Position numbers and translations under genes: made by a program
Notes under the pieces: generated by a model
What the model was told of the DNA's origin: nothing
Database searches by the model: none
The model's input: the letters and a program-made list of their open reading frames with translations, nothing else
DNA from: a virus
Lineage: Duplodnaviria > Heunggongvirae > Uroviricota > Caudoviricetes
Virus record (IMG/VR): IMGVR_UViG_2734482537_000011
Reading direction: 5' to 3' (one strand)
Length of the DNA: 4,528 nucleotides
Shown here: piece by piece, positions 1 to 4,528 of the stretch
How positions within the stretch are numbered: the stretch's first letter is position 1
How the letters are laid out: every line of letters begins with the position of its first letter

Positions 1-41
1 GCTTTGAACTCTTTAGAGTAACGTTGGGTTTTTCTGCTCAT
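1..41 (-). CDS. IS3-family transposase OrfA, 5' end only (MSRKTQRYSKEFK...), runs off the window
   Basis: Reverse complement of 1-41 translates as M S R K T Q R Y S K E F K from an ATG with a well-spaced AGGAG Shine-Dalgarno. The N-terminal pattern is characteristic of IS3-family OrfA helix-turn-helix proteins. Confidence 0.55.
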   Translation of the reverse strand, partial: MSRKTQRYSKEFK

Positions 42-105
42 TATTAGCTCCTTCTGATGCCATTCTATTTCAGGAAGGAGTGTCCGTTAAACTCAGGCTA
101 CCTCA
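1..105 (-). mobile_element. Terminal ~105 bp of an IS3-family insertion sequence (end plus start of OrfA); the element continues past the window start. Boundary at 105 is approximate.
   Basis: Minus-strand ATG at 41 preceded by AGGAG (48-52, 6-nt spacer) opens an ORF reading MSRKTQRYSKEFK..., matching the IS3-family OrfA N-terminal pattern (M-x-K/R...YS-x-EFK). Reading the minus strand from position 105 gives 5'-TGAGGTAGCCTGAGTTTAACGGACAC..., which starts with the 5'-TG typical of IS3-family termini. The ATG lies about 64 bp inside this putative end, a typical IS3 spacing. Confidence 0.45.
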
Positions 106-160
106 GGTTATTCGCTTCTGGGCATGGGCGGATCAACAAATGATAGACGGTAATGCAGAT

Positions 161-181
161 TGTAACGCTCGCGGCGTTACA
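161..181. repeat. Perfect inverted repeat TGTAACGC-N5-GCGTTACA
   Basis: Read directly: tgtaacgc tcgcg gcgttaca. The same octamer core recurs at 371-389 and 405-412. Confidence 0.6.
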
Positions 182-370
182 AAAAGTGCAATAGATCGCA
201 TCACTTTTATGTCTGGTTTTGCTGATGCGTTAATTCAGGTTGGATGGCTGGTCGAAAATGACGGAGGGCTTTCTCTACCTAACTTTGAACGTCATAACGG
301 AAAAAGCTCTAAAAAAAACGGGCGGTTACAAACGAGCGAGTAACAAAAATACGCGAACTGAAACGAAAAG

Positions 371-412
371 GTAACGCTGCCAGCGTTACACAAACGGATC
401 AAAAAGCGTTAC
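371..412. promoter_or_regulatory. Candidate origin iterons: palindrome GTAACGCTG-C-CAGCGTTAC (371-389) plus half-site AGCGTTAC (405-412), inside the linker region of the O-like gene
   Basis: Perfect 9-bp arms with a 1-nt spacer, then another copy of the half-site 16 bp downstream, followed by a GAGGAA repeat and an A-rich stretch. In lambda the origin (iterons plus AT-rich region) lies inside the O gene. Confidence 0.35.
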
Positions 413-414
413 CA

Positions 415-432
415 GAGGAAGAGGAAGAGGAA
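415..432 (+). repeat. (GAGGAA)x3 tandem hexamer, encodes Glu6 in frame 1
   Basis: Read directly: gaggaa gaggaa gaggaa. Confidence 0.9.
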
Positions 433-788
433 GATCTAAATACTGATCTCCCCCTCGCCAAAAACGAGCGTCTAAAAAATTCGAGCCGGAGGCTATTGAG
501 CTGCCCGATTGGTTGCCGGAAACACTCTGGCATGAGTGGGTCCGGTTCAGACAGGCATTGCGAAAACCGATTCGAACGGAGCAGGGCGCTAACGGGGCGA
601 TACGGGAACTGGAAAAATTCCGTCAGCAGGGTTTTACACCTGAGCAGGTGATTCGACACAGCATCGCCAATGAATACCAGGGCCTGTTCGCGCCGAAAGG
701 TGTTCGGCCTGAGACGTTGCTCCGACAGGTTAACACCGTCTCGTTGCCGGACAGTGCGATCCCGCCAGGCTTCAGGGGGTAACGGACC

Positions 789-1219
789 ATGAAAAATATT
801 GCGACAGGCGGCGTTCTGGAACGCATCCGCCGACTGACCCCGCCACATGTAACCGCCCCATTCAGAACGGTAGCGGAGTGGCGCGAGTGGCAACTTGCTG
901 AAGGCCAGAAACGTAGCGAGGAGATCAACCGCCTGAATCGCCAGTTGCGGGTGGAAAAAATTCTGAATCGCTCAGGCATCCAGCCGTTGCACCGTAAATG
1001 CTCGTTTGCGAATTACCAGGTGCAGAACGACGGCCAGCGATACGCGTTAAGCCAGGCGAAATCCATCGCCGATGAACTGATGACCGGGTGTACAAATTTT
1101 GCGTTCAGCGGAAAACCTGGTACCGGGAAGAATCACTTAGCGGCAGCTATCGGGAATCGCCTGCTGAAAGACGGTCAGACAGTGATTGTGGTTACCGTGG
1201 CTGATGTTATGAGCGCCCT
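789..1219 (+). CDS. DnaC-like AAA+ helicase loader (prophage P/DnaC paralogue), N-terminal ~143 codons; 3' end lost in the N-run
   Basis: Translation contains FSGKPGTGKNHLAAAIGNRLLKDGQTVIVVTVADVMSA, a Walker A P-loop and flanking sequence closely matching E. coli DnaC as recalled (FSGKPGTGKNHLAAAICNELL..VADIMSA). The preceding ..RSGIQPLHRKCSFANYQV.. also parallels DnaC. ATG 789 follows SD AGGGGG (774-779). Confidence 0.85.
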
Positions 1220-1469
1220 NNNNNNNNNNNNNNNNNNNNNNNNNNNNNNNNNNNNNNNNNNNNNNNNNNNNNNNNNNNNNNNNNNNNNNNNNNNNNNNNN
1301 NNNNNNNNNNNNNNNNNNNNNNNNNNNNNNNNNNNNNNNNNNNNNNNNNNNNNNNNNNNNNNNNNNNNNNNNNNNNNNNNNNNNNNNNNNNNNNNNNNNN
1401 NNNNNNNNNNNNNNNNNNNNNNNNNNNNNNNNNNNNNNNNNNNNNNNNNNNNNNNNNNNNNNNNNNNNN
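1220..1469. other. Run of 250 N (assembly gap or masked sequence)
   Basis: Contiguous n characters at 1220-1469. The single ORF 789..1589 in the track is an artefact of translating N as X. Confidence 1.
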
Positions 1470-1485
1470 AGTTTCAGGAGGATTT

Positions 1486-1908
1486 ATGGCGAAACCTTTT
1501 ACTCCCGAACAGCGGGAAGAACTGAAGACGCGAATTGTGGAACTCGTGCATCAGGACGGTCGGGTCACGATTCGGCAGTTGTCAGATGAAACAGGTATCA
1601 GTCGTGCGTCTGTCGGTCGCTTATGCATAGAACTGGTCGCAAGTGGTGATGTATATAATTCTGGCTACGGCTTATTCCCGTCTGAACAGGCTCGCAAGGA
1701 CTGGCAAAGCGCCCGCAAAAAACTCTCGAGAGTAAAGGTGAGGAAACCGGTTGTTGTTGATCCGGACCTTATCTGGTCATTACCTGACGGAGAAATACGC
1801 CGCTACGACAGGCGCCTGAATATAATCTGTCGCGAGTGCCGGAAGAGCGAAGCTATGCAGCGTGTACTGGCTTTCTATCAGGGTAATTTTCAGGAGGCGA
1901 TACTGTGA
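1486..1908 (+). CDS. ren: Ren-like winged-helix protein (lambda Ren / Rex-exclusion-resistance family), 140 aa
   Basis: ATG 1486 with AGGAGG at 1476-1481. It sits immediately downstream of the helicase-loader gene, as ren sits after P in lambda. The C-terminus ..NIICRECRKSEAMQRVLAFYQG resembles the lambda Ren C-terminus as I recall it (..NLVFKECRQSAAMKRVLAVYGV), and the N-terminal TIRQLSDETGISRASVGRLCIELVASG looks like a winged HTH. Similarity is from memory and needs an alignment. Confidence 0.5.
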   Translation: MAKPFTPEQREELKTRIVELVHQDGRVTIRQLSDETGISRASVGRLCIELVASGDVYNSGYGLFPSEQARKDWQSARKKLSRVKVRKPVVVDPDLIWSLPDGEIRRYDRRLNIICRECRKSEAMQRVLAFYQGNFQEAIL

Positions 1909-1965
1909 ATGAAATTAGCTATCAGGCTTCAATTACCGCTGGCATTCGCATCAAAGGAGAGGAGC

Positions 1966-2322
1966 ATGGAAATAAAACCAGAAGATGAGTTAAGCAATAT
2001 CGTTTTATTTCCGGTAAAAGAGGATGACCCTCGTAATCAGGTTAATTTTCTTTATGAGCCATCGGAAAGACCATATTGCCATCACGCCTCTGTACGGGTT
2101 GACGAAAAAGAGCGTCAGGTCCGCTGTAAAATCTGCGGTGCGGTTGTGGAGCCGTTTGACTGGATGCTCTCTGTGGCAAAAAGAGAAACCAGACTGGCAG
2201 ATGATGTAAGGCTATTGCGCCAGGAGGAACAGGAAAGGCGGAGAAATATAGAAAAGCTGATACAGATTGAGCGTAACGCGAAAGCGCGGATACGCAGGGC
2301 GACAAAATCCAGAACTGAATAA
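1966..2322 (+). CDS. Hypothetical protein with a zinc-ribbon-like motif and a C-terminal charged coiled-coil-like segment (118 aa from ATG 1966; 137 aa if ATG 1909)
   Basis: Open frame 1909-2322. ATG 1966 has AAGGAG at 1954-1959 with a 6-nt spacer; ATG 1909 abuts the upstream stop and has no SD. Contains YCHHASVRVDEKERQVRCKICGAV (C-H-H ... C-x-x-C) followed by the basic/acidic stretch LLRQEEQERRRNIEKLIQIERNAKARIRR. No family recognised. Confidence 0.5.
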   Translation: MEIKPEDELSNIVLFPVKEDDPRNQVNFLYEPSERPYCHHASVRVDEKERQVRCKICGAVVEPFDWMLSVAKRETRLADDVRLLRQEEQERRRNIEKLIQIERNAKARIRRATKSRTE

Positions 2323-2469
2323 TTAAATTTAGCACTGTTAAAAATTTAATCCTTAACCGGAGGGATTTCTGCACCCTCAAATCATCAGGAGACCACCCGA
2401 AAGGGCGGGGAGCAGTCACACATCTGTTTCCGATAGCCCCGTTCTAATGCTACACTCTTTGATATTTTT

Positions 2470-3156
2470 ATGACCCCAATAAACATATTTATGACAGTTG
2501 CTGATTTCAAACGGCCCAAATTGGAGCTCCCAAACGGGGCAAACAAACTACTACTGCACTCTTGCTGTGCTCCATGTTCCGGTGAGGTGATGGAGGCGCT
2601 TCAGGCCTCGGGAATCGACTACACCATCTTTTTCTACAACCCGAACATTCATCCTCAGAAAGAGTATTTAATTCGTAAGGATGAGAATATTCGCTTTGCT
2701 GAACAACACGGCGTGCCGTTTATTGATGCTGATTACGACACAGACAACTGGTTTGAACGAGCCAAAGGAATGGAATGGGAGCCCGAACGAGGGATCCGTT
2801 GCACCATGTGTTTTGACATGCGTTTTGAGCGGACAGCGCTGTACGCCGCTGAAAATGGTTTCAGTGTGATCAGCAGTTCACTGGGCATTTCACGCTGGAA
2901 AAATATGCAGCAGGTTAACGACTGTGGGCGGCGAGCCGTCGCGCATTATCCGGGCATGGTGTACTGGGATTATAACTGGCGCAAGCAGGGCGGCTCGTCC
3001 CGTATGATTGAAATCAGCAAGCGCGAAAAATTCTATCAGCAGGAATATTGTGGCTGTGTGTATTCTCTGCGCGATACCAATCTACACCGCAAATCTCAGG
3101 GACGCCCTCTTATCAAAATTGGTCAACTCCACTACGGTAAAGAAGAGAAGGAGTGA
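2470..3156 (+). CDS. queH: Epoxyqueuosine reductase QueH homologue (DUF208); alternative start at ATG 2491
   Basis: N-terminal [11 protein letters not shown] is the hallmark cysteine motif of DUF208/QueH; further Cys pairs at RCTMC and YCGC fit Fe-S cluster ligands. Neither ATG 2470 nor 2491 has an obvious Shine-Dalgarno, so the start is uncertain. Confidence 0.8.
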
Positions 3157-3175
3157 TTTTATGGGGCACCTTTCT

Positions 3176-3205
3176 GATTGATTTCATATTGGCGAGGTAA
3201 GTAGA
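3176..3205 (+). promoter_or_regulatory. Candidate sigma70 promoter of the hok/mok mRNA (-35 TTGATT, 18-bp spacer, -10 TAGAAT)
   Basis: TTGATT at 3176-3181 and TAGAAT at 3200-3205. The predicted start near 3212 precedes GCGGGTGCTTGAGGCTATCTGC, which resembles the 5' end of plasmid R1 hok mRNA as recalled (GGCGCUUGAGGCUUUCUGCC). Confidence 0.35.
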
Positions 3206-3269
3206 ATGACTGCGGGTGCTTGAGGCTATCTGCTTCAGGCATGAACACCAAAAGGCAGATAGAGAAAAG

Positions 3270-3335
3270 CCCCAGTTAACATTACGCGTCCGGCAAGACG
3301 CTTAACATTAATCTGAGGCCAATTTCATGCTTTGC
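3270..3335 (-). ncRNA. sok: Sok-like antisense RNA (coordinates approximate; promoter on the - strand at about 3342-3370)
   Basis: On the minus strand: -35 TTGCCT (+ strand 3365-3370), 17-bp spacer, -10 TAACCT (+ strand 3342-3347), placed as in R1 hok/sok where the Sok promoter lies inside the mok start region. The element TAAGAGGCTA (+ strand TAGCCTCTTA, 3346-3355) appears conserved with R1 as recalled. The 3' end was not identified. Confidence 0.35.
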
Positions 3336-3539
3336 ACATGTAGGTTAGCCTCTTACATGCCGAAAGGCAAGGAGAAGCAGGCTATGAAGCAGCAAAAGGC
3401 GATGTTAATCGCCCTGATCGTCATCTGTTTAACCGTCATAGTGACGGCACTGGTAACGAGGAAAGACCTCTGTGAGGTACGAATCCGAACCGGCCAGACG
3501 GAGGTCGCTGTCTTCGTAGACTACGAATCCAGGAAGTAA
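3327..3539 (+). CDS. mok: Mok-like reading frame (N-terminally extended, in frame with hok), 70 aa
   Basis: ATG 3327 in frame with hok gives MLCTCRLASYMPKGKEKQA-MKQQK.., parallel to E. coli MokC (MLNTCR...KEKRA-MKQHK..) as recalled. Confidence 0.5.
   Translation: MLCTCRLASYMPKGKEKQAMKQQKAMLIALIVICLTVIVTALVTRKDLCEVRIRTGQTEVAVFVDYESRK
3384..3539 (+). CDS. hok: Hok/Gef family type I toxin, 51 aa
   Basis: MKQQKAMLIALIVICLTVIVTALVTRKDLCEVRIRTGQTEVAVFVDYESRK is near-identical over most of its length to E. coli HokD/HokC as recalled, including the transmembrane segment and conserved Cys. AGGAG at 3370-3374 lies 9 nt upstream of ATG 3384. Confidence 0.88.
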   Translation: MKQQKAMLIALIVICLTVIVTALVTRKDLCEVRIRTGQTEVAVFVDYESRK

Positions 3540-3616
3540 GAGTGACCGGGCGGGGAGCTGATCCCATCCCCGCCCACCTCTGATGTGTCAGGCATCCTCA
3601 ACGCACCCGCACTTAA

Positions 3617-3659
3617 CCCGCCCATCGCTGTGATCTCTCAGCGTTTCGGCGGGTTTTTT
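3617..3659 (+). terminator. Rho-independent terminator of the hok mRNA
   Basis: CCCGCC (3617-3622) pairs with GGCGGG (3648-3653), with an inner CGCTG/CAGCG stem, followed by TTTTTT (3654-3659) and further T-rich sequence. Confidence 0.6.
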
Positions 3660-3679
3660 GTTGTTTATTTCCGGTGAAT

Positions 3680-3707
3680 TTGATTCGCGCACCTTCGCAG
3701 ATAGAAT
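3680..3707 (+). promoter_or_regulatory. Candidate sigma70 promoter (-35 TTGATT, 16-bp spacer, -10 TAGAAT) upstream of the 95-aa ORF
   Basis: TTGATT at 3680-3685 and TAGAAT at 3702-3707, located just after the hok terminator and about 80 bp before ATG 3789. Same hexamers as the hok promoter candidate. Confidence 0.3.
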
Positions 3708-3788
3708 CGACTCACTTAAGTAGCGCGCAGGGAGAAGAGGGATGGACCCCGAACAGGGGAGAGCTATTTATCTGGAAGGATTCTGAAG

Positions 3789-4076
3789 ATGAAAATCGAA
3801 GAATTGCGTGAAATTTTTAGTGAAAATGGCCTCTATGCTGTGCGCGTTGAGAATGGAGCGATTGTCAGCCATTGCCGCATTAGATGTTTGCAATCTCAAC
3901 AAAGGAAGAGCGGTGCTGTGTTATTTTATTTTTGTAATGGACTTCTGACGGACGGTTTTATTTTGCGTGAGGACGAATTTGTCACATCATTACGGGTTTT
4001 GAAAGAGATTGGTTTTAAGGCTGGTTTTCTGCTTTTGCTGAAGAATAAACTCATCTACAATCTTGAGCAGGATTGA
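3789..4076 (+). CDS. Hypothetical protein, 95 aa, AT-rich orphan gene
   Basis: ATG 3789 with GGAAGGA at 3776-3782. Intact ORF with no recognisable motif. Composition is visibly more AT-rich than the flanking genes, with several T-runs. Confidence 0.45.
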   Translation: MKIEELREIFSENGLYAVRVENGAIVSHCRIRCLQSQQRKSGAVLFYFCNGLLTDGFILREDEFVTSLRVLKEIGFKAGFLLLLKNKLIYNLEQD

Positions 4077-4114
4077 ACTCCTGCTGTGTAACACCGTGCC
4101 ACCGGAGAAAGCCG

Positions 4115-4468
4115 ATGGCACATATACAACTGGTCAAACAAACCTCTTCCGGATTACTTCTCCCGGCGACGCCGGAGAGTTGCGATTTTCTGCATCAAAT
4201 CAAAATAGGTGAGTGGATACACGCAGACTTTAAGCGTGTGTGTAACTACGCATTCCACAAGCGTTTTTTCAAACTCCTGCAACTGGGTTTCGATTACTGG
4301 ACTCCGGTCGGTGGGGCGATCACGCCTCGCGAACGAAAACTGGTGTCCGGTTTCGTTGATTACCTGTGTGAATCAGTAGGCCGGGAACATACGCCAGCTC
4401 TGAGCGAAGCCGCAGAGCAATTGAGGTGTACTGGCAATAGCGGACACTACCATTTGTTCTTTTTTTAA
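4115..4468 (+). CDS. DUF1367-like lambdoid nin-region protein (start ATG 4115, not the TTG at 4073); possibly truncated or frameshifted at its 3' end
   Basis: GGAG at 4104-4107 lies 7 nt upstream of ATG 4115 (MAHIQLVKQTSSGLLLPATPE..). The segment FHKRFFKLLQLGFDYWTPVGGAITPRERKL matches my recollection of the conserved core of DUF1367 phage proteins. The ORF ends at a T7 tract while frame 1 stays open to the window end. Confidence 0.5.
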   Translation: MAHIQLVKQTSSGLLLPATPESCDFLHQIKIGEWIHADFKRVCNYAFHKRFFKLLQLGFDYWTPVGGAITPRERKLVSGFVDYLCESVGREHTPALSEAAEQLRCTGNSGHYHLFFF

Positions 4469-4528
4469 GCAGCCATCTGATGATATTTTTCCCTGAAGGC
4501 TGCCGGGGAGATATTCCCCAGACGAGAG

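Follow-up and report, generated by a model that had tools for sequence, protein, structure and literature searches.

The origin of bacteriophage lambda needs no DnaA box. It lies in the middle of gene O and is built of 19-bp iterons with dyad symmetry; two of these plus the AT-rich tract beside them are enough for unwinding (PMC7466680). The iterons, to which the N-terminal domain of the O protein binds, occupy nt 349-433 of O, and an 18-nt run of A and G (AAAAGAAAAAAGAAAAGA) lies just past iteron 4. Repeats that sit inside an initiator or organizer gene and are bound by its own product are also known from gene 38 of SPP1 (oriL) and from the rep genes of lactococcal phages, which represent other families with other repeats. 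Iteron plasmids use both autoregulation and origin function. Rac-like prophages are among the commonest in E. coli and Shigella, and autonomous replication of the cloned K-12 oriJ region is known from the literature. An active Rac origin, oriJ, is reported (PMC3945230), the primary oriJ paper being that of Potrykus et al. 2000 (Plasmid 44:111). A full-text literature search, which did not cover the primary 2000 paper, returned no sequence-level description of oriJ.

The 4.5-kb window (the whole stretch of DNA that was analysed, 4,528 nt) is a piece of a Rac-like lambdoid prophage with an IS600 end on either side (Table 1). The nearest complete genomes are those of E. coli FDAARGOS_944 and FDAARGOS_943, which match it at 99.9% over 1470-4421 and at 98.8% over 105-1219, and in which the initiator gene is full length. 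Directly downstream of the initiator remnant is ydaV, the partner gene of the initiator in the replication module. In NCBIfam its intact allele matches PRK12377 (1e-153) and DnaC (7e-91). To the right of ydaV follow a DUF977 gene, a zinc-ribbon ORF, queH, a hok/mok toxin locus, a small ORF and a DUF1367 gene.

Table 1. Features of the window, in order of position
Feature	Position	Strand	Remarks
IS600 end, left	1-105	-	orfA start, MSRKTQRYSKEFKA; 100% match to many 'IS3-like element IS600 family transposase' sites
Initiator remnant, YdaU family (pseudogene)	106-782	+	5'-truncated, two frame changes
Degenerate half-site GTAATGC	150-156	+	GTAACGC here in most homologues and in phage Rac 442/2; next half-site 12 nt downstream
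Site 1, GTAACGC-tcgcg-GCGTTAC	160-182, core 162-180	.	9-nt complementary arms; N-domain loop
A8 run	311-318	+	A6 in intact alleles, giving a +2 frameshift
Two weak half-sites	322-330 (GCGGTTACA); 336-345 (GCGAGTAACA)	.	second is GCGAGTTACA in intact alleles
Site 2, GTAACGCTG-C-CAGCGTTAC	370-390, palindrome 371-389	.	perfect 9+1+9 palindrome, 19 bp
Extra half-site AGCGTTACC	405-413	-	other reading frame (K-A-L-P); adjoins purine tract directly
Polypurine tract AGAGGAAGAGGAAGAGGAAGA, (GAGGAA)x3	414-434	+	21-nt pure purine run; candidate unwinding element
A/T-rich segment GATCTAAATACTGATC	433-448	.	two GATC sites inside
10-nt deletion junction	446-449 (~447)	+	TCCCCCTAAA missing; one of two C-tract repeats removed, frame shifted
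ydaV 5' part, DnaC-like helicase loader	789-1219	+	remainder enters N mask
N mask	1220-1469		250 nt; ydaV runs into it
IS600 end, right	~4422-4528		cuts DUF1367 gene

The initiator remnant shares 98-99% DNA identity with intact alleles of 262 aa, which RefSeq labels 'phage replication initiator YdaU family protein' (e.g. in COL60J). The protein matches PHROG 2509 ('replication initiation protein') over residues 1-262 with an E-value of 4e-89. Its similarity to the YdaU family extends over the full length, and 1203 homologues are found at E <= 1e-3. The match to PHROG 678 ('replication initiation O-like') is confined to residues 102-236, in the linker and the C-terminal part; no Pfam family is assigned to the protein at E <= 0.01, and no NCBIfam family to its N-terminal domain. 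The first 103 nt of the gene are gone and an IS600 end stands in their place; alignment to intact alleles begins at window position 104-106. Because of this 5' loss, the A8 run in place of A6 and the loss of TCCCCCTAAA, the window copy is a pseudogene, and comparison with COL60J and phage Rac 442/2 finds no intact ORF for it. Relative to the intact alleles the A8 run and the deletion flank the second repeat cluster, which agrees with the original prediction that the two frame changes fall in or beside the repeat region.

An AF2 model of the initiator, built from a 33-sequence alignment (mean pLDDT 66), predicts an ordered N-terminal domain of four helices and a beta-hairpin (residues ~10-95), a disordered inter-domain linker (residues 96-160, pLDDT < 50) and a C-terminal domain of three helices (residues 165-235). 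The second repeat cluster had been placed in the inter-domain linker, and the linker residues encoded there are indeed the ones predicted to be disordered. Residues 48-57, the loop of the N-terminal domain encoded by site 1, also fall below a pLDDT of 50. The sole match in a sequence search of the PDB pairs the C-terminal tail of the initiator (PDSAIPPGFRG) with that of primosomal DnaT at an E-value of 0.23. Such a DnaT-like tail would fit recruitment of the helicase machinery by the initiator.

The repeats of the window are best described by the heptamer GTAACGC/GCGTTAC. The exact octamer GTAACGCT/AGCGTTAC, first counted five times, is present in only four copies (162+, 371+, 382-, 405-), the sequence at 173-180 (GTAACGCC) having one mismatch to it. 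The heptamer, which is common to all, does reach five copies in 161-412, and one more lies at 2273. These six copies in the whole window compare with 0.41 expected, and none of 200 whole-window shuffles reaches six. Sites 1 and 2 both take the form of a 19-bp GTAACGC-N5-GCGTTAC and, as direct repeats, are 83% identical over 24 nt. Site 1 was initially taken for a perfect palindrome at 161-181 and is actually an inverted repeat (TTGTAACGC at 160-168, GCGTTACAA at 174-182) around a non-symmetric 5-nt spacer. The perfect palindrome of site 2, the half-site beginning at 405 and the (GAGGAA)x3 repeat after the second cluster, here seen to form an uninterrupted purine run, are all borne out. Site 1 encodes C-N-A-R-G-V-T in the low-confidence loop of the N-terminal domain, and site 2 encodes G-N-A-A-S-V-T in the disordered linker. 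The 30-mers of lowest stability within 100-900 begin at 413-422. A third GATC site, at 397-400, lies between site 2 and the extra half-site, and 131-448 contains five GATC sites in total. DnaA boxes (TTATCCACA or TTWTNCACA) are absent from window positions 1-1200.

Homologues were sampled from 27 genomic loci, six phage loci and two circular phage-like 'plasmids', a range that takes in Enterobacterales, phages of Xanthomonas, Pseudomonas, Ralstonia and Vibrio, and Pusillimonas, Planctomycetota and a Saccharibacteria MAG. In 24 of the homologues, which range from enterobacteria to Planctomycetota, the heptamer occupies two shared positions within the gene. Cluster 1, at nt ~149-180 of the gene, is typically arranged > > < (as in 149> 161> 175<, arrowheads giving orientation). 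Cluster 2, at nt ~335-430, extends up to > > > < ... < with 12-nt phasing, and the weak pair of the window is 322< 337<. In 22 genes, 123 heptamers are observed where synonymous-codon permutation, which preserves the protein and the codon usage of each gene, gives 20.9, with p <= 0.011 in each gene; these 22 come from Enterobacterales, phages of Xanthomonas and Pseudomonas, Planctomycetota and the Saccharibacteria MAG. Every one of the 47 convergent heptamer pairs in the 24 genes has a spacer of exactly 5 nt, and the consensus of the extended site is GTAACGCTg.cAGCGTTACA. GCGTTAC is used in two frames, as xGC-GTT-AC (S/G-V-T) in 45 copies and as GCG-TTA-C (A-L-P) in 19 (19/65 of all GCGTTAC). 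The residue ahead of N-A is G, C or S, all three of which can be spelled by NGT codons. Heptamer density is 6.4/kb inside the genes, with 26 copies within 80 nt upstream of them; the remaining flanking sequence (102 kb) has 0.19/kb, and 0.12/kb is expected at random.

The GTAACGC palindromes are real, lie far beyond chance and have been conserved as DNA sequence across the initiator family. Constraint on the DNA itself is supported by the excess over synonymous permutation, the fixed 5-nt spacer, the use of two frames and the varying residue before N-A. A similar density of the motif elsewhere, or intact homologues without palindromes, would speak against the original prediction. Neither holds, since the motif is near random outside the genes and the intact homologues carry the palindromes. 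The same data bear on the idea that the repeats are the by-product of a required repeated peptide, (G/C/S)-N-A-x-x-V-T, and have no function as DNA. N-A-x-x-V-T is conserved at both places in the protein alignment, as this idea would have it. However, the exact heptamer exceeds synonymous permutation six-fold, the residue before N-A varies only among those whose NGT codons supply what the heptamer requires, and the heptamer is also read as A-L-P in another frame. Divergent members swap the peptide (T-N-G..S-V-S; V-D..S-T) and keep a dyad repeat, both encoded segments are predicted to be disordered, and the same 19-bp site is also present ahead of the gene, where the DNA is non-coding. An origin of the palindromes in peptide constraint alone is hardly credible.

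In the most divergent members of the family the heptamer gives way to another motif. Two Planctomycetota loci (L021, L027) have CTAACG/CGTTAG instead, a Paraglaciecola MAG (L029) and a Vibrio phage have TGTCAC/GTGACA, and Ralstonia phage Raharianne has GTAGAC/GTCTAC. Salmonella phage epsilon15 carries GTCCGC/GCGGAC as 55> 66> 79< 101< and 334> 345> 358< 369<. These variant repeats are each significant by synonymous permutation (p <= 0.015), and both clusters have changed together. The peptide is wholly altered in such members, for example from G-N-A..S-V-T to V-D..S-T, and the dyad and the two-cluster layout are retained.

This pattern also bears on whether the repeats act as hairpins in RNA or single-stranded DNA, with the ydaU transcript being controlled at the level of mRNA stability, processing or translation. 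Each palindrome can fold (-11 to -16 kcal/mol as RNA; z-scores relative to shuffles, -2.9 to -4.1), the arms stay complementary when divergent members change their repeat, and site 2 together with the T-run after it on the - strand has a terminator-like score. Yet the number of terminator-like hits is at chance (one found against 0.8 expected), and it is the arm sequence itself, not just its pairing, that is invariant from Enterobacterales to Planctomycetota. Moreover, the arrays hold unpaired direct copies at 12-nt phasing (> > > < ... <), a change of motif affects every copy, unpaired ones included, and the repeats of K-12 YdaU, TGTTCAA, are mainly direct. Hairpin function as the main role of the repeats is accordingly rated very unlikely.

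The repeat type goes with the N-terminal domain of the initiator. The repeat groups differ in helix 2 (GKLxRxW versus GGLHSAW or GRLHTFW) and in the basic segment beyond the beta-hairpin (RALTNxRV versus RAxDAxRKR), differences that stand to repeat type as a correlation only. The YdaU of K-12 Rac represents a natural domain swap: its C-terminal 124 aa are 81% identical to those of the initiator described here, and its N-terminal domain is of the unrelated DUF1376 type. At the equivalent position its linker DNA carries TGTTCAA(ACA) repeats, mainly direct. The initiator is the sole gene common to all loci, and its neighbours vary (methylase, Rha, cII-like or none). Since the repeat type follows the N-terminal domain and the initiator is the only gene shared, binding of the initiator to the repeats of its own gene is the simplest explanation, and its own putative binding sites are most likely what the repeats are.

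A different factor could be supposed to bind the palindromes, such as a nucleoid protein, or they could be sites of methylation, restriction, packaging or recombination. Nothing speaks for this directly; GATC sites are clustered nearby, with the five in 131-448. Tracking of the repeat with the N-domain type across phyla and in the K-12 swap, where neighbours and hosts differ, argues against it, and a host factor that reads GTAACGC and is common to Planctomycetota, Xanthomonas and E. coli is unlikely. Binding by a foreign factor is thus quite improbable. On the evidence counted against each, this reading, the RNA hairpins and the peptide by-product were rejected as main explanations.

Two further features of the family concern the surroundings of the arrays. 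The first is the purine tract. In about 18 of 29 genes compared, the last half-site is followed within ~10 nt by the start of a run of purines alone; other homologues have a longer gap before the run (e.g. L008, L017) or a short run only (L031, L036). In enterobacteria the tract (AGAGGAAGAGGAAG...) encodes poly-Glu, and outside the Enterobacterales (AGAGAAGAGAAGAGAAGAGAAGA) it encodes R-E-E-K-R-R-E, with AGA used for Arg even in the Xanthomonas phage and the Pusillimonas element. The tract is a candidate unwinding element. Its GC content of 43-50% is not strongly AT-rich, which counts against an origin. The second feature is a third 19-bp site, which precedes the start codon by 13-42 nt in 11 of 22 intact loci (in COL60J, ...aaatGTAACGCtgcgaGCGTTACaaggtgaaaacaaATG) and is missing wherever the initiator gene abuts the gene upstream. 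The window lacks it because of the IS600 truncation. A scan for sigma-70 promoters around the upstream site returned nothing. Upstream site, cluster 1 and cluster 2 are about 190-210 bp apart.

With two or three clusters ~200 bp apart, the upstream one overlapping the translation start, the sites also fit autoregulatory operators. The initiator or another phage regulator might repress or attenuate the ydaU-ydaV operon via the three palindromes, with the origin elsewhere in the prophage. The upstream site and the ~190-210 bp spacing of the clusters suggest autoregulation, looping or both, and are the main reason why an operator-only function stays live. The site before the start codon lies near the ribosome-binding region in about half of the intact loci, the distance of about 190-270 bp between clusters is typical of looping operators, and the published 'oriJ' amplicon sits in ydaV. 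On the other hand, where the gene abuts its neighbour and the upstream site is absent, the internal clusters and the purine tract are kept, and no gene other than the initiator accompanies the sites at all loci. The layout of the lambda origin is also reproduced, with its linker position, 19-bp dyad and adjoining purine-rich tract of low stability. Autoregulation and origin function are not mutually exclusive. A role as operators and nothing else is considered unlikely.

The preferred reading, which several independent comparative tests support and to which we give a probability of about 0.68, is that the GTAACGC palindromes are putative iterons for the N-terminal domain of the initiator encoded by the same DNA, and that the initiator gene of this Rac-like lambdoid prophage contains a lambda-style origin. 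Against it count the shortness of the linker array, the split of the sites into clusters, the location of the published 'oriJ' amplicon in ydaV, the ability of the palindromes to fold as RNA and the absence of DnaA boxes, which lambda does not need. Initiator dimers would sit on the 19-bp dyads GTAACGC-N5-GCGTTAC and on the half-sites beside them, at 12-nt phasing. The linker array (370-413) adjoins a polypurine tract of low stability (414-448), which would then melt. The C-terminal domain of the initiator, with its DnaT-like tail, would bring host DnaB via the adjacent DnaC-like YdaV. The array ~200 bp upstream (160-182) and the site before the start codon would probably contribute to autoregulation and make cooperative or looping contacts. 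In the window the element is a decayed relic, given the IS600 truncation, the two frameshifts, the lost upstream site and the deletion of one C-tract beside the purine tract, and only a related initiator provided in trans could make it fire.

Compared with lambda, the likeness is one of layout. As in ori-lambda, 19-bp dyad-symmetric repeats in mid-gene are followed by an easily melted tract. In both cases the array occupies linker DNA of the initiator gene (nt 349-433 in lambda, nt 368-410 here), the tract is purine-rich and promoter-distal (AAAAGAAAAAAGAAAAGA in lambda, AGAGGAAGAGGAAGAGGAAGA here), a helicase-loading partner gene lies downstream, and the repeat type goes with the N-terminal domain in natural hybrids. 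The differences are also clear. The iteron sequence is unrelated to that of lambda, and the linker array comprises one full palindrome with one to three half-sites, whereas lambda has four tandem iterons. A second array is present in the region coding for the N-terminal domain, often with a third upstream of the gene, and the partner gene encodes an AAA+ loader of the DnaC/IstB type in place of lambda P. Alignment of the family profile to O with hhalign gives a probability of 0.4% and an E-value of 0.14. The original description of the gene as O-like is therefore apt in a functional sense and does not extend to sequence kinship with lambda O. By analogy, the element may resemble ori-lambda in its working as an origin while standing outside the lambda O family.

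The oriJ of K-12 Rac belongs to the same prophage type, with the gene order ydaS/T - ydaU - ydaV, the same ydaV and the C-terminal similarity of YdaU noted above (81% over 124 aa). It differs in having the DUF1376 N-terminal domain and TGTTCAA(ACA) linker repeats rather than GTAACGC. By N-terminal domain and repeats, then, the element described here does not belong to the K-12 oriJ replicon. In the sole literature use of 'oriJ' that was located, the PCR primers of one paper map within K-12 ydaV, not ydaU. No convincing repeat family was found in that amplicon, and it was not accepted as a mapped origin.

Iteron plasmids (F RepE, pPS10 RepA, P1 RepA) likewise combine direct with inverted copies of a single short motif. 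Besides direct iterons at the origin they have an inverted repeat at the rep promoter, comparable to the dyad copy just upstream of the initiator gene here, and the DNA-binding domain of the initiator is predicted to be winged-helix-like. In contrast to the plasmids, the sites here are within coding sequence, and no Rep_3-type homology was detected in the YdaU-family initiator. The division of labour between monomers and dimers established for iteron plasmids could apply here by analogy only. A search among plasmids for autonomous replicons driven by the module yielded the two circular phage-like 'plasmids' only, which is weak support at best.

Taken over the whole family, the sites may amount to an origin architecture that is so far undescribed, a proposal we make tentatively and at somewhat less than even odds. 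In this architecture, the genes and their leaders would carry conserved arrays of the initiator's own putative sites ~200 bp apart, one array would dictate a loop of the very DNA-binding domain that reads it, a change of specificity would rewrite all arrays and the peptide in concert, and the unwinding element would be purine-only rather than AT-rich. If true, it would offer a clean natural system for the co-evolution of initiator and iterons. The natural specificity variants offer material on the co-evolution of an initiator with sites that overlap its own coding sequence.

The practical meaning of the window itself is modest, as its two IS600 copies would enclose a pseudogene that carries a decayed, orphan origin. 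For the family, which takes in epsilon15-like, TL-2011b-like, Xanthomonas CP2-like and Ralstonia phages, the 19-bp site, the array layout and the purine tract together constitute a directly testable origin candidate. A rule for annotation also results, namely that the 'NAxxVT' and poly-E/REEKRRE segments encoded by these genes are shaped by DNA function. The most interesting part is the family-wide, multi-cluster and self-encoding architecture.

Approximately half of the intact loci carry a third GTAACGC-N5-GCGTTAC site, located 13–42 nt 5' of the initiator start codon, and in one locus (L017) three to four copies of this 19-bp site are found upstream of the gene. The upstream site may be an autoregulatory operator. 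It is missing from the window because of truncation by IS600. The window starts and finishes with an IS600 end, each of which truncates a gene, indicating that two copies of the element bracket a 4.3-kb prophage remnant.

The repeat region has five GATC sites in 320 nt (window 131, 194, 397, 433 and 445), and their density in window 131-448 is ~4 times the random expectation. The single GTAACGC found in the zinc-ribbon reading frame is isolated, and is probably due to chance. In E. coli K-12 the linker of the Rac YdaU, which is of the DUF1376 type, contains TGTTCAA(ACA) repeats in both direct and inverted orientation, with one further copy at nt 149 of ydaU. For the classical oriJ, the origin reported for this prophage, these repeats are candidate iterons. 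Two circular records that are filed as plasmids also carry this initiator module, and its repeats are laid out in the same way; both resemble phage-plasmids or circular genomes of phages.

Coordinates of features in the window and in homologous loci (L numbers)
Feature	Location	Remark
IS600 end, left	window 1-105	truncates initiator gene
C-terminal codons of initiator	window 745-782	encode ...PDSAIPPGFRG
N run	window 1220-1469	
Lone extra GTAACGC	window 2273-2279	inside zinc-ribbon ORF (1909-2322)
queH	window 2470-3156	
hok/mok-type locus	window 3327-3539	
IS600 end, right	window 4422-4528	truncates DUF1367 gene
Upstream 19-bp site	L001:3866-3884	COL60J
Upstream 19-bp site, equivalent position	L002, L006, L008-L011, L015, L017, L018, L020	
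TGTTCAA(ACA) repeats	L031:3472-3580	E. coli K-12 ydaU
Initiator module, circular record	L039	E. coli pE16EC1016-8
Initiator module, circular record	L040	Pusillimonas sp. T7-7, 41-kb 'plasmid'
Locus given with linker insertions	L028:779-1906	

The C-terminal tail of the initiator is nearly identical to that of the E. coli primosomal protein DnaT (PDB 2ru8, 6aep and 9zbt; E 0.2–0.75). This sequence likeness hints that the two tails could be a docking peptide for helicase machinery in common. In ydaV, which encodes the DnaC-like loader, the central part is masked by a 250-nt run of N. Further along, the remnant carries a gene for QueH (epoxyqueuosine reductase; Pfam E 2e-65), a tRNA-modification enzyme as phage cargo, and 3' of it a type I toxin locus of the hok/mok type, which is annotated as HokD in the closest genomes.

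Some alleles of the YdaU family (proteins P0011-P0058, 376–380 aa) have an insert of ~114 aa in the linker, for which no Pfam match was found. The insert lies just 3' of the purine tract, the exact place of the 10-nt deletion in the window. The linker of a homologue from a Gallionella MAG contains an HNH endonuclease domain. The linker that holds the candidate origin appears to be a hotspot at which domains are inserted.

Follow-up and report, generated by a model that had tools for sequence, protein, structure and literature searches.

Described systems that bear on the gene analysed here include small zinc-binding proteins and the exo-xis genes of lambdoid phages. Lambda Orf73 and F-plasmid TraR are presented in PMC9239242 as proteins that reprogram RNA polymerase, and the hallmarks of TraR are a C4 site (CxxC-x17-CxxC), an N-terminal helix tipped by the acidic DxxDxA, and ExxRK in the C-terminal helix (PMC8614690). 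Enki, a 52-aa zinc-ribbon protein, is an inhibitor of AbiH and of a retron (bioRxiv 10.1101/2024.06.14.598830). According to the accounts in PMC7093339 and PMC10834534, the choice between lysogeny and lysis is influenced by Ea22 and other genes of the exo-xis region.

The window (the whole stretch of viral DNA that was analysed, 4,528 nucleotides) corresponds to the early-right region of a Rac/lambdoid-type prophage of E. coli or Shigella, and over positions 1480-3200 it is 99.8% identical to E. coli FDAARGOS_944. In order, the genes are an O-like replication gene, a DnaC/YdaV-like gene (mostly hidden by a run of Ns), DUF977, the target open reading frame, QueH, sok/hokD, a phrog_340 open reading frame and DUF1367. 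DUF977, also called 'Ren-like', occupies 1486-1908 (PF06163, E=1e-33; phrog_142), and QueH, downstream of the target, matches PF02677 at E=2e-65.

Like Orf73 and TraR, the product of the target gene is a small, putatively zinc-binding and largely helical protein encoded by an early accessory lambdoid gene. Unlike the DksA/TraR proteins, it has a CHCC ribbon first, with a 13-residue spacer, and then a 55-residue helix with a basic end; neither a DxxDxA motif nor a PF01258 match at E<=1 is found in it. Its ribbon recalls those of TFIIB and S27e (PF08271, PF01667), which are likewise two-hairpin zinc ribbons of similar size, but the predicted ligands are CHCC in place of C4, the ribbon stands in neither a cyclin-fold nor a ribosomal context, and the zipper helix is without counterpart. 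Against Zn_Ribbon_TF (PF08271) the window protein scores 21.1-21.5 bits, under the gathering cutoff of 29, and only 17 of 119 diverse relatives match that model at E<=0.01; its Pfam match to S27e likewise falls short of threshold. Lambda Ea8.5, a hybrid homeodomain/zinc-finger protein (homologues PDB 2M7A and 2M7B), resembles the target in its slot, which in lambda is just downstream of ea22, and in its Cys/His...CxxC ligands, with a local string CRHHEGVYVDEG to set beside CHHASVRVDEK of the target. Ea8.5 differs in that its conserved His stands at C-x2-H, its CxxC lies about 55 residues away, and its fold is helical with no coiled coil. Homology to Ea8.5 was rejected at an hhalign probability of 2.2% over 16 columns, and the family profile, when compared with the PDB, gave no match to an Ea8.5 structure.

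A further likeness is to bZIP proteins, in which a leucine zipper also adjoins a short basic segment with invariant Asn and Arg, and on this likeness we base our proposal of how the target works. The polarity is reversed, however: in the target the basic segment is C-terminal to the zipper and a zinc ribbon stands at the N-terminus, and the basic segment still carries the hydrophobic seam, whereas the basic arms of bZIP proteins are free. No bZIP Pfam model matches the window protein at E<=1, and the 25 Pfam families that the 119 relatives match most often at E<=0.01 include none either. The target protein is not a bZIP member.

More generally, the window protein has no above-threshold match in Pfam at E<=1 or in NCBIfam at E<=0.1, and at these thresholds no match was found to NinB, NinE, NinF, NinG/Rap, NinH, Roi or Lar-type restriction alleviation proteins. 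PADLOC gave no match. The best hit of a PDB sequence search with the single protein was S27e (E=0.55), and the 49-sequence profile returned nothing. With Foldseek nothing scored better than E=0.15 in BFVD and E=0.57 in the PDB, the latter being the TFIIB ribbon of 1pft, and fold matches driven by the coiled coil are uninformative. The initial annotation could place the protein in no nin-region family, and Pfam, NCBIfam, PADLOC, the PDB sequence search and three fold searches, all negative, agree. Literature searches on WP_001343130, phrog_1621 and L0139, and on the combination of zinc ribbon, coiled coil and anti-defence, recovered nothing on this protein family, and the exo-xis modelling review does not treat the target protein.

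Start codon, constraint and breadth of the gene

An open reading frame is present at 1909-2322 (+), and within it YCHHASVRVDEKERQVRCKICGAV (nt 2074-2145) precedes a charged helix. The true coding sequence is 1966..2322 (+), 118 aa plus a TAA stop, for a zinc-ribbon/leucine-zipper protein of the WP_001343130.1 type (phrog_1621). The start had initially been left ambiguous between ATG 1909 and ATG 1966, and this ambiguity was real, but three kinds of comparison resolve it to ATG 1966. PGAP places the start of WP_001343130.1 there; the phrog_1621 profile aligns to the long form from its residue 20 onward; and the Met aligned to 1966 is the first residue of every orthologue from more than ten genera (Escherichia, Klebsiella, Kluyvera, Yokenella, Salmonella, Erwinia, Serratia, Pluralibacter, Yersinia and others). 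An ATG or GTG stands at this position in 85 of 88 loci. A putative Shine-Dalgarno sequence read from the DNA, AAGGAG at 1954..1959 (+), lies 6 nt before ATG 1966 inside a conserved linker, GCTGGCATTCGCATCAAAGGAGAGGAGC, and the same 22-26 nt precede the gene in loci where it follows an Ea22-like gene. On these comparisons the gene starts at ATG 1966 and not at ATG 1909.

The 57 nt at 1909-1965 are a junction relic and not conserved coding sequence. Relative to the target, frame +1 of 1905..1961 (+) carries the remnant, of about 19 codons, of a collapsed ea22-like gene: it reads VNEISYQASITAGIRIKGE, in translation V-N-E-I-S-Y-Q-A-S-I-T-A-G-I-R-I-K-G-E, in which N-terminal codons of Ea22 are fused to the Ea22 C-terminal '...AGIRIKGE'. 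Lambda Ea22 starts with VSEINSQAL and ends with SDAGIRIKGE, and the Ea22-like protein of ArgO145 (gp18) ends with ...LAGIRIKGE on the same nucleotides that precede the target ATG. Because this relic lies there, a spurious frame is open from ATG 1909.

Among 38 distinct close alleles pN/pS is 0.046, and the target gene is under strong purifying selection; 148 close homologues of the protein were found. The open reading frame is thus a real and strongly conserved small prophage gene, well outside what chance would give. An antisense open reading frame at 2042-2419 (-) is ruled out as a real gene by conservation on the + strand together with pN/pS. By its sequence, 1966-2322 reads as a genuine early-operon accessory protein gene of a lambdoid prophage.

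The protein matches phrog_1621 at E=5.1e-56 (189 bits), residues 1-117 (20-136 of the long form) aligning to positions 1-120 of the 134 in the profile. All 119 diverse relatives match phrog_1621, 118 of them also phrog_8538 and 114 also phrog_4865, and each of these three families is annotated as 'unknown function'. Members include ArgO145 gp17 and 933W L0139, the latter recovered by the family profile at an hhalign probability of 99.3%. Some relatives appear at first to carry a name, since 'RusA' labels occur in the 90% cluster of the relative P0130, but this is a clustering artefact: the bearers are PF05866 proteins, unrelated in sequence.

When the family profile was run against 1.84 billion representative proteins, it matched 1,614 clusters (50% identity) at E<=1e-3 and 259 at E<=1e-10. 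The gene itself occurs in 1,679 of 5,426 complete E. coli genomes (31%), in up to five copies, always labelled 'hypothetical protein'; about a third of complete E. coli genomes thus carry it, often several times over. Family members range from 6% to 47% in A+G+R+P, that is from very AT-rich to very GC-rich proteomes, and the diversity is mostly metagenomic. In a breadth scan with a degenerate DNA pattern, using one genome per species and demanding an upstream CxH...CxxC for verification, 12 of 35 hits were true, against an estimated ~17 chance hits. Members outside Enterobacterales were confirmed in a Solirubrobacterales (Actinomycetota) MAG and in Panacagrimonas, and both keep the motif. The family is catalogued but uncharacterised, and its architecture is unlike that of any characterised small zinc-binding phage protein. 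With more than 1,600 clusters it has no Pfam model and no solved structure, and its unusually sharp conservation marks a surface to mutate.

Zinc ribbon, helix and basic motif

Alignments of 25, 49 and 119 sequences were used, with per-column statistics taken from the last. The protein opens with a low-complexity acidic tail (residues 1-35, net charge -5 in the window protein), modelled by AlphaFold2 at lower confidence (pLDDT 67-86). Alignments, charge count and pLDDT together delimit within it a short motif, E-D-E-L-S-N-I-V-L-F-P at 1981..2013 (+), whose family form is an acidic run followed by [DN]-[VI]-[IV]-x-[FL].

The predicted CHCC zinc ribbon spans residues 36-62 (2071..2151, +), on the strength of column conservation and AlphaFold2. 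Its putative ligands are C38 (2077-2079), H40 (2083-2085), C54 (2125-2127) and C57 (2134-2136), all on the + strand. Across the 119 diverse sequences, which average only 14% column identity, C38, C54 and C57 are invariant, and position 40 is His in 111 and Cys in 8, while H39 is variable. Since the cysteines are invariant and H40 nearly so, and H39 varies, the zinc site is most simply written C-x-H-x13-C-x2-C-G. Residues V43, V45, D46, E47, R50 and G58 are further conserved in the ribbon, and both AlphaFold2 models fold it as two short beta-hairpins with strands at 43-46 and 51-54. From the invariant ligands and the predicted fold we infer that the protein binds one zinc ion through this ribbon.

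A junction motif, E/D-P-F-D at 2149..2160 (+), caps the long helix that follows. Its family consensus is [LVI]-D-P-F-D-x-L, the pattern extending to A71, and its columns are conserved at D62 (90/119), P63 (82/119), F64 (94/119) and D65 (84/119); the window protein has V-E-P-F-D at this point, in keeping with the zinc-ribbon/zipper family as aligned. The helix, residues 63-117 (2152..2316, +), is single, amphipathic and 55 residues long. A 3-4 heptad spacing runs unbroken over residues 67-112, L/I/V/M/F/W/Y filling 60% of a/d positions against 9-25% elsewhere, and the Leu share at d84, d91 and d98 is 66%, 55% and 93%, respectively. Such a heptad with Leu-rich d positions predicts a coiled-coil oligomerisation element. 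AlphaFold2 gave the same topology with 49 and with 119 sequences, pLDDT rising from 73.8 to 90.3, and in the monomer prediction from the larger alignment the helix reaches a pLDDT of about 94-99.

The most conserved block of the family falls in the last two heptads of the helix. This is a near-invariant basic motif recognised by column conservation, L98-I-Q-I-E102-R103-N104-A-K106-A-R108-I-R110-R111-A112 at 2257..2301 (+), with the family form L-K-R-x-E-R-N-x-K-A-R-[IL]-R-R-A. L98 is kept in 111/119 sequences, E102 in 101/119, N104 in 106/119 and R108 in 108/118, and position 106 is basic in 117/118 (Lys in 95, Arg in 22). Lys or Arg occupies family positions 99, 100, 103, 106, 108, 110 and 111; the segment 98-118 carries a net charge of +5, and the C-terminal half is positively charged in 97% of family members. 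The window protein has both features that mark the family here, heptads over 67-112 and L-I-Q-I-E-R-N-A-K-A-R-I-R-R, and we propose that L98-A112 may form a functional surface.

The initial annotation had described a zinc-ribbon plus coiled-coil protein with a strongly charged, helical-looking tail, and the conserved ligands, the AlphaFold2 models and the heptads bear this out, the tail being the helix at 63-117. It had made the reading depend on conservation of the Cys/His residues among homologues, and the ligands are indeed conserved. The motif it reported, C-H-H ... C-x-x-C, is present, but the predicted ligands within it are C-x-H ... C-x-x-C, the first His being variable.

Nucleic acid, host protein or defence system as the possible target

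How such a protein might act is suggested by its parts. The helix would make a coiled-coil oligomer, most simply a parallel dimer, bringing the basic helix ends (E-R-N-x-K-A-R-I-R-R), and possibly the zinc ribbons, together. The basic surface would bind nucleic acid, or a nucleic-acid-handling machine conserved across bacteria. The case for a target conserved across bacterial phyla is that the family comprises 1,614 clusters and that its distant members keep the motif; nucleic acid is the simplest partner because of the charge and because zinc ribbons often contact nucleic acids. Through such binding the protein would serve, at an early stage of infection or induction, as a small regulator or modulator of host physiology, and its functional surroundings might be those of the exo-xis/ea22 genes, which bias the choice between lysis and lysogeny. 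The early, partner-free setting of the gene in distant phages speaks for this account, and we propose that the protein is not an enzyme. Against nucleic-acid binding, no DNA- or RNA-binding Pfam model (bZIP, HTH or other) matches, and the hydrophobic seam passes through the basic motif. On balance we tentatively favour a zipper oligomer whose basic end, perhaps with the ribbon, binds nucleic acid or machinery that handles it during the early phase of infection.

A bolder version is correspondingly less probable, and we offer it as speculation: that the family forms a hitherto overlooked, pan-bacterial 'zipper-then-basic' class of phage zinc-ribbon proteins, in which a dimeric coiled coil would grip nucleic acid with a C-terminal basic fork, as a reversed-polarity analogue of bZIP, and, in Shiga-toxin and other lambdoid phages, would set with the coupled Ea22 the balance between lysis and lysogeny and hence toxin release. 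In 933W and other Stx phages the paralogue L0139 belongs to the exo-xis/ea22 region, which is known to influence lysogeny versus induction. L0139 is preceded, two genes upstream, by a TraR-like gene (L0141). Knowing the target of the protein would close a gap that recurs in maps of lambdoid phages, could reveal a new nucleic-acid-binding or host-binding module, and would clarify the role of Ea22-type genes.

Invariance of the basic motif across distant hosts would also fit a conserved protein target, and it is possible, if somewhat doubtful, that the zipper and basic tip dock on a conserved host protein, to inhibit or redirect it with no contact to nucleic acid. Candidate targets would include RNA polymerase, a component of the replisome or a coiled-coil protein of the divisome; the helix shows weak coiled-coil similarities to FtsL, DivIC and ZapB, and Orf73/TraR provide a precedent among small zinc-binding early lambdoid proteins.

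That the gene is a small early cassette neutralising a bacterial immune system strikes us as unlikely. Its membership of accessory early regions (nin, exo-xis), its mobility as a single-gene cassette and its presence in up to five copies per genome speak for such a role, and Enki is a precedent. Against this, an anti-defence gene caught in an arms race would be expected to have a narrow range and to evolve fast, and the very wide breadth of the family, residues near-invariant across phyla and the pN/pS value argue somewhat against a narrow role. No defence system recurs nearby, and no relatedness of the target to Enki was found; the negative PADLOC result, PADLOC being a library of defence systems, is not a real test of this reading.

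Cassette mobility, Ea22-like genes and queH

In 88 near-identical loci the upstream neighbour is DUF977 in 44 (the window counted) and an Ea22-like gene in ~33. A further 47 loci, the window included, share at least 61 nt of the upstream flank of the window, relic included. In 32 loci, among them the examined examples with an Ea22-like neighbour, the shared sequence breaks off 22-26 nt before the ATG, and in most loci without queH it breaks off 15-16 nt or 81-86 nt beyond the stop codon. Because flanking homology ends so close to the ends of the gene, the mobile unit is the gene itself: it travels as a one-gene cassette, found in at least six upstream and at least three downstream contexts.

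An Ea22-like gene (PF13935) overlaps by 23 nt the start of ArgO145 gp17, which is 99% identical to the target; an Ea22-like gene likewise overlaps Tyrion gp50 (33% identical) by 11 nt, and in 933W the overlap of L0140 with L0139 (27% identical) is TGATG. An overlapping Ea22-like gene upstream is thus a recurrent partner in three divergent lineages, and in Escherichia-type lambdoid phages the ancestral place of the cassette is directly downstream of, and overlapping, an Ea22-like gene. In-frame fusions of Ea22 to the protein also occur. They are rare, with one junction (AELEAR|EIKPEDE) shared by different Ea22 N-termini, and we keep them as weak support for the Ea22 link only. A fusion of DUF977 to the protein (278 aa) was set aside, as it reflects merely the loss of a stop codon in an in-frame neighbour.

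These overlaps, which would couple translation of the Ea22-like and family genes, the identical junction of the fusions and the tetrameric coiled-coil core of Ea22 (PMC8614690) could be taken to mean that the protein is an obligate partner, or an alternative C-terminal module, of Ea22-like proteins, forming a hetero-oligomer with the Ea22 coiled coil and having no independent activity. We consider this improbable. The window and 46 of the fetched loci reduce ea22 to the ~19-codon relic, yet the gene there is intact and constrained, and the fusion is absent from all 88 fetched loci. Many relatives, moreover, have no Ea22 neighbour: it is missing in Klebsiella, Serratia, Hafnia and Providencia phages and from distant metagenomic relatives, the last having no conserved partner and standing in runs of small unannotated early genes. 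The Ea22 association, being absent in so many phages, may reflect shared position and not shared function.

A functional tie to queH, which the initial annotation had raised, is rejected because of the distribution of the gene across genomes, and a role as partner of QueH (epoxyqueuosine reductase), for instance as a chaperone for zinc or iron-sulfur, or in regulating how tRNA is modified with queuosine, is very improbable indeed: the gene adjoins queH in the window, and the stretches that separate DUF977, the gene and queH showed no promoter- or terminator-like site, but no more than 2 of 5,426 complete E. coli genomes have the arrangement DUF977-gene-queH, DUF977-queH loci without the gene number in the thousands, and downstream homology ends 15-86 nt past the stop codon, before queH. 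Nor did the 147-nt spacer before the long queH open reading frame (168 nt before the PGAP queH start) show significant RNA structure (z=-1.18). The gene is tied by its history to ea22, not to queH, and annotation of the locus gains a corrected start codon, the removal of the queH link and the ea22 relic. Co-occurrence with queH, proposed at the outset as a check, proved to be the exception, most copies of the gene being without queH. Among the 86 loci in which the downstream neighbour could be scored, it is an HNH endonuclease in 44, QueH in 14 and other genes in the rest, and relatives in other genera have other neighbours again.

The ea22 relic and the reading frame shared with DUF977

Immediately upstream of the gene for the zinc-ribbon/leucine-zipper protein (1966-2322, plus strand), the window holds the remains of a collapsed ea22-like gene, 19 codons at 1905-1961 in the +1 frame relative to the downstream gene, which read VNEISYQASITAGIRIKGE. 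This peptide consists of the start codons of Ea22 joined to the conserved Ea22 C-terminus, and the ribosome-binding linker of the zinc-ribbon gene is also formed by the last codons of the relic. The relic marks the single-gene cassette as having moved from the exo-xis/ea22 region to the nin-side region beside DUF977.

DUF977 and the open reading frame starting at ATG 1909 form an in-frame pair (1486-2322) with a TGA codon as sole separator. Read-through fusions of the two, 278 aa in length, make up four database clusters (P0279, P0280, P0283 and P0284), with the junction …L-G/R-V-K-L-A-I-R… in place of the stop and ATG 1909; these fusions are probably sporadic stop-loss variants.

Decay of the flanking prophage genes

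Comparison with the intact 262-aa gene of the E. coli genome FDAARGOS_944 identifies the O-like replication gene of the window (80-782) as a pseudogene: the initial ~100 nt diverge, an A-run at 311-318 carries a 2-nt insertion (A8 vs A6 in FDAARGOS_944), and 10 nt are deleted near 449. At the other end (about 4425-4528), the DUF1367 gene is broken after approximately residue 103 by the end of IS600, an IS3-family element; the FDAARGOS_944 copy is intact at 600 nt. The broken O gene and the interrupted DUF1367 together show a decaying prophage in which the zinc-ribbon reading frame is still intact. A stretch of 250 N (1220-1469) hides the greater part of the gene for a DnaC/YdaV-like loader, which occupies 789 onward, and ORF calls spanning this stretch are artefactual.

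Downstream neighbours

The window carries a complete hok/sok-type module at 3214-3539, comprising sok RNA (3214-3389; Rfam RF01794, 117 bits), an overlapping mok-like ORF from 3327, and hokD (3384-3539; PF01848, E=4e-23). Similarly, in Stx phage 933W the divergent family member L0139 is followed directly by sokW/mokW/hokW. In E. coli prophages, what most often follows the cassette is not QueH but a small HNH endonuclease (PF01844, E=3e-6), found ~225 nt downstream of the gene in locus L008 (4580-5035) and 43 other loci. Between hokD and DUF1367, a 95-aa ORF (3789-4076) matches phrog_340, of unknown function (E=6e-20), and searches of Pfam and NCBIfam gave no match; this is a further uncharacterised conserved prophage gene.

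Clustering and binning artefacts

The 90%-identity cluster of the Serratia relative P0130 combines 146-aa family members with unrelated 127-aa true RusA proteins (PF05866), a clustering artefact that could misdirect automated naming. A 3-kb contig from a MAG labelled 'Collinsella sp.' (L126) carries an E. coli-type copy resembling the relative P0009, preceded by the same LAFASKES linker; this contig almost certainly comes from an Enterobacterales prophage and was assigned to the actinobacterial MAG by a binning error.

Follow-up and report, generated by a model that had tools for sequence, protein, structure and literature searches.

Introduction

Why should a lambdoid prophage carry queH, a gene for the last step of queuosine synthesis, into bacteria that already have queG for the same step? 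QueH is a cobalamin-independent iron-sulfur enzyme that converts oQ34 (epoxyqueuosine) to Q34 (queuosine) in tRNA-Asp, tRNA-Asn, tRNA-His and tRNA-Tyr, and E. coli is unable to make cobalamin de novo. QueH is a non-orthologous replacement of QueG (PMC5372724), and the conversion of oQ to Q in E. coli is cobalamin-dependent (Frey 1988, as cited in PMC4646009). In S. aureus, which has both enzymes, their differing expression profiles have been attributed to cofactor availability (PMC13443448). Queuosine status influences how codons for Asp, Asn, His and Tyr are decoded, and links to biofilm formation and to virulence have been drawn (PMC10570037).

The gene considered here lies in a 4,528-nucleotide stretch of viral DNA (IMG/VR record IMGVR_UViG_2734482537_000011), which we refer to as the window. 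An earlier note on this DNA had read the gene as a prophage-borne queH, acting as a moron in the nin region and possibly expressed independently. PGAP annotation already names queH, so the enzyme is known and it is the genomic setting that is new. A published survey reported no QueA, QueG or QueH among the viruses that it analysed (PMC6884629), a statement that the prophage gene now qualifies. In our literature search no paper described a QueH carried by phages or prophages of E. coli; Zallot 2017 may mention such copies.

Identity of the encoded protein

An uninterrupted open reading frame spans 2470–3156 on the + strand and encodes 228 amino acids. The motifs HSCCAPCS, RCTMC and YCGC, from which the earlier note proposed membership of the QueH (DUF208) family, can all be read directly in this sequence, and a profile search bears the assignment out. 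The Pfam QueH model PF02677 matched residues 27–201 over model positions 1–174 of 175 with E=1.9e-65 and 220.6 bits, where the curated cut-off is 23.5 bits; the match is far beyond chance. A HMMER comparison with the sequence of PDB entry 7lc5, QueH of T. maritima, gave E=5e-22. No model in the NCBIfam library matched the reading frame, although PGAP names the protein.

The AF2 model of the protein (mean pLDDT 77, pTM 0.78) superimposes on 7lc5 with a TM score of 0.85 and an rmsd of 2.5 Å. When the model was compared by Foldseek, with TM values normalised to the target, the best five matches were all T. maritima QueH (E of about 1e-10, TM 0.81–0.86, rmsd 2.5–3.0 Å), followed by TtuA and LarE with E values of 6e-5 or weaker. 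The predicted structure has the fold of solved QueH.

The translated sequence also carries the conserved QueH cysteine pattern CCxP(C/D)...CxxC...CxC, which we take to be the metal-centre ligands of the solved T. maritima enzyme. In 221-residue numbering, the CCAPC motif (2563–2577, + strand) contributes Cys25, Cys26 and Cys29, aligned to T. maritima Cys9, Cys10 and Asp13; the CTMC motif (2800–2811, +) contributes Cys104 and Cys107, with codons at 2800–2802 and 2809–2811, aligned to C87 and C90; and the CGC motif (3049–3057, +) contributes Cys187 and Cys189, with codons at 3049–3051 and 3055–3057, aligned to C169 and C171. The ligand positions expected from the motifs are therefore kept in the alignment to 7lc5, and the seven cysteines are invariant across 27 orthologues. 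A member of this family would be expected to bind a [4Fe-4S] cluster and an additional iron. Position 13 is Asp in T. maritima and Cys in the window protein, Cys being the commoner state in the family: among 113 motif-bearing family representatives, CCAPC is found in 103 and CCAPD in three. The PDB includes structures of the C9S and D13N mutants of T. maritima QueH.

Over the whole domain, identity to T. maritima QueH (PDB 7lc5, 7lc7 and 9deu; DUF208, PF02677, COG1636) is about 30%, and the two proteins share the full-length Pfam match, the predicted fold and the CC..CxxC..CxC cysteines. Unlike the solved enzyme, which has a chromosomal locus, the window protein is prophage-borne, is longer by about 19 residues at its N terminus and ends in a basic tail of about 20 residues, which Enterobacterales have conserved.

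Start codon

Two in-frame ATG codons could begin the protein, at 2470 and at 2491, the former adding seven residues. The 2470 start given earlier is probably wrong: PGAP places the start at 2491, and in the alignment of chromosomal orthologues the ATG at 2491 is invariant, while at the codon of 2470 Enterobacter hormaechei has ATT and Scandinavium CAC. In the comparison of the window with phage HannyBb, the seven extra codons contain three amino acid changes and the remaining 221 codons five non-synonymous differences. The true start is most likely ATG 2491, and we take the coding sequence as 2491–3156 (+ strand, 221 amino acids) on the combined basis of the Pfam match, 7lc5, the AF2 model, PGAP, start conservation and dN/dS; both ATGs may nevertheless be used. 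Inspection of the sequence confirmed the lack of a clear Shine-Dalgarno, as no purine-rich element precedes either ATG. Where gene callers start the protein at Met41, the catalytic CCAPC motif is lost.

Genomic context

The gene belongs to the early-right part of a lambdoid prophage, with the replication genes on one side and NinB/Q on the other, which agrees with the nin-region location first assigned to it. Here queH occupies a variable cargo slot found in Rac/Qin-type prophages between a DUF977 gene and hok/sok. The usual left border is the DUF977/Ren-like gene (1486–1908, + strand; Pfam DUF977 E=1e-33; phrog_142, "Ren-like exclusion protein"), which most of the IMG/VR prophage loci have directly 5' of queH. 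The right border is the hok/mok/sok type I toxin-antitoxin locus (3214–3539, +), recognised by Rfam, Pfam and open reading frame calls: sok at 3214–3389 (117 bits) is the sole Rfam match, the hok frame at 3384–3539 matches Pfam Hok/Gef with E=4e-23, and the mok frame spans 3327–3539. A promoter scan placed a promoter-like TTGATT-18-TAGAAT at 3178–3207, in the hok/mok/sok region. The description of queH as lying between ren and hok is thus correct downstream, while upstream a Zn-ribbon reading frame of unassigned function (1966–2322, +; phrog_1621; PGAP CDS 11644–12000 of the prophage L001), present in only a subset of queH prophages, separates it from the Ren-like gene. This frame ends at 2322, in keeping with the 147-bp upstream spacer noted before.

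Other prophages hold an NgoMIV-type R-M system, a DUF1971 gene or a 449-aa reverse-strand frame in the same slot. Among 5426 complete E. coli genomes queH was found in 995, and the adjoining hok region matched 4344. The queH–hok junction is the same in at least 851 of the 995. All 5426 genomes have queG, and every queH-positive genome consequently has both genes. It appears that these prophages have spread queH to about 18%, roughly one in five, of E. coli and Shigella genomes.

In the window itself, the prophage is a remnant that two IS600 copies and frameshifts have broken up, and queH has survived in it. The end of one copy, identified by IS600 comparison (1–106, − strand), cuts an O-like replication gene that is also frameshifted, and the start of a second copy in the same orientation (4421–4528, −) truncates NinB/DUF1367, leaving a NinB frame of 117 aa compared with 199 aa in L001. 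The isolated phage HannyBb also carries queH. The sequence named "Acinetobacter phage MD-2021a" (78% amino acid identity) was not counted as evidence from a phage, given its size (328–378 kb) and its "putative prophage protein" label.

Origin of the queH cassette

The statement that enterobacteria normally use QueG holds for E. coli and is too broad for the wider group, many Enterobacterales having a chromosomal queH. Chromosomal genes with 78–92% amino acid identity occur in Enterobacter, Kluyvera, Erwinia, Serratia, Proteus, Providencia, Pectobacterium and others, the relatives in E. hormaechei, Scandinavium and Kluyvera ascorbata reaching 91–92% at the amino acid and 83–85% at the nucleotide level. 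These close relatives are flanked by metabolic and regulatory genes, unlike the window copy, which stands between phage genes; the E. hormaechei copy adjoins an integrase fragment.

Homology to these chromosomal loci extends beyond the coding sequence by no more than about 65 bp on the upstream side and 7 bp on the downstream side, covering 2427–3163 for E. hormaechei and 2443–3160 for Scandinavium. The block shared with E. coli prophages begins at about 2420 (query position 98 of 2323–3330), and phages that do not have queH regain homology at 3159 (mEp460) or 3194 (933W). What is common to chromosomal loci and E. coli prophages is a block of about 740 bp (2420–3163, + strand) that we read as a captured cassette of promoter, 5' leader and coding sequence. 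In a neighbour-joining tree, drawn without bootstrap, the prophage alleles group with HannyBb in a single clade, whose position is nested among Scandinavium, E. hormaechei and Kluyvera. The cassette was apparently captured once, to judge from these comparisons, from a chromosome like those of Enterobacter, Scandinavium or Kluyvera.

Promoter and flanking signals

The leader contains a predicted extended −10 element, TGCTACACT (2448–2456, + strand; TG at 2448–2449, TACACT at 2451–2456), with a predicted transcription start near 2463. It is unchanged in a six-sequence alignment while its flanks diverge, and the chromosomal Enterobacteriaceae genes have the same element at the same distance as well as the same start codon. 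More widely, about 24 of 82 loci have TGnTAnnnT 103–112 nt 5' of the codon for the His in HSCCAPC, where by our own estimate fewer than one would be expected by chance; these loci include Enterobacter, Scandinavium, Kluyvera, Erwinia sp., Sodalis and Acerihabitans, and their upstream DNA is otherwise unalignable. The candidate promoter element is therefore conserved at a fixed offset across Enterobacterales queH loci. The ST70 allele has TACACA, having lost the final T.

The promoter first proposed, TTCCGA-N17-TACACT (2428–2456), survives in its −10 half, which falls within the conserved element and gains the TG. Its −35 is probably wrong: TTCCGA (2428–2433, +) agrees with TTGACA in three of its six bases and is common only to the window and E. 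hormaechei, not being conserved elsewhere, and the full promoter scored 7 of 12 and was not reported by the consensus scan.

A scan of 1850–3800 found no terminator-like site, and the region downstream of queH (3140–3260) folds into hairpins with no T-tract. Structured RNA flanking the gene was considered and rejected, as the fold of 2323–2500 is unremarkable (z = −1.4), that of 3140–3260 (z = −2.1) belongs to the hok leader region, and Rfam yields only sok. Base composition is not distinct, GC being 0.46–0.55 in queH and 0.40–0.56 in its flanks. The label of moron consequently fits in part. Like the lambdoid morons bor and lom of lambda, queH is additional to the phage genes around it, and at one position in a recombination hot spot some related prophages have it and others do not. 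The conserved upstream element is a candidate for a promoter of its own. Unlike those morons, queH has neither its own terminator nor a deviating base composition.

Intactness and selection

All 100 queH copies examined from Escherichia, Shigella and IMG/VR are intact, and apparent disruptions in distant orthologues were artefacts of start-codon offsets. The window gene differs from the commonest allele by 19 synonymous and two non-synonymous changes, and from the ST70 allele by 40 and nine. With dN/dS of 0.01–0.05 at dS of 0.15–0.37, queH is under purifying selection, although recombination with alleles on chromosomes, and not selection acting within prophages, could account for part of the low ratio.

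Role of the prophage gene

We think it probable that the window encodes a functional QueH, carried on a singly captured cassette with its promoter, and that by lysogenic conversion it serves the lysogen as a B12-independent back-up. The reading frame would specify an active enzyme; the cassette of about 740 bp, with the gene and its native extended −10, would have been captured once from an Enterobacteriaceae chromosome and have landed in the slot that the DUF977/Ren-like gene and hok/sok delimit in Rac/Qin-type lambdoid phages, which as prophages would carry it into E. coli and Shigella strains. There queH would be expressed from the repressed prophage, and phage QueH would complete queuosine synthesis under B12 scarcity as a metabolic back-up. 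QueG needs cobalamin and E. coli has no de novo supply; therefore QueH plausibly finishes queuosine when B12 is scarce, and we infer that its role is most likely that of a cobalamin-independent back-up for epoxyqueuosine reduction. The two enzymes share the predicted reaction and co-occur in every queH-positive E. coli genome, and they differ in family, being non-orthologous, and in cofactor requirement (PMC5372724; PMC4646009); queG is a core gene, while queH is accessory and phage-borne.

Several observations count against this explanation, namely the missing Shine-Dalgarno, the lack of an own terminator, the weak −35 and the loss of the final T from the ST70 −10. We know of no growth phenotype that separates oQ from Q, and for this reason the selective benefit of queH is conjectural. 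An E. coli metE mutant supplied with cobamides, for example, grows no differently once queG is deleted (PMC11841063). That phage queH is a true lysogenic-conversion gene, expressed from the captured promoter in the repressed prophage and freeing lysogens from the need for B12, is a possibility that we hold to be less likely than not.

Alternatively, QueH could serve the phage, being made after induction or infection in the rightward early transcript and providing Q34 for the decoding of late mRNA, with little gain for the lysogen. The gene is co-oriented with the replication and nin genes with no terminator on either side, so read-through from the early promoter is expected; tRNA-related cargo is frequent in phages, a tRNA cluster lies downstream in this type of prophage, and the free phage HannyBb has the gene. 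We nevertheless regard a benefit to the phage as unlikely. The cassette has kept a conserved promoter of chromosomal origin, queH is intact in the replication-defective, IS600-cut remnant where a lytic cycle is impossible, the prophage tRNAs (Ile, Arg, Thr and Gly) are not Q substrates, and a single lytic round leaves little time for re-modifying the tRNA pool.

It is more improbable that queH is a neutral passenger, held in a recombination hot spot beside the addictive hok/sok with no benefit to phage or host. Such a gene might well share its slot with unrelated cargo, keep one junction with hok in most of its genomes and duplicate a function that queG already supplies; it would not be expected to remain intact in every copy with the dN/dS found at these synonymous distances, nor to conserve a non-coding promoter element.

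To our knowledge oQ is known only on tRNA, and we give very little credence to a re-purposing of QueH for another substrate, in 7-deazaguanine modification of phage DNA, or in an anti-defence role, as had been suggested, or a defence role linked to queuosine-pathway systems: such DNA modifications (PMC6884629) and QueC-like defence proteins (PMC13639016) exist in phage biology and the slot holds defence-type cargo in other prophages, but PADLOC gave no match above noise for QueH or its neighbours, the protein has kept its high identity to chromosomal orthologues with no accelerated evolution, and, unlike in phage systems that pair DpdA with the preQ0 pathway, no DpdA/Tgt, FolE or QueC/D/E is annotated in a near-identical complete prophage of about 42 kb.

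Implications

The last step of queuosine synthesis in E. coli relies on a scavenged vitamin, and a phage-delivered, B12-independent bypass would be a simple and testable case of a prophage rewiring the tRNA modification of its host. If the back-up role is correct, about one fifth of E. coli and Shigella strains would complete queuosine without scavenged vitamin B12, and differences between strains in Q and oQ content would track prophage content. The decoding of NAU and NAC codons, together with biofilm and virulence traits, would then shift in B12-poor niches such as the inflamed gut, and sensitivity to toxins that cut tRNAs with a Q anticodon, such as colicin E5, might change. This would be the first tRNA-hypermodification enzyme shown as prophage cargo that benefits the host. 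PHROG 3217, listed as of "unknown function", and the "hypothetical protein" of HannyBb can now be named QueH.

Identity of the prophage protein

The open reading frame at 2470-3156 on the plus strand encodes 228 amino acids without interruption in a scan of the window, and its translation contains the HSCCAPCS, RCTMC and YCGC motifs from which the earlier note had recognized a QueH. A profile search agrees with that assignment: residues 27-201 cover positions 1-174 of the 175 in the Pfam model PF02677 (QueH, DUF208) and score 220.6 bits (E=1.9e-65), far over the cut-off of 23.5 bits. The solved structures matched by sequence belong to one family only, that of Thermotoga maritima QueH (7lc5, E=5e-22). 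An AlphaFold2 model built from 27 orthologues (mean pLDDT 77, pTM 0.78) fits all five T. maritima QueH entries, at target-normalised TM-scores of 0.81-0.86, rmsd values of 2.5-3.0 Å and E of about 1e-10, and the next structural matches are TtuA, LarE and other PP-loop enzymes at E 6e-5 or weaker and TM 0.28-0.53.

Alignment with the T. maritima enzyme shows the cysteine ligand positions to be intact. Numbered from the ATG at 2491, Cys25 and Cys26 correspond to C9 and C10, Cys104/Cys107 to C87/C90 and Cys187/Cys189 to C169/C171, and all seven cysteines are invariant across 27 orthologues from different genera. In T. maritima QueH the ligand residues presumably divide between a [4Fe-4S] cluster and an extra iron. 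The two proteins differ at the remaining cysteine, Cys29, which is Asp13 in T. maritima; structures of the C9S and D13N mutants have been deposited in the PDB, which marks these positions as mechanistically important. As CCAPC occurs in 103 of 150 QueH family representatives and CCAPD in only three, the cysteine at this position is predicted to be no defect. By sequence and model, every computational test of QueH membership was passed, and the predicted protein lacks none of the ligand residues and is modelled in the fold expected of the family.

The last ~20 residues (window 3092-3153), past the Pfam domain, form a basic tail in which R200, R205, I208, G211 and Y215 are among the residues invariant in Enterobacterales orthologues. 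T. maritima QueH, with 192 amino acids and a domain end near residue 178, has no counterpart of this tail, which may contact tRNA. The NCBIfam HMM library (release 20.0) gave no match to the protein encoded by 2491-3156 despite its PGAP name of 'epoxyqueuosine reductase QueH', so that name must derive from another rule type.

The start at 2470 proposed earlier is disfavoured. We place it at the second ATG, 2491, because this is the PGAP start in a 99.9%-identical E. coli copy, because in alignments with chromosomal orthologues Enterobacter hormaechei has ATT and Scandinavium CAC at the 2470 codon while ATG 2491 and the codons that follow are invariant, and because the seven-codon stretch from 2470 to 2491 contains three amino-acid changes (manual count) between the window and Escherichia phage HannyBb, against five non-synonymous differences in the other 221 codons. 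The two ATGs are in frame and it is possible that both are used; neither is preceded by a Shine-Dalgarno sequence, of which the earlier note had seen no clear one for the ORF. Within 2581-2592 a further in-frame ATG, at 2590 (Met41), follows the Shine-Dalgarno-like GGTGAGGTG. Many database proteins start at Met41 and are without the CCAPC motif, and PHROG 3217 ('unknown function', 188 positions) matches residues 41-228 only. The Met41 start is probably a recurrent, systematic gene-calling artefact that removes CCAPC; a genuine short isoform is possible.

An apparently captured cassette and its predicted promoter

At the nucleotide level, chromosomal queH loci align with the window only over 2427-3163 in the case of E. 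hormaechei (83.5% identity) and over 2443-3160 in that of Scandinavium (84.9%). The block common to the E. coli prophages starts at about 2420, and in queH-less phages homology to the window resumes at 3159 or 3194. These boundaries define a mobile unit of ~740 bp, comprising the coding sequence with ~70 bp upstream and ~7 bp downstream.

The upstream portion includes the TACACT of a promoter, TTCCGA-N17-TACACT, suggested in the earlier note. The sequence TGCTACACT at 2448-2456 is invariant in six of six aligned sequences, and its flanks diverge. With 82 queH loci lined up by the HSCCAPC His codon, about 24 showed a TGnTAnnnT motif 103-112 nt upstream of this codon, among them loci of Enterobacter species, Kluyvera, an Erwinia species, Sodalis and Acerihabitans. 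There the motif takes the form TGCTACAAT or TGCTATATT within upstream DNA that is otherwise unalignable with the window, and several other Erwinia loci lack the TG but have, in that region, a hexamer resembling TACACT, TAAACT or TACAAT. The chance expectation was estimated at less than one locus, the 82 loci not being phylogenetically independent. Such a conserved motif at a fixed offset is the signature of a predicted extended -10 promoter, so TACACT is very likely a real -10 element. TTCCGA is probably not the -35 element, since it matches at three of six positions and is common only to the window and E. hormaechei; the full site falls under the threshold of a consensus scan. Description of the gene as a moron is apt in its presence or absence among relatives and probably in its own promoter, but no terminator was found on either side of queH and its base composition gave no distinct signal against the surroundings.

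Outside Escherichia and Shigella the nearest relatives are from E. hormaechei (92% amino acid identity), Scandinavium and Kluyvera (91%) and other Enterobacter (86-89%), followed at 78-86% by Erwinia, Serratia, Kosakonia, Pectobacterium, Proteus, Providencia and others. The prophage alleles and HannyBb form one clade inside the Scandinavium, E. hormaechei and Kluyvera group in a neighbour-joining tree without bootstrap. Chromosomal queH genes are flanked by, among others, LysR and GntR regulators, oxidoreductases, a glycosyl hydrolase and a glycogen-phosphorylase-like protein, and none of the window's phage genes occur in these flanks. Because queH orthologues are so widespread in the order, being chromosomal in many genera, the premise that enterobacteria use QueG holds for E. 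coli and not order-wide. The chromosomal queH of E. hormaechei B56 is nearest to the prophage allele, and directly upstream of it lies a 234-amino-acid phage-integrase-family fragment (locus L005, 5181-5885). Together with the lack of synteny among queH loci of different Enterobacter species, this fragment indicates that queH may be mobile within Enterobacteriaceae chromosomes too.

An intact gene in a prophage remnant

The gene order in the window is O-like replication initiator, DnaC-like loader (ydaV type), DUF977 or 'Ren-like exclusion protein', Zn-ribbon ORF (phrog_1621), queH, hok/mok/sok, small ORF (phrog_340) and NinB/DUF1367. The position between ren and hok given previously is therefore correct for hok downstream, but the gene directly upstream is the Zn-ribbon ORF. 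A 99.9%-identical copy lies in a complete prophage of ~42 kb between ybhA and pgl in E. coli FDAARGOS_944. This prophage carries an integrase, RecE, a cI/Cro pair, YdaT, the genes listed above, antiterminator-region genes, four tRNAs and genes for lysis, heads and tails, together with an ipaHb effector. This gene content bears out the lambdoid, early-right (nin-type) label. The tRNA cluster (locus L001, 15423-15733) comprises Ile, Arg, Thr and Gly, none of which is a queuosine substrate. At the far end of the prophage, ipaHb (locus L167, 16761-18587), which encodes a type III secretion effector, points to a Shigella/EIEC-type host.

Two IS600 (IS3 family) copies in the same orientation bracket a 4.3-kb segment; their ends occupy 1-106, cutting the O-like gene, and 4421-4528, truncating NinB/DUF1367, with NinB shortened to 117 amino acids. 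Full copies are present at 2308-3573 and 7952-9217 of a 100%-identical IMG/VR contig (L085). The pair resembles a composite transposon, but may be no more than a product of IS600 proliferation in a genome of Shigella type. Relative to the intact 262-amino-acid CDS of FDAARGOS_944, two indels, in an A-run near 318-325 and near 455, split the O-like gene (80-782) over three reading frames. The prophage in the window is a replication-defective remnant, within which queH is intact, and the same queH sequence occurs in 14 other loci. A run of 250 N at 1220-1469 stands for 314 nt of the loader gene, so the masking is not length-preserving and coordinates beyond it are offset by 64 nt from those of identical genomes.

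Prevalence, selection and possible role

Of 5426 complete E. coli genomes, 995 carry the queH coding sequence (985 of them with coverage of at least 80%), nearly always as a single chromosomal copy with the PGAP name 'epoxyqueuosine reductase QueH'; carriers include E. coli 042, APEC O1, O104:H4 and some O157:H7. Every one of the 5426 also has queG, so that QueH in E. coli only ever comes as an additional enzyme. Among 50,697 phage genomes on deposit, the sole carrier of queH is that of Escherichia phage HannyBb (96.5% amino acid identity), where the gene is labelled 'hypothetical protein'. The identity of queH is not new, because automated annotation already names it in about a thousand complete genomes, and it is the setting as phage or prophage cargo that appears to be new. 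A survey of viral 7-deazaguanine genes reported QueA, QueG and QueH homologues to be absent from the viruses analysed (PMC6884629). Our literature search on QueH as phage or prophage cargo found no paper; Zallot 2017, which lay outside that search, may mention such copies.

All 100 extracted Escherichia, Shigella and IMG/VR copies are intact. The window differs from the commonest allele by 19 synonymous and 2 non-synonymous changes (dS 0.15, dN/dS 0.025), from the ST70 allele by 40 and 9 (dN/dS 0.047) and from E. hormaechei queH by 85 and 17 (dN/dS 0.025). On these counts the constraint appears to be housekeeping-grade and to have been kept up during residence in prophages. Prophage queH is under strong purifying selection, has carried a conserved predicted promoter along with it and always accompanies QueG.

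E. coli does not synthesize cobalamin de novo. On balance, the sequence evidence favours the prophage supplying its host with a B12-independent route to complete queuosine. Published work describes the epoxyqueuosine-to-queuosine reaction of E. coli as cobalamin-dependent (Frey 1988, cited in PMC4646009) and QueH as standing in for QueG as the reductase in QueG-less bacteria (PMC5372724, citing Zallot 2017). S. aureus has both QueH and QueG, and the differing expression profiles of the two enzymes in that species have been attributed to cofactor availability (PMC13443448). A role for QueH mainly in the lytic cycle of the phage is unlikely, neutral hitch-hiking beside hok/sok is improbable and a re-purposed QueH with a non-tRNA role is highly improbable. 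Against these readings stand the survival of queH in a dead prophage, its very low dN/dS and the lack of a defence signature and, in the annotation of the near-identical complete prophage, of DpdA and preQ0-pathway genes. For a B12-independent supply to the host, queH would probably be expressed constitutively from the extended -10 promoter, with early-transcript read-through probably adding to expression after induction.

The insertion slot

Across 80 IMG/VR viral contigs and five annotated genomes queH always follows DUF977, with the Zn-ribbon ORF present or absent between them, and usually lies upstream of hok/sok; the queH-hok junction is unchanged in at least 851 E. coli genomes. Other cargo is also found in this slot, a hot spot bounded by DUF977 and hok/NinB. 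In O157:H7 Z1767 it holds a Dcm methylase and an NgoMIV-type restriction endonuclease downstream of queH (L166, 5851-7861), in an ST70 strain a DUF1971 gene (L164, 6282-6620), and in the queH-less phage mEp460 a reverse-strand ORF of 449 amino acids and unknown function (L168, 1642-2991).

Follow-up and report, generated by a model that had tools for sequence, protein, structure and literature searches.

A hok/mok/sok-type cassette of the hokW/sokW subfamily beside queH in an E. coli/Shigella prophage

Genes and features of the cassette

In the window (the whole 4,528-nt stretch of DNA analyzed), which belongs to an E. coli/Shigella prophage, a hok toxin gene, its mok frame and an antisense Sok gene were found together with their regulatory elements (Table 1). 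As a sequence-only reading of the locus had observed, the cassette adjoins queH, which lies directly upstream (Pfam QueH, E 2e-65); the same queH-hok order was found in an isolated phage. This hok/mok/sok copy is real, complete, ordinary and already known. All open reading frames (ORFs), both Shine-Dalgarno (SD) sequences and every pairing element were intact, and all elements that the sequence-only reading had listed for a complete module were recovered at or near their proposed positions, with the defining features present at the sequence level.

Table 1. Elements of the cassette and their positions in the window
Feature	Position	Strand	Details
hok/mok promoter	3178-3207	+	-35 TTGATT 3178-3183, 18-nt spacer, -10 TAGAAT 3202-3207
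Predicted full-length mok-hok mRNA	3214-3659	+	~445 nt; 3′ end in U-run 3654-3659
tac	3214-3225	+	GGGUGCUUGAGG; partner fbi in full-length RNA, ucb in open form
Metastable 5′ hairpin, sequesters tac	3216-3242	+	3216-3226 paired with 3232-3242, 11 bp, -16.9 kcal/mol
Sok antisense RNA	3265-3335	-	~71 nt; 9-nt single-stranded 5′ tail, long hairpin, U-rich 3′ end
ucb / anti-SD	3267-3275	+	AAGCCCCAG; closed partner mok SD, open partner tac
mok SD and Sok target hairpin	3315-3352	+	SD GAGG 3315-3318; GAGGC 3315-3319 pairs with GCCUC 3348-3352 (dcb); loop CUUUGCA 3330-3336
mok frame	3327-3539	+	70 codons, in frame with hok; GAGG 8 nt upstream
Sok promoter	3342-3370	-	-35 TTGCCT 3370->3365; 17-nt spacer with TAAGAGGC; -10 TAACCT 3347->3342
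hok toxin gene	3384-3539	+	51 aa; SD AAGGAG 3369-3374
G+C-rich hairpin after stop	3548-3575	+	9 bp; repeat search; fold -20.9 kcal/mol
fbi	3596-3610	+	CCUCAA-C-GCACCCGC; 3′ partner of tac
Intrinsic terminator	3615-3659	+	stem AACCCGCC/GGCGGGUU, then U6; fold -22.8 kcal/mol

The Hok product matched Pfam PF01848 (HOK_GEF; E 4.3e-23, 81 bits vs. a cut-off of 22) and was identical to HokW at 50 of 51 positions (98%); an identical public sequence is annotated HokD in RefSeq. Alignment with HokW, the Hok of R1 and HokC left 17 invariant columns, the family core being TRK-LCE. Only matches below cut-off were obtained with the NCBIfam Hok subfamily model (55 bits, cut-off 73), and NCBIfam was not used for family membership. 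The ORF list placed mok in frame with hok, as the sequence-only reading had stated, and translation of mok would therefore give an N-terminally extended Hok. The length and layout of mok were those of annotated mokW, with which it was collinear.

The 5′ part of the cassette (3214-3389) matched Rfam RF01794 (hok/sok) over the full length of the model, whose orientation is the hok sense (117 bits vs. a gathering score of 59, E 3.9e-27). The consensus tac stem, Sok-region hairpin and SD/dcb hairpin of the model were almost fully satisfied. Upstream of this match, the hok promoter that had been claimed was present as TTGATT-18-TAGAAT. Its 9/12 consensus matches in the promoter scan were at chance level (0.9 such matches expected, so the pattern is not significant), and its -10 was kept in eight of the nine hokD/W-type homologues. 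Compared with loci L008, L009 and L021, 11 nt were missing between the -35 and the -10. The transcript most likely begins at G3214, because this position lies 6 nt past the -10, a spacing also seen in an R1-like locus, and because the Rfam model begins there.

The hairpin that follows the hok stop codon had a stem sequence unlike those of the homologues, with pairing kept; by analogy with R1, it likely protects the 3′ end of the processed mRNA. The intrinsic terminator contained a lineage-specific 23-nt insertion (3622-3644), which forms an inner 5-bp hairpin, at a place where the homologues carry AACCCGC-UUCG-GCGGGUU. Its atypical 25-nt loop explains why the terminator scan missed 3615-3655, and both terminators were missed owing to their loop or stem shapes; homology and direct folding were relied on instead of the promoter and terminator scans. 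The inserted loop was also considered as a further anti-SD directed at the hok SD (13/17 positions complementary). This pairing was absent from the MFE structure, seven of its pairs came from the ancestral UUCGGC, and the complementarity is probably due to chance.

Pairing of the mRNA ends and alternative folds

The repeat search returned TGCGGGTGC (3211-3219) and GCACCCGCA (3603-3611) as a perfect inverted repeat, which the sequence-only reading had linked to fold-back pairing of the mRNA ends. The 9-nt complement was indeed exact, but with a +1 near 3214, T3211, G3212 and C3213 probably lie outside the RNA, and pairs involving these positions were not conserved among homologues. Thus, the helix of the probable transcript comprises 12 bp with one bulged C (pairing probability approximately 1, or 11.9/12 nt, in the full-length fold). 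In the MFE structure of 3212-3660, UUGAGG (3220-3225) paired on with CCUCAA (3596-3601) past the bulged C3602, giving 14 bp in total. Folding of this transcript yielded a stable 5′-3′ helix with the SD closed (-195.4 kcal/mol, z = -9.46, with none of 100 shuffles reaching this stability), and the energy of the tac/fbi duplex was -26.9 kcal/mol. The proposed fold-back was therefore predicted by the MFE fold, and it was supported by covariation among 29 loci.

We considered whether the complementarity could be a chance inverted repeat without regulatory role, accompanying a plain Hok ORF and an antisense RNA. Approximately 0.45 perfect 9-mer inverted repeats are expected by chance in 485 nt (our own estimate), and other 8-nt to 9-nt repeats occurred in the region; the 9-nt repeat taken alone is weak evidence, and specificity comes from its position and extension. 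Against chance, the pairing extended to 14 bp, and in every intact homologue the fbi complement lay 45-58 nt past the stop codon. Of the 29 loci, 15 had U-A and 12 had C-G at the pair U3217/A3605, an exchange seen over Escherichia, Photorhabdus, Pantoea, Kluyvera and R1-type plasmid loci, and GAGG/CCUC of the window corresponded to GAGA/UCUC in Photorhabdus. Paired cells made up 84% of the tac/fbi alignment vs. 29-56% in slid controls. The formal covariation count covers the 8-pair helix 1 only; helix 2 (UUGAGG/CCUCAA) rests on duplex predictions, and MAFFT misregisters it when loci that have the bulged C are aligned with loci that do not. In addition, the equivalent helix of R1 is experimentally established (PMC9841398). 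On these sequence comparisons, a chance repeat is already refuted at the comparative level, and we regard it as exceedingly improbable.

Shorter RNAs were predicted to fold differently. The metastable 5′ hairpin, which has been described in R1 (PMC9841398), was the MFE structure of the first 35-45 nt of nascent RNA. In RNAs of 60-140 nt, the MFE structure was the open form, in which the tac stem pairs with ucb and the mok SD with dcb, in agreement with the Rfam structure. The closed form, with ucb paired to the mok SD (GCC.CAG/CUG.GGC), was present in the full-length MFE structure. The target hairpin was supported by the local fold, the 140-nt fold and the Rfam structure, and the Sok +1 (3335) fell within its loop. 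RNAs truncated at the 3′ side (ends 3545-3640) folded closed at equilibrium, as for the most part did an R1-like control for which the switch is experimentally established.

The Sok RNA and related loci

The predicted Sok RNA aligned collinearly with sokW as annotated in 933W (L001 2937-3007) and folded at -30.2 kcal/mol (z = -4.97). A Sok promoter had been placed on the opposite strand inside the mok start region, where we found TTGCCT-17-TAACCT. With 7/12 consensus matches it was under the scan threshold; the hexamers were read directly and are identical to those of 933W sokW. In Takada 2021, sokW was made promoter-less by a change in the Sok -10 (primer YO-421), and the window has the same unmutated hexamer. 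The geometry was also that of the Sok promoter of an R1-like locus (TTGCGC-17-TATCCT). The conserved element TAAGAGGCTA, likewise noticed earlier, is the reverse complement of 3346-3355 and occurred in 56 of the 88 fetched loci, across genera and nearly always at one offset from the hok ATG. Its conservation is explained by its content, which is the dcb of the hok mRNA together with the spacer and the first two -10 bases (TA) of the Sok promoter.

The closest known systems were hokW/mokW/sokW of the Stx2 phages 933W and Sp5 (VT2-Sakai), to which the cassette was 92% identical at the nucleotide level over the stretch running from the -10 through fbi. Identity was complete in tac, fbi, ucb, dcb, the two SDs and the hexamers of the Sok promoter, and the Sok hairpin carried the same 16 extra nt compared with the Rfam consensus. 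Differences were found in Hok (E50R), in Mok (N3C and V11M), in the -35 with its upstream context, in the post-stop hairpin (longer in the window) and in seven of the 5′-terminal 17 nt of Sok (recognition tail plus target loop). Right after fbi, 933W diverges and does not have the AACCCGC...GCGGGUU terminator of the window. The slot also differs: the window copy is early-right (nin-like) after queH, whereas that of 933W is near the right prophage end, on the strand opposite the late genes. Experimentally, hokW/sokW is a toxin-antitoxin system of type I, in which HokW is toxic and sokW neutralizes it from its own promoter (PMC8621323).

The regulatory logic was the same as in hok/mok/sok of plasmid R1. 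The R1-like layout that had been proposed held for the order of elements (promoter, tac, metastable hairpin, ucb, Sok region, mok SD, target hairpin, dcb overlapping the Sok promoter, hok SD, hok, protective hairpin, fbi and terminator), but not for mok, whose in-frame position is the mokW/mokC arrangement; in R1, the AUG codons of mok (116) and hok (174) are out of frame (PMC9841398). The TAGCCTCTTA element was identical in R1 and the window, whereas the Hok proteins were only 45% identical and tac/fbi read GGCGCUU/GAAGCGCC in R1 vs. GGGUGCUUGAGG/CCUCAA-C-GCACCC in the window. The mRNA of the window is predicted to be approximately 45 nt longer than that of R1, and its copy is prophage-borne rather than plasmid-borne.

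HokC of the hokC/mokC (gef) locus, where mokC is in frame too, was 78% identical to the Hok of the window. In wild strains, tac/fbi of hokC was weaker (-18 to -20 vs. -26.9 kcal/mol in the window). The weakest complement was that of K-12 hokC (L004; -15.6 kcal/mol), which has IS421 downstream, whereas the window keeps every element. For the E. coli hokD (relF, Qin prophage) type, the fetched L008 protein was 90% identical to the Hok of the window; K-12 hokD itself we take to be without the upstream mok/sok region.

Proposed control of Hok synthesis and role in the prophage

The sequence elements, predicted pairings, conservation and covariation, together with homology to a tested system, form the basis of the hok/mok/sok assignment. 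Positions 3178-3659 very probably make up a complete type I toxin-antitoxin cassette that belongs to the prophage (hokW/sokW) subfamily and works as proposed here; for this allele, we infer transcription, processing, toxicity and the trigger in the prophage. With a public hokD label, an Rfam entry for the RNA family and experimental work on a 92%-identical homologue already available, there is little gain beyond annotation; what is filled in for this allele is the previously unannotated mok, Sok and structural elements.

A constitutive promoter would produce a stable mRNA of approximately 445 nt, on which the 5′ hairpin would conceal tac while the RNA is nascent. Once the RNA is full-length, tac would pair with fbi and the anti-SD would occlude the mok SD; the closed RNA would therefore be neither translated nor bound by Sok. 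Slow 3′ trimming to the post-stop hairpin would then strip fbi, after which tac would pair with the anti-SD, the mok SD would be freed and the Sok target hairpin would form. The labile Sok, transcribed from the opposite strand (3335->3265), would bind the hairpin loop through its 5′ tail, block translation of mok and hence of hok, and trigger decay by RNase III. When the supply of Sok ends, mok and hok would be translated and the 51-aa Hok would damage the inner membrane.

By analogy with hokW/sokW, for which Sok has been reported to disappear and HokW to appear upon prophage induction (PMC8621323), the trigger is most likely to be Sok loss at induction; prophage loss and phage infection are other candidates. 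Silencing of Sok by read-through from the early-right operon was ruled out as a general trigger by the different orientation and position of hokW in 933W. In that subfamily the only direct data favor the phage, with earlier lysis and twofold more progeny after induction (PMC8621323). The main role in the prophage may instead be other than an aid to lysis and release, namely post-segregational stabilization or abortive infection against other phages, the two roles put forward in the sequence-only reading. This is a genuine possibility, albeit one we do not favor: hok/sok of R1 stabilizes plasmids and lowers T4 plating (as cited in PMC8621323), and the cassette is a self-contained unit, bounded by promoter and terminator, that occurs in prophage, plasmid and chromosome contexts and travels as a unit delimited by the -10 and the terminator. 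The sequence discriminates none of these roles, which are not mutually exclusive.

Alternatively, the cassette might be a decaying silent relic, unexpressed or harmless in a degraded prophage. The 11-nt deletion between the ancestral -35 and -10 and the 23-nt insertion in the terminator loop point in that direction, since either could change expression or 3′ processing, as do the chance-level promoter matches, the IS600 insertion in a nearby prophage gene and the rarity of the insertion-bearing allele (2/5426 complete E. coli genomes). Pedersen and Gerdes are also said to have found, in 1999, many chromosomal hok loci of laboratory E. coli (K-12) to be inactive. However, the ORFs, both SDs and all pairing elements are intact, and intact hok/sok loci tend to be functional, because losing only Sok in an unregulated way would kill the cell. 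Where the helices differ from those of the functional hokW, pairing is maintained (U.G to U-A; G-C to G.U in the metastable hairpin); the replacement -35 TTGATT stands at 18-nt spacing and the terminator still folds at -22.8 kcal/mol ahead of U6. A relic is thus improbable, and a functional cassette remains our preferred reading.

Among hokD/W-type alleles, variation within the cassette was by far the highest in a 23-nt island (3319-3341), which spans the 5′ tail of Sok, the loop of the target hairpin and the first five codons of mok. Column entropy was 0.81 in this island vs. 0.18 overall and did not exceed 0.1 in the SD, dcb and Sok stem that flank it, and the Sok recognition tail was divergent. 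Several hok copies can share one genome, with five fetched loci on contig CP178302.1. Tentatively, and with some doubt, we suggest that diversifying selection acts on the hok/sok copies of prophages and favors mutually orthogonal Sok recognition, so that each prophage would have a private antidote and the rare CUUUGCA-loop allele a distinct specificity. The terminator-loop insertion and the promoter deletion might additionally retune the timing of this allele. With its divergent Sok tail and modified terminator, the rare allele is a possible natural variant for studies of cross-talk and 3′ processing.

Composition of the cassette

The prophage carries a complete cassette of the known hok/mok/sok family, belonging to the hokW/sokW subfamily. 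The completeness claimed in the sequence-only reading was supported by Pfam, by Rfam model RF01794, by the predicted folds and by 92% identity of the interval to the annotated hokW/mokW/sokW loci of the Stx2 phages 933W and Sp5/VT2-Sakai. This kind of element is already known, and the allele-specific features are minor.

Features of the hok/mok/sok cassette, with strand and basis of assignment
Feature	Position	Strand	Details and basis
hok promoter	3178-3207	+	TTGATT-18-TAGAAT; promoter scan
tac stem (open form)	3214-3221 with 3267-3273	+	MFE of 60-140-nt RNA
Sok-region hairpin (open form)		+	MFE of 60-140-nt RNA
mok-SD/dcb target hairpin (open form)	3315-3319 with 3348-3352; loop 3330-3336	+	GAGGC with GCCUC; MFE of 60-140-nt RNA
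mok	ATG 3327	+	70 codons, in frame into hok; ORF listing of window
Sok +1	3335	-	Collinearity with annotated sokW
Sok promoter	3370 to 3365, 17 nt, 3347 to 3342	-	TTGCCT-17-TAACCT; read from sequence
hok	3384-3539	+	51-aa ORF MKQQKAMLIALIVICLTVIVTALVTRKDLCEVRIRTGQTEVAVFVDYESRK; Pfam HOK_GEF, 81 bits, E 4e-23
Post-stop hairpin	3548-3575	+	9 bp, G+C; repeat search, fold
Terminator	3615-3659	+	Stem AACCCGCC/GGCGGGUU, then U6; repeat search, fold

RF01794 was the sole match in a scan against all Rfam families (3214-3389, plus strand; 117 bits, gathering score 59, E 4e-27, full model length). Because the model spans the hok mRNA from its 5′ end to the hok AUG, the match represents the sense-oriented hok leader rather than the Sok strand. 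Despite the family name, "sok antitoxin", its matches lie on the strand of the toxin, and Sok would be assigned to the wrong strand by automated annotation that relies on it.

The hok -10 and GGGUGCUUGAGG are 6 nt apart; hok +1 was placed at G3214 because this spacing matches that of an R1-like locus (TATGAT-6-GGCGCUUGAGG). Folding of the first 35-45 nt gave an 11-bp hairpin (3216-3226 with 3232-3242, -16.9 kcal/mol), which would be the metastable structure described for R1 (PMC9841398).

As had been proposed, mok is in frame with hok, which is the arrangement of mokW and mokC, unlike that of R1, where AUGs at 116 (mok) and 174 (hok) (PMC9841398) lie in different frames. In L003 (544-759), from an R1-like IncFII plasmid, mok is in frame with hok because the leader between the two AUGs is 1 nt shorter than the published R1 coordinates imply. 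Judging by L003 and R1 proper, the mok frame is evidently variable within the family.

The opposite-strand Sok promoter expected in the mok start region was found there, and the primer for a promoter-less sokW mutant alters exactly the -10 equivalent to TAACCT (PMC8621323). The predicted Sok RNA (71-74 nt) has a free 9-nt 5′ tail followed by a long hairpin (-30.2 kcal/mol, z = -4.97). The supposedly conserved TAAGAGGCTA, the reverse complement of 3346-3355, was indeed present in 56 of the 88 fetched loci, from many genera, nearly all at a constant distance from the hok ATG. It serves as Sok promoter spacer plus the first two -10 bases (TA), and also as dcb, the partner of the mok SD in the open form of hok mRNA.

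Open and closed conformations

For RNAs of 60-140 nt, the minimum free energy structure was the open form, which is the structure encoded by RF01794. The full-length RNA (3212-3660) folded at -195.4 kcal/mol (z = -9.46), with its 5′ end paired with 3596-3610 (duplex GCGGGUGCUUGAGG with CCUCAA-C-GCACCCGC; 14 bp plus a single bulged C, 12 bp of them inside the probable transcript). In this closed form, the anti-SD GCC.CAG (3269-3275) is paired with CUG.GGC over the mok SD, and the partition function gave the pairing of tac (the 5′ element) with fbi (its 3′ partner) a probability of approximately 1, with the mok SD closed. The folding suggested as a check on the module predicted both stable 5′-3′ pairing and SD occlusion. 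When truncated RNAs were folded at equilibrium, no switch from closed to open was seen, either here or for an R1-like control.

The reported 9-nt complement (3211-3219 with 3603-3611) was exact in an inverted-repeat search, and by itself a perfect 9-mer complement is not significant. The pairing is specific because of its constant offset from the stop codon, its compensatory changes and its contrast with slid controls. Across 51 nonredundant loci, intact copies had the best complement of the 5′ end 45-58 nt past the stop codon. GGGUGC/GCACCC in hokD/W and hokC types is replaced by GGGCGC/GCGCCC in Photorhabdus, Pantoea and the R1 type, and GAGG/CCUC by GAGA/UCUC. Aligned independently with MAFFT, 29 loci showed 84% pairing in the 8-pair tac/fbi helix, and sliding the partner by 1-3 columns left 29-56%. 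At the central pair, 15 loci have U-A, 12 have C-G, 1 has U-G and 1 is unpaired. The outermost two pairs, where some positions fall upstream of the inferred +1, were not conserved, in agreement with a putative transcription start at 3214-3215.

Differences from relatives and the 3′ end

Homology to 933W begins approximately at the -10 and ends right after fbi, and 933W is without the terminator seen here. Hok differs from HokW of 933W at one residue (E50R), and Sok differs from sokW at 7 of its first 17 nucleotides. Compared with most hokD/W-type loci, the post-stop hairpin is longer, and TTGATT has come to 18-nt spacing through the loss of 11 nt between the ancestral -35 and the -10. Among 10 distinct hokD/W-type alleles, variation was concentrated in an island (3319-3341; mean column entropy 0.81 vs. 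0.18 overall) that spans the 5′ recognition tail of Sok along with the target loop and the initial mok codons; the adjoining SD, dcb and Sok stem had column entropies of at most 0.1.

The post-stop hairpin probably corresponds to the stem-loop protecting processed R1 mRNA (PMC9841398). Relative to most hokD/W-type loci, the otherwise conserved hok terminator carries, within its UUCG loop, a 23-nt insertion (CCATCGCTGTGATCTCTCAGCGT, 3622-3644) that folds into a 5-bp hairpin of its own; just 2 of 5426 complete E. coli genomes have it. Combined with the ancestral UUCGGC, the insertion is complementary at 13 of 17 positions to the hok SD region (3359-3375), probably by chance.

Role, distribution and genomic setting

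HokW is toxic, resides in the inner membrane and is neutralized by sokW expressed from its own promoter; on prophage induction sokW vanishes and HokW is made, and when hokW/sokW is deleted, growth arrest sets in later and phage release falls by half (PMC8621323). This only direct evidence from the subfamily points to a likely role in assisting lysis and phage release once the prophage is induced, rather than in prophage stabilization or abortive infection.

Of the 5426 genomes, 4042 have homologues that span 80% or more of the interval, with a median of 4 matching places in each; homologues also occur in 79 phage records and in many plasmids. Several copies can share one genome (L010, L015, L016, L035 and L067 of the fetched loci are all on CP178302.1). 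Two complete genomes, FDAARGOS_943 and FDAARGOS_944, contain an identical copy, and in them the toxin alone is annotated, as hokD. The gene immediately follows queH in a lambdoid/Rac-like prophage, with the replication genes on one side and the late region on the other, and shares the orientation of its neighbors. The queH-hok arrangement also occurs in the isolated phage HannyBb, between the O-like and Q-like genes, with a 96% identical QueH annotated as hypothetical.

The prophage-borne QueH (epoxyqueuosine reductase, 2470-3156; Pfam E 2e-65) adjoins hok upstream; E. coli's own enzyme is QueG. Just past the hok terminator, a second promoter-like site (3680-3707, TTGATT-16-TAGAAT) carries the hexamers of the hok promoter, and the 95-aa ORF downstream of it (3789-4076) had no Pfam or NCBIfam match. 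An N run (1220-1469) masks the middle of a ydaV/DnaC-like ATPase gene (789 onward), which had weak IstB/DnaA ATPase matches. Collinearity of the window with the FDAARGOS_944 prophage stops after 4421; an end of IS600 (IS3 family) occupies 4422-4528 and disrupts a DUF1367 gene starting at 4115, whose Pfam match covers positions 1-102 of 198 alone.

Follow-up and report, generated by a model that had tools for sequence, protein, structure and literature searches.

A rem-type gene between hok and a truncated DUF1367 gene

The window analysed here, a 4,528-nucleotide stretch of viral DNA from IMG/VR, holds a 4.3-kb prophage fragment lying between two copies of the insertion sequence IS600 (IS3 family). 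The end of one copy (1-105, minus strand) forms the left boundary of the fragment, and the end of the second (4422-4528, minus strand) forms the right boundary. Toward the right end, on the plus strand, are a hokD-type toxin gene (3384-3539), its downstream neighbour, an ORF encoding 95 amino acids (3789-4076) that we identify below as rem, and the 5' part of a DUF1367 (irsA-like) gene (4115-4421). The last of these matches PF07105 over profile positions 1-102 of 198 (E = 1e-46) and is cut by IS600 at 4422. A sok match at 3214-3389 was the only one returned by an Rfam search at E ≤ 1, which placed no RNA family in the leader of the 95-aa ORF. The positions given in the original prediction for a promoter-like site, a Shine-Dalgarno sequence, the 95-aa ORF and a 14-codon upstream ORF were all confirmed.

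The hok mRNA has an intrinsic terminator at 3615-3659 (plus strand; outer stem AACCCGCC/GGCGGGUU, U-run at 3654-3659) with a ΔG of -24.8 kcal/mol and z = -4.3, which ends ~20 nt upstream of the -35 element of rem. The window lineage carries an insertion of ~23 nt in the terminator loop that forms a nested hairpin (CGCUG...CAGCG), where other loci have the plain AACCCGCTTCGGCGGGTTTTT.

The ORF encodes a Rem-family protein

The product of the ORF is identical to database protein P0001, which comes from Shigella sonnei and other Enterobacteriaceae (~1000 contigs), stands for 82 member sequences and carries a precomputed assignment to Pfam family PF27490, named "Rem". The window protein also matched PHROG 340 (E = 6e-20), and in BLASTP its residues 1-80 are 68% identical to Rem of the E. 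coli K-12 prophage Qin (E = 2e-34). Homologues are annotated as rem in phage records, and K-12-like copies are named "protein Rem" in RefSeq. Of 5426 complete E. coli genomes, 3042 (56%) carry rem-like DNA. A profile search of 1.84 billion representative proteins recovered only 56 relatives; the distant ones, of 56-73 aa, share a core of the form G.(I/V)L(I/V)Y..G...GF.LR.DEFVTSL...AG(L/F). As far as G79/F80, the window protein retains every invariant or near-invariant column of the Rem core itself, GLY.V.VENG ... DGF.LR.DEFVTSL..LKE...KAGF.

Pairwise dN/dS values among rem genes are 0.12-0.35, indicating that rem is a real gene under purifying selection. The ORF had been described as an orphan in which no motif could be recognized, a description that the family matches, the similarity to K-12 Rem and the presence of rem-like DNA in over half of E. 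coli genomes contradict; nor is it a spurious ORF lacking conservation in related prophages, given the Rem family and its dN/dS values. We conclude that the ORF is probably rem, the small antirepressor gene of Rac/Qin-like lambdoid prophages that carry a non-cleavable repressor of the DicA family. The window gene is a catalogued gene and not a new one, a Rem-family antirepressor present as a derived frameshift allele in a decaying prophage. This identification removes a false orphan-gene lead, and the "hypothetical protein" label that the window allele bears in RefSeq can be improved.

Low GC content is a trait of rem

The ORF was noted for being more AT-rich than its neighbours, and a window-based GC calculation bore out this compositional break: GC content is 39.6% in the ORF and 49.0% in the window as a whole, just 0.7% of the 288-nt windows are equally AT-rich, and the minimum lies over the ORF. 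However, the seven homologous rem loci that we checked, including the same allele in L001, a near-identical intact prophage, all have 38-42% GC within prophages of 44-51% GC. Low GC is thus a family trait that does not point to local acquisition, and many loci have the hok-rem-DUF1367 order, so the idea that the ORF was acquired separately finds no support. The boundaries of the rem cassette are mosaic, with a varied upstream context and either DUF1367 or a ydfU-type gene downstream. A recent, separate acquisition at the window locus is not indicated.

The rem promoter is conserved across unrelated upstream contexts

Just past the hok terminator is a sigma-70-type promoter (3680-3707, plus strand) with a -35 element TTGATT (3680-3685), a 16-nt spacer and a -10 element TAGAAT (3702-3707). 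A consensus scan also recovered this TTGATT-N16-TAGAAT site, a match that by itself is at chance level (2 sites vs 1.0 ± 1.0 in shuffles). Its support comes from a comparison of 44 distinct sequences upstream of rem. The -10 element is TAGAAT in 42 of these and TAAAAT in one, and is missing only from a rearranged locus (L019); its first base lies 85-89 nt upstream of the rem ATG. Upstream of the -10 element, TTGnnn is found in 43/43 sequences at a spacing of 16 bp, or of 18 bp in the K-12 class. The DNA upstream of the -10 element otherwise falls into at least 7 unrelated contexts, so the fixed spacing of the -10 and TTG elements argues well, on comparative grounds, that the sigma-70 promoter is real, and the proposal that the ORF has its own promoter after the hok terminator is upheld. 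We infer that rem transcription starts near 3714.

A promoter-like site upstream of hok (3178-3207) has the same hexamers as the rem promoter, TTGATT and TAGAAT, with a spacer of 18 rather than 16 nt. This site may be the promoter of the hok mRNA, and the hexamers it has in common with the rem promoter may be a coincidence.

Matches to a LexA box (CTGT-N8-ACAG, at most one mismatch) occur in the window only at 684 and 1579, which is the chance level, and none lies within 3600-3800. The signal that induces rem is thus not the SOS response acting through a canonical site. A literature search for the rem transcription start or for its inducing signal returned nothing. The conserved leader is the natural candidate for the site at which an inducing signal acts on rem.

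The leader has an invariant core and a variable upstream ORF

The 5' leader of rem contains a 29-nt core (3721-3749, plus strand; TAGCGCGCAGGGAGAAGAGGGATGGACCC) that holds a GGGAG Shine-Dalgarno sequence and the start of an upstream ORF. This core is near-invariant across lineages whose rem coding sequences have diverged to a dS of 0.3-1.2. The upstream ORF spans 14 codons in the window (MDPEQGRAIYLEGF; 3742-3786, plus strand) and ends with a TGA (3784-3786) located 2 nt before the rem ATG. A second Shine-Dalgarno sequence, GGAAGGA (3774-3780, plus strand), lies 8 nt before the rem ATG at 3789 and is kept in the upstream alignment.

The ATG and GGGAG of the upstream ORF are kept in 43/43 leaders, but the ORF can be as short as 3 codons or longer than 26; versions of 3, 4, 8, 12, 14, 15 or 22 codons occur, as do in-frame fusions to rem. 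The encoded peptides include MVP, MEP, MDPE, MDPSGERY, MDPKQGRVIYPE, the 14-15-codon forms, frame-shifted 22-codon forms and the fusions. A leader peptide should be conserved in sequence and in frame, whereas we counted at least seven peptide/frame versions among the 43 leaders. Because the start is kept but the frame and the peptide are not, the upstream ORF is unlikely to be a peptide-specific leader, contrary to what had been suggested for it; translational coupling of the upstream ORF to rem is possible.

We also looked for RNA structure in the leader. A small hairpin at 3747-3759 (plus strand; CCCC-GAACA-GGGG) has four pairs kept in 19-21 of 21 sequences, and one of them (columns 39-46) is U-G in place of C-G in 10/21; the hairpin shows little covariation and is tentative. 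The leader as a single sequence folds with z = -1.8, and its consensus fold has an energy of -12.7 kcal/mol with one compensatory pair. The predicted duplex between the DicF sRNA and the rem leader is no more stable than the shuffle mean.

In IMG/VR (loci L097-L213; e.g. L099, L134 and L140), this promoter-leader cassette, TAGCGCGCAGGGA.AAGA.GGATGG, stands nearly unchanged before small ORFs of three types: the long Rem form (82-87 aa), a 57-aa type that shares the first ~23 residues (...LIPDDHVILSIEAFIEYLERLGFKVVRE) and a divergent 55-aa type (MNDKELIAALSVPGNYEV...). In the few short-type loci with enough flanking sequence, there is no close DicA homologue, and the 57-aa and 55-aa ORFs may therefore be alternative antirepressor alleles for other types of repressor. 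The cassette combines the -10 element TAGAAT, the invariant 29-nt core with the upstream-ORF start, the small hairpin and the second Shine-Dalgarno sequence. We speculate, with considerable reserve, that it could be an input device for DicA-type prophages, which SOS does not induce, sensing a cellular signal after transcription and setting the output of the antirepressor.

A one-nucleotide deletion gave the window allele its 95-aa length

In the window allele (3789-4076, plus strand), residues 1-80 form the conserved Rem core and residues 81-95 (LLLLKNKLIYNLEQD) stem from reading on out of frame. In an alignment of eight loci, the frameshift maps to a T-run (4025-4028, plus strand): the window and L001, its twin, both show four T, where the other six loci, all with other alleles, have one more base. 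The coding sequence of one of these, L007, is that of the window plus a single extra T; its product is 86 aa long and ends in ...KAGFSAFAEE, and its TAA stop corresponds in the DNA alignment to 4046-4048 of the window (plus strand), the ancestral, canonical-frame stop. The 95-aa length thus results from a 1-nt deletion in the T-run.

Canonical Rem proteins are 82-87 aa long with the tail SAF(E/A/S)(D/E/G)(E/D), and the window protein has neither this length nor this tail. The canonical short tail is present in 32 of 34 distinct proteins (95 loci), and LLLLKNKLIYNLEQD is present only in the other two, 95-aa variants that together make up one lineage. AlphaFold2 assigns a pLDDT below 50 to residues 79-95 of the window protein, so the new tail is predicted to be disordered. 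No invariant residue of the wider family is found beyond G79, and distant relatives have variable tails or none; the conserved core (residues 1-80) of the window allele is thus intact. The window coding sequence has no further disruptions. The hydrophobic frameshifted tail could nevertheless destabilize or inactivate the protein.

A related tail appears in two 92-aa K-12-like proteins, P0044 and P0045 (compare L003, 4652-4903), which end in ...KNKLIYNLARG; P0045 stands for 102 member sequences. Judging from the K-12 sequence, this peptide would need a different 1-nt deletion in K-12 DNA, which implies a second, independent event that apparently leads into the same alternative frame as in the window. 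This second deletion suggests that the Rem tail has been lost or altered repeatedly. That the same ...KNKLIYNL... tail arose twice might point to selection for a tamed antirepressor in domesticated prophages, a corollary that we hold to be weaker than the reading of the cassette as an input device.

The frameshift also bears on how rem relates to the next gene. The stop of the window allele (4074-4076) lies 38 nt before the ATG of the DUF1367 gene at 4115, and this nearness had been taken to suggest that the two genes are expressed together. The nearness is itself a product of the 1-nt deletion, the ancestral stop being the TAA at 4046-4048. Co-expression of rem with the DUF1367 gene is plausible by analogy, because an antirepressor-irsA operon has been reported for Gifsy prophages (PMC3121763) and the Gifsy-1 irsA homologue has 53% identity to the intact DUF1367 gene.

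The stretch from the end of rem to the next gene holds a conserved hairpin, AGCAGGA-TTGAAC-TCCTGCT (4066-4085, plus strand), that has no U-run and that contains the frameshifted rem stop in its loop. Three of its pairs show compensatory changes, its covariation score was reached by 3 of 500 shuffles, and slid controls scored lower. The hairpin could be a processing or stability element. The Shine-Dalgarno sequence and ATG that follow it (GGAGAAAGCCGATG) are conserved regardless of which gene comes next.

rem is linked to DicA-family repressors in a freely reassorting manner

Among the loci with a canonical rem, 69 have 7 kb or more of flanking sequence on the upstream side. All 69 have a DicA-family repressor of 135 aa on the opposite strand, 3-10 kb upstream, with a dicC-like gene adjoining it. 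The repressor of the intact prophage L001 is likewise a DicA-like protein of 135 aa and is 62% identical to K-12 DicA. The window itself stops at IS600, short of the repressor, and its having one depends on L023 being of the same lineage; L023 is 100% identical to the window in all aligned (unmasked) segments and has an intact 135-aa DicA-like ORF just past the left IS600. Part of the ydaV (DnaC-like) gene of the window is masked by 250 N (1220-1469), where L001 and L023 both have 314 nt, so the masking did not preserve length.

Each type of Rem (K-12-like, PPompW-like and window-like) occurs with several DicA immunity types, including the K-12 DicA type, the L001 type, the L007 type and others. 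These mixed pairings indicate that the antirepressor and repressor modules reassort freely. No strict match of Rem allele type to DicA immunity type was seen among loci L001-L213. Free pairing would fit a Rem target in conserved parts of the repressor, namely its linker and C-terminal part. That rem is always linked to DicA-family repressors, yet its alleles are not tied to immunity types, gives context to the findings made with K-12 Rem (PMC10448788).

In L023, further copies of IS600 flank the DicA-like immunity region and interrupt both early operons, so derepression would have little to act on. The repressor-antirepressor pair probably survives in the window lineage with little left to regulate, and rem in the source genome is most likely a remnant.

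Comparison with K-12 Rem, the 86-aa alleles and the Gifsy antirepressors

The best-studied relative of the window gene is K-12 Qin rem (b1561). Ectopic K-12 Rem raised expression of a dicBp-lacZ fusion 165-fold, inhibited growth and caused filamentation that depended on DicB and DicF (Ragunathan et al. 2023, PMC10448788). These effects vanish in strains without qin or without both dicB and dicF (PMC10448788), which indicates that Rem acts as an antirepressor through the DicA repressor circuit. Direct binding of Rem to DicA in K-12 was deduced from genetics, and K-12 Rem is the only Rem for which relief of DicA repression has been demonstrated experimentally (PMC10448788).

K-12 rem and the window rem have in common the -10 hexamer, the leader core, a position just after hokD and a partner repressor of the same kind, a 135-aa DicA-family protein (62% identical). 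They differ in several respects. K-12 Rem has 83 aa and the window protein, with its frameshifted tail, has 95; the window protein also has a 4-residue insertion in a loop (residues 35-38). The downstream gene is ydfU and the upstream ORF has 3 codons in K-12, as opposed to DUF1367/irsA and 14 codons in the window. Finally, the promoters differ in their -35 context and in the spacer, which is 16 nt long in the window, and the window prophage is fragmented by IS600.

The closest relatives are the 86-aa Rem alleles of Rac-like and PPompW-like prophages, such as P0003, 'rem: prophage antirepressor' in MN652886 and those of the PPompW phages and mEp460_ev081. P0003 is identical to the window protein over residues 1-80, and its DNA differs by one T. 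These prophages and the window lineage have the same gene order, hok - rem - DUF1367 - DUF1364 - DUF1133(Q), and the window differs from them only by the 1-nt deletion with its new tail and by the ~23-nt insertion in the hok terminator loop.

A third comparison is to GfoA, GftA and GfhA of the prophages Gifsy-1/2/3, small antirepressors of a non-cleavable repressor that are encoded outside the immunity region (Lemire et al. 2011, PMC3121763). These proteins bind the repressor and release it from DNA, and they are produced from a LexA-controlled operon, dinI - antirepressor - irsA, that follows a terminator-like palindrome (PMC3121763). The Gifsy antirepressors and the window rem occupy the same slot, following a terminator and immediately preceding an irsA/DUF1367 homologue. 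The irsA homologue of Gifsy-1 shares 53% identity with the window's DUF1367 gene in its intact form, and a match at E = 9e-13 relates the Gifsy repressor GfoR to the DicA-like one. Unlike the Gifsy genes, the window rem has no dinI in front of it and no LexA box. A published link between Rem and Gifsy went through an intermediate sequence at 33% identity (PMC10448788). We found no detectable similarity between the Rem alignment and Gifsy-1 GfoA (hhalign probability 0.3%, E = 0.22), and a tblastn search with a distant Rem relative returned no Gifsy record; having found no homology to GfoA by hhalign, we set aside membership of Rem in the Gifsy sequence family. Rem works like a Gifsy antirepressor in an equal position, but its input signal differs. 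Comparison thus defines the rem promoter and leader, and places rem in the same pre-irsA slot as the Gifsy antirepressors, yet with no LexA box.

Taken with the results above, these comparisons suggest how the window copy would work. Transcription would start at the gene's own sigma-70 promoter (3680-3707), just past the hok terminator, produce a leader of ~75 nt and perhaps run on into the DUF1367/irsA gene. Rem would then inactivate the DicA-like repressor encoded 5-6 kb upstream, and the early promoters of the prophage would be derepressed. Loss of one T at 4025-4028 exchanged the 6-residue SAFAEE for a 15-residue hydrophobic tail while leaving core residues 1-80 intact, and with its host prophage in pieces through IS600, the circuit is probably vestigial in the source genome.

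Alternative explanations for the locus

The view taken initially was that the ORF is an orphan, an AT-rich moron acquired separately with its own promoter and active in toxicity or phage exclusion, outside prophage regulation. The low GC of the ORF, its possession of a promoter and the behaviour of rem, promoter and leader as a mosaic cassette with varied flanks all fit this view, as does the inhibition of growth by overexpressed K-12 Rem (PMC10448788). However, low GC is common to the seven homologous loci checked, the toxicity of K-12 Rem is gone without qin or without both dicB and dicF, and rem is tightly linked to DicA-family repressors. PADLOC found no match to an anti-phage defence model for the ORF, its 86-aa form or the genes next to it. 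Together with membership in the Rem family, the similarity to K-12 Rem and the occurrence in 3042/5426 genomes, these findings have already largely refuted the view, and we consider it very improbable. A different proposal concerns control: the 14-codon upstream ORF would be a leader peptide whose amino-acid sequence senses a signal, giving attenuation-like regulation of rem. The retention of its ATG and GGGAG in every leader is as this proposal would have it, and the commonest classes stop at -2 or as a TGATG over the rem ATG, which would allow translational coupling. Peptide and frame vary among the leaders, though, the consensus RNA fold is weak, and K-12 Rem, working from its native ribosome-binding site, has an upstream ORF of only 3 codons. 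We therefore regard sensing by the peptide as unlikely.

A more substantial alternative is that the gene is rem by descent but was inactivated by the 1-nt deletion, and is now decaying DNA without present function in an IS600-bounded fragment. The frameshift replaced the tail found in 32 of 34 distinct proteins, three or more IS600 copies break up the prophage and the gene that follows rem is truncated; moreover, the second deletion, in P0044 and P0045, fits repeated loss of an antirepressor that is toxic when expressed (PMC10448788). On the other hand, the deletion falls one residue past the last family-conserved position, in a tail that distant relatives vary or lack, and the promoter, leader and Shine-Dalgarno sequence are all intact. 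The allele is also widespread (82 member sequences and ~1000 contigs for P0001), with a coding sequence that is otherwise undisrupted. We consider this alternative a real possibility that falls somewhat short of probable. It agrees with the identification of the gene as an allele of rem, the antirepressor gene of DicA-type prophages, which is the reading we favour.

Cargo genes upstream of hok

In the prophage early region, between the replication genes and hok, the window carries a gene for QueH, an epoxyqueuosine reductase (2470-3156; PF02677, E = 2e-65), which looks like a metabolic moron. In related loci, this position is taken by other cargo: L002 has a restriction endonuclease, L007 a RES-domain protein and PPompW Paa/AdfO.
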